Shown piece after piece: positions 1 to 64,000 of a stretch of 64,000 bases of DNA (positions are counted from its first letter, which is position 1; the number at the start of each line of letters is the position of its first letter). Under the pieces are notes generated by a model. The model was not told where the DNA came from, ran no database searches, and saw only the letters and a list, made by a program, of their open reading frames with translations. The position numbers were made by a program, and so were the translations under genes. This DNA is from Botryllus schlosseri (Eukaryota), in the NCBI GenBank assembly GCA_051294905.1, contig CM119372.1:26166001-26230000 (forward strand), given 5' to 3'.

Positions 1-388
1 AACTAGAACCAAGAAAGCGGTCTTTTGCGATGAATAAATGTTGATAGATCGCCAATATCATTGACTTCGCGAACTCAAACTTAATCTCTGTGCCAATATT
101 AAACAGCCGAAAATGCTGCCTGGAGTCAGATGACATATTGCGTTGCATTTCGCCGATACATATGAAAGTATATAAACCCGTGTTTGCAGAACCTCTTCTC
201 GTAATGGACGGTACGGGAATAAAAATATAGAAAGGATTAGTTTTTAAGTATTGACTCCTCACGCATCGCACGCGTAAATGTATTGAGTAAATCCGCTGGA
301 TTACAAAAATGTGTGATATCGTATTAGTGCTGATTGAGTAGAATCGTTTGGGTGGGGGAAGAGTGCATCGATCGTTGCGGCGCTCATT

Positions 389-678
389 TCAAGTCCAGGT
401 TAATATATTGCCCTCGTCTGTAGAAGGTTTGTAATACCGATCTATTCGCATTGACACCTGTCGGTCGAGGATAGGTGATAATCTCCTTCCCCGCACGTTT
501 GGCAACTCATCAAACCCGACTGAGTAAACACAACGTGTCCGTCTTATTCGCATTAGGGTCACGTGTTCGAAATCAGTGCTAATGACCCCAGAATTGATCC
601 GCCGAAAGGGTGGAAATCGTTCTAGAACTTGATACGAACCTGTAATTGCGAGGTTAAGGCGAACATGATACATCATTC
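389..678 (-). CDS. Candidate terminal coding exon of an unidentified - strand gene
   Basis: Acceptor cacttttcag|G at 679-681 on the - strand, then a phase-1 open frame of about 96 codons (MMYHVRLNLAITGSYQV...NILTWT*) in non-repetitive sequence. No homology recognised. Confidence 0.3.
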
Positions 679-1885
679 CTGAAAAGTGCGGTTTTGGTGG
701 GAATCTGATCTAAGTCTGGTCGCATTCACGGTTGAATTCACGGAAGCGACTTTCCCCTTGTCACTTCAAGGATCGCTCGAATTTGGTGGCGACGGTTCAT
801 ATGATGTGAGCAGACACCTGCAGGTCGAAATCAGTACTATACCGCGTGGGACTAAATTTACGCAATTGTCCTTTTCAACAGAGATCAATCAAACCGCATA
901 ATACAGATTACCGATCGCGGAACGAGTGTTTCCCACGAAGTGATAATTATCATCTTCATTACCCCTATAACCTTTAACATCACACTTGCATATAACAAAA
1001 TAAAGACAATCTGTAATAGTTGTCGGTATCACGAGGCGCCTTGAATAGACTCCCGATGTATACTGTCAATTATACTATCACCGCAGCAATCCGATATTGA
1101 ATCGACCGTAACACCAAAATTTATCATATTAGCATGAAGCAATTCTTATACGTTATATATAATTTTATGACCCTATAGCACTTGTACCGCTTATTATGTC
1201 GCAGGTAATCTTATCGATTCATTTCGACAGAGAAATGTGTTGTCGTAGGCTAATCAAAATACATGCGTTTTGTGTCCGTATATGAATGATTGCTCGCATA
1301 ACCTATTCAAACAATCGATATACCCTGCTTCATGAGGATTATGCTTTCATAGATGTGGATTTTAAGACTTCCCAAGAGTTCCAAAGACTTACAAAATGAT
1401 AACAAGAACATCTCAGATGAGAGTGATGTGATGTCACCATGGAAGAATATACATCAGTCGGATTTGAAACTTTACAAGAGTTGATATCTTTTTTTGCACC
1501 TCGCAGGCATAAAAATCGAAGTTTTTCGTCCCTAAGTAAGGCTAAAATTATAGCTGTCTATCGTTATCACGGTGTCCAAGATCGCAGAGTCATTGCTGAT
1601 GCAGCGACGGCGACGCTGTACTATTAATTTGACTTTTTATCCTGTCCGAAAAGAATGTTTGCATTGAAATTGACCAAGTCAGATGAAGTGTGCCGGTCAT
1701 GCTTCCGCATGCCGCGTAATACATCATTTTCGAGGGATGGGGATATGCGAAAACATGACTGAAAATTTCTTGTTAAAGGGAGTACAGACGTTGACGTAAT
1801 GTATTTTTCCTTATTATCCGTTCTATAATTATGCTGGAAAATCCGGATCGTCCATTTAATACCGACATGTCCTACTTATACAAAG

Positions 1886-2143
1886 TAGGGGTCTCAAACA
1901 AGCGACCCGCGTCGAAAACAAACGCAAGAACAATTTTATTCAAATATTTAAAAATGTGAATTTTATTTCGTGGCAGGCCTAAATTGCTTGATAGTAGATC
2001 ACATCGTGCAGAGTCCTGTCAACTAAGACCTACTTGCCTTCTTGGAAAGACATTTAATACCCCTATTATTGGTGCGGTGGCCTGCGACATCATCAAAAAC
2101 TAGGAAATTTAGCCGACAAAAAAATTTGAGTTTGAGAGCCCTG
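1886..2143. mobile_element. Old hAT-type MITE
   Basis: TIRs taggggtctcaaac / gtttgagagccctg; degenerate 8-bp flanks atacaaag / gtgtaaag. Confidence 0.6.
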
Positions 2144-4336
2144 GTGTAAAGCTATGGTCATTGCCTGAACAGTAATACCTAAAGAGAATATTTGTCTAAA
2201 CCGGGTGGTTTAACATGGTCGTTTACAATTGGTGACGTTGCAATATCTATTAGTAGGTGATACTAGATTGTAACTATAGTTCCAATGTTCAATTTCTGTA
2301 CAATCTAGAAACTAATGCGCCCAGTATTGTAGCAAGGCATACGAAGCGTGCCTTCATTAGCGTTGATTAAATTCAAAAGAAGAACTACCCGGGGCACGAT
2401 GACACGTTAGGGTTTTAAGGCCCTTGAAACTGCCAACGAGTGAGATACACCTTGCGCTAAATGTTCCTTATCGGAAGTTAGCGATATTGATTTAGCCTCG
2501 AACGATATTTCATTCCCATGTCTTGGTAGGAAGAGATAATGTGCCTTTTAGCATGGCTACTTTATCAAATTCTCATCGATTACTATTGTAAATATCTCAC
2601 TTTCCGCCAATAGACAGGGGATTGCGGTTCGTCAGTCTCCACAAAGCCTGCGAATTTCCCGATGACCGAGACCATAACGAATTACGCGTCTAATTTACAA
2701 CACTGATGGATAGCCTTTGCTAATAGGATCTGACACTGCAATCGCAGTTGCAACTAATCATCTGCTAAGATATCATCTTAACTTATTCAATCAAATACTT
2801 CTCGAGTATTAATTTTCAAAGACAAATGTCTGAGACTGAATGTCCGGGCAGCAATGACTCCCAAGGAAAATAACGCCAATCCGTGTCAAAACAAATCAAT
2901 GAAAACATGTTGTTGAATGCTTCTAATCTTTCGCAGTTACGGTTATTGCGACCAATATTGGGTTTTACAGACATAGTTGTTGTAACTGAAATACCGCCGC
3001 ACTTTTGTACCAGAATTATCGGTCATATACGTGTCATTGAATCATTCATCGTCTCTCGAAAATACTCCTTATCGCCTGCGATAGCTGCAACATAATAATC
3101 ATGATGAAATATCCAGGCTAAAATAATACTCTCTAATGAATGCTTCTTATGCACCCAATAATCTAAAGTGGTGGGTTTATGGTGTTGACTTACGATGTCA
3201 ATTACGGTTTATCTGTGCGATTGCATCGACGACAAATCCTAACTTGACTCCTTTAAAATTCACATCGTTTAGTCTTGAAAGATCGTTTCCAGAGATTGAA
3301 ACTTGTATGCCGTACCAAATGGGATACGCTGGGCGCTGGCTGAGTTTACTTTGCTTAATCTATTTCCTTCCACACACGAGTCATCAATCACATCATATCG
3401 GCGTGAAGTTCAAATTCGCAAAGTTGTTTTACAGTAAAAAAAAATAACAGCAGCTGAATGAACACGGCCGATCAAAACTGTTGATAAACTGCCAAAAAAC
3501 TCTCATTACGTCCTACCACAAATAACGTAAGTCTAAATTTGAAGAATTATACCCAACTATTGAGCGACTGAACAAACCAATTTCGCACCTTTGCGTATAC
3601 GAAAGGTGAGAATTCTCAATGATGAACGATTGAATTTCCCATAAGGAAAATAAACATTATCGTTACAGCTATTGTCAAGCAGAAGGAAGAATTTATTTTC
3701 ATAGTGTATGGACTAGAAATAAAGCAGATGTATATTCACTGCATTATTGCTGAAATTGTTTATGAAACAATTAAAAAATTCGTTGAAATGGTATCTGTTG
3801 CAAGGCTACTCCGCTTCGCATTCGCACTGCATATTGCGTTGATCTATAATGAAAGAATAAATAAATAACTAAATACCACAAAAATCCAATCTTCTCAATC
3901 ATACCTGTATTGATTTAAAAGCTTTGGCGACTTTAACGAGATTCAAAGCTTTTTTTAATTTTTCGTTTCGCTCTGTGAACCATATCAATACCTATGCTTA
4001 ATCGTTTACCCGAATATTTCTTTTGCAAATCTAAAGCCCAAGTGTAACTTACGATATCTGGATAATAAAACTACTACGTTATGAACAGCACTGAAAATTA
4101 TTCATCGGGCAAGGCATCAGTTTGAAACAGCTTTATTAACTGACTTGGCCATTGAGTTATTAGCAAATTGTGAATTTTCGGAATATTTTAGTGCTGTTTT
4201 CCTTATTATTCCGGTATATTTGTAAAAATATATATTCATATTACCAAATATTATTCCCTCCAGGCGTTCGGTAATCCCCCAGGAAAAGAAGCATTCAGTA
4301 AATGCGGTGAGCCGAATTCCAAGTAAGCCTATAGAG

Positions 4337-5507
4337 CAGTGGTTCCCAACGTGGGCGATATCGCCCCCCAGGGGGCGATTTGGTGGTCTAGGGGGGCGAA
4401 AATAACGAAGGGGGCGATAGGGGGGCGAAAACGGACGAAGGGGGCGATAGGGGGCGAAAATAAAGAAGGGGGCGATAGGGGGGCGATGGCGCCTAAAACG
4501 GCTATATTGGAGTCGGGACCGTAACTACCGCACCCCAAACCCCCCAATTGAGGGTGGGGCGCCCGAAATCGAAGGAAGCCCAAAATTATTTCGTGAATTA
4601 ACATGAATGATAAAGTAATTTTTTAGAAATTCATGCGATTTTTTCAAGAATTTTTCGCGCCTGGCGCGATTTCACATTTTCATGTATCTTCATGTTGGGG
4701 TCCCCGTCACCCAACAAAAATACGCATGATTTATGGAAACGGGAGACTTCGGCTTCGGCCATTACTGCGCCACGACGCACCAAGACATATGAAGTTAGAG
4801 GCCATGTAACATGCGACTCCGAGAAGCGTGCCAGAACTATCATCAGCGAGAAGACCTTGGCCGAAAAGGAATGCCCGTGTGCTGACCGAAAACTTCGATA
4901 TATATACAACATATATGTTTAATTGTCAATAGGCGCCTCAATGGCTGGCGTCGAATGGTCCTGTCCTGGCGACCTTGACCCTACAGGACAAATGCCATCC
5001 CGCAAGGAAAAAATTATTTGCCAGTAAAGAAATACCAATATGAAATCATGTGCGTCTTTTAGTTTGACGATTTCCATATCTTCTGACATAGCAGATATAG
5101 GAGGTCACGAAATAGCATCATGTAAAGAAGTCAATATAACAACGATTCCGCCCGAAGAAGTTTAATTATTATTTAGGAGTCCTACCTTTTCCAATATACC
5201 ACATCGACCATATTGACCGATTCAAACATGAATTATATAAATTTGTCACGCTTCGCGCGCTTCGGTGAAATACGGTGACTCACCAGACAGTACATGAAAG
5301 GGTATAGCTGATATGTAGCGACAAAAAGCCCACTGACTGAGGGGAGTCTGGGGTTTGTTTTATCACCCTATGGGGCCAAAGACCAACATTTTTTTCGGAG
5401 AGGGGGGCTGACGAAGTGCTGTTTTTCGGTTCCCAATATTTGGGGGGCGATGATCGGTGTGGAGCTTCAAAAGGGGGCGATGAGTCGAAAAAGGTTGGGA
5501 ACCACTG
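4337..5507 (+). mobile_element. hAT (Buster/Charlie-type) non-autonomous element, family A copy 1
   Basis: TIRs cagtggttcccaac / gttgggaaccactg; perfect TSD ctatagag (4329-4336, 5508-5515); subterminal GGGGGCGA repeats; inverted copy at 29490-30527. Confidence 0.93.
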
Positions 5508-5515
5508 CTATAGAG

Positions 5516-5770
5516 TGAGGGTTCTTAATCAGGGGTCCGTGGAACCTTTAGGGACACGAAGCACCAAATCAGGGGGTATCAGATACATTGTGGAATTAGG
5601 CTTATACGGCGTCTGGGCCAATTTATTCAACTCAAAAGTTTTCTTGTCAATGATCTGTATGTATTTTAATATAGTTACCATCAGAAGTTGTGTGGGAAAT
5701 GGAAAAAGGTTACGAGAAATTTTGTTAAAAACTCGAGGGGTACGAGCGCTGAAAATGTTAATAAACACTG
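5516..5770. mobile_element. Older hAT MITE abutting family A copy 1
   Basis: Left end gggttcttaatcaggggtccgtgg resembles the 11932 element end; right end gttaataaacactg followed by gcctagag, which resembles the left flank ctatagag. Confidence 0.55.
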
Positions 5771-7580
5771 GCCTAGAGCAAAATTGATTTCACGGTATTC
5801 ATGAGTAAACAAGCTACAGTGCGTGTAACATACAGAAATCTTCACGATTTCTAAAAATTCATTGCCATTGGAATTTCGAGTTCGAATAATAATATGAAAA
5901 TGGACTGGATTAGATCCATGCTTTCGAAAGATGGATTTTTTGATTTCATTATTGACGAACCGAATCGTCGACCCACAACTTTTCCAGTATTGCGGAAAAA
6001 ATACGGAAATCCAAAATCATATAAGGTTTACAAGGTTGACTTGTGGGGTCATATTCCCAACGATTAGCTCAAATGCACAAAATGTGGTATAAACTTCGAA
6101 AAAGAATGGCATACAAATTGGCGACAATCCTTCTCCGGGTTATAGTTGAGGTGGATCTGGTGACTCGAGTAATACACGTTCTTCAAACTCAGGTCCATGC
6201 CAACTATCATGCTTCACTTATGATACACATGTGTATAAAATAGCCAGGATCCATAGCATGTATAGGCGGTCAAGTGGGAAACCAGCGTAGATGAGAAAAA
6301 GGAATCCAGTAATCTACCTCGAGGATCCATCGCGGTTAGCTTACAGTTCAACAAACTGAACCATACTGATCCATCAAAATCAATTGATGAGGATCTCAAC
6401 TGCAGACAAGTGATGCGGCGACGGTCACACAGTGAGGAATAGAAAAGAAAAGCGCTAGTCCCTATCCCGTACTTTCATTTTATCGCACCTTAACATCTCT
6501 ATCGGTGGCGCAGTATAGTGTACACAATAGGAAGCATTTTAATACTTCAATAAATACGAACCAGGTGGTTAGTCAAATTTGATGAGATTACCGGCTTCCC
6601 ATCTCGACTACACGACGGTTTGGTATGGTGTGTGTATGACTCCTTTTGTGTGGTACCCACTTCATCAATTTACTTGTCAGAGCACGGCATAATATCAAAT
6701 CGAATTAACGCAGTGCATCACCGTTATTGCTCGGTCAAAACCAGGAGACTGCCAGCTTGCTGTGGTTTGGTGCGGACAGCTTAGCACTGCAGTGTATCGA
6801 TTTTAAGTTTTACTGCGCGTATTGTTAGCGCACATGAGATGACACGCCGCACATAGGCATGGTGCGAATTCACTGCGTGGGAATTTCCATATTGTGAAAA
6901 GTCGTTTCTACTCAGATTGAAAGACATGTGAAGAGATATCCTATACTTCGTTGCTGAGTCAACGGAAATGAATGGCGATATGACCAAATGAGATAAAGGG
7001 GTTACATCACTGGACGCAACCAAATGGGTACAATCTCCAACACCTTGTCTTCTCCCACTTGGGTCGGTCTTTCTTACTTTTTCTGTCAATGATACCTTTG
7101 AAGCACCTCATTGAGTACCACAGTGTTCGCTGACGATACTGACCTTTTCACTTGCGATGCAAGAACCACTTCCATTGCAGTGTGTCGCTGACTTGCGCAT
7201 GTCACTAGGGTTAGCTCGGATATCAATAATTTTCACTATCCGGATAACGGATATATCCGTATATTTGGAATTTATCGGACCGGTTAACCGAATAATAACT
7301 GCCAAGTGAGACAATCGATTTCACGAGGTTTCCATGAAAAATTAATGTTATTGTTGATCTACGAACACGTGCACGAGCGAATACGAGAAAAATCACGTTA
7401 ATTTAATGTTCACTGCTTCTGCAACGCTCTCCTTATAAGCACAATGCATCAACTGTGGAATCCTGTAGACGGGACCGGAGTTTAATAACAACGAGTCCAC
7501 AATCCACATGCATTGAATGCTCTTTCTGTTTCCACAGAAATGGACTGAATTGTAAGCAACGCTTCGTAGATTATCTAAAG

Positions 7581-8108
7581 CAGTGATTCCCAACCGCGGC
7601 TCCCATCTAGCCTTCTTGCGGCTCACATTGACGTTTGAAAATCCCACAAAATATTAAAAAATCAAATTATAGCAAAAAATTAAATTCATATTCAAAAATT
7701 ACCCTTGCTTGGTTCCAGAGTTAAAGTATCCCAACTTGATAACGAATGCCCAGAAATACGATTCTCTATTGTGAACATATGTATGTGAAGCACTTTTCAG
7801 CAAAATGGTTAGAATGAAAAATTAATATCGCAACCAATTGACCGATGACCACCTCAAGAAGTTACTGCGTACTGCATTCTCTGCAATCACACCTCGCTTT
7901 GACACACCTCTTGAAGCTCTAATCCAATGCCAAGTTGGACATCAAATTGATTTATGTTTTTTTTTTTCTTTTTAGAGTTGCTATTCGTTGGTACGTGCTT
8001 TCATGCTTTATAATTTTTGTTATACCTAATGCGTTTATTCGTGCGGCTCCAAACGTACTCTGTAATTCAAAATGAGGCTCCGACACCAAAAAAGGTTGAG
8101 AATCACTG
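7581..8108 (+). mobile_element. hAT (Charlie/SPIN-like) internal-deletion derivative with transposase C-terminal remnant
   Basis: TIRs cagtgattcccaacc / ggttgagaatcactg; TSD atctaaag / gtctaaag. About 7715-7903 translates to PELKYPNL..*TYVCEALFSKMVRMKN*YRNQLTDDHLKKLLR..ITPRFD, the hAT C-terminal dimerisation motif with stops. Confidence 0.88.
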
Positions 8109-9039
8109 GTCTAAAGGTTGGCAGGTCATTTCCCAGAAACGCCGAAAACTTTTTACATTCCTTTTGGACCATTCTTCTGTTTAGGTTTACAGTACTCGAA
8201 GGACGGATTATAGCTGATACTGGAATTGATGCCGACATGATAGCTCGCTCTAATTCCCCCTCGAGAAATTCACGTGATCAGGCGCGTAGCCAGCCCGAAA
8301 ATAAAGGGTGGATTGAAATAATATGAGGGGGTTTCGATTTTTGTTGAATTAAGCATCAGTGGAAAACCATTACGCAAGCACGCACGCACATGTTTGCGAA
8401 CATCCGATTTTATTCAGTGTCGCGATGTCACCCTTTAATCGCAATCGCTAATCAGCATACACTTTTAACGGCATTTTGTCTTCGAGCCATCAAGTGATAG
8501 GAGCCAACGCATGCTAGGCCCGAGACGCGATAGTTAGGCCAGCGATGATATCTTTCGTACCAGGCCTATTGCAGATGCGATTGTGTAGGCCACCGAAAAT
8601 ATCGTGATCACCAAGCTAAAGCAGATACGATTGTGCAGGCCAGCGAGGGTATAGTGTGCAGTGTGCACACTGCACAGGACCTATTGCAGATGCGATTCTT
8701 CAAGCCAGCGGAACTAGGCTTGTTGAACATGCGATAAACCAAACCAGCGACGATAGCCGAGCGCGAGGCGATCAACGATCTAATTTCGCGATCATCTCAG
8801 CGAGCCTACTAAGATCTGACAAAGTAGTGTCAGATAGTGTCAGCTTTATATTTGTATTCAATGATGATGCATACCTTCTGAAACAAGAAATTCGTTTGCC
8901 ACTTGCATAAGCGCCTTTGCAATATTTCTCTGCGTGTTCTGTGATTTCCCTCGGCCAAAACAGACATGTAGGCTACTGCGGTTTCCATCACAATAAGCCA
9001 GTCATGCTTTAAGTTTATGTGAAGCAGCTGTTGTTTGCT

Positions 9040-9063
9040 CATCATCATCATCATCATCATCAT
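9040..9063 (+). repeat. (CAT)8 microsatellite
   Basis: Direct reading. Confidence 0.95.
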
Positions 9064-9449
9064 GTATTTAGTAAGTCAACATGTCCTGAATTAATATTAA
9101 ATCATTATCTGCCAACCAACCTACAATGCGCTTACAGAATCACTGCCGTTAGCAAACTCCTTTAACAACTAATCAGGAAGCCACTAACGTCGTGATCATT
9201 GAAGCATAGCCAATTAGCCAACCAAGAGTCGCGATTTCGTGGTTAATAGTCTTGTTGCCGTTCTATGGTCGCTGGCACGCCCACTCGTCGGTAGCTACTT
9301 TCAAACGCTTCGCGACAAATCTTAACGACTTTCCTGTGAGCATATTCCAGGCTCATTGCTGTTTTTTTTTAAATACTCTATAGAATGAGACCTTGATACC
9401 CAACATTTTTGAGATTTTCCAAATTTTGGACAACCCTATTGTACAGTTG

Positions 9450-9536
9450 AACCGGGGCCGATGATATTCAAGTATCGTAGGCGATACTGGAGTATATTCG
9501 AAGTATATTCGATATTCAGTATCGTAGGCCCCGGTT
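9450..9536. mobile_element. Tiny hairpin MITE-like element
   Basis: Inverted ends aaccggggcc / ggccccggtt; its right arm tatcgtaggccccg recurs in the palindrome at 45542. Confidence 0.55.
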
Positions 9537-9574
9537 GTACACTATTGAGTATTGACGCCGCGCACCAATTGTTT

Positions 9575-9828
9575 CATAGCAATGCTTTGAGAGGAAAGCA
9601 AGACATTTTTGTGGTATTTGCAGTGTTAACCGAGTAAAATGTATAGTATAAACCTTTGTAATTTCAATATCAAAGGCTGAAACTTACTTCTATTACTGCA
9701 TGACCGTAATAATGACTGTCAGTTTCCAGCTTCAGAGCTATCTCATAGCAATTTGAGTGTAATATAGGATCTGGGTTTATTTAGCGTCCACATCTGGGTT
9801 TTTCCGAAATATCCTAGTGACATCTCTG
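9575..9828 (+). mobile_element. Right-end fragment of the family at 18668-19693
   Basis: Aligns by eye to about 19445-19693 (gtgttaaccgag.aaaatgtat...aatataggatctgggttt...tttttccgaaatatcc.agtg.catc.ctg). Confidence 0.75.
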
Positions 9829-10587
9829 CTAAAAAGTGTAAAACACATTAGCAACGATACTCTTTTATCCGGTTAACCGGCAGAATCATATATCCGGATA
9901 ACAGATAGAGAAAAAATCTGCGGTTAATCGGTTACCCTAGTACGGACAATTCAAAAGAAATGTCTTCATTGTAATTATTGTCCGTTGCGCACTTCTTGTA
10001 TTTCTGGGTTCTGATGTTTCATGAACTAACCCAGCTAGTTCCCTATGGCTTCTAGGTTAAGACACGCATGTATAATTGTATTATTATATTATATTTCACA
10101 GCTTTTCAATTTGAGGGATGTTACAGCCTTGCGTGGATGAAAAAAGTTACAGTGCGGATGGGGGACGTGGTGCAGATGAGTACAGACGGAAAGAGAACAT
10201 TTGTTACTTTTTCTGACGTGGGATAATTCAAATTAACTTATTAGGAAATTTAAGTGCAGTGGCTCCCTAACTTTTGTAGTTGCGACGCAATTGTAAGAAC
10301 TTGTTTGACTTACGACGCACCACTAATGGTAGCTTTTACAATACCTTTATCTCATACCAGCCTTATAGTGACTTAATATTTGTTTACTATAATTATTACG
10401 TAATCAAAAGTAGATGACTGGAAAACGACTGTAGAGGCATGCATATACACCGAATCAGCACGTTAAAATACACCTCAATTTGAAATCGTGCGCGTCAGAC
10501 GTGTTTTATAGAGCTGCGTTACGTACGACTGTTTTCTGCGCGTTCTCTATGTCACACATGCCCGTAAATGTAGCATACTATATAAAA

Positions 10588-10676
10588 ATATACGTATTGA
10601 AAAATACGTATACGTATATGTATACATCATACGTATAGAAAAATACGTATACGTATACGTATACGTCATACGTATA
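10588..10676. repeat. Degenerate (TATACG)n / TACGTA simple repeat
   Basis: Direct reading. Confidence 0.8.
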
Positions 10677-10971
10677 GCAAAATACTACTGAGTTGGCGAA
10701 AATCAGCACCGAAGTGACGCTCCGGCGAGTATTTCCGGAGCTGTGTGGCAAGTTGACCTTTTTTTTCAGTCAACCACCTGACAATGTGAAGGGAAAAACT
10801 GTATTTTGTGTGCTGAGCGGGAGAGTTTACCTTTTTGTTAGTCAACCGACCACGAAGTGTGAAAAATGTACCATTTTTGATAGTTCTCCTCCGGTTATGC
10901 AAGTCTGAAAATTCTGAAAAAGTGTCCTCTTTTCCGATTTCCAAAATGTGATAACCCTTGTATACACTTGC

Positions 10972-11124
10972 CACGACCTCGTCATCAGATCTGCGTAAGC
11001 GGTGTCTTAAAGTCTAGAAGTAGGTCTGCTACAAGTCGGCATATGCGGAATCATAATACAGATTATCGGCCTGGTGTGAATGACCATGGCCACTGTAGTC
11101 GAAAACCCCATAAATATCACAACT
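10972..11124 (+). mobile_element. SINE 3' body fragment (family of 53812-54089)
   Basis: gcgtaagcggtgtctta...gctacaagtcggca...tatcggcctggtgtgaatgacca matches the body of the full copy. Confidence 0.8.
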
Positions 11125-11383
11125 ACCATACGTACATTCGTTTGAAATTAGCATTGTGGCGTTATAGGTTCATTTTCTCTATGTTCACAGAGAACCTTTG
11201 GATAACCGTTCTCGTTCACACGAATAACAGACAGCCATTCAATCATCCCTAATACCAACAATTATATCGATTGAGATGAGGCTGTATTATAAGAGAGCTA
11301 TGTTGTGAAGATTGTGACGTCACTTGTTTTGGACTTCACAATTCTTCCATTGCATACCTTCACAGCTGAGTATGTGCAGCACC

Positions 11384-13795
11384 CAGGGCTGTGGAGTCGG
11401 CAAATTATAGCACCGACTCCGACTCCACACATTTTCAATGGACCGACTCCGACTCCTGAGTTTTTAAACGTACCGACTCCGGCTCCAACTCCGACTCCTC
11501 AGTCTTTAAAAATACCGACTCCGACTCCGACTCCGACTCCAACCCCGACTTCAACAGTACTACCAATTTACTTCGAAAATTATATACCACAGTGACGGTT
11601 AAATGACTATCATATAACCATTGAACATATGCAAACATATGAGTAACGCTGGCCTGCAAAATTGTTTCATTGTGGCACAGCTCGAATTATTCACGATGCA
11701 TGAAAGATTGTTTTTCTAAATTTCCTTTATTTTTTCATATTTCATCAGTTTTCATAACATGGACTCTTTAATAACCTAATATGTATGAATCATTCGAACA
11801 CGACATACATCCCATACTGTATAATTGAAATGTAGATAAAACAATCGAAGTGTTGCTCTTGTGTATGAGTCAGCAACTAATACAGAGATGCATTTTACTG
11901 ATTTTCTGATTACACACTGCACTGATTACAGCAGCGGTTCTCAACCAGGGGTCCGCGAAGCATTTTCAGGGGGTCCGCGAAGCCTCAAGATATTTGATAA
12001 CCTAATTTGTATTTTTTTATTCGGAAAATCGCGAGGAAGTTTCGTTTCATTACTAGCAAAACTCCATAGCTCAAATCAACAGAATGGCGGTCTGAGATGA
12101 AATATCCTACTGTGCAGACTTATTTTAATTGCTAAATTCCCCATTGATACAATCATTTTGCTGTTTACAGATTTTATGTTGGGGATTGCGGGAAATACTA
12201 GTTGGATGAGTAACGTCAATCACGGTGACTTCGAAATGCTTACAAAAATCCATTTTCTCCTGTGATACATATAGCCATTCTTTCCATACTAACTTCAAAA
12301 TAAGCTGCTAGATAAAAATGACCAGGCTTGACGTTAGATGTTCAGTTCATTAAAAAAAACTGTTTGTCAATTTTGGTGCCATATTTGTTGACATCATGCC
12401 CAAATGTGTCGTCGTATGCGTTCCGCGTTGTTATTACATTCGCCACCATCTATATTTGTGGAAATGGATTTTCGACACTCGTTCATGTCAAATCGAAAGC
12501 GCGGATTTTCATGACACAATCTTGTATTTCAAGAAATGCAGTTGCAGAATTCGCTTTGAAATAATAGAAGTCAACCCAATTTCTACATGAATAGTATGAT
12601 CGTATTTTCAAGAAAATTCATTTTGTTGTTGTTTATCACTAAGGCTATAGTTATCATTCGCACAGGGCAGATGACGATTGCACGATAATTGAACTAAATT
12701 AGAACTAAGACTTCGTGGGGGTCCGCGGGGGTCCGTGACGGTCCGAACGGGGTCCGCGAAGACAAAAAGGTTGAGAACCACTGGATTACAGGCACACACA
12801 CACATAGTCTCACACTACTAATTGACATTGGTCATAAACGAAATTTAGGAAGTAGTCAAATAGCATATGTCTAGTCAACATGCACTTAGTCAAGTATTCA
12901 AGGACTAGGACTTGCAGTCTTTCTTATTCATTTGTTCGACCTGAGCAGCTAAGGTAACCCAAAAATATTTTTAATTTTGTCAAGTGGGTAGGAGCGTTTG
13001 GTTATATTTACATCAATTTTACAACTAGACGATATGTTTGCTCTGTCACGATATCATGGTATGATTCCAAAAATTGCATCAATTTGGGACTGCATTGCGA
13101 AGATGCATGTTGCTTCTTTCTTCCTCTATGCATCTGAATTGTATTTTGCAAATAATGTTCAATTCTATCTATGTCAGGGGTGGCTAACCTTTTCGGCCAA
13201 AGGGTAGCTTGAGATTTACGAACCATTGCGCGGGCAACTTGAATGTTGGTAGCCTTTTTTTAGTAGTCGCCCGATAGGAACGAACCGAATTCGGTAACAG
13301 TGAAAACAAGACTTATATGACTACGTTTTAAAATTGATACCAATTATGTCATGAAAACTTACTGTGCAACTGTACAGTGTACACTGTACAGTGGCTAGGA
13401 CAGGATTATTTTGCGTTTTAGACATAGTAATATCAACGGTTTCGGTGAACAGGGATCTGTCATTCTGCGCAAATGTTTCATCGCCGACGATCTCGCTCCG
13501 AGCGCGCAAGCGAAGTCCCGTAGTGGACGACACGTTATCTCCTAATTGCGAGTATAGTTGGAATCAATTTTGTAAATTACGCGTATTTATAATTTCTAGG
13601 AGGGTTTCCGCTAGTAAATGCAAGAAATGTGACAATAAATCAAGCGAAGTGCTAAGAGAAAATTGAAGTCAAATAAATCTGCTACGGTATATTCCACTTT
13701 ATGGTCATATACGAAGATCTGCGCTGAATGTCGCTGGCCCCTGGTTACGCCTATGCGTCGATTAGCCATACTCCGAATCCGACTCCACAGCCCTG
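11384..13795. mobile_element. hAT MITE with (CCGACT)n subterminal repeats, carrying nested insertions
   Basis: TIRs cagggctgtggagtcgg / ccgactccacagccctg; TSD gcagcacc / gtagcacc; contains the 11932-12783 element and another hAT-like left end near 13175. Confidence 0.88.
11932..12783 (+). mobile_element. Nested hAT (Buster/Charlie) deletion derivative with transposase remnant
   Basis: TIRs cagcggttctcaacc / ggttgagaaccactg; perfect TSD gattacag. 12397-12504 encodes CPNVSSYAFRVVITFATIYICGNGFSTLVHVKSKAR (compare the Buster-type FATTYLCESGFS motif). Confidence 0.92.
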
Positions 13796-15995
13796 GTAGC
13801 ACCTACTACCAATTTTCGTTCTATCTACGACCCATGCTAACATAATATATAAACGGGTGACTGTCGGTATATATAGTCAAATATCGAGTAAAGGATGGTG
13901 GAATAGCAATTGATTCCTGTTGAAGCGGCAGCGGGACGATCGGAGAGCATGATAAAACGAACACGAAATTATGCCACATATAGTGAGTAGTCCTTACGAA
14001 AGTAAAAAAGTCGAATAACCGCCCTTAAGCAAAGCAATCATTACCAATCGATGAAGATTACGATTACTTTGTAACATTTCAAATGTAATCACTTACAATC
14101 ACGATTATATTTGAAAATGGAGTAATCGTAGGTAATCGATTACGATGGCTCATAACGATTGTTCCATGTTGACGTATACCCACTGATTCCAACGAGCAAT
14201 ATCTTCATACACAGTTGATGCCACTCGAATGCCAACATACCACACCCACGCTACACCCTATTTTCATGGATTTGAAAACGGAAGCTCATCAGCGAATTTT
14301 GATGACGTTTACTGTCTGTCTGAGTGCATTAACTATAATTCAACAGACTCAATAGCGTGAGGTAATCTTTGACAAGAGCTTTCTTGCCGGATGAATGACA
14401 AATTTTCAGACAGGAACTGCCGACAACTCTATCCCGCTTATGGTCAAGGTTGATTTTTCGCTACCTCCCCGATACGTTAATACCGGTAATTGACCGATGC
14501 ATACGACCCACGAGATGAACCGGTAGATAGGCCTAATCCTAACGTCTACAATCTACTCTGTAAAGTAGTTCCTTGATCCCCGTTGCTAACAAGCTGCTAT
14601 TAAAATGTACCTTTCACCTGCGATGGTTAATATTTTCAACATAACTGTACAGCAAAATCTCCACTGATGAAGGCGATGCAGTTATGCAGATTGCTTAAAA
14701 CAAATGTTACATTGCGGAGTTTATTGAAAGGGGAAGATCTCGTGTACATAGTATATATTGTCGTGGCACACATGAACGTGATTAGAAATACAGAACGAAA
14801 ACAACCAAGATGACGTAAATATGTCGAAAATATCGAATGATCATAGTTGTCAGGTTCACCGCGCTCCCCGACAGCAGTGGTCGAAGATGATAGGAATTTA
14901 TGAAACGATATCGAAATGATATATGGACAATGGACATGTGCAAAGGAAAATGATTTCATCGCAGGTCATTAAAAATAATTATGGAATAACAAAAAGTATA
15001 TTGAATATACATGAATAATCTCAGTGTGATGTCATTTTAGTTTTCATGTTAATGTTTCACGTATCTGAAATGAAACCTAGACTCAGTATTATCTGACTTC
15101 TCCAGTCGACAGGACCGATAAAACCGTGTTTCAAATTTTCAACCAGTACATTGACTAATTCACTGAAATCTTTAGTCACGAAGTTCGTCTTATATATATT
15201 AGGACGTGAACACTGAACAGTTCTCAGACTGATTAATGAAAAGCTATATTTCATGAACGCGTTGCCATAATGGTTTCGATAAAGTCGTACTTCAATCTGG
15301 CGGAGTGGAATTTTGAGGATTTAATCCCATATTATGTCAATATCACATCTGAGGTACGGATGCTGCGCACCTGTGGTTTCGAGCTGGCGTTATCAGGTGC
15401 CAGTACCGCAGACATATAGGCCAAAGGGTTGTTGATTTCCCAATTAGTAAGTTAAACTTTTATAGCAGTATGGTTATGATTTAGTTTACCATAGACATAA
15501 ACGAAATACTGATTTCAGCTGTGAATGAAATTAGATTTATTCATACTTCTAAGTTGATGCTATTTTGGTGATATAATGCATACAAGTGCGATTGAAATTA
15601 GAAAATTGTTACAGAGAGCTCAAAATCCTGTTCATAAGATGTGCAAAGCGGTTTTATCCAGTAAACTGATTATATTATTTTATCATGGATTTTAAAATTG
15701 GTTTCGGATGAAAGCCTCTAACAGAGGTTAAGCGGTGCCAGACATCCATTTAGTTTCCTGCAAACAGCATTATTGTGAGTTTTCCGCGGATCCATATCAT
15801 GTTTCCGCTAATGTGGGGCTGATGGCGTAGTAGTATTATAAATTGAATGGAATTTATAAAAATAGTTCCACTTGTACTGCGCTCCCGTGCACATTCCGAA
15901 TGAGTTTAAAATTAATTACGGATTCTTTCGTTATCGGTGGTCTGGTCATGTAGGCTCATTTCAAGGTTGCAGCATATAATCCATATTATTAGCAA

Positions 15996-16923
15996 AGGGA
16001 TGGTATGAACCTCTGAAAGGTTCAGGTTCGTGTGAACGCGAACCTTTTTGAAAGGTTCTGTGTGAACGCGAACGTGAACCTCGTGACGTCATGTGACGTC
16101 ATACTGCTAATTTCAACCCTATATTTCAATGAAGTGATAGCCTATAGTAATGTACACAATACCTAGCGACGACTCGTGTCACATAATGCCACAATGCTGA
16201 AGTACATATAACGTCGCTAAATGTATCAACTGAGGCAATCAAATGATATAATAATCCCATAAAATCAATAACTTCCGTCGCTTTGCCAACAATTTCGATG
16301 AGGACTTGCCAGGGAATATAAGCTTACGCTTTAACGGTCTAGGCCAGACCGGACAATGTCATATGTGTACAACACATGGATATTGAGCAGAGTGCAAATC
16401 GGGTTTCTATACTTGCTACCGATATTACCCCATTAACAAGTTATACAGCAGTAGCCAACATCTTAATTGCATGGATTTGCTTATTATGATACAGTCAACA
16501 TATGAAGTCAAGATTGACCCGTACGCCTGCTAGATATTTACTTCAGAAAACGATATCAATCTCACTGATTGGTTGAACAAGCATCATTCGTTGACTACAT
16601 GTAGTCTATTCACAAACGGAAAGCTGGATATTTCGAGCAAACTTTTGTAACAAGGCAAGTAAAATTTTTGAGATTGTCAAGGTACATGCTCGAGTTGCTC
16701 GTTTAGTGTTGATTGTTTATGCTGCCAGCGCCATGCATAGAGTGGTTCGCAGTTGAAATGCAATAAATGTGAACCAAAAATGTTATAATGAAGTGAAAAT
16801 TGTAATATAAGAAAAAAGTTCACAGTGCAGAACCTACCAAGGTTCTGTTGTGAACGCGAACCTCAAAATTTCCGAGGTTCACACACAGAACGCGAACGTG
16901 AACCTCACGTTCACACCATCCCT
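15996..16923 (+). mobile_element. hAT (Ac-type TSD) MITE, family B full copy
   Basis: TIRs agggatggtatgaac / gttcacaccatccct; perfect TSD attagcaa; subterminal GTGAACGCGAAC repeats. Confidence 0.9.
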
Positions 16924-16944
16924 ATTAGCAATCGTTGTTGAGAC

Positions 16945-17335
16945 TATGGTTGCATTTAAAACAGAAATCAATTTAAAACAAACATGTTTAAAACAAGGCC
17001 CCAATTTAAAACATGCTTTTTATTGTTTTTTTTTCCTGTTTTTCTTCAGGAAATGACGTCACAAATATTCAATTGTGACGCCATAGTGGATTGACATTGA
17101 CAATGGAAAATATAAAGTAAAGATAGCTTCTTTGACGAAATATCTGTACTCTTGTAGTTGAACCGACTATTTTGAGTGTTCCAACCATCCCATATCGATA
17201 TATACGTCGGCTATATCGGGTGGTAATTGTCCGTAGGCTCATACAACACGTTTTTTGGAAAGTATTTACACAATGATGGCATAATTATTTTTACAACTTG
17301 AAAAAAAAAAAATTTTAAAGGCCTTTGTTTAAAAT
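16945..17335 (+). mobile_element. MITE family C copy (right end degenerate)
   Basis: Homologous to 49323-49721 (atgacgtcac.aatattca...tatacgtcggctatatcgggtggtaat...gtaggctcatac). Confidence 0.8.
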
Positions 17336-17767
17336 CCTAGGTGAGACTAATCTAGTCAAAACCTAGTTTTAGTAATGGCTGCCTGAACCGTTCGTCATTT
17401 TCAGTATACATTAGCGACGTAGACCACATACATCAAACGTTTTTATCTGCCCTTACTTTGCTTACTAACCAACTGCAATAAAATCCACAAGGGTAACGCT
17501 TTTCACGCACTGTGCGCCGTCAGTAATGGTGTGAAATGACAGTAGTTGTTGAGTCATCTTCGTAACCCCAAACTAAGTAAACAAACAAAGCAAGGCCGCA
17601 TTGGTTTTATCGAGTCCCCAAATGTGTAACCCAATGATTCTTAACCGGTGTTCCTAGTGGTGCCATGAGCTTGTCTCCGGGGTTCCCTGGAGGTCAAGAC
17701 AAAACCTAAACTCATTCAAATAATTTGTGGCGATACGCCCATCTTGGGTATCGTTGGTTGCAGGTGT

Positions 17768-17985
17768 TTTTGTTTGTTTGATATTCATGGTGTTCCGACT
17801 ACATTGGTCATTTTCCACCAAGTCGATATTCCTTATTTCGATTCCGTATATACCGACATGTAGCACGGCTCACTTTTAGATTTTTATAAGACACCGCTTA
17901 CTCTCATCACTTGGGTAGGAATTTTGGAGTCGAACTCGAACACGCAACCCATTGTTGCTACAGCTGTTGATCATACTACTACTAC
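17768..17985 (-). mobile_element. tRNA-derived SINE copy
   Basis: Reverse complement matches the 53812 SINE, including the (AAAC)n tail, body and a degenerate B-box gtgttcgagttc. Confidence 0.8.
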
Positions 17986-18241
17986 TACACCAGGGGTGTC
18001 AAACTCAAATTGCGTCGCGGGCCGGATTAAATCCTTCAAATCGCCGGCGGGCCGGACCAGTCAAATGATTCCGAAACGGTACCTCGTGTCCTTGCTTTTC
18101 ACTTGAATACTTTATTATCAAGCATATATAGGTAATATACACGGATCATAGGGTTTATATTGTACCAAGTCGCAATATGTTTATTCGCGAACAATGGAAT
18201 TGGCATAATACGATGATTGTCCTGTTTAATACAGTTAAGAG

Positions 18242-18659
18242 TAGAGCCCGACCGATATTTGATTTTTGAGCCGATACCGATAGAACCGATATCTAACACC
18301 TTCACCGATAACACCGATATATTCAGCCGATATTCAATTAAGGTAGAATATACCTCATAAGGCGCATTTTCAAAACTGCAGAGCATTGATATCAGCTGCT
18401 TTACAGCAATTGTCATATTCGAACAGGAAATAAACTAGAAAGGCTGCATCTGGACACCTTGAAAGTGTAAGCTATATGAAATACAGCAATATTCCCAGTC
18501 TAGCGGTCAAGGATTGTAGGTTTCTGACTTACTACCCCCTGTTGTGACGTCACGGAAATTGCCGATATTTTTTCACCTCCAATGGCCGATACCGATAATT
18601 ATTTCAAAGTGTGATATCGACTCGATATTATCGGCGAACCGATAATCGGTCGGGCTCTA
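18242..18659. mobile_element. hAT MITE with CCGATA subterminal repeats
   Basis: TIRs tagagcccgaccgat / atcggtcgggctcta; perfect TSD gttaagag. Confidence 0.92.
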
Positions 18660-18667
18660 GTTAAGAG

Positions 18668-19693
18668 CAGACACGCCACTCCTGGGTTTTTCCACCCAGA
18701 TCTGTTTTTTAGCATCACCTATAGGTTTCTGTCCTTGAAATCTTTTTTTTTTAACATCATGTTCGTCACGTCATTTTACGCTCGAAAATTAATTATCAGG
18801 TTAGTAAGATCATAATATTGTAAAATGAACGCACTTTAGCTCGTCATTGTCGATGGAATTCGCTGTTATTGTACCGACATAGTCTTGAGAGACTGTTTCA
18901 CTACTAAAATGAGACGCCTCTGTGTGATGTGACGGAGCTTCATTGCATAATAACTTCCAGGTCGAAGAAAGTCATGTTCATAGGGCTGCTCATTGAAAAC
19001 GTTGTCTTACTATTTAAAACGTTTTATGACCTGAATGCTAGTATCACTCAAAAAAATTCGTCGTGTATCGATAAATAACAAGTAACCTTATGGTATATGA
19101 ACTTTCACATGGGTAGACCAGGCGATGATTTGTATCTGATTCTGTTTAGGTCACACATGGATACCACCAGCAAGCTAGTCAGTGCATGGCTGGGTTGCTT
19201 ATCAGCACATTCGAATACACCCTGAATTTTATGATTTGTCAGTTATGGCAGTTATTTATTCGACATGGGTCTGTGTCATTATCCCAGATAAAAGTGATTG
19301 TACCGGGATTGATCAATCGATACGTTCAATCTGGTCGGGTCACTGAAAATATACGAAAGTCACCCTCAAAAATAGGAATGTATTGCATTCTTACGAACTT
19401 TCTGAGCGCAATGATATAACTAATACACTATTAAGTATTTAAGCCTCGCAACAGTCGAGAGGAAAACAATATATTTTTGTAGAATTTTCAGTGTTAACCG
19501 AGCAAAATGTATATTATGAACTGTTGGAAATTCAGTATCAAAGGCTCCTACGACTGTATGACTGTAGGACGACTGTCAGATCCCAGTTTCACAGCTATTT
19601 TATGTAAATTTGAGTGAAATATAGGATCTGGGTTTTTCTGGGTTTATTTGGCTTCCACATCCGTTTTTTCCGAAATATCCCAGTGGCATCCCT
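18668..19693. mobile_element. hAT MITE sharing the gttaagag TSD
   Basis: TIRs cagacacgccact / agtggcatccctg; flanked by gttaagag at 18660-18667 and 19694-19701. Confidence 0.85.
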
Positions 19694-20389
19694 GGTTAAG
19701 AGCCGATACAACATTGGCGCCAACGACGATATAAGTTGGCATATTTCTATGTTCCTTTTGCCGTCGTAATCTGCCGTTAGCCCATCGTATGCACTGTGAG
19801 GAATACAAGATCTGTGAACGCGGACGTATGTATTTGGATTATTATTGATTCGCAAGTTGGCTTTCTCTTCCTAAGTCCGGGGGCCTGTTGGTGGGAAGTG
19901 ACACAGCAGTGCGATCGTAGATATTTTGAATTAAATATTGGTATAACTAATATATTTTCCACGTAAATTTCATATAACGGTTCCGCGTAGGCGTTTTCAC
20001 TTCTGCGTTTTGGTCCATTTTCCATGAAACTCTGAACTCGGTGTGCACGTTTTCTCTTCTCTAATTAGAGAGTGAAACTTTACAACTCCGTAGTCGGGTG
20101 GTTGGTTATAACGTGGCCTGCTCGACATTGGCTGTCTTTAGAGAATATTTATTGAAAGTATTTCCTGCAAAAAAATCTTATTAACATTCATTGCAAATGT
20201 GCTGGATAATATAAGAATTTTTCAATGTACTCAGAATGGCTACGCAGGCCGGATGCACGGATGCACGTACGTTTTACTCCTACACTATCCCACCACCACA
20301 TTGGTTGCAGGTAACTAGACCAAATCAACAGTTTAATTGCGACTGTTGACACGGTACGTCTTGGGCAGTGGCAGATAGGCCTACTCAGT

Positions 20390-20712
20390 AGGGATGGTGC
20401 GAACCTATGAAAGGTTCTGTGTGAACGCGAACGTGAACGTCATGACGTCACATGACGTCATATTGCTAATTCCAACCCTACATTTCATTGAATTGATATA
20501 TCAATGTACACATTGCACACGATAGCCTACCTATAGCGATAACTCGGGCCACAATATGCCACAATGCTTCAGTACATACTGTCTTTTTAACCGTCGCCAA
20601 ATATATCAACTGGACCAATCAAATGATATAATAATCCTACAAAGTCAATATCTTCCGTCGCTTCGCCAACAATTTCGATGAGGACTGCAAAAGGAGTATA
20701 AGCTTACGCCTT
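20390..20712 (+). mobile_element. Family B MITE, left-end fragment
   Basis: Aligns to about 15996-16330. Confidence 0.85.
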
Positions 20713-21793
20713 ATGCCTTATGCTTTATGTCATTATCAAGTTATTAGGTAAAATGTAATAATTGTTATGATATTACAGAAATTTACATCAAATAATATGC
20801 ATTTGACATTGCGAAATTAAAAACTCATCAATGAATGGTAAAATAACAAGCGAAGCGCAGATGTATGCTTGCCGCGAGGTACGACCTGTGCCCGCCATAT
20901 CGGATTCCTATATTTACAATTTACATAATTCAGAAATCCTCCTATGCCGAATTAAATATATTTGGGTCGGACAGATGATTCCGTAGCGCGATTTCGAGAA
21001 GTGCAAACAGCGATGTTGTGATTCAATACGAACTATTTCAACTACACTTTGTCGTTACAGTACACGGTATATTGTAACTATCCTGGTAATTCCGTTGCTA
21101 TAATTTGTTTTCATGTTGAATTAGGGTATATTCATGAGAACTGTTTCGCGGCAATCCAAAATAGGCTCCTCATTAATCCGTGAAACTCATCTTATGACAT
21201 AAGAAATGATTGTATAACCTCCAGAATGTGGACGATCAGTATGACTTCGAAAATGCGTAATTATACATGTATTTTGTATGTATGTATTAGTTCGGGGCAG
21301 ATTGAAAAATTCCCTAGTCCTATAGTCCGACTCTAACCCAATTTCTTCAAAATTTAATGCGGCTTCGATGCAACTCCTACCGTATTAAAATTTATAATAT
21401 GTAAACAGCTAATATCTACACCGGCTCTGGTTAAATCCTGCACACTACTACCTATTAGTTCAGTTTTAATAACACCATTGACAAACAGACAGATGGTGTT
21501 GCGATGAGTTCGGCACTCGGCTCCATATTGGCTAACATCTTTGTGGGGTTTCATGAAAAGAGATTGTTGGATAGTACCGATCGGCCATTGATGTATTATC
21601 GATATGTTGATGACACCTTTGTCATGTTTAATAACGAAGCTCAATGTGATTTGTTTCTTGCCAAATTAAATGACCTTCACCCTTCTTCGAAGTTTACTGT
21701 TGAAAAAGAGAATGACAATTCGATGCCTTTTTTGGATGTCTTTGTTGAGAAGATGAACAATAATTTTGTTACATCTGCATGTCTACCCTAAGG

Positions 21794-22943
21794 CAGTGTT
21801 GGGATGACTCGAGTCATGACTTGACTCGAGTCAGACTCGAGTCACCTTTTTCGTATGACTTGACTTGACTCGAGTCAATTTGCTGAAATGACTTGACTTG
21901 ACTTGACTCGGCGTATCAGAAATGTGGATTGACTCGTGACTTGGAGCAAAATTTACGAGTCAATTTCAAGTCATCAAGCAATCGATGTCGATAAAAATCA
22001 CCTTATCTTGCATATATGGTCAGATTGTTCGCGAAACGCTGGTGTAACCCGTGAGAGCGACCAATTATTCAATGATCGTGCGTTATACTGAGCCTCCATT
22101 GTTCTCTCACAAATAAATTTACCGCAAACGAAGTGATCGAAGCTTACAGCTTACGCTGTCGTAAACTTACATGGTAAAAGTAATTTAATAGTGAAATATC
22201 CATTTGTGTTCTCTGTTCTTACCTTGACCAAACCTTTTGTTTCATTGGCGCAGGCTCGAATTGTATCAGATCAATTTGCAAACGGGTAATGTATCGCATC
22301 TTATCAATTCGTTTCTCTATTTTCGCTGGTTACTATAAACTGAGGCTAGACAATTACTTGCGTAGTTTAGCATTTCTACGTATATGTGAGCGATACAGCG
22401 CGTTCTTGCGTGTATATTTAAGTCTATAATCGTCCATCGGTTCAGAATGAATGACCACTCAGCATCTGTATTTCAGACAGCTGGCAAATTAAATGACGTA
22501 AGCATTGCCCATTGTGTGATTATCTCTTACTACTATCCCTCTCTCATGGGTTTAGGGAAACTATTAGAGAGAGAGATAGTAGTAAGAGATAATCACACAC
22601 CCATGGCCTGTTTAGTAGGCCATGATATGCGTCATACTTCGAAAAGGCAACTTGACTTGAATTGTGACTTGACTTGACTTGACTCGAGTCACCTCCATAG
22701 TAAGAGATAATCACACACCCATGGCATTTTTAGTAGGCCATGATATGCGTAATACTTCGAAAAGGCAACTTGACTTGAATTGTGACTTGACTTGACTTGA
22801 CTCGAGTCACCTCCAAAAATCGAGTGACTTGACTTGACTCGAGTCACCTTCGAAAATCGATTGACTTGACTTGACTCGAGTCAAAATGTGCAATGACTCG
22901 AAATGACTCGTGACTCGAAGGTAGTGACTTGATCCCAACACTG
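21794..22943. mobile_element. hAT MITE with (GACTT/GACTCGAGTC)n subterminal repeats, inserted in the Penelope RT
   Basis: TIRs cagtgttgggat / atcccaacactg; perfect TSD ccctaagg; internal tandem duplication of about 118 bp (22580-22815). Confidence 0.94.
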
Positions 22944-23782
22944 CCCTAAGGCTACATTTAGTGGTCAGTATCTTTCATGGGATTCGTTTTACCCTATGAA
23001 ACGTAAAACCAATTTGATAAGAACCCTGGTACACAGGGCCCTGATGATTTGCAGTGATGACAAACTGGATTTTGAAATAAATACTATCAAATATATTTTC
23101 CTTGCCAATGGCTATCCAGAGCATATTGTCAAAGTGACTATTGAACGCAAAATACAAGATTTCCATAAAGATAAGCCATTTGGACCGAGAAGGTGCCCAG
23201 TTTATTTGCATCTCCCGTGGAAAGGCACAGCTTGTAACAGGTTTGAAAAATAGATTAAGTCCTCCGTGAGTCGTTGTTTTCCACAAGTGGAACGGAACCC
23301 CGTCTAATATTTACTACGAACTCTTTACTACCAGCAACGCGTAAGGATGTGCTACCTGCGATTGATCAGAGTAACATAATTTACCAATATGTGGTCGGTA
23401 TGTGGGTCGCACATCTCAGCGCTTGCAACAAAGAATTCGTCAACACTTTCCTCGTCAAATTAGGAATTCGCAGGGTGATGACATGGCTTCTCCATCATCA
23501 CAGTCCCTAGTTACCATGCGCGATTATGGTCAAGTAACAGCATGTAATTTTTGCCATCGGACCGCACCTCTTGAAACACTCTGAGTGTGCAAAACATTGC
23601 AATAACAATCAGTTTTCCATAGTTGCTCGTGGCCGTTCTCTTTTTCATTTAAAGGTCCTTGAATCAACTATCATAAAGCTGCAAAAGCCGATCCTCTGTC
23701 GCCAGAAGGAACTTATCTACACGCTGGGAATCTTCCATTGGTGTTGTTTTATCGTTCGGCTGTCTTACAGCTGATTTTGTGT

Positions 23783-24800
23783 TATTATTATTACAAATAT
23801 GAGTGGTGCTTTTCGCCATTGATGGCCTTGTGCGCCACGGTCGTCAGGAAATTCAAATCAAGCAGTAACTAAATGAACTTATTACAACTTATCACGAACT
23901 CAGCGACGGCGGTGGACAATTGCGATGACGAGAGTAGGTTGGTGAACGGTATATGTAACTGGTTGCAATAGGTTCTTAAAAATGATCGATGAAAGTCGAA
24001 TTTAATGCACGATTTTAAAAAGTGTTCGACTATTTCGATGACATCGCATTCTTCGCACATTGGAGAGTCCGAGCAGCCGATTCTGAACAAGTGGGATGCT
24101 ACTCCACAGTGTCCGGACCGTAATCGAAATATTAGGCGTTCGCTATGGCGACTGCCGTTTTTCTCGGGTCCTGTAGTGAGTGTGCTGTGGAATTGCTTGT
24201 AGTGTGATCCCCGTTCATCGGCAGAGTATTCGCATTGCCAGATCTCTTGGATAACTCTCTTCATCCAGGCTTTGGCGTCTGGCACGGTAATGATTGGAGT
24301 TTGGCTCGATCGATCTTGCGTTGACGAGCCTACTCGGGCTAATTCGTCTGCTTTTTCGTTACCTGGAATTCCTGCGTGTCCCGGAACCCAAGAAAATTCA
24401 ACAGTGATAGCGGTATCATGGATATGTTTAAATATATCCAATATGGATACAATCACGTTATTTGATGGTCGGTTCAGAGGTCTAGAAACCGTCGTCAATG
24501 CGGATAGGCAATCTGAGAAGATGACGTAAGTGTGGTTTCGCGTGCCGTGGTCGAGTATCCAAAATAATGCATGCTGAATCGCCTTCAATTCCATTCTAAA
24601 GGCTGATGATATCGGTGAGCAGGTACGAGAGATTGCGATATCATGTAGCGGAATATATACCCGTAACCAGCGCCATTGGAATTTTTGGAGCCGTCTGTGT
24701 AGATTGCCACACTGCCCCCATATCGTTCAAACATGAAATCTAGGCATATGGATTGGATGTTTTCCAGTATCTCGCATTTCGAAGTGTATTTAAGTAGATC
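23783..24800 (-). mobile_element. 5'-truncated I-group LINE (RNase H + C-terminal CCHC finger, (TAA)n tail)
   Basis: IYTDGSK, then one frameshift near 24660, then ELKAI..AL, IFSDCLSAL, FSWVPGHAGIPGNEKADELAR, RLRSGHC, C-x2-C-x7-H-x4-C. (TAA)n tail at 23783-23793. TSD cagctgattttgtgt at 23768-23782 and 24801-24815. Confidence 0.93.
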
Positions 24801-24938
24801 CAGCTGATTTTGTGTGCGTTGTACTGTAACAGTGCGTTGTTTACTCCCGTTCGCGACTCTGTGTACTCGTCATTATTAGGTCACAACGACAAAATTCTTT
24901 CTATGTTTTGAACTTGGTTAACCTCATTTACTGGCGGT

Positions 24939-24974
24939 CACTCCTGAAAAGGGCCAGTCGAAAAGCTTCGAGTG
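24939..24974 (+). ncRNA. Minimal type-I hammerhead-ribozyme-like motif at the Penelope 3' end (core variant CUGAAAA)
   Basis: cactc-CTGAAAA-gggccagtc-GAAA-agct-TC-gagtg: helix I cactc/gagtg, a short helix II, palindromic helix III, UC cleavage site, followed by AATAAA. Confidence 0.7.
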
Positions 24975-26439
24975 GAATAAATTTGCAATATGAACGTATT
25001 GTTTGCTGCAATATTGAAGTTCTGTACTCCGAAAAGCTTTCTACCTATTAGCAACGAGAAAAGATTGCCATCGGAGAAAACTGTGACATCGGGCAGTTAG
25101 CGGAGGTGGATGCCAGTCTAAGAAATAGCAAATGTTCGCTCGGCATCCTCCTGTCTGTTCATTATATCGCATTGTGCGTCTTGTATATCGCATTGTACAT
25201 TGTGTATGTGACTTGGGCAGATGAAAATATAATCCGATGAATATCGATATTGATATTACTCCGGTTGAACCAGAAAAAGTACGAATCCCGCTCTGAGTCA
25301 GGTCTCATCCTACTCCGCCAAAACTGAAAAATATCCGGCCCGTATCCAGTCCATGATTATATCCATGTCCAGCACTGTATGTATGTGTAATTAGAAATTG
25401 TTCTGAAACTTCAAATGTCTTTTTAGATCATGTAGGTACAATTTGGTCAATTCTATATGCTATAATTATACTTAGATTGGTAACTGCGGTCCTCTGATGA
25501 TCAGTTTGATCACTCTATGCACAGAACATGCATTTGCCCGTCTCGCTGAGAGGCCCACCATGATTGTAGGACAATCCATGCTATATCTGGTAATGACAAT
25601 ACACCTATTTGTTTCTTGTGTTAAAGTGCCGCAACAATCTCTAAATTTGGCAAGGTGATTACTACGAAAAAGTTCAACACCTTTTCGCCCATAACTGCTT
25701 ACGGCCTGTTCGGCCGGCTGCTTAGAAAATAATAAAAACAGTCAGCACCAGAAAAAAGACGACGAACTCCAGGTTGAATACTATAATGCCCTAGTGTGAG
25801 TGGTGATGACCTAACACTGGAAATATCCAAAAATCGTCCTTCGAAAACCAAAATCTTCATTTTTTCGAACAATCGGAGAGCCGCAATAGATCATTGCTAT
25901 AGGCTACCGATTTTATTACGGCGCTCCGATTGTTCGATACATTGGTCATTTGCAGATTTGTGCGGGATTTGGCTGGGCTACAGCGCCTTGACCAGATTAT
26001 AATTTATGTTGTAGGAATCAGTGGGACAGTAGATTTTGTTTAAGCCCATTTGTATGAAGTTTTGCGCTCAGGGCGCCAGCTGTGATATCTTAGAAATGAT
26101 GGATTCAGATTGCATACATGTATGGAAATATTGCGAGAACGGTTCGTGTGTTTCCAGAGTATATGATAATCACCAACGAATTGATTCCATTCGTCAGTCG
26201 TACAATAGGGATGACGGCTCGGCTCATAATTTACCAATGAGATACAGTGAATAATTTGCAGATCTTGCGGCTTTCCAATGCTTTTTCTACGCCATGGAAC
26301 GATATACGTAGCAATACATGGTTGTGATTTGCAATTATCAGTTACTTTTTGCTGCTGGAAGGATAGTACTCATTATTGTCGTTTAAATTACTGTATAATA
26401 TTCCTGTCGTTGCAGTATGGAAACAGTTGTATAGCTGTT

Positions 26440-26590
26440 GTTATTGTTGTTGTCTTGTGATTTTCATGGTGATTTTCGACTGCAATTGTTATTTGCACCA
26501 GGCCGATATTTTTATGATATTTCCGTATCTGTCGACTTGTAGCACGGCCCACTTCTTGGATTTTTAAGACGCCGTTTGAGCAGATTAGAT
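26440..26590 (-). mobile_element. SINE 3' fragment
   Basis: Reverse complement of the SINE body (caccaggccgatatt...cgacttgtagca...taagacgccg) with an (AAC)n tail. Confidence 0.8.
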
Positions 26591-29347
26591 GGTGAATACA
26601 GTTGTTTTGGTAATGTGCCACTATTCGCGACTAAATATGCGCGTTTGAGAAGTATACTTGATATTTCCCGCACGGGTATTTATAATGATAATATATGTGA
26701 CCCACATTATCCCACAGTGGCGAAATCGCACGGTAAACGTCTCGTGTTTCCTACTAAGTAGGTTATAAATACTGACTCAAGTCGTTTAGTTCTAGCAAAT
26801 TATTCCCACATTGCAGATATCAATTAATGTCACCAGGCTCAATTGGTGATAGAACAGTATACGTCGCCAACATACACACCGTAACTCCTATAAGTGTTTG
26901 GTTAAAAGTAGAATGATCTAACATTTTGACATATTTGGTCATTTATCATAGTTTTTCGCTATGCAGAAGGATACCTGCCATGTTCTGTCAACACATATCA
27001 CGCCACGGAATTTCGAAATTGATAAGCACTCATAATGTAACATGATTGTTTGTTGAATTATTTTATCTTGAATTGAGTTATCTTGGTATCTAGAGCGCTT
27101 GGTCTCTAATCCCTTCATGGCATTGTGCAGATAAGAACCGACGTCGTGTAAATTCAGCGATGTGTGTTCGTTAAAAAGTTCATTCGAACCGTAGTGATTT
27201 TCGGCAATCTGCATTCATCATAGAAATACTCCACGTTTGACAACCTCTTGACTCCGTTTAGAACGTGGAAGATTATTGCTCTTAGCAGGATTTACGTACG
27301 GATTAGCGTGGAGTTGTGTGATCAGTTGTATGATGAAAGAAGGTAGCGTGCTACTCGCGTTCACTTTACCTTGCAAAGTGACTCACATATAGCAGTGCCA
27401 GTATAGTTTAGTTACTATGAAGCGTCGTGAAGTTACTGTAAATCCTGTATTTGAAGAGGCTAAAGTTTGCTACGAAAATATATGATTGAGTTGGATAGAT
27501 ATGGACTGGACATAACTTTGGCAGTAAAGTGCTGAAGCTGATTCAATGACTATACCGTAATGAAATACGTCTTAAAATACAGTATTTATGATAGACCAAC
27601 GTCGAGGTCGGTAAACATCCTGCTAACGGCTGATGTCTGGAACATTGTGTCCCCAGGAGTATACAAATACAATATGAAAACTAAAGTGTTCCGCGTCGTA
27701 CACAAAGGAGTTACCCTTCGCCTCTACCCTGCATGTGCGTAGCCACTAGCCACACGCCCGTGAATAGAGGCCTCATCCATAATCTGACCGAATGAAAGCC
27801 ATCAAACAGAGAACACTAAACCACAAACTTGGAATTGATATGCGGTGATATAGTCCTCGACCTCCGTTATGAAAATGAGTAAACTATTGTAATACATTAC
27901 CCGGTCTTGATAGTTACTCGTCTGAATTTCGACAGGATAGAGTGTTATGTATATCATATGGCGATCGTCATGTTCTCGAGCTGACGTTGGTATCGCGTCA
28001 TGTGCAGCTATGCCATGCGGCGGGATGTAGGACTAATTCTCTGACGGAAGCTCGCACGAGCTAATTATTGGCAATCGCACCCAAAGACATTGGGCTAAAT
28101 ACCCAAGGCAAAAGTTCTGGGAATCGTGTTTTTTTCATATAAATTTGTTTATCGTATTACCTTATGATTATATTGTATTTGTACGTATTGATGCTTCAAT
28201 TTTTTAACTATTCGTTTCGGAGCCTCGCTGGAGTGACATATGCGGTCAGCAGTGATGTACTTCCTTTCAATTTCGGAATTAGAGGCGGATTAATTTTCAT
28301 CCGTGCTTATGTAGCTGGGCGAATTTGGACAGATTTGCATCGTTTTCTTCACTGATATCATCGTACCAATATTGGGAAACGCGGACTCGGTATCACGACA
28401 ATCTTGAAATGCAGGTGCACTGTGCCAACTGCTATTAGTACCAAATCATTCTTCGTAAGTTACGGAGATGCATCATATACCCATCTCGAAATCTGACGTT
28501 GGCTATCAACTAATGAAACGACCAACTCATGTAAATACTTACCCAATCACCATCTTCGTGTTCTATTATTTCCTTGTGCTTGGAAACATGTAGGGCCTAC
28601 ACTTTTTCATTTGGCACAGAGACTATTTCAACCTTCCATTGTTTATTTTATTTTTTTAATACGAATTGACATAATATAAAATGACCTATGCAAACGGAAT
28701 ACAATTTTTAAATCGACGGATGTGTTGCTCTGAATAAAAATAAACTACTCCCGCAATCTACTCTCAACTCCATGCTTTTTCACTTGTGAAGTATTTCCGA
28801 AACTCGGCGACGGAGCCGAATATAATTGTGTCGCAGATGTTTCAACATTTGATAGTAATTAGAGTATATATCTATCTATGCAAATATTGAAACATTACCT
28901 CTTTTTAATTGTGCATTAATCTCATCAGCTTCCTGAGTGGAATGATACAAAAGGCCTGGTACCATATGTTGCATGCATAACGCCGATGGGAGTGTAAAGA
29001 AATTGACAGCTCCATGCGGTGCTACAGCACAGACCAGATCGATTACTAAAAGATCGTCCATATTTTCTTAGTCAAATGGATTGGTGTTTCCGTTAGGATA
29101 TTCAGTATGCTTCATCGCGGTCGATTTACTAGTAGTCTATATGTTTAAGTGTAAAGATACGGAACCTGTATATAGGAAGGAAGTTGCAGACAAATAGATA
29201 TTGACCCATGCGCTCTTTACCTAGTTTTGGGATTCGTGTTTGACGCTTTTTACCAGTATGTTTGATTCTCGTTATAATATAATCAAGTCAGACCGATCAG
29301 ACTGTAGCGAATTCCTAAATGTATATCTATATAGCTAGGATATAGAT

Positions 29348-30878
29348 CAGTGACTCTCAACCGCAGGTCCGTGGTGCCGTGATAAAGTTCATGGTATATT
29401 TTGTGTATGCGTGACAGTGGTGCAGGTGGTGTATGAAATCATTTAAAAGTGGCCTACAGGTCGTTTCGGATTAGTTCTACCATCTACATCAGTGGTTCCA
29501 ACCTTTTTCGACTCATCGCCCCCTTTTGAAGCTCCACACCGATCATCGCCCCCCAAATATTGGGAACCGAAAAACAGCACTTCGTCAGCCCCCCCCCGAA
29601 AAAAACGTTGGTCTTTGGCCCCATAGTGTGATAAACCAGACCCCAGACCCCCCTCAGCCAGTGGGCTTTTTTGTCGCTACTCACCGTCTTTCGTCTAAAC
29701 GCGCCAAGCGCGACAAATTTATATAATCGATGTTTGAATCGGTCAATATGGTCGATGTGGTATGTTGGAAAAGGTAGGACCCGTAAATAATAATTAAACA
29801 TATTCCTGCGGAATCGTTGTTATATTGACTTCTTTACATGATGCTATTTCGTGACCTCCTATATCTGCTATGTCAGAAGATATGGAAATCGTCAAAACGT
29901 ACCAAACTAAAAGACGCACATGATTTCATATTGGTATTTCTTTACTGGCAAATAATTTTTTCCTTTCGGGATGGCATTTGTCCTGTAGGGTTAAGGTCGC
30001 CAGGACAGCAACATTCGACGCCAGCCATTGAGGCGCATATGGACAATTAAACATATATGTGTATATATCGAAGTTTTCGGTCTTCTCGCTGCTGATCTTT
30101 CTGGCACACTTCTCGGAGTCGCAATTTACATGGCCTCTAACTTCATACGTCTTGGTGCGTCGTGGCGTAGTAATGAAGTCTCCCATTTCCATAAATCATG
30201 CGTATTTTTGTTGGGTGACGGGACCCCAACATCAAGATACATGAAAATATTAAGTCGCATGAATTTCTAAAAAAATACTCTATTATTCATGTTAGTTCAC
30301 GAAATAATTTTGGGCTTCCTTCGATTTCGGGCCCCCCACCCCCAATTGGGGGGTTTGGGGTGCGGTAGTTACGGTCCCGACTCCAATATAGCCGTTTTAA
30401 CGCGCCATCGCCCCCATTCGTTGTTTTCGCCCCCTATCGCCCCCTTCGTCCGTTTTCGCCCCCCTATCGCCCCCTTCTTTATTCTCGCCCCCCTAGACCG
30501 CCAAATCGCCCACTTCGGGAACCACTGATCTACATGGACACTAAGGATAGTTTTGAACTAATTTCGTTAAATACTTACCAGTGACAGTATAATAAAGGCT
30601 ATAGCAAACAGAAAAGTTGCATTTCTTTCAAAAGAATACTGAATAATCACAATGAAGTTAGTAGCATTTAGGAGACATTTGCGAGCTTCACCTTGCAAAA
30701 TCTTCAATAGAACCACGAATATAAATATCTACTATCAAAAAGACAGCATTAAATGAAGTTTACAATTAAACGTAATTAAAAAGTTGTGTTCGATTTTGAT
30801 TTTTGAAGATTCACAGGCCCGCTAAATTTGTTTTGAAGTTTTACCAGCCCGCGAGGTCAGAGAGGTTGAGAACCACTG
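29348..30878. mobile_element. Older hAT MITE hosting family A copy 2
   Basis: TIRs cagtgactctcaacc / ggttgagaaccactg; TSD atatagat / gtatagat. Confidence 0.82.
29490..30527 (-). mobile_element. hAT family A copy 2 (inverted relative to 4337-5507, with small deletions)
   Basis: cagtggttcc...gggaaccactg; perfect TSD atctacat; long near-identical stretches with copy 1. Confidence 0.93.
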
Positions 30879-31677
30879 GTATAGATATAAGAATGTTAGG
30901 TTGAGGAATATTTTACAGGAAAGCGTAATGACCACTTCCCGCGATGTTTAAGGAAATCGCCATCGACAGCATGGTATCCATCAGCTTAAATGGTTAAAAA
31001 ATGAATGCTCCTTTGAAGTTGTATTCGCCAATATTTTGGTATTCCTTGGCCGACAAGGGTGTGCTAAGTCATAAAAAGAAAGTATTCGCTGATCGGCGTT
31101 CTGATACCTTGTAATGATTCATAAATCGACGATTATCAAAACATTGACCGCCCTTGGTGGCAGGCAACTGAACAAGAATGTTTTTATTATCAATTCCAAT
31201 CTGTCGCCAGATAAGGTTGAGTGAAAGTCTTTGAAACGTTTGTCTGCAACGAACTAGAGAAATGGAATGACAGTTGGAGAGTAGTAATGGAGTCACGACT
31301 TATACTTATACTGGTAAAGCCCAACGCCGACTTAATGTATTTGTTATCCGATGATCATTTTAAGGTGACACATCGTGACCATAGACGGTATTACAAACAC
31401 ATGAAGTGTGGCAACAATTTTGCCGTTGTATATAAGAATGATAGAAACGCATCCAAGCGCATATGCTATTGGTGTAAAAGATCAAATTAGCGCCAATGAC
31501 TAGGGCTGAGCCCAATGATTGGAGTAGGCCTACTCGAATCTGATTTGAGTATTAATAAAAATGCTTCGAGACTAATAGTCAGAGATGAATTTTCCAGCAC
31601 CGAAATTAGATGCTCCATGTCACTAAGAGTTGATTTATCTACGTGAATTACAGGTTCGATACAATTTTCCACTGTGG

Positions 31678-33438
31678 AAGTATAGAACGTAAAAATGGAA
31701 TGGCAACGACCGATTTTGCAGCTTCGTTCCGCTTAACTGAGGCTGGATTCAGAATTGTTTGGCGGCAGCGACTGTAGGATTTTTGACAATCCCAAAGTTA
31801 TCTTCCAGAGCACAGAATTTACTGAATCTTGGGGGGTTATTACATGCTCTTCGTAAGAATAGAAATCTTCGGTATTCGGGGAATCGCCGAACATTTTTTA
31901 TGATCGGTATTTCGTGCGATCTTATCACAAACTCGATGAAAAAAATCTTCGGGAATTCAGACAAATATCTTCGGCACACCGCGAACACTCAATACCATTC
32001 GTGTTCGTGCGATCGTCATTCGGGAAGAGTTGCTTGTTTCGGGAAGACTTATATTTCGACATTATTGCTGCGCGTTATTTCTTTGTAAATAATCGCACTT
32101 TGGAGGCTGTCAAGAACGGGAATATGTTGACTTGAACGAATGCGGAGCGATAAAAAAGTCGCTACATAGTACAACTCAAAATGAGTAAATTTGAAATCGA
32201 ATATTTGTGTTCATTACCAGCAGTAAAGAATAGCATGGAATCATCAGGTCATCGTTCGACAGACCTAACCTTACAGCACAAAGTTTTAGTTTATTTTAAA
32301 ACGATCTGTTCAGGAAGCTTTCAGAATTGAGCGCATTTTCCGATTCAATGCTTTCGATGGCTCCAAATTTCATTTACATGCCAACTAAAACTTGGAAGTA
32401 CTTGCCGCAAAACGGTGTATCAAGAACTTTATAAAAATTTTAAACCAACGTGCAGACAAGCATTTGCGATAAGAAAGCGCCCTTACATGCTACTGCTGTT
32501 TTAATAGCTGCTAGATAGCCGCGAAGATGAAAACAATTATGGCATTGCCGATAGCGCAGGGTAATTGCCATATCATAATCGGGCTGCTATAATGAAAATT
32601 GATGTCTCAAAAAGTCTTTGATTCGTTTCAAGCTTATTAATAATCAAGTCACAGATAAATCAATATTCCGCAAATTCTGAGCTCATTGTATGGGTTTCTG
32701 CTTGCACTTCAATATTAATTCCCAGAATTTGCCGTTAATAAATTTCTATGGGTACTGGGTAGTCAAGCAATCAAGGAATACTTCTCAGTTCGTTGATGTA
32801 CGAAACGAAGTGTTAAGTTTTCCGCTTCCAACTCATCACGAACAGAAGTCACGAGTACGAACAAAACATGTAATACGTATCCCGAAAATAAATATTCTGT
32901 TCGGCTGTGCAAATTCCCGAACACGAACGCGTTTACGAACACTATCACGAAAACCATTACGAACACGATCACGAATGAGCATCTAATGACCCCCAGGTCT
33001 TGATCGAAAGCTACTGACGCACCGATTCCGAAAATATAAATTAAAATGTGATCAGGCCTTGAACCACCCGGCATTCGCCCTCCAAGTCTGAAATATCAGC
33101 ATTGCCCGAACAATCGGAGAGTCGAAACGGGTCATTGTTATGGTAATTGTTTTGCGGTCGTCTGATTGTTCTGAACAATGCAAATTTTAGATGTTGAACG
33201 TGATATTTCGTCAAAGTCCGGAGCATGACCATATTTTAATTTATATTTTCGGAATCAGTTGCGACAGTAGCTTTCGATCAAGACCAGATTCAGTAAATTC
33301 GGCGGTCTGAAAGAAAACTTTTGGATTGCCAGAAATCCTTCAGTCGCTGTCGCAAAACAATTCTGATTTCAGCCTGAACGAAGCGGAACGAGAAGCTACA
33401 AAGTCGGTCGTTCCCATTCCATGTTTACATTCAATACT
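31678..33438. mobile_element. Fold-back (near fully palindromic) MITE of about 600 bp, probably Tc1/mariner-pogo type, split by an insertion
   Basis: 31678-31830 plus 32995-33130 is the inverted repeat of about 33145-33438. The right end caatactg|ta gives a CAGTA terminus with a TA flank. Confidence 0.82.
31832..32994. mobile_element. MITE inserted in the left arm of the fold-back element
   Basis: TIRs gggggttattacatgctc.tcgt / acgaatgagcatctaatgaccccc; subterminal TTCG/CGAA repeats; TSD not clean. Confidence 0.78.
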
Positions 33439-34699
33439 GTAAACCTCGATTGGTCGTCTCACCGCGTCCGACACGTGTATTACGAAACTATGCATTGTCG
33501 TGGAGATGATATTTCTGGTAAGTCTTCATCAACCCACAGCATGGTCACAAAGTAGAATGAAATAGGTACGGTCGAAAAATAAATGATCTGTAATGTGATG
33601 TAAAATTGGCATTATATTCTTTGTGATCGCATAAAAGTACATATTTGAACTTTCCACATCATCCAGATTGTTGTGACGTCACAACGAGTGATACCAACAT
33701 ACTTGATTCGACTCGAAGTCAAATCTCGATTCAGAATTGAATCACTCTGGTACTCAATTTTTCCCTGATATACTAAAGACTTGCCAGTTAACCCAGTTAT
33801 TCCCAGGCTAAGGCATTCAGAGTCCCCTGGACCCTCAATACATCAGCAACGACAAGCAACTTACTCTATATTGGGCACCCACGGAATCGATACTGTTTGA
33901 TCGAAAGACCCCAGTGTGCTGAAATACCTTACTGCAGCACATCACAATTTCAAACATAGTTCAGTCTTAACATCTATCATTTCATCAACCCGAATATATG
34001 AAATTAAATCGGAATCATGAATCTTCGACCGAAAATTGCTTGACGCTGATCTCAGAAGGAAATACAGGTAGTCTAAAAAATAGTACGATATTGAACTAGA
34101 TCACAATCGAAGCATAGAAGGGCGAGTGTCCAAGACTTTCAGACTTTTACACGTTGGTGGTCGCGTCTGACGGTATATTAAAATTTCATTGATCAAAATT
34201 CCGTTCCCATATAGTCACAATGGCATTAACGAATTACATATCCACAAATATACGATGTTGTCGAGTTCTTAATAACATGCAAACCTGGTTGGAGTGTCAC
34301 TGAAAGTCATTTTCTCAAAAGTGAAGGAGAGGATTAACTTTGCGTCGGGAAATCGAATGGTATTATTTATGTGTTAAGTCAATGTTAAAAGCTGCGGCAT
34401 TCATTGACTGTTTGGCAGCACCCGATAGAGTGTGAATATTTTCTCGTCACCTGCATGGCCAATGTCAAATGTCCAGATGTAGCCAATTATGCCGCTCATG
34501 ATAACTGCTATTCTCATCCGCTCTTGACCTCTTACTTCTGTGTAAACCAAAATCATTGCGAAAATTGGAGTGGGCTTATGTCGATCGGAGTAACGGTTCT
34601 ACCATAAGTAGTATATCGCATAATTAGAAACTTGTTTTGATTTGTCATATCCGTGTAATCTCTCATCGAAGCAACTAGTTGTCATCGTTTCAGTGTAAT

Positions 34700-34920
34700 G
34701 TAGATGAACCAGACTAGAATGATCGTAGTGATCGGTGCAATGAACAGATAGTAGGATGCCGAAACGACCAAGTACTGCCCCTCAATCTACCATCCTCTCA
34801 GCCTAATGCCAGTGCTCGGCATTTATCAGACGGGGATTCTGGAGTTAACCTCGGTCGGATTCGAACGTCTGAGTCATTTGCGTTACAGTCGTGCAACGTA
34901 CCACTACGCTACTCGCCCCT
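34700..34920 (-). mobile_element. Related tRNA-derived SINE with a different 3' part
   Basis: Reverse complement gives gggcgagtagcgtagtggt...cgttcgaatccgaccgagg (A/B boxes). Its 3' part aatgaacagata..aggatgccgaa recurs at about 46550-46630. Confidence 0.65.
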
Positions 34921-36210
34921 CGGGGTTCTCGAAGTGCTATGGGAGTATAGTGTGCCGCGAAGTCGAAAGGACCGAGAACCGCTGTCAAGCACGGTCAGTC
35001 GGTCAGGTTTTGCTATTTTCACTACTGTACGGTTGTCAAGACCCAAACGTCGATCACGGAGCCTTCGAAATATAGTCACGACAAAAATATTATTCCATTA
35101 TTTCTACAACGAAAAATACGAGAACCTCCAAGACATGTACAATATATCCGCCACTAACGCCAGTCACCATTGGCCTACGCAGTGGGCAGGGCTGCCGACT
35201 ACAAACCCTCCTGAAACGCCCCTTTATTCGAAGTTCCAAACATAAACTTAAAATTCGCACATACGTGGTGAATCAGTTTTCAACATAACGGATTATTAAC
35301 GCTCTATAGTGGATAGTAGCTGAGGTTGCCCAGCGGGCGGTATAGTCTTATTATCTCGGTAAACAAACTGTGTCTGCAGTTCAGCAGTTCAGGTCTTAGC
35401 GTAACGCAGAAACAAAGCGTCGCTCCCAACCGATGCATCTATAGCCGCGATCGCGTTGACACGAATGTTCATTGTCGTTGAATTGTCATCTATTTACGGT
35501 TATAAGTCAATACTTGGCAGGTAAACAGTTTAGTAATTTGTAGAAAGCGGACTGTTAACTGAAATGGTTCGGGAACCGTGTACGTTGCTCTTGACGCGTG
35601 ACTGCTCGATTAAAAACGAAAGATTCGTAAGATCTGCGGCCGCCTAAACTAGGGGTTCTCAAAGGGTGGGCCATGGCCCACTGGTGGGCCACAGGAGTAT
35701 TTGAGGTGGGCCACAAAGCTATTTAGAAAATGTTAGAAATAATGTAAGTTTAGTTATTTTGTTATGTTATTAGCCAAAAATATATTCATATTATCTAATT
35801 ATACGTAGGCTACGTAAAGCTTTTCATACGGTTCTGATGAGACGTAGTGGCATGCATGGAGTCGGCATGTACAAGTCGAAAACGGGAGGGAAAAACAGTG
35901 GCTTTTTCCACTGGCTATGACAACCTACGGCCAACAGCAACTAAAATAATTTCGAGTACATAATACCTGAAAGGTAATGCTGAAGTAACTAACTATTCCC
36001 CCAGGGTCGTATGCCGTTGAAAGGGGTGTGCAATAAACTCGGAATGAAGTGTAATAGATGCATAGATTTACTCTGCTTAGTCAAGTCGTAATATAGTAAC
36101 ATAAAAATAGCCATAATTGCAGATTATTAGCAACTTCTGGTGGAGGTATACTGCAACGCCGCAACGAATTGTAATGGATTGAGGATTTTGCGGAGCGCAT
36201 TGATCTATGG

Positions 36211-37061
36211 CAGTGGTCGGGAACCTATGGCTCTTTTGGGTATAAGATATGGCTCTTTGCCAAATATTTATTTTTATACTGAATTGGTAAATATTGCAGC
36301 GACTTGTTAGTAAATTTTCATCACGGTCAGAATAGTTATTCTCGTGGCATTATAACCAATTAATCAAGTCATTGAGAGGTAAAGACAATGCCGTCTTCAG
36401 GTTTAGGGGCCCGGACCCCCTCTCTCGAAAATCCTCAAATTTAAGTTAGTGTCGCGCCGGCGAATTCTACATACCCGACTCGCAATCTTGGATTGTGCGA
36501 TACGTTGATTAATTACAGACATGGCAACGCCCACATCACAACGCAGTTTACAAATACACATTGTCTTCCTGATCTATGGCGCGATAAGAACTGCCGTGGA
36601 GTTACAATTACGAACTCGAACTACAAACAAAGCCATAGCAATCCACGGCGATAATGCGTGCAGCGCAACGTTATGTTACCGCCGAATACTTTGAGAATTG
36701 AGAAGTCGATCAGTAACTAGATTTTCGGAAGCAGTGCAACTGTTACATTCGATTAATATCAGTTATAATAAATTCTAAGCTATTCACGAAGGATTGCGTT
36801 ATCAATAGCGAGGCTTGGCCCATCTGTGCCTTACCTCTCGTTTCGAGCTTTATTTTCGAACAATAAAAATAACAGTTTTCACTGATAAAATGTGGCGCAC
36901 TCGACGAATCCCGTGTAGTGAGTTCAAATTAGTGCTAACAGGACGCCACGAATTTTCAATTGTGACGTAACAGGTGATTTGCAAGTATGGCTCTTTGGGA
37001 GTATAAACGGAAAAAATACGTCCAATATGGCTCTTCGGACAAAAAAGGTTCCCGACCACTG
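36211..37061. mobile_element. hAT MITE
   Basis: TIRs cagtggtcgggaacc / ggttcccgaccactg; TSD atctatgg / atctatga; TATGGCTCT subterminal repeats. Confidence 0.9.
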
Positions 37062-37117
37062 ATCTATGAAGTCAGTTTAAAATGTCCGCCCTGGAAATCA
37101 TTGTACATAATGTAGAG

Positions 37118-37995
37118 CAGTGGTTCTTAACCTTTTTTCCTCCAGCGCCCCCTTTCAAAAATTATCGTGCTCCAGCGCCCCCCAACCTCATATTGTAAAG
37201 AATGTAATAAAGACAATGAGTAAGAGGGACGGCCGTAACATCACTTCGTCAACCCCCCTAAAAACGATTGCCTTGCGCACCCATAGCGTGATAAACCAAA
37301 CTTCTGCGGGCTTCGCTTTCAAGAACCCCGTAGCGTGATTTCGATGGTCAGCAAAGTTTGTGTGGCCTGGTCGCCCTAGGTACCAAAATTTTCTATAATG
37401 CATGAATGAATAGGTGTGAATAAGTCGCTATAAACTTTTTATCCTCTCAGCCCACCTAATCAGATTCACCAGTAGCGCTGAGTGAGCTGTTGTATTGGAA
37501 AATAAAGGGCACGTAATTAATAATTAAACATATTCGGGCGTGCCCGTGGGTACAATTAATTCGTTACCAGGGCCGTAACAGCACTTCGTCAGCCCCCCAA
37601 AAATACGTTGGTCTTAGGCCCCCATCGGGTGATGAAAAAAAAAACTTCCAGGGGGCTTCGCCCCCCTGACCCCCCTTCGGCTGTCCGCTATTTGCTGATA
37701 CTAGTCATCTACATTGTGTGTCCATTTACTGAGCCAGCTATTCTCGCCTAGACGCGCGAAGAGCGAAAAATTTCAATAATTAATGATTGAATTGGTCAAT
37801 ATGATCGAAAATTGCATTTATTTTGATATCAATTTTTATCCTTTCTCTGCTCATGTAAACAGATTTATCGATAGAGCTGAGTGATGTGTGATTGAAAACG
37901 TAGAACCCCTCAATAATAATTATACATCTTCGGGCGTATACCTATTGGCAGGAACAAAACGGCACTTCGTTAGGCCCCCCGAAAAAACTTGGGTT
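37118..37995. mobile_element. hAT element left end with internal repeats related to family A; right end not found
   Basis: cagtggttcttaacc start; three copies of a cacttcgtca.cccccc.aaaa unit also present in family A. Confidence 0.6.
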
Positions 37996-40900
37996 TATAC
38001 TTTTCATTGCTGACTGCAAGAACAAAGGAAATCCAACTAAAAACTTCGATAAAACTTGTCACGTCAAAAGGCATAATGACTCTCAGGAATCTGGCTCGTA
38101 TAATCACGTTATTTCAGTTGTAAGTATTATATTCACTCGTTTTTACCACTGCTACGTGCGAAAACGGGATATAGTAAGATAGTCGGCGTTTATCTTCCCA
38201 CGCTGCAGCATAGTTCACTATGCCCGTTACAACGGCAATTGATGGATACTTGGATTCGGTGGTGCATGATAATCCCTTCCCAAATTGTTCAGAAAACATT
38301 GGGTGCGGATCAGGGGCTCTTTCGGACAAAACAGTAACCCCACATGTGCTACAAATTGTTCAGCAACATGGAAAGCAATTTGGAAAATACTGGTACATTT
38401 CGAGTAGACAAGACTGGATTTACGATTTACAAATGATATTGCTCTTCCGAATTTAAAATCCGAAGATCATTTAGTACAATGTTGAAGTCCAAGTCCAAAG
38501 CCGGTAATCGCATTGGAATTGTGAATAATTATAGAGTTGATCCTATAGTCCAAATCCATATCCGATCCTAATCCGGTCAAAGCAATCGAATCCGATTCTT
38601 AAATGTAATCCATGCTGGGTTCTGATTTCAAGACCTAAAATATAAAATATGTTAAGCGTGGATCCGCAAAAATGGCGTGCCTCTCATCTCCGAACCGGAG
38701 TCCAATATTGTATTCTCATACAGGGCGAACACCTGATTCTTGCATTGCGATCTCACGCGTTGTCTACGATGATATTGTGGGCATAATAAGGCCCTGATAT
38801 AAGTCCGATAGCCGTGTGTGTGTGCCAATACATCATCATTATTAACTGATTTGAAGAATGAGTTGTTGTCTGAACTGTCTGCGTTGCATGACATGCAGTT
38901 TGCACGCATTTACCACAGAAAGCTTGCGGTTGTGCCCAGTAATCGCTCCCTAACCCCGAATGCTATTGCGAGTGGATTTGCGTGTGATAAACAGTATAAT
39001 ATCCTACAAACCAGTATACTTGATTTGTAATCCCTTTTGTTGTAAAAATTATGTACAGGTAGAAGTTACTAAATTTCATGGCTATAGTCTTCATACGTAC
39101 TTCTTACGCTCGATGCCATGTATATCGAAGTAGTATAGATGTGTTAATGTTATAAATTCGGCTCTCCCAAAATTCCCAACGCGCATCAAGTTCTTATTCA
39201 ATATAACGCGTCGAAAAAGACTTTCATTGCCGCACATTAATGCATTTCTTCGCGGGTGGCGTCAAATATCCACTGACAGACATGAAAATGGATTAGCCTT
39301 TCAGACTATTGTGGTATTCCGTTTAGTCATGCTGAAATATGCGGAATGGTAAATAATCGTATGAATTCATATTTCAGAGATATAAGTATAAGAAGTTGGT
39401 ATGTTCATGGGGCGCAGGGAAAATTCGCAACTGTGCTTACAATCTTAAGTTGTTCTACCCTAGACGATCCTGTTAATCCGACAATAAATAGGAAAATACA
39501 TCAAGTACTTTCAAGTAACGTGGAGTACGATGTCACGCACTCATATGCTCTTATAACTAACGGTAACGCAACGTTGAAAGATCATTAGTGTTGCTGTAAC
39601 ACTCTTCATTTGAGAAAAGGGACATTTTATGGCGTCTGCGTTTTCAAATAAATGTTTGAGTTGCTTTGCGCTGATGGATGGTTGGATAACCTACCCGGCG
39701 AAAATATTGTTTAAACAAATTATTTTCAGCGTGGGAATACATGTCTGATTGATGGAAGCATGAAAAACGTAGCGGCGTTGATACCCATTGACTGCGGTAT
39801 TAAGTTTAGAAAATCTCCCTGTGAAATTGTGGGAACAATAAGGAACCAGGAACTATGATCTGGATTAAAAAGGTTACTTGTGCATGAAATGTACAATGTA
39901 CATAGGTTTTCTCATCTGACGAAATTCAAAACTTATTTAGTCTGTCTTTTCGCGGGAAAATAGGCTATTTGTAGGGTTTTGAGCACGTGGTTGGTTGTGA
40001 ATAGCAACGATCGACTGGTTAACAAGCTATACTCTTCTCTTCGTCTGTTCTTATGATAAAGTTCTCATTTTATATCTTCGTAAACCTAATTCTTTTCCTT
40101 TACTTTCACCGTGTGATGTGGATATGTTTACAATCCTACAACGAAGATAGAAAATGAGAACTTCACTATAACTGGTCGATCGTTGCTTAGGCAACCAATC
40201 CTGCAATTGGCCTATCACTAAACTGCATAATCGTTTCCTCTTCAACAATCATTGTGAATAACAGCTCATTGTCTGTATATGCCGAAGCAGGGGCTTAGTT
40301 TAATTGATACCTATGGGAATTGATAGCCCAATGATAAAAAGCAAAATCCCGATATATCTTGTGATAAAGGCATTTCTAAAGCCTGGCACTTCTCAGTGGC
40401 TACTCTGTCAGTAATATCAGTCGAACTATCTCCTAGTAGGCAGTTGGACTTTCAAGTGAGAAAGGTTAGTGTTCTCGGAAACTAAACTGATCACTGCTAC
40501 AGGATCTTTTACCTCCGTGGCTAGATATTATATCAACCAAGATATCCGATTTGGAGTCGCATTGAATGTAGTGTACAGATTAGCAACATATATAGCAGTT
40601 ACATTGATGAGGGAACATTAAAAATTACATCGATTTGCAATAACGTTGTTGTTGTCGGTGATGTTGTGTTTCGGATATTAATCCGGTTGCTCAAATGTTT
40701 CACGTGCTCTCTCGCACGCCACCAGAGCCTTGTAATTTCGGAAAGTGCAGACAACTCACGTTACAAATTCGTCTATGTGACAGAGGCACCGCAAAATTAT
40801 GCGTTGCGCCGAATCTGGGAGAACGTCACCAGTAAATAACGCGTGTAAAGAACTCTATTTAGACCAAGACTAAATCCTAAATTGCAGATGACGTCAGGAT

Positions 40901-43900
40901 AGGATTTCGAAGAGAGAACGATTCTCCCTATGAAACTTGGATTTGAAGAAAAAATTGACGTATAATCCTGTCTTAACGAGCAGCTCATAAGAAGGATTCC
41001 ATATTTATTGTAATTGCCGATCTCACACAATTATCAAGCCTACTTAGTTCGTGATTCATATCATGACCGCGCGCGCCGCTTTAAAACCAATGTATCTCAA
41101 GCCGTATGGGTTACATACGGTATCTCGTTCACAAAATTTTATCGCGGAAATCTAGCCGAGATATATCCCGTTTCTATCTACTAATACAGTTAAATTTGCC
41201 CAGAAAGAAAATATGATAAGATAAAGTGGCGACGATGGAATATTGGATTTTACCACATATAGTATTAGACGCAGGTCATTTCTGTTAAACATTTTACTTG
41301 TTGCGTTGTCTCTTTCGCCAGCTACGAATTCGTATTAGAAATGATACGCAATCATGGCGCATCGTGTATCTGTCAATGACACTGATAAACCAGATTAAGG
41401 ACGCAACGTTGCGTGTGTGTTACACAAGTCTTGAAATTCTTTACAATTTCCTAATGCAAATCTGAAAATATATTGACATAGTGCATCGATATCTAGGTTG
41501 CGGGATGATCTGTCGATGGATGCCTATTGCTGCATTTCACCTCCATTGAAGCAGAACGCAGCTGATGGTATTCACTGATCCCACCACTTCGAAACAGACT
41601 GTTCACATTTATTGAATGTATTCGATTTTCACTTGATCAGCTCTATAAGCCATGTAGATTGTACATTGTGCATCTGTACTGTAAAACGAGGGAGTGATAC
41701 ATCAAAAAACAACGAAATCATTTGTAATACATGAGATGAGATTACGTAGATTCCAAGTGCCTAGTTTGCTAGTTTTGGATGTATATACAATTACACATCA
41801 GCAAAATAGTGTAACTGATATGGGAAATGTTACAATAAAAATCAGTCATATTCATATAAGTGCGTTTGACAGGTTTGTATGCCTTTTCAGAAGCAATTAT
41901 AGTACAATGTGTCAATGTGTTTCTAGTGTCACTTAGCTGAGTTCAGGTCCAGCTACGAGACTTCCGAGTTGGTTTTAAGTGAAAGGGGCAGCAAGAGTTA
42001 TTGTTTTTGATTTAGATCTGTTTGACATTACCAATGTTCGCATCATTATATCAGCAACGTGGTTAGATAAATATCGCAGTTTGGGGCGGTCGACTATAGT
42101 GAATCTCATATACTCGGGTTATGAGCTATCCGATACCTGAAAACCCCCTGGCATTTCAGCTGTACAGTGTACAGTACACTCATAATTCAAGAATTCTAGA
42201 TGAATCAGTTGTACCTATATCCTCAAGATGGAAGCTGGCAGATACAATTTCGTAAAATGTAAGCTGTTTCTTGATGTATCAAGCTAATAGGACATCACAC
42301 CAGATGTAATAAGCTATGCGGTCGATATTATTATTGTATTAAAATGAGGGTCTTAAATTTATTACTAGTATACCAAGTTTCAAAATTCACATCCGCGAAA
42401 GATAGAGCTTTATCTACTGATTCAAGTGCTCCCATGGCTGCGAAACTGGAAAGTCAAAGAGACGGCTTCAGTTTCCGCACCTGTGTAGCGTACTGCGGCG
42501 TTTTTGTTATGGGTATTGCGACTGGTTGGTTACCTCTGAACTGCGACGGCGAGTCCCTTTCTGAATATCATGATGCTATTGCGGAATGGAGCGGCGATAG
42601 ATGTGGAAACGTTCGCTTAACATCATCATCACCTTTCCGCTTACGAAGATGTACGGTTCACATCCCTTCCTCTTAGGTTTAACTGAGGATGTCGCTAGCA
42701 ATGATCAGGGACTAGTGCCCCGAAAAAGTTAAGCCTAGAAATGATACCTCGCTCGAAGGATTTCGAAAACGAGAGAAATCGTTTGGAAGCGAACTGCAGT
42801 TAGTGCTCAACATGTATTATCCGCTATGTACTAACAGCATTCGTTATAAGCCGATGCCGTTTTGAACGAGACGATGCTTGCTGGATAATGCCGGGAAAAA
42901 AGGAGTATTCATCACATGTAACGTGGTGAGCATTGTAGTCAATATATCATCGATTACCGGCATGTAACGACGCATACATAAATTGAACTTGATCAAGTCA
43001 GCGTATCAGTGAAATCAGCCGGATACCAGCGTTGTAGTAAGCCGTATTACTAGAAAACGCGCATACTACGCGGCAGGTGCGTCTTTTCGCATTCCAGTAT
43101 CAGGCAGGCTGTGGTAATGGATACCGACGTTTCGTGTAAAACATCGGGCGACTTGCCATTGTCTCGCCGACGTAGAGTCATGTTTTCGTCAGGCGCGAAA
43201 GCTTCATCCTGACCTATCGTCGAAACGACATGGAAGACTGCTACATCTGCGACTACATTTAGACAAATATTTATATACGTCGATTTAGGTTGCCTAGATG
43301 CATTCCACAAATCCATAAATTAAAATGCGTAGACGTATTTTGTTCATATAATTTGAAAAGACGAAAAATACATTGCATGAAACCTGTGATTTCGCTATCC
43401 TATACGTAATTGCCGATACCAACATCGCGCGGTGTATTTTGCGGTACAAACCACTCTGGAGTCAATGTAATGACTAGAGCTGCACATGTAATCAATCCAT
43501 ATTATAAGCATACCTGCTCATTTGCGGTACTTGAAGCAGTCATATATCCTAAGCTCCCGTAATAACATATTTGATTGAGATTGGACCCAGAGGCCAGAAG
43601 GTCACATGCTCAAGATTCGAGGTTACATGAATTACAATCCGGTCAATTTGAAAAATAAATTGCAGTGTATCGAGTGTATATGCTGCATACTGATCTAGCA
43701 GGATCCCATTTCATTCTGTAATTGACCGCTGTATCAAGTTACTCACATGTGTTTACCTTTTCTCACTAATTATTGTTTTGTTTTGTTGTGCTTACATTCA
43801 TTACGCCGCGGTGACGGTTGAGACAGGTGTATAAATATCCCGGTGAATGTGTCCTTGTGGTATTTAATCCATTGCCGCAGTGTGCTCTGTGTCAACTTAC

Positions 43901-45541
43901 GCTTTTAAAGCGTGCTGTTAATTTTCCCAATTTGAAAATGGCTGGACTTGTGTTCCCAACATGACCACCCAAATAGGGAGTGAGTGTTTCAGCGAATTTG
44001 AACTCACGCGAAGCTCAGCAGGTCTACAGTGTTCAGGAGGCTTCCATTTGCAAACTTGATGTAGTTATATGACCGGATATATACGCGCCTGGCAGTAGGC
44101 GTTTAATGAATTTGTTCAGGTGATTTTGTTCATGTGGTGATCTGTTTGTTTCAAGTAGCCTCTCTGAAACGGTTTGTGTCAGTTAGCAATGTTCATGTGT
44201 ATTGTACGCGTGTACTAACATCTAGGATTTGTAATTCATTTTATACCCTTTTTTGTATGTTGGTTGCTCCGTTACAGTACAATACAGAATGAGATATGTG
44301 ACATTTATTTATTATACTAATAACCCAAAGTGGTATATTTTATACCTGTGACGTTTGCACGACCATTGTCCACTGTCCAGATTATGTTACACAAGCTTAT
44401 CAAGATGTAGTAAGATGCTTCGTATTGTTGATTTGGAAAAATCGATTTCGTAACTGTTAGAAAGATAATTTGTGCCAATAGCAACAAGAACGTGTTAGCG
44501 ATAGAATGATTTTCCTGCTTGTATTTTGTTAATATTTACGCAGTCACAACCAAATGTCCTATATGAAATATATTATAAGACGGCGTCTCAGTGGAATCAG
44601 AGTAGTCCATTTTTAAATCTTGAGGATATCAAGTTTGATTATCAATATCTTTCGGTCGCATCTTGACAATGGTTATAATTTGCAAAACTACTCTGATTCC
44701 ACTGTGGGGATAGGTCCCGGATACATGCCGGATAATTATGGTAACTTTTCTGTGATATAGCATCTATTGTCATTCCCGTAAACACGATAACTTGAACATC
44801 ACAATAAAAGTCGGGCTCTCGCCCAATACGCGAATTGCCGTTTCCCGAGGTCGAGGTTTTCGCTTGATCAACTGCGAAGTGACTGTTGCTACGCTCAGAT
44901 GGCTTAATTGATAAACCGCGTTGCAATCGCGGTTTAAGTGTTGATTGAGTTTCGAGTAAGAAAGATGTGCGCGTTCACAGATTACCCAAACTGAGAAATA
45001 CAGCAAACATGTTCGAATATCCTATTTGACAAGAGTAATTGTAGGGTTTTAGATAGTTCAGTCGGATCCTATGCGCAGTACACAGATCATTTCTAGTGCA
45101 GCATTATAGTCACACCTGTCAAGGTGTCTCGGTAATCGGCTCTCTGCGTATATTACACATTTGAGATGAGGTTGCGCAATTTGTCCTTATCAATATAATG
45201 ATTTTTAACAACCCATATCATTGTATATCTTATATATAATACGTGAAACATGTGCTACCTATAAACGCTTTCGAGTGTTTTCACATAATATTTGCACAAT
45301 TCTTGAGATGTCCAATGGTCCACTTAAAAATCAGACGCAGTGTGTAAGCCGACTTACGCCTTCCTATGAATTTGATTTATTGTATTTATATACCGGTAAT
45401 TTATTCGGTTGATGCGGATAATCCGGTGTCTGCCACTGGAAAGAGGACAGCGGACATCTCAAGAGCGGATTTTATTATTGTATCTAACGGAGTCGATTTC
45501 CTCGCAGTTTACAAAGTATGCGCTCGCAGAGATAAAAACAA

Positions 45542-45569
45542 TCGGGGCCTACGATATCGTAGGCCCCGA
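45542..45569. repeat. Perfect 28-bp palindrome
   Basis: tcggggcctacgat|atcgtaggccccga. Confidence 0.95.
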
Positions 45570-48235
45570 AACAATTAATATAGATTACCGAATGCTTCAA
45601 CTACATGGCACGCAAGCCTAGTTCCACAATAAAAACGCCTTCGTTACCATGAGAATAAAACTCACCTCACGTATGGTCTGCTCCGTTGGCGCATATTATT
45701 TCGATATGTAGTTGAGTGATATCCTATGCGCCCCAAACTACTGTTTATCGGCAGAATGCCATCTTGTCGATTTTAAAATGTGATAGATCAATAGCTTCAC
45801 ACATAACGAATCCACTTTACACCTATGTTTGTGAATAATTTTTAATTATTGGATTCTACTGACTCGATATGACACTGATCGATATGTCTAAGTTTATATA
45901 TTGAGGTTTTTCTATGCTAAGACGTACGCTCATACATGTCCTCATGATCAAAACTGATTACGCCCATTTATAACTACTAACATTTTACGGAAAATCAGCT
46001 GTATGCATAGTCAAATATTCTTTAGTTTTCTGCGATGAATTACTGCAGCTTTGTACTCGACCGTGTGAAGTTATGTTTCATGATCGTGCTGTAGCACGCT
46101 CATTGCTGAAGGGTTGTCATGCTTTAAGCTAATCAATTCAATGAGCTCATGCTGTTGGATTAGCAATGTTGTACCAGAATAAAATGATTTGTACGGGACT
46201 GACGTGGAGTAATCCCACTATGTACCGATCCGGGATACGGGGGCATTAGTTTTAATTGGTTATGCGGGTTTGTGGCTTTTGAAGAGTTTAATCCCCTGGG
46301 ATCAGATGTGTATCACGGAATATTTTGGCAAGCTGATTGTAAATTGTTCTATTTGAGGAAGGTGTCCAATGTACTACAGACCAAATTGCTTCAAACGGAA
46401 ACATAAACTTTATTATAGCACTTGCCATTTCCGGGTGTCGGTTTGAAACGTGAAGTACATCTGAGTTTTAATAATAACCATACCAATCGTCAGATTATAT
46501 TTTCATCTGACCAAGACACACACAATGTACAATGCGATAAGACACAATGCGATGTAATGAACAGATAAGAGGATGCCGAACGTCCAGTTGCGGTCTCTTA
46601 AACTGGCATCCACCGCGATCTAGTGCTCGATAACACAGTTCTTTTCGATGTAATTCTCTATTCCGCGGCTCTTTCTTGCTCTTCCCATTCCTTGTCAGTG
46701 CGTTCTTTCGTCGGGTTTTTCACTGGGTTTTTCTGTCGCCGTAAGAACAGCGGCGGGGGACAGGAGGAGCCCAGATGAACCTCCGACGCGGAATCGATCT
46801 CTACTACAATCGATTTCATCCGATCCAGGCTTACATTGTCTTTTGAGTCGGGATTTGACGAATCAGAAATGTAGCCATGGGGGATGCGGGGTAAATGGAA
46901 CGGACTCGTAATTTGATTTGATGTAATTTTATGTTTAAAAAAAATCGAGGGGCACATAAAGTGACACGCTGAACATGCAATGTCGGTGGAAGCCCGCTTA
47001 AGACCACGAATTCGTCAGTAGATGGTATACATCAAAGTTCAGGTTCCAGATGACATGAATAGCTTCAACATAGATCTAATTGATGCATAGAAGCAGATTT
47101 GAATTTAAATCTTCAGGAAGTCAGACACACTTTTCTTTCAGCAGTTTTGTTACATGGGAATGTAGATACGTGAACAATGAACATGCCAATACTAAAAAAT
47201 GTCAAATACTGCACATCAATCTAGGCTTTGCGATGATAGTGATAGGAAATATATTTTCGAAAAACATTATGTAATCGTGCGACTGGCCGGATCAGGCCTG
47301 AGAATGTTTGATGTTTCTGGTTTAAAGTTTGCACATTGAGGGAGTCAAATAATTTGTAAATCTACTCGAAGTACATTTTACGACTTACTATATCCTATGT
47401 TGCAATCATCTGGTTGCATGTGTTCACCAATTTCGACACCAGACGATGAATAAAAATGGCTGAAATGACTCGTGGCAGACGCATAATGCATTTGTAGAAT
47501 GTATATTGTAGGCCTACATGAACTTTACAGTCTCGGCAGGGGCGTGCTCTTAATTTCTGATGATCTATCACTGCTTTAGCATCCGAACCAGACTTGATGT
47601 GATATGAGTAATGTTTTTGTTTGCATTTGCAGAAATTCGTCAGTCACACAGTGTGCCGAGATTTGGCCAGACCATATACCACCGCATATGGCAAATCGCT
47701 CGTAAAGTCGTCATGTTAGCAAAGGGTGTTAGGTAGTCTGGAGACCTGGCTTTGAATTTACAGTTGAATATCGGCCAACACTTAAAAACAACTCAGCGAT
47801 TAGGTCTTTCATATGCAGACGGTTACAGTGCTGGATCAATACACATTGTATGGAGAGCGGAGACTTGTTACAGGTTATATTATTATATGCAGTTGTATTA
47901 AGAAGCTATTGCTGAACCGATGAAGAATCCTTGCAACTTCAGACGTTCGGTCGTTAGGGTCTCCCACTGCCAGTAGTAAATATTCGTTTAGTCGAGCTGT
48001 TTAGAAACACGCAATCACTGACATCAATGATAATTACCATGGTCAACTATTGTCACAGCTCATATTTTTTCCTAACAGAACCAGCCATAGCCATACCACA
48101 GATTTTATTTCATATATCTCGCATCTGGTCATCCGGTGTGAGACTGCGTGATAGTTGTGCGAGCGATAATAAAATCATATTCAGGGTTTATCAGAATCAC
48201 CATGAACTTCTATACAGTATAATGTATGTATGCAA

Positions 48236-48239
<4 letters not shown>

Positions 48240-48284
<45 letters not shown>
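48240..48284 (+). repeat. (TG)n microsatellite
   Basis: Direct reading. Confidence 0.97.
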
Positions 48285-48291
<7 letters not shown>

Positions 48292-48382
48292 TGTCTATAT
48301 AAGGTATTTCATGGTGCCTAGTTACTAGGGTCTCGAACACCAGGCCTGAACGGACTAAAAAATCAAATCGAATAGTCTACAC

Positions 48383-49278
48383 CACGGGTGTCAAACTCGA
48401 CTTTGAGGTCGCTGACCGGATCCAGACCTTTTCAACGCTTACGGGACGGACCAGTCAAATGATATCAAATTAATACTACCAAATCCAAACCTCTGCTTCA
48501 TTAACAATCCCATACATAATATATAATATTAGGGATATTATAAGCTCTATTCTAGCAAGCCGTTAATTGCAAACAATGAAATTGTCTAAAATACGACATA
48601 AGAGCCCTTTAAATATAATTATAAACCACAAAATAGTGGCTCTACTGTACGAGTCACGACGATAAAAGTTGATATAGTAATGTGCTCCTTCAGTCGTGAT
48701 GCGGCCTCGGCAACGTGGCCCGCGTATGGTTTGTGAGAAAGTTCATAGATTTAACGGTGAATGCAGACTTTTGGATTTCGTTCATTATTATACCACCATT
48801 GGGTTCCGACGGAGGACGGGTACGTTTTAAATCTGAAGTTATACAGCAATGCAACCACAGCTATTTGCGCAACCTTTGCATTATCTTCTTGTCCATATTT
48901 TCTGTGTAACTTGCATATAACGGTTTCACATTCGCTTTTCGGACCATGTGCACAATTACTGTTCGGACCATATCTTCAGGAAGCTTTGAACCTGGTGTGA
49001 AGTTTATTTTGCCTTCTCGCAAGTTGGCGTTGAATTCATCGATTTGTTACTGCTAGTAATCAGAGTGAAAATAAAACATTGCCGTGGAATCGGTATAACG
49101 TGGTGTATGATCATGACGATGTTATATAAGTGTTATTTACGCGAAAATAGTTCGTATTTATAAGTCCCAACATGTGATAGTAAGGTGCTGGATTAAACAG
49201 ATATCTTTTTTCATATATCCTACTCATAATTGTGTCGTGGGCCAAATGAAATGGTCAGACGTATCCTGAACACTCCTG
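48383..49278 (+). mobile_element. Old hAT element, family D
   Basis: Ends cacgggtgtcaaac / gaacactcctg; flanks gtctacac / gtctattc; homologous to the 17991 element. Confidence 0.7.
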
Positions 49279-49322
49279 GTCTATTCCGAACAGTCTGCAT
49301 GCTCAGTTACAAGCCATACGAT

Positions 49323-49721
49323 TAGGATTGCATGTAAAACAAAAATTAATTTTTAACAAACATGTTTGAAACAAAGCCCTTCCTTAAAACATGTTTTATT
49401 GTTATTTTTTTTCAAGCCATGACGTCACGAATATTCAGTTGCTACGTCATACTGGATTGACATGGAGAATTGAAAATATAGGGTAAATACAGCTCCTTTG
49501 ACGGAATATCTATGTACTATAGCTGTTGAACCGACTATTTTGAGGGTTTCAACCTTTCGATATCGTATACGTCGGCTATATCGGGTGGTAATCGTCTGTA
49601 GGCTCATACAGCATACGTTTTGGAAAGTATTTACACAATTATGGCATAATTATACAAATTAGAAACACAAATGTTTTAAACAAAGTGTTTTAAACAGCCA
49701 TTCGTTTTAAATGCAACCCTA
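49323..49721 (+). mobile_element. MITE family C copy
   Basis: TIRs taggattgcatgtaaaac / gttttaaatgcaacccta; homologous to 16945-17335. Confidence 0.8.
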
Positions 49722-51944
49722 CATATACGATAGATGGTTGGTGTTAACTGCACTGCACAAGTGCACATCAATGTTGATGTGAGTTAACTTCTGCACCACA
49801 TGTTGATTGGAAAATTTTCCATTGTTTTGTAACTCTCAAATGTAATCACGGGGGATGAAAAGTATGCTTGATTTAGAAATTTTCGCCAATTGACGCTGTT
49901 TTCAAAGTGCTGTTGAAATTGTCATGTCTTCACTCCGTCGCGACATGTAAATATGAGCCAAGCATTCAAGTTATCTACTATTTAATCAATTACTCGTTGT
50001 GTTTGAGGGTGTTGACTGTACGTTAATTACGCACCTTGAAGTGGTAGGCTCGGAGCTTTGCACTTTAGTGACGTGTGACTGCACTCAATGAACTCTGACA
50101 TCTTGTTGTTGGACAGACAAGCTGAATTTGCTCAAGTCCTCAAACTCAGTCAATTGAAATACCAGGATCCAATTCCTGTTTCGCCGAAATTTGGTGTTTC
50201 AAAATTTCTGCTCATATAAATTGAACAGTAAACGAAAGATTGAATCTTTCAGTTTCTCCCGTCTGCGCGGTCGTCGCAGAGAGTCAGCGTTAACGGCTCA
50301 GTTATCCACAGCATAATTTGGCTGAATACACATTATAATCGAATATATTCATATTGTTTAATATATGAAAACCCGACCTTCGAGTGTGTAATCTTCGGTT
50401 TCATAATAATATCTGTATGAATATATTATCAGAATCTATATTGAAGTTCTGATTCCTAAAAATTATTTTTTATTTTGACTATGAAGTTTTATGGACGTCC
50501 TTCCTTCCTTAACCCTGCACATTTAAGCTGGACCAGTCCTGGTTTTGGTTGCGAGCGACATATAAAATTAACAGTTGAAACGACACGCAAGGAAGAGGAA
50601 TGCATGATAACATTACACTAATTATCTTCCCAGATTAGCTCATCATAATGCCGACAATTTGAATAACAGCATCCAGCAGTAATTTTGCCAAAATGTCAGT
50701 AATATAATATTACTAGTTACGAATAGTTGTGGCTATTCGAGCACAATCTAAATTCCAGCTTTATCGTAAGCATTGGTATCATCGTCGCGATTTCCTGTGA
50801 CCAAATTATAAATCGAAAGGTTTGAGCTCGGTATATATCATTCAATCAATATAAATATTTTACTTTGAATTCTAGTAATGTATTTGCTTTGCTGGGTACA
50901 AATGTTCACCGCATAAAAATGCAAATGTTTGGTTTCATAACGCTCAGAACGTCAATTATTATTATAGACGAGTAGACATCGGTTTAAGCTATAGTTTGAA
51001 AACGCGTACTAAAATTTAAGATAAATGCACGATACGAATCGATAAGCATCGTATCCGAAAGTAATATTCTTGACGCTTTCATTCTTAATATTTTGCATAC
51101 CATGGACGAATAAAAAAAACATGATATATCTACCTTATTACGTATTTAAAATATAATTGGGCGGGCAAGACTTTGGTATATTGTCATAAATGATCGGTTT
51201 TTCTAATTCCCATCTCATTCCGTCCGCCGATGGCGAAATCCAGAAAATAGCCCAAATATTTCCATCCGCCAATCTAAATGCGCGTGACGGCGTTGCGATC
51301 TCTTTATATGTCATGGCTGGATACCCCGGGGTCAGTTTACCTTTTTCATATAGCCTACAAAGCTATTTCGTAAAACTGTAGGCCTACATATAAACATATT
51401 TGTGGAATTTTTTCCACTTTGACTTTTGCTATATTTCTGACGTTATATAACCATTGCATTTCCTTTGCTCGAAGTAAAACATAATTTACCACGTGAACGA
51501 TGCTAGCTTCAACTTGATTGCATATATACAGGGATTAGCGCATTGTACAATTGAAACCTCGTCCATTATGTTGTATTTTAAAAATTAGTAAAGTCTTTGG
51601 CTATTTAGTCGAATAATCAAATGCTGAGTGGCAAGGTGGCTTTGAAAACGGATGAATAAACGACTATATTCTTTGTCGACGTGAGCACCAAAGCTTTGCC
51701 TCGCCATCCTTGAAATCAGATACTGCCACGTTCGTTCTAAAGTGATTCGGAAGATCATTAGTGGGCGTCGAATTGGGCTTTCCGGATTCGGGCTCGACTT
51801 TGATCATATTTATATAGCTCATGGGGTCGGATGAACACGCGACAAATCAATAATATGAAATTGCTATTGGTTTTCTGGGTCGATTAGGCTCAAATTATAC
51901 TGCAGTCAACCTTCAGCTTCTGGCCAATATGCGCGACCCGATTG

Positions 51945-52160
51945 TTCGCGAGTAGCATAGTTGTATATTCCACAGGTGCAACACCAATGGGTCCGAGCGG
52001 GGTCGACTCATAAGCGTTGAGGATTTAAATATGCTCCTTATCGCTATCCTAACCGTGTAAGCCAATAACAATGGTGGGTCGTGCTGTAAGTCCGCAACTC
52101 TGGATTCGCATGTCCGATTTATCGGCCAGGTATAATAGAGAGGATGCCGAAACACCAAGT
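51945..52160 (+). mobile_element. Degenerate SINE copy
   Basis: gcgagtagcatagttgtata...tgcaacaccaatgggt...ggtcgact resembles the SINE head. Confidence 0.55.
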
Positions 52161-53811
52161 TGATATCAGCAACAAAACGTCCCGATTCGATCCCCGTTCC
52201 AGGTTAAGCTACATTACAGATTAAGCGGTGGAAATGTTGAAATCAAAATTGGGAACTGGAGCGTGTTCAGTCCGAGTAAACATCGCATGGTACACATAAA
52301 GGACAGATTCCTTCAACTGTCCCGTGAGAGTTATTTCCCCGCTGGAGATAAAATCACCCGCGCGCTTTGAATTCTTATAATTTTAAAGGAAAGAATTATG
52401 CGGGAGCGATTGCCACGGGTAATTGAATAATCACACGGGGAATACAATTATATCTCTGGTAGTATGCGTGTGCGTGCACTGTGCAGTGCATTCTGTGCAA
52501 ACTGCAAATTGTGCAATGTCCCTGCAAGGCATTGCAACCGCATTAGAACTAACTTACAAAAGCCAGGATGCAAAGTGAGTCGACAGATCAGGAATCATAC
52601 ACAAGAATATCGGACTGGCATAAAATGACGTACCATAATAGATGTTGAAACATCATTAATATCAAACTGCAACAAGCCAGTAAGGTTGGACAAATTAAAT
52701 TTGACCTCTACCAACCCTATATGAATGTTGTTTTGCTCAATTTGCTATTTGATGCAGATGCAGTAATTGTGAATTCCAAGGTTTACCAAGTCACAGGGTT
52801 CTGAGCTACAAGTCAAAATTGCGAGTCGAGTCATGACTCGAGTCATTACAACCCCAGATTCCGCTGCTACTATTGCAGGAATTGATACAGTAGTAACGGG
52901 AAGAACTGCCAGACAATATATTTATATCCGATCACTGTACACTGAAAATGAATCATCCATTGTCACTAATTACCGGAATTCCTGAAGCTACATCGTTGTT
53001 GAGGTTTTTCTGACCCCTCTAAATTTATACTTTTGTTGATCCACTGCGATAACAATATATTGTATGAAGAGAGTGTGAATAACCCAACAAGCACTCTACG
53101 AAATCTCTCCCAAACTTGTGATAGGCCTATAATAAAGTTTGAGTGTGAGACACAGCCATCCCGCATGCGCTAATCCGTCGCCAACACTTATCAGCTCGCT
53201 TCCAAGCGCCGTATTTTATTTCTAGATAATGCGATAGGTGTTCTAGTGCGTGTGCTGCCCGACTTTGTTTGAATTATTACTTAAGTTTACTCTGATCGCT
53301 ATCTGCCCGGGTCTTTTAATATTTGCACGTCCAATAGTTCCGGCTAGCAAACGTGATGCGACAGTCGATGTGCGTTCGCTGATTGCTTGAAATATCATAG
53401 TCGTATTATGCGTCTGATTGGTTTAGGAATACAGCTTAGCATATATGATGGAGAATTTCTATAATTATGTTTGGAATTGTTCTATTGCATCAAGTGTGAT
53501 CGTGACTTGTGTGCTGGCGGCTTTCTATGACAGTTTGTATATTATAGCTGTCGCTGTCACCGAGTAAGGAAATCACCGACCGCTTAAATAAGTTTGTTTT
53601 CAAATTACAACACACGAGGTACACCGGACGTAGAGAATACTGAGCAGTACTTCAAAATCGGATATCGCCGGCCATTCATTCGTGCCCATTGGACACAATA
53701 AATCAGCGAGAACGACTCGGCACTTATCGCGAGGAATTAATGCCAATGCCGAGTGTCGCCTTACGTTTTAATGAGCTGTAACTGATTCTCCCTTAACAAC
53801 TGGACTCGTTA

Positions 53812-54089
53812 TGTGGCGAGATAGCGCAGTGGTATAATCCGCGGCTGCAACACCAATGGGTGCGGGTTCGAGTCCGACCGAGGTCGACTTCAGAATTCCG
53901 ATACCTAAGTGTTGGAGGTTTACCTAGGCTCCTCCTCGCCACCTCATCCGCGTAAGCGGTGTCTTACAAAAAGCCTAGAGGTGGGCCCTGCTATAAGTCG
54001 GCAGTTACGGAAAATAATGAACAATATCGGCCTGGTGTAAATGACCACAGTTGTCGACAAACACCATGATACCACAAAACAAACAAACA
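53812..54089 (+). mobile_element. Full-length tRNA-derived SINE (probably tRNA-Cys head)
   Basis: A-box tagcgcagtgg (53822-53832), ctGCAac anticodon-like loop, B-box ggttcgagtcc (53865-53875), (AAAC)n tail, 14-bp TSD aactggactcgtta (53798-53811, 54090-54103). Confidence 0.92.
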
Positions 54090-54106
54090 AACTGGACTCG
54101 TTACAC

Positions 54107-54346
54107 CTTCCGCGGTATATATGGCAACATAGTGTGTAAGTGCCATTCATTTGTGATGTTTCTATGACTAATACAAGCGCAAATGGGAAACGATAGCGTT
54201 CAAAGGCGGACATCTTCTTCACAAGCAGTATTGATCTTAACCGGTTTTCATTGCAGATGAGATATGATCGGTCAACATCGTCTGTATTTTTTCGACTTGA
54301 ATTATCATTATCACGGACTTTTGCGTGCATAGGCATATCAATGAGA
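54107..54346 (-). CDS. Candidate coding exon 2 of a secreted-protein gene (donor uncertain)
   Basis: Acceptor tttgcgtttag|, phase-compatible with exon 1; frame LIDMPMHAKVRD...SAFERYRFPFALVLVIE...CCHIYRG; possible donor AG|gtgtaa. Confidence 0.35.
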
Positions 54347-54463
54347 CTAAACGCAAACTTGGAGAATATTATTGTACCAATATTCATACCATACACGCAA
54401 ATCGCACGTTCTTTCAGCCACATACAAAGTAATCAAAGTAACGTTACTTTTGGCATCACGTAC

Positions 54464-54696
54464 ATTTCGCCATTTCTCATCTTTGTGTCGAATGTGTAAC
54501 GTTCAATAGTGACAGTTTTGAGATGTTTGCGCACATATTTATCAGTCGTGCCAACTACAAAAAGAACAGGGTCAACTTCATACCCATTTAGATCATCTAT
54601 TTTATCCACTGGGTCAATTTTGAAAGGGGATGCTAATACTTGATGTTCGGAAAAGGAGATAAGTGTGCAACAGAGACAAATAAGATATCGCACCAT
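54464..54696 (-). CDS. Candidate first coding exon of a secreted protein
   Basis: gacATGG start; signal-peptide-like MVRYLICLCCTLISFSEHQVLA|SPFKIDP...; donor AT|gtacgt; upstream acceptor tcttctacttcag near 54821, implying a spliced 5'UTR. Confidence 0.5.
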
Positions 54697-56154
54697 GTCT
54701 TTAATATGTACGCCGATCAGAGGAGTCACCGCTATTTGACTACGAGGATCTATTTGCAATGTTCCTGACTCGTAGTTGTTTAGATTTAAGACAGTGTGAC
54801 AGCATTAATACCAATACAAGCTGAAGTAGAAGACATATAGAACGTGATTTACAACTTTTCATCCCCAAAGGAATGTGGTAACTCAAATGACTTTTCCACA
54901 GCATATTATCAAAGATGATATTGGCCACAAGCAATTCGCGAGTTGGTACAAGTACCCATATAACTCAGCGCGCTGGAGACAGCTTGTGGGTCGGATAGTA
55001 TTACATTGATTTACGGTATCTTGAATGTGGCTTTGAAAGTGGATGATTTTATTTGTCATCACAACAAGGCATAGGCGGATTAAATATAGTCGATAATTTT
55101 CTGCGAAACAATGCAATTATTTAGAGTATGGATTTACTATGGAATAGCTAACCTGATTTATAGGGGTATTCTTCTTATTTGTAATTTGATGCTGGTTTCC
55201 GTATAGTTGATTGGATTGTGTAGCTGCCAGGTTCAGGGTCAAATTCTTGAAGGTTAATTTAAGTGCTCACGGGAGGTCGCATCGTGTGACCATGGCATGT
55301 GTTTGTGAAACTTTCATTCGCATTCGTCTCTGATCATTTGCGACTGTTTCTCACAACTCACGATACTAATATTCTTTGCTATGTATAACTTCAATCTATC
55401 AGCAAGCTATATAAGTAGAAAGCAATCGTTTATATTACCGTATAATAACGAGAGTATATGTTTACTATACTTCTAAATACGCCTTGGGTCACGTCAATGA
55501 CTGTTACTCTATCATCGAAAACGGAGCACCTAATGTCGCTTCTATAACTCATCTTTCAATACCGTGTACATATTTAGTTCACTCGATGATAGATATAAGA
55601 ACTTGTGATTGCGACAATTCATTCTGCGTCTGCAAATGATATTATCATCACACGCGCTTGTGCTGTGACGAATCATATTAGGGGCGTGCAGTATTATTTT
55701 TCGAAGTATATGGTGCTAGTTTGGCTATAAACGCTTCATGCCACAGCTGACCAAACAAGCATAGACTGGAACAACCCTCATGATTCCTCGATTTGAAAAT
55801 ATGTGCGAAACAAACTAATGTCTGGATTTATCTTCGTAGCACCAAGCGTTAACAGCTGCCTCTGTCGAAATACTGGCTCTTTTAGATTTTGAAGATTATC
55901 TGTGCCACATGTTTGAACTATTCGGGAGTAGCAGCTACAAAGACTTGCCTAGCGAATTATAGTTCAATATGTGTCTAAAATCGATATACATTTAGTCCAT
56001 GTGTCTGAATCATTAGCATGGGTGATCTGAACTGTGGATTAGATTTCATAATAGCTTTATCGGTCATAAGTTTGATAGCGAGTAAAGGGGCGCGTATGTA
56101 ATATTTATTATTAGGTAAATTTAATTTTCGCACGAAGGGTTCGATGGTTCCTAA

Positions 56155-56311
56155 ACGTTTTAGTGGCATCTCGCGACGCAATGCCTTGCACATCCAAATG
56201 AATGCATTTTTAATGTTAGTATGCTACGTTTTACCGGCATCTCGCCACGCAATGCCTTGCACATCCAAATGAATGCATTTCTAATGTTAGTATACTACGT
56301 TTTACCGGCAT
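56155..56311 (+). repeat. 71-bp tandem repeat, about 2.2 copies
   Basis: Units start at 56155, 56226 and 56297 (acgtttta..ggcatctcgc.acgcaatgccttgcacatccaaatgaatgc...). Confidence 0.9.
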
Positions 56312-57486
56312 GTATGACATATAGTATACGTGGGTACAACCAGTTGTACGAAATTCCGTTCTATGGAAAATGTGTCAGTCACGCACACGATTTCAAATTG
56401 GGTGCATTATTTACCTCTACGGGTGGAATTTGTACTGCGGGGCTCAGATTGCAAGGACGGGAGTGCCGATATTTTCGACGACTAGACAGACATACCGATA
56501 TCGAAGGTTTTCGCCAACCCGCGCGAAAAGGTTTTACCGCCGCCGATCTTTTAGGCACGGCGCTATTACCGATATTGGCCAAAAATACTCTGCCCGAGTA
56601 TTACCTTCCGGCTGTACCAATGTCGGACTTAGCTTATCATGACATCAAACCAATTTGAATAATACAAAGTTCGGCATATTTTCATGATCCAGCCATATTG
56701 CATTGACCAGTTTTCTGCGTGTCTCGCTTATTGGTCATAGTACCCGATACAGCGAGCGTGAGTCTGTACAAACTATCTACAGAAGATGGCGCAAAGCGCG
56801 CCAAGAATTTTCTGTTGGAAGAAATATAGAAAATATTAGTTGCGTATAATTAAAATATCACTGATCACCTTGATTTGCCGTACGTTTGTTACTGTTAAAA
56901 GTTGAGCTGCTTTCACGCCGAGCGAAGTATGAGTCTTTATGCGTAGCCGCATCGCCACGAGACATGTGTGGCGGGGTGAACACAGCTCTGACGACCACCG
57001 TGATAGTCGACTACCAGATCTTATTTGTTTATAATGTACCTCGATATTTCGGCTTATACTACTGCTAATCTGTCCTTAACGTCATGAGACATTCTACACA
57101 GGAAGTTCAAAGGTCAAATATGCACAAGATCGTTGCTGTCGTGAACTGCAATGCTTATGCAGTGCGTAATGTTAACGTTTACGCGAAAGATCTCCCGATT
57201 ATTCTGTATTAGCAATTCAAGCCATCGGCTCGTGATTAGATTTGGCGATAATATCAAGTGAAAAAGTGTTCAAAATTGTACAGACTTCGATAAAAAACTG
57301 AACTCGTACGTATGAGGCTTATGGTACCAGTGCTCTGATTTAACGCAGTAAATTTGTATTGCGTCTGCACGTGTAATGTTTTTTTATTTATTCATTTTCC
57401 TATTATATTCCCGAAAATTCCGCATTTGTATCTAATCCACTGTTGTTATTGGCAGTATTTTCGGACAGAGGTGAACTAGTCACTAT

Positions 57487-57848
57487 AGGGATCGTGCGAA
57501 CTCCCGATAGGTTCTGGTTCGTATGAACGCGAACCTTTTTGAAAGGTTATGTGTGAACGCGAACGTGAACCTATGACGTCACGTGACGTCATATTGCTAA
57601 TTCCAACCCTACATATCAGTGAAGCGATACTGTAAACGATACCTAGCGATGACTCATGCCACATTATGCCACAGTGCTGAAGTAAATGCTGGCATTTTAA
57701 ACGTTACCAAATTTATGAACTGCCGCAATCAAATACCACATTAATCCCATAAAATGAATATCTTTCGTCGCTGTACCAACAATTTCGACACGGGCTTGCA
57801 ATGGAATATAAAGTTACGTCTTAATATTCTAGGCCAGACCGGACACTG
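57487..57848 (+). mobile_element. Family B MITE, left-end fragment
   Basis: Aligns to about 15996-16358. Confidence 0.85.
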
Positions 57849-59313
57849 TATTCGGCTTCTGACTATCGCTTCATTGATACTGAAACCCGTGCTTGCTATA
57901 CCCTTCTTGTATATGATTTATCATAGGGTATTCAAGTCATGCTGATTACAAGCCTGGTACTACCTAGTATCTACCTACATGTCGTGGATTTAGTTGTCAG
58001 TCAAGGCATAATGTCATAATCGTTTAGGAGATATTTTGTCAAATCCGCGGAGCGGTACAAGTTCAAATCTACCAATATATCAATCCAGGTCTTGTCCTAT
58101 AAACCGGATTATGAATCAAAGTACTTTCCGTCGTATTCATCATGGTCATTGACAGATATGCAATGGTATCTATAGATACGCAATGGATACGCTATTATGC
58201 ACGTATGGATGTCACTTTTGGTGCGATAAATACGAGTGAGGTACAGATAGAGAGTGTATATATTTGACCTGTCTTTCGCAGAAATATTTGTCTATATAGT
58301 CATTTACCTACAATGCAATCTTATGCCAGTCAACCTTTTTTTATAATATTCATTCAGCTGTAGAGTCACGGAAAAGATCGAGAAGGCATGCTTCAGTTCC
58401 GGTGGATTTCGAAATAACCATGTGCTTTCTATCATTCAGACATTTATTTAAATTACATTTTTGAGGTATGATATGAAAAGATATGAAGTCCGAACACATC
58501 ATGGGAGGACTCCTGATCTGCATAACGGTACGTGACGCTCATCTTATCCCATTCTTATCAAAATTCTTAGACCGCATAGGTCGGTGTGATTGCATGTATC
58601 TTATATCAGGTCAATCTGCACCACTGGTGGGTCCGCAACACATATGTGTGTACTTGTGTGTATACTCTACAGGCGATCTGAAATCTTGGGTGATAAACTT
58701 ACCCTTGTATATGATTGAGCGTAATTCAACCCTGGCATTGCTAAAGTAAGAGTAACATGATGCTATACTTGTGCGATCACCTTTGACCTGGGTGATGCTG
58801 CCGTAAAAATGGGACATAACCCTTTAAATCCACTTTGGGTTTGACCTAATTAAATAATTATGATTTAAAACGTGATTTGAAGACATTGGTATTCTGCCAA
58901 GTATATACGTGTAGTGGAGTTAAAACAGCCGAACAAAAACTATATAACCTAAAAATCGTCGATGCCTATATGGAATATTTCATAGGTATGTGTTTGAGTA
59001 ATTCTATATTTTTTATAATTTAATAATTCATATAATTAATATATTTTATATTAATTATACAAATATACATGTCTACAGCACGGCGCAATGTTTCACTAGG
59101 TAATGAATTACGTAGTCTATTAGTCTTTGGACTCATGTATGTCTGTTTGTATGGCTGGGCCAGACCAAAGACATGATAAGTAACACTGGTATCTATGAAT
59201 TCACCGCTTGGCACTCAGCATTACCGGGAAAAGATGGAGGGGTGGTGCAAGACTTAAAAAGGCTATATCTGAGACCTTCCCTGTCGGGCGGCATATACAC
59301 ATCATGTATGTAT

Positions 59314-59743
59314 TAGTGCTTAGCATTGACCGGAGCAAGATTGGATATCTAACCGGATCTTTTTAATTTTAACCGGAGCCGGACCTGAGCCGGATCAGTA
59401 CTTTTTCTGATACGGCTAGAATCTTTATTGATAAGCATATGCATGACTTTTGTCACTAAATAACTACCAACCAACCACACGCAAGCAACCAACCAACCAC
59501 CAAACCAGTGCGAAAATAAACGAGCTATATTTATGAATTCACGGAACCACCGTACCGTGTAGGGCGGAGCATGGACCGGAGCCAGATTGGATATCCGGCC
59601 GGACTTTTTCATTTTTATCGGGAGTCGGATCGGAGCCGGAGCAGTACTTTCCTGATACCGGAGACGGGTCGGAGCCGGACTAGAGAATTAAAAAAACAGG
59701 ATCGGAATCGGACCAGAAATTTTGTCGATCCGCTTTCGCACTA
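59314..59743. mobile_element. MITE with CCGGA(G/T) subterminal repeats
   Basis: Ends tagtgc / gcacta; many ccgga motifs; TSD only 5/8. Confidence 0.55.
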
Positions 59744-59842
59744 GTGTATAATCTGTATATCATGAGTCGGTGTGTATGCCGCAAAGGCATCAAGGACAAA
59801 AATATACACAACGGCCATTTCAAAATATTTACAAATATCAAA

Positions 59843-60378
59843 TGGCGAGATAACGTAGTAGTATGTTCAACAGCTGCAACAGCAATGGGTGGTGAGTAGG
59901 GCTGGGCAAAATCGAGTACCCGAGTAATTCGATTCTGATTCACGTATTATGCTTCGAATCGAGTAGTCAACTGTCAAGTATCACACATTATGACGTCATA
60001 GCCGACTGTATTATGTGAAAGTTCAAATATGTACCGTTTATGCCACCACAAAGAATATAATGCCTGTTATCCATCACATAAAAGATACTTTCACTGGGGA
60101 GAAGCGTATCATTTCAGTACTCGAAAAAATAGTCTTTTACTACTCGACTCGAATCATTAAAATTAATACGCGATTCAGATTCGAGCACTCGAATCATTGT
60201 GTCCAGCCCTAGTGGTGAGGTGGAGTCCAATTGTGGTCTACTGCAGAATTCTTTTTGAAATACTGGAGTATTCTATAGGCTATATTCTATAGGCTCCTCC
60301 TCGCCATCGGATCCGCGAAAGCGGTGCCTTACAAAAGCTTAGAACGAAAGCGAACCGTGCTACAAGTCGGCTGCTACG
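59843..60378 (+). mobile_element. SINE copy interrupted by a hAT MITE
   Basis: Head tggcgagata.cg.agt.gtat...gctgcaaca.caatgggt; body resumes after 60219 (aggctcctcctcgcca...gcggtg.cttacaaaagc). Confidence 0.8.
59897..60211. mobile_element. hAT MITE inside the SINE
   Basis: TIRs tagggctgggca / tgtccagcccta; perfect TSD gtggtgag. Confidence 0.92.
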
Positions 60379-60686
60379 TTACTTAACCCAACGTGCTTGA
60401 TTGCATTTATCTTCAAATTATAGCATGTTCTGTATGTTTCCTAATTCCACTCATGTTTCACACGGTACCATTTAGTTTAGATATCCAAAGATGATACTTT
60501 TCTTTTCAGCCAGTTACGTCAGACTTCAGTCCGATATCTGTCCGACGCCTGTTATCGATTGCTGTGTTCAGAGTAAACGCAATTCGCTTCTACTTTGAAG
60601 TCCAACTATTCAAGTGTTACATGAAGCCGTTGCCAGTACATAATATGTAGCGTACACATGGTGTAAATGTAATATGCCCGTTTCAG

Positions 60687-60824
60687 ATTTTCACTGCCGC
60701 TGAGGCCTTGGACAGTTGCAACGTCAGATCAACTCCCAGGAATGGATTACTCGGTCAAATCGAGATTAATTGCAAAGCTTTGAATCTGACAAGATTCCCA
60801 GAAGCAGATGCACTGAAATTACAG
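60687..60824 (+). CDS. LRR protein exon, N-terminal cap (LRRNT-like)
   Basis: tttcag|...CAG|gtacaa; 138 bp; IFTAAEALDSCNVR...EINCKALNLTRFPEADALKLQ; phase 0 into the next exon. Confidence 0.8.
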
Positions 60825-61448
60825 GTACAATCAACTCATATTACAATACAACGTTAATAGTGCTCCAGACCTCAATTCGCTTCAATCATAAAACTGCTTT
60901 GTAGTAAGTGGATACGACTTCACCAATGTTACCGAACGTGACTGGCGGGTATGTTTACGATACAACAAGATTTGTACTGAGGTATATTATCATTGACCGA
61001 TGAGTCAATAAAGTGAGATGTCATCGCATCACATAATCTTGTGCGGTGATAGATGCTGTTTCATACAGTCTTGAATCAAATTGGTTAATATCAAAAAGCG
61101 ACATTAAGATTTTAATTGCCAAATATAACTATCTTATTGAATAAGTGTCCCTGGCATGATCTTGATGGTAGGCTTATCAAAAACAAGTCTTCAGTATTAG
61201 GTTATTGTTCCGTGCATGACGTCATATAAATCGTAATCCAAATCCTGGCGCGACCCGGAATCCCAAAGTCGGGTAGCCCGGTAAATAATATAATTGGGTC
61301 ACCACGTGTCCTCCTACAACTACAACTACTGTGATTAGCGATACCGGAAATGAAGTTACCTATGAAGTTGTTATTTTCTCCCGTGTATATGTTTAAATGA
61401 TGTGCGATCAAGGGGTTCGCCCGGAATTACCGAGTCTTTTTCTTTCAG

Positions 61449-61591
61449 GCTGAAATAATCAATCTCCAGTACAATCGTATCGAAATTATTCATTCCGGCA
61501 CCCTGGATAACTACTGGACCGTACAGAAACTCAATCTCACTGGCAACGCCATCAAACGTGTTGACAGTGATGCGTTCGCAGGAGCGATACG
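61449..61591 (+). CDS. LRR protein exon (2 LRRs)
   Basis: tttttctttcag|...CG|gtaagc; AEIINLQYNRIEIIHSGTLDNYWTVQKLNLTGNAIKRVDSDAFAGAIR. Confidence 0.9.
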
Positions 61592-61959
61592 GTAAGCCAC
61601 TGCCTTCTGTAGAGGGGTAGCTATAGGTAGATTATACTTGTCAAACAAGAACTTGAAATTATTGGATAGCATTGATGGGATTAGCTGCACGTTGACATTA
61701 ACTTCGTCAGATGCGATTTACAGATTGTCGAGTTTGATTGAGGCTGTTGACGGAAACCGTAACAATCCGTCCAATTATCCCTCGGTCAGAGTGCATACGT
61801 ATGATCCAGTTTGATGTATATCCTTTATTTTGTTACGGATGTTGATTTGAAGCACGGTACAGGATTCCATTTTCAGTTTTATTTTACTTTCCATCCCTTA
61901 CGATCCCTTACGCAATTTCACATTTTTATATCCTAATCACTTTATGCTGTATAGGCCTA

Positions 61960-62456
61960 CACACTTGGACAACTAAATAATTCTAGTTGTCTAATTATAC
62001 TAATTAGAGCGAAATGCCTGTAACCTAATTCTAATCTAATTTGCGTAATGTGACTTTGCTCTAATTTCAATTCTAATCTAATTTCTGCCGATTCAATTTC
62101 CAAGTTAGTAATTCTAATCCTAATCTAAATCGGGAAAAAAATATTTGAGGAACTTCTTGGAGGTACAGAACTTCAGTGTGCGATTGAATAGTATATTAAT
62201 ATTGGGATGAACCCGAATATTTTCGGCTGACACTCGTCAGGGGTGATCGTCACCAAATGGTAGAGAAGTGTAAAGAACATCGTATATCAACAATCGTATC
62301 ACTATATAGTTAAAATTCTAATTCTAATTTAATTTGAAAAACAAACTGAGCAGATATTATCATAATTATTATCTAATTTGTAAGTAACAGAGTAGCTATA
62401 ATTCTAATTATAATCTAAATTGGAATAGCTGAAAATTCTCCAGTTGTTCAAGTCTA
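61960..62456. mobile_element. Intronic MITE with CTAAT-rich subterminal repeats
   Basis: Ends acttggacaact / agttgttcaagt. Confidence 0.6.
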
Positions 62457-62586
62457 TGTGCACAAATAACTGAGAAAGATGCAGATAAATGTGATGATGA
62501 CCAGTATAGCCAGTATACCCTATTGATTCTCAGGTCACTAGTTTATCACGTTAAAAATGACCCGAGAACTTGCATTCACGTTGCAG

Positions 62587-62774
62587 CCTGGAAAAGTTGG
62601 ATTTGTCGGCCAATATCATCCGCACGCTTGACCTGACGAAAATGAGCGAATCGTTGACGCGGTTATCTCTATCGCGAAATTTGTTGCGTCGCGTACCGCG
62701 CAATCTTACCCGTCTCAGCAATTTGAAACATCTGGATTTATCGCATAATTATTTCATCAGTAACATTCCTAAAG
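62587..62774 (+). CDS. LRR protein exon (3 LRRs); gene probably continues downstream
   Basis: ttgcag|...AAG|gtatgg; phase-2 join restores Arg; LEKLDLSANIIRTL...LTRLSLSRNLLRRVP..LTRLSNLKHLDLSHN. Confidence 0.9.
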
Positions 62775-62845
62775 GTATGGTTTACGTGTCATGTCGAACG
62801 TACTTATTCGGTATGCGGTGGATATCAACACGCCATAGAATACAT

Positions 62846-63251
62846 CAGTGGTTCCCAACGTTGGCTATATCTCCCCCCAGTGGGCGATTTTAAGAAACAG
62901 GAGGGCGAAAACACCAAAGGGGGCGAGTTGGCGGCTAAAATTTCTGAACGTACGGAGAGAGATATTTAATTAACACGGTCAAAAAGTGTACGTGGAGACA
63001 GCTTATTCTGTATATGACGCGAAAGTTGACTAAAAATAAGGTCAACTCAGCGGGAAATGGACGCGGAAGCCGGTTTACCGAGAACCTACTCGGGAAAATG
63101 ACATTCATTTCTAGTCAATTCACCAGCGATCAGAATTAGGTGAAAAATATCCCGTTTACATGTCCGCTTTTTCGGATCCGTAAATATGGTGTGGGGGATT
63201 TGTGTTGATCTAGATAAGGGAGCGATGAGTCGAGAAGGTTGGGAACCACTG
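62846..63251. mobile_element. Intronic hAT MITE with family A-type TIRs
   Basis: cagtggttcccaac / gttgggaaccactg; TSD gaatacat / gaatagat. Confidence 0.9.
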
Positions 63252-64000
63252 GAATAGATGAAAGCAGGCAGATTTGATGAATGCGATCAAGCATATAGTT
63301 GATCCCTGATTCAAGCCTGATAAGATATGAGTTATGATGACATAGGCGTAGCCAAAGGGCAAATGGGATATGCGCCCCTCCCAAAATTTATCGTGAAGTA
63401 ACATAAAGAGTATTTTTCGCCCGATTTATTCAACTTGATGTTTTTCCGCGTCGCTAATGGTATGTCCAGATGCCGCATAGTGCTGCTATTGCAATCGGGA
63501 GCCCGCCGTACATAGGTCAGAGGAAAATATCGCACCAGGTGAAGAAATGAGAATTTGAACTATTATTAGTGTCGCTAGAGGAGTTTTTCATTTAGTGTGT
63601 TCTAGTATGTGTGAACATCAGGAATACTATACACCAGTGTTTACCAAACTATTTTACACAACTCCCCATGGTCTGTAAGCCCGGTATCGAACACCCAAAA
63701 TTTCCCTCCTCCTCCCGAAAGAATATTTGGCCGATTGCACGGTCATTATATTGTGGCGTATACCTAATGGGAAGCCCGATATACGTTTTGTGCGCTATGT
63801 CAGAGTCACATTTTGTACGAATTATTTGACAGACACAATCAGTGAGAATAATCATACACGGCAATTTCTCTTTCAAATCATCGTACTTTGCTTTAGCGCG
63901 ACATGCGCTTAAAACTTCATTGTTGTCTTGTCAATGCGTTTAAATGTGTGTTCAGCTCGTAACTTGCGCTAAATAATTGTAACTGCACTGAAAAAATAGT

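Follow-up and report, generated by a model that had tools for sequence, protein, structure and literature searches.

A mutated minimal hammerhead motif in a Penelope-like element of Botryllus schlosseri, and a likely loop II pseudoknot in its relatives

A truncated Penelope-like element at the locus

The window analysed here is a stretch of 64,000 nucleotides from Botryllus schlosseri (assembly GCA_051294905.1, contig CM119372.1, positions 26,166,001 to 26,230,000 of the forward strand), and all coordinates are counted from its first letter. Within it lies a 5'-truncated Penelope-like element (PLE) with reverse transcriptase (RT) and GIY-YIG domains, which spans 21459-25040 and carries a hammerhead motif in its terminal repeat (Table 1). 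The element is bounded by an 11-bp target site duplication (TSD); a match of this length arose by chance in 2 of 996 random 60x60 window pairs. The initial annotation had placed the motif just before an AATAAA and inside the TSD of the element, and both placements hold, with AATAAA at 24976-24981 and an exact 11-mer at either end.

Table 1 Features of the Penelope-like element and of a related remnant in the window.
Feature	Position	Strand	Basis
Left TSD, 11 bp	21448-21458	+	Exact match to 25041-25051
PLE ORF, RT core, 5'-truncated	21459-21793	+	tblastn, residues 478-583 of P0001; RVT_1
hAT-like MITE (by inference), nested, non-coding	21794-22943	.	12-bp inverted ends, 8-bp TSD
PLE ORF, thumb and C-terminal GIY-YIG endonuclease	22944-23738	+	P0001 residues 587-850
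Nested LINE fragment, 5'-truncated, not PLE	23783-24800	-	RNase H and CCHC, TAA-repeat tail
Upstream partner strand of loop II	24930-24935	+	Six Watson-Crick pairs with 24953-24958
Minimal type I hammerhead, decayed at core position 8 (24949)	24939-24974	+	Sequence, family depth, covariance model
Tail, first 16-17 PLE ORF codons, includes half-motif	24990-25040	+	Protein match
Right TSD	25041-25051	+	Junction in one X1 contig, 25008-25150, without differences
Solo terminal-repeat remnant, sister PLE family	62138-62254	-	Covariance model 32.1 bits, protein match

The two ORF pieces were aligned to P0001, an intact relative of 850 aa with RT and GIY-YIG domains, which shares 73% identity with the RT/thumb pieces. 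Pfam matches to the window element are modest, with RVT_1 at E 1.5e-4 (under the curated cut-off) and a weak GIY-YIG at E 0.012; P0001 itself gives RVT_1 plus a weak GIY-YIG. The downstream piece bears a stop and frameshifts. Inspection of the linker between RT and GIY-YIG revealed no CX2-5CxxC zinc finger, so that the element has the single ORF, C-terminal GIY-YIG and finger-free linker of the Penelope/Poseidon clade (PMC8557442). The MITE-like insertion that splits the ORF has duplicated its target (21786-21793 = 22944-22951), and the PLE protein match picks up again at 22948. Repeats occur inside this insertion, which also includes a tandem duplication of 118 bp (22580-22815) and has a hairpin of 33 bp at 22513-22599.

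The longest ORF of the window comes from the LINE fragment, which lies antisense to the PLE, matches Pfam RNase_H at E 1e-11 and has a frameshift near 24660-24740. The idea that this RNase H ORF forms part of the PLE was rejected because the fragment has a 15-bp TSD of its own (23768-23782 = 24801-24815), a TAA tail and LINE-type homologs, namely the C-termini of RT or APE-RT-RNase H proteins. Among the contigs of other PLE copies that were listed, the match starts at 24801-24809. With the LINE discounted, about 170 bases separate the ORF end from the motif, and the distance is 106-196 in most related loci. The motif lies between an ORF end and an ORF start, inside the TSD, which is the pseudo-LTR position.

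Depth in the DNA run X1 reaches up to 71948 over 24860-25035, as against 1288 over the upstream repeat and 21.6 for the junction contig; the excess fits many short terminal remnants, depth being no copy number. Most RNA reads were less than 95% alike to the window (148/155 and 689/726 in two RNA runs) and therefore derive from other copies, which makes them uninformative on expression of the window locus.

Anatomy and detection of the hammerhead motif

A direct read-out of the sequence bore out the letters of the motif that had been proposed at 24939-24974. The two strands of helix I are 24939-24943 and 24970-24974, with a U.G pair at 24938/24975 possible as a sixth, and they enclose a core at 24944-24950 in which C3 is 24944, position 8 is A24949 and A9 is 24950. 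G10.1 (24951) and C11.1 (24959) are followed by the GAA of G12-A14 (24960-24962), a six-base palindrome (24963-24968) and C17 (24969). In intact copies a cut is predicted after C24969. The earlier assignment to the PLE hammerheads, of type I and with a palindromic helix III, is supported. Helix I has 5-6 pairs in the sequences compared, within the 4-6 expected of the minimal type I motif.

A relaxed descriptor, consisting of the hammerhead pattern with any base allowed at positions 3 and 8, had this site as its single match in the window; on 20 versions of the window simulated with an order-3 Markov model it matched once, and not at all under strict terms. A covariance model was then trained on six loci, all outside the window. 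It ranked the motif first in the window with 39.5 bits (E about 2e-9 by a rough calibration), followed by a second site at 62246-62209, with every other window site at 13.6 bits or less. Searching with hammerhead models had been suggested in the initial annotation, and the outcome was divided: our own model detected the motif, while no Rfam hammerhead family (clan CL00010 and others) matched 24900-25050 or 62180-62290 at E<=10. The related locus L013 reached 15 bits on RF00163, where the gathering cut-off is 34.

Thermodynamic folding was similarly reticent. The fold z-score of the motif region is only -1.3, and single-strand folding in ViennaRNA does not yield the hammerhead fold for the window copy, which is placed at +1.8 kcal/mol against a minimum free energy of -13.4 for the monomer and at -11.9 against -31.1 for the dimer, the core and pseudoknot being unscored in both cases. 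The silence of Rfam and the slight z-score are what an accidental hammerhead look-alike would give, but we consider the odds of such an accident to be vanishingly small. The position and core of the motif are homologous in distant PLE families, and chance resemblance is refuted by covariation, by the score from an independently trained model, and by a pairing survey of 25 sites presented below.

Core position 8 in other copies of the family

The motif has an A at core position 8, and it had been suggested that the copy was either decayed or a family-specific core variant, to be settled by aligning other copies. Copies were read from four runs (up to four studies) aligned to 24700-25150 at 80% likeness. 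X1 and X7 are DNA runs assembled into contigs, X1 perhaps from the same sample as the window assembly, and X23 and X21 are RNA runs used as reads. The family base proved to be G in all four. At 24949, G accounts for 19042/19605 of the depth in X1 (105 contigs) and 574/592 in X7 (37 contigs), about 97% in each, and it was found in 26/31 reads of X23 and 243/273 reads of X21, where one kind of copy dominates. Among the rows listed for the four runs there was no change at C3. Of the two options only decay survives: A8 is private to the window copy and is not a family variant. This copy has at least 10 private differences from the family majority in 222 bases (4.5%, a lower bound), and the chance that decay of this extent strikes at least one of the 11 fixed core positions is about 0.4.

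Pairing between positions 3 and 8 tells a similar story. In an alignment of eight sequences, described below, C24944/A24949 of the window copy is the sole cell in which these positions do not pair. Across 34 de-duplicated sites outside the window they are U.G in 28, U-A in three, C-G in two and C/A in one, the last (L077+) being a register artefact caused by a deletion. An assembly error at A24949 is possible, because no listed contig confirms this base at the locus; the locus-exact contig among those listed, from X1, spans 25008-25150 and does not include the position. Whether A24949 is decay or an assembly error, a C3-A8 family is absent. The G8A change breaks the C3-G8 pair and the window copy would therefore not cut, making it a likely inactive one. 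In the PLE hammerhead of Anolis, either G8C or C3G abolishes cleavage (PMC11167929).

The element ends within the start of a further ORF

Downstream of the motif, the translation of 24990-25028 agrees with residues 1-13 of P0001 at 9 of 13 positions. The PLE thus ends within the start of the next copy of its ORF, which is the known Penelope tail (PMC11167929; PMC8557442), and at L037, L006 and L017 the ORF continues through from the motif. In the best-sampled related family, tails end at +18..28 from the ATG in 12 of 26 cases and at +44..57 in 14 of 26, the latter including one tandem read-through (L037). The window copy, which ends at +48..51, is of the long kind. Two groups of ends about 30 bases apart in the related family correspond to an optional tail of 30-40 bp, and a two-start-site model that fits such paired end groups has been described (PMC11167929).

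A second half-motif had been noted exactly at the element end, at 25031-25041. Its letters are present, although the TSD begins at its last base, and a ribozyme role for it found no support. The half-motif coincides with codons 14-17 of the ORF start, and its palindrome depends on three T (25038-25040) that are private to the window junction. After 25037, the loose ends of reads and contigs in all four runs start with C-T-A-T rather than T; in the DNA runs their agreement beyond these bases is 0.47-0.53, and X1 depth at 25037 drops from 22548 to 783. We also rejected the idea that cleavage at a second cut site sets the end of the element, as other copies lack the second palindrome.

These data bear on a reading in which C3-A8 is a working, family-specific core and 25031-25041 serves as its partner strand in cis. 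A8 and the second motif do occur together in the window copy, the tail shares eight bases with the ribozyme here and nine in the family majority, and positions 3 and 8 vary within the clade between C-G, U.G and U-A. Against this, the family carries G8 at 97% of depth, the C that follows 25037 in other copies removes the second palindrome, 25031-25041 has no helix I partner downstream and consists of ORF codons, and the tails of related families show no such repeat. At the family level the run data refute the proposal, and we give it very little credence overall.

Some smaller observations concern the same region. In the family majority, tail positions 25029-25037 repeat nine bases of the ribozyme 3' core (24958-24966); this 8-9 base match is absent from related families and is likely due to chance. 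Six bases of the TSD (25044-25049, 21451-21456) are those with which other copies continue after 25036, which may reflect microhomology between tail and target in this one case. AATAAA has no support as a 3' end signal, given that the element extends about 60 bases further and RNA ends do not accumulate there, and in related families a start codon occupies its place. Neither RNA starts nor RNA ends piled up at the motif or at AATAAA in two standard RNA libraries, a type of library that captures cleavage ends poorly. Behind 24948, seven loose-ended X23 reads stop shortly after entering the core and run on into poly(A) and adapter; they probably represent one transcript ending 17-20 bases before the predicted cut site.

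Conservation and covariation of the helices

A structural alignment was built from eight hand-picked sequences, comprising the two window sites and six loci that are partly kin. Covariation of the helices, another check named by the initial annotation, is evident in helix I, where 6/6 pairs change on both sides in these eight sequences. The run data show the same trend as marginal, unphased frequencies: 24943 C>G is found at 80% in X1, 71% in X7 and 21/31 in X23, and the mirror change 24970 G>C at 67%, 57% and 15/22, respectively. X21 lacks the mirror change, with 32/53 at 24943 and 5/287 at 24970. The palindrome that would form helix III is paired in 100% of cells, with three spellings among the eight sequences.

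The short helix II of the first description fared less well. Its G10.1-C11.1 pair is invariant (8/8), but the second pair holds in just five of the eight sequences, so a two-pair helix II, which was tried first, was dropped; helix II is better read as one G-C pair. U4, G5, A6, A9, G12, A13, A14, A15.1 and U16.1 are likewise invariant (8/8), position 17 is never G, and positions 3 and 8 pair in 7/8. Overall, the family core fits CUGANGA...GAAA...UH, with G8 at 97% of depth and the remaining core positions invariant in all eight.

Loop II is complementary to an upstream strand

Immediately upstream of helix I lies a strand complementary to loop II (Table 1). A survey was performed with a descriptor that specified the core, a G, seven bases, a C and GAAA and demanded no pairing; applied to the window and 80 metagenome loci, it returned 25 distinct sites, 16 of them from one family. 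Partner strands were scored where they start 12-19 bases upstream of position 3. We see at least five Watson-Crick pairs out of seven in 24/25 sites and at least six in 16/25, compared with 1997/20000 and 220/20000 random places, respectively. Only L077- falls short; its upstream flank differs from the rest, and a truncation at that point is likely. The pairing letters differ across at least eight families (both window sites, L001, L003/L080, L005, L006, L013 and L017), although in an off-diagonal control the upstream strand of L017 also made six pairs with the window loop. In an alignment of eight rows, five of which represent one family, 6/7 pairs change on both sides, and pairing is 94% in register as against 29-40% when the strands are slid. 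The partner strand always falls within offsets -17 to -13, the loop being seven bases by search design, and a gap of 1-4 bases separates it from helix I in the families compared.

This covariation suggests that loop II and the upstream strand likely form a pseudoknot, while complementarity by itself fits a pseudoknot or a competing hairpin alike. In the latter case, which is the main rival reading, the strand would be an off-switch: its hairpin with loop II would shut in the core together with the 5' strand of helix I and keep the ribozyme inactive, pending refolding by a second copy or by the element protein. The ViennaRNA centroid of 24900-25045 indeed draws 24930-24935/24953-24958 as a plain helix without helix I, the PLE hammerhead of Anolis needs a protein to cleave (PMC11167929), and the covariation is compatible with such a switch. 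On the other side stand the invariance of G10.1-C11.1 (8/8) and the narrow range of partner offsets, and a single G-C pair closing a loop held in a 6-bp helix is the geometry seen in the crystal of an active hammerhead of the pseudoknotted (PK) kind (PMC11300833). We therefore judge an off-switch improbable, if well worth keeping in mind, and prefer the pseudoknot.

Comparison with known hammerheads and Penelope-like elements

The link between PLEs and hammerheads has been known since 2014, when minimal hammerheads were described from metazoan PLEs (Cervera 2014, PMC4209133). The motif here shares with them a type I topology, a short helix I, a palindromic helix III suited to dimers, the conserved G10.1-C11.1 pair, and a location in the terminal repeat, where a truncated copy mostly retains just one motif at its 3' end. 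It differs from the published examples in helix II, which has 3-8 pairs in the rows compared from their Fig. S3 and one pair here, and in lacking the extra base that they usually have between A9 and 10.1; in addition, loop II pairs here with the upstream strand, and the window copy carries G8A. Cores with U3-A8 (in the text) and U3.G8 (Saccoglossus row of Fig. S3) already appear in PMC4209133, and we dropped U3.G8 as a novelty on account of that figure.

The PK hammerhead (PDB 8YDC, Zhan et al. 2024, PMC11300833) has a single G10.1-C11.1 pair and a 6-bp loop helix made with a strand linked to helix I, and in its crystal G8 pairs with C3, which places the 2'-OH of G8. The one-pair stem and a 6-bp loop helix 5' of helix I are also found here, as judged by covariation alone. 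In the PK hammerhead, however, the partner strand comes from a helix IV hairpin and reaches helix I through an AUA4 triplex linker, whereas here, on inspection, only a few bases separate the strand from helix I, too few for a helix IV or a linker. Helix III here is a bare palindrome that would depend on a second copy, and a eukaryotic retroelement serves as host. Perreault et al. (2011, PMC3088659) put the share of hammerheads with a predicted pseudoknot at about 40%, spread over all three types, and assayed one with a 1-bp stem II.

A loop II contact has been published for other hammerheads. We found no description of a pseudoknotted PLE hammerhead in the literature consulted, including PMC10085705, PMC7936874, PMC8557442, PMC6765202 and bioRxiv 10.64898/2026.07.22.740005, which does not establish its absence from print. 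The pairing leaves the ribozyme class unchanged.

The Poseidon element PAc of Anolis carolinensis (Frangieh et al. 2024, PMC11167929) is a useful comparison at the level of the element. Both have an RT with C-terminal GIY-YIG and a hammerhead at the junction of pseudo-LTR and ORF, and both end within the ORF start at two sites, with a 30-40 bp tail. In PAc the start codon lies inside stem II and the cut falls 26 bases into the ORF, whereas here the predicted cut lies upstream of the ATG, by 21 bases in the window family and by 3 in the L001 family; ends reach 18-57 bases into the ORF here and about 111-118 in PAc.

A proposed mechanism of cleavage in intact copies

We propose, with a probability of roughly 0.7, that the window motif is a mutated and likely inactive copy, and that intact copies of this abundant family likely cut themselves as palindrome-paired tandem transcripts braced by a pseudoknot. 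Tandem PLE copies would be transcribed together so that two motifs meet, and their six-base palindromes would pair to form helix III, following the dimer model (PMC4209133). The helix between loop II and the 5' strand would replace helix II in the manner of the PK hammerhead crystal structure, with G12 acting as the putative base and the 2'-OH at position 8 as the putative acid. The cut would fall after position 17, upstream of the ATG, and reverse transcription would start farther downstream, within the ORF start, so that a tail remains.

The structure could instead be kept for a non-catalytic job, such as protein binding, translation control at the start codon or template handling, with cleavage marginal or absent in vivo. 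Metazoan PLE hammerheads are weakly active in vitro (PMC4209133), and two RNA runs gave no RNA ends at the site. In Anolis, cleavage is protein-dependent and dispensable for insertion in vitro, where cleavage mutants insert normally, and no RNA-seq ends are reported to map to the cut site (PMC11167929). A related family moreover tolerates U3.G8 in 28/34 sites. Yet the catalytic positions are invariant (8/8), 17 is never G, and 3 and 8 pair in 7/8; selection across the whole core is hard to account for without catalysis, and we regard a purely non-catalytic role as rather unlikely.

Returning to self-cleavage of intact copies, a bolder proposal is that this PLE clade has an undescribed hybrid hammerhead, which combines a PK-type one-pair stem II, a 6-7 bp pseudoknot and a two-copy palindromic helix III; such a ribozyme would be fast, gated by dimerisation, would cut a few bases upstream of a start codon, and would have been missed across many animals by descriptors with a longer helix II. 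We put this forward tentatively, as something that may well turn out otherwise. A8 being ordinary decay and the half-motif an ordinary tail, the lasting point is the covarying loop II pairing in a PLE clade, a structural lead with good support from comparison across at least eight families. The 36-base motif on its own would omit the upstream strand. The lead offers a test of whether PLE hammerheads are fast when supplied with the right flank, as well as an improved search pattern.

Related families and other repeats in the window

The second site found by the covariance model, on the minus strand, is the hammerhead of a sister family, whose core is intact with C3 (62240) and G8. Its palindrome differs from that of the first motif and its upstream partner strand is shared, with one mismatch; an ORF-start tail of 21 codons follows, in which the start codon is seemingly decayed. 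Elsewhere, a related PLE family, with L001, L007, L008 and L020 among its loci, normally carries U3.G8 and U17 in a motif some 190 bases past the ORF end, and L002 has U3-A8. At L013, the hammerhead is followed at once by a histone 3' stem-loop match of 21 bits (1319-1350), which is below cut-off and clipped where the searched sequence stops, and the PLE ORF start lies about 75 bases on; the match may be due to chance or to insertion near a histone gene.

The right flank of the PLE (25062-25240) is a dispersed repeat, 77-87% alike to 46487-46657 and present in both RNA runs. Finally, 4365-5498 and 29498-30519 are inverted copies of a repeat of about 1.1 kb with 90-96% identity, likely a young DNA transposon family, which has a shorter relative at 62840-62940.
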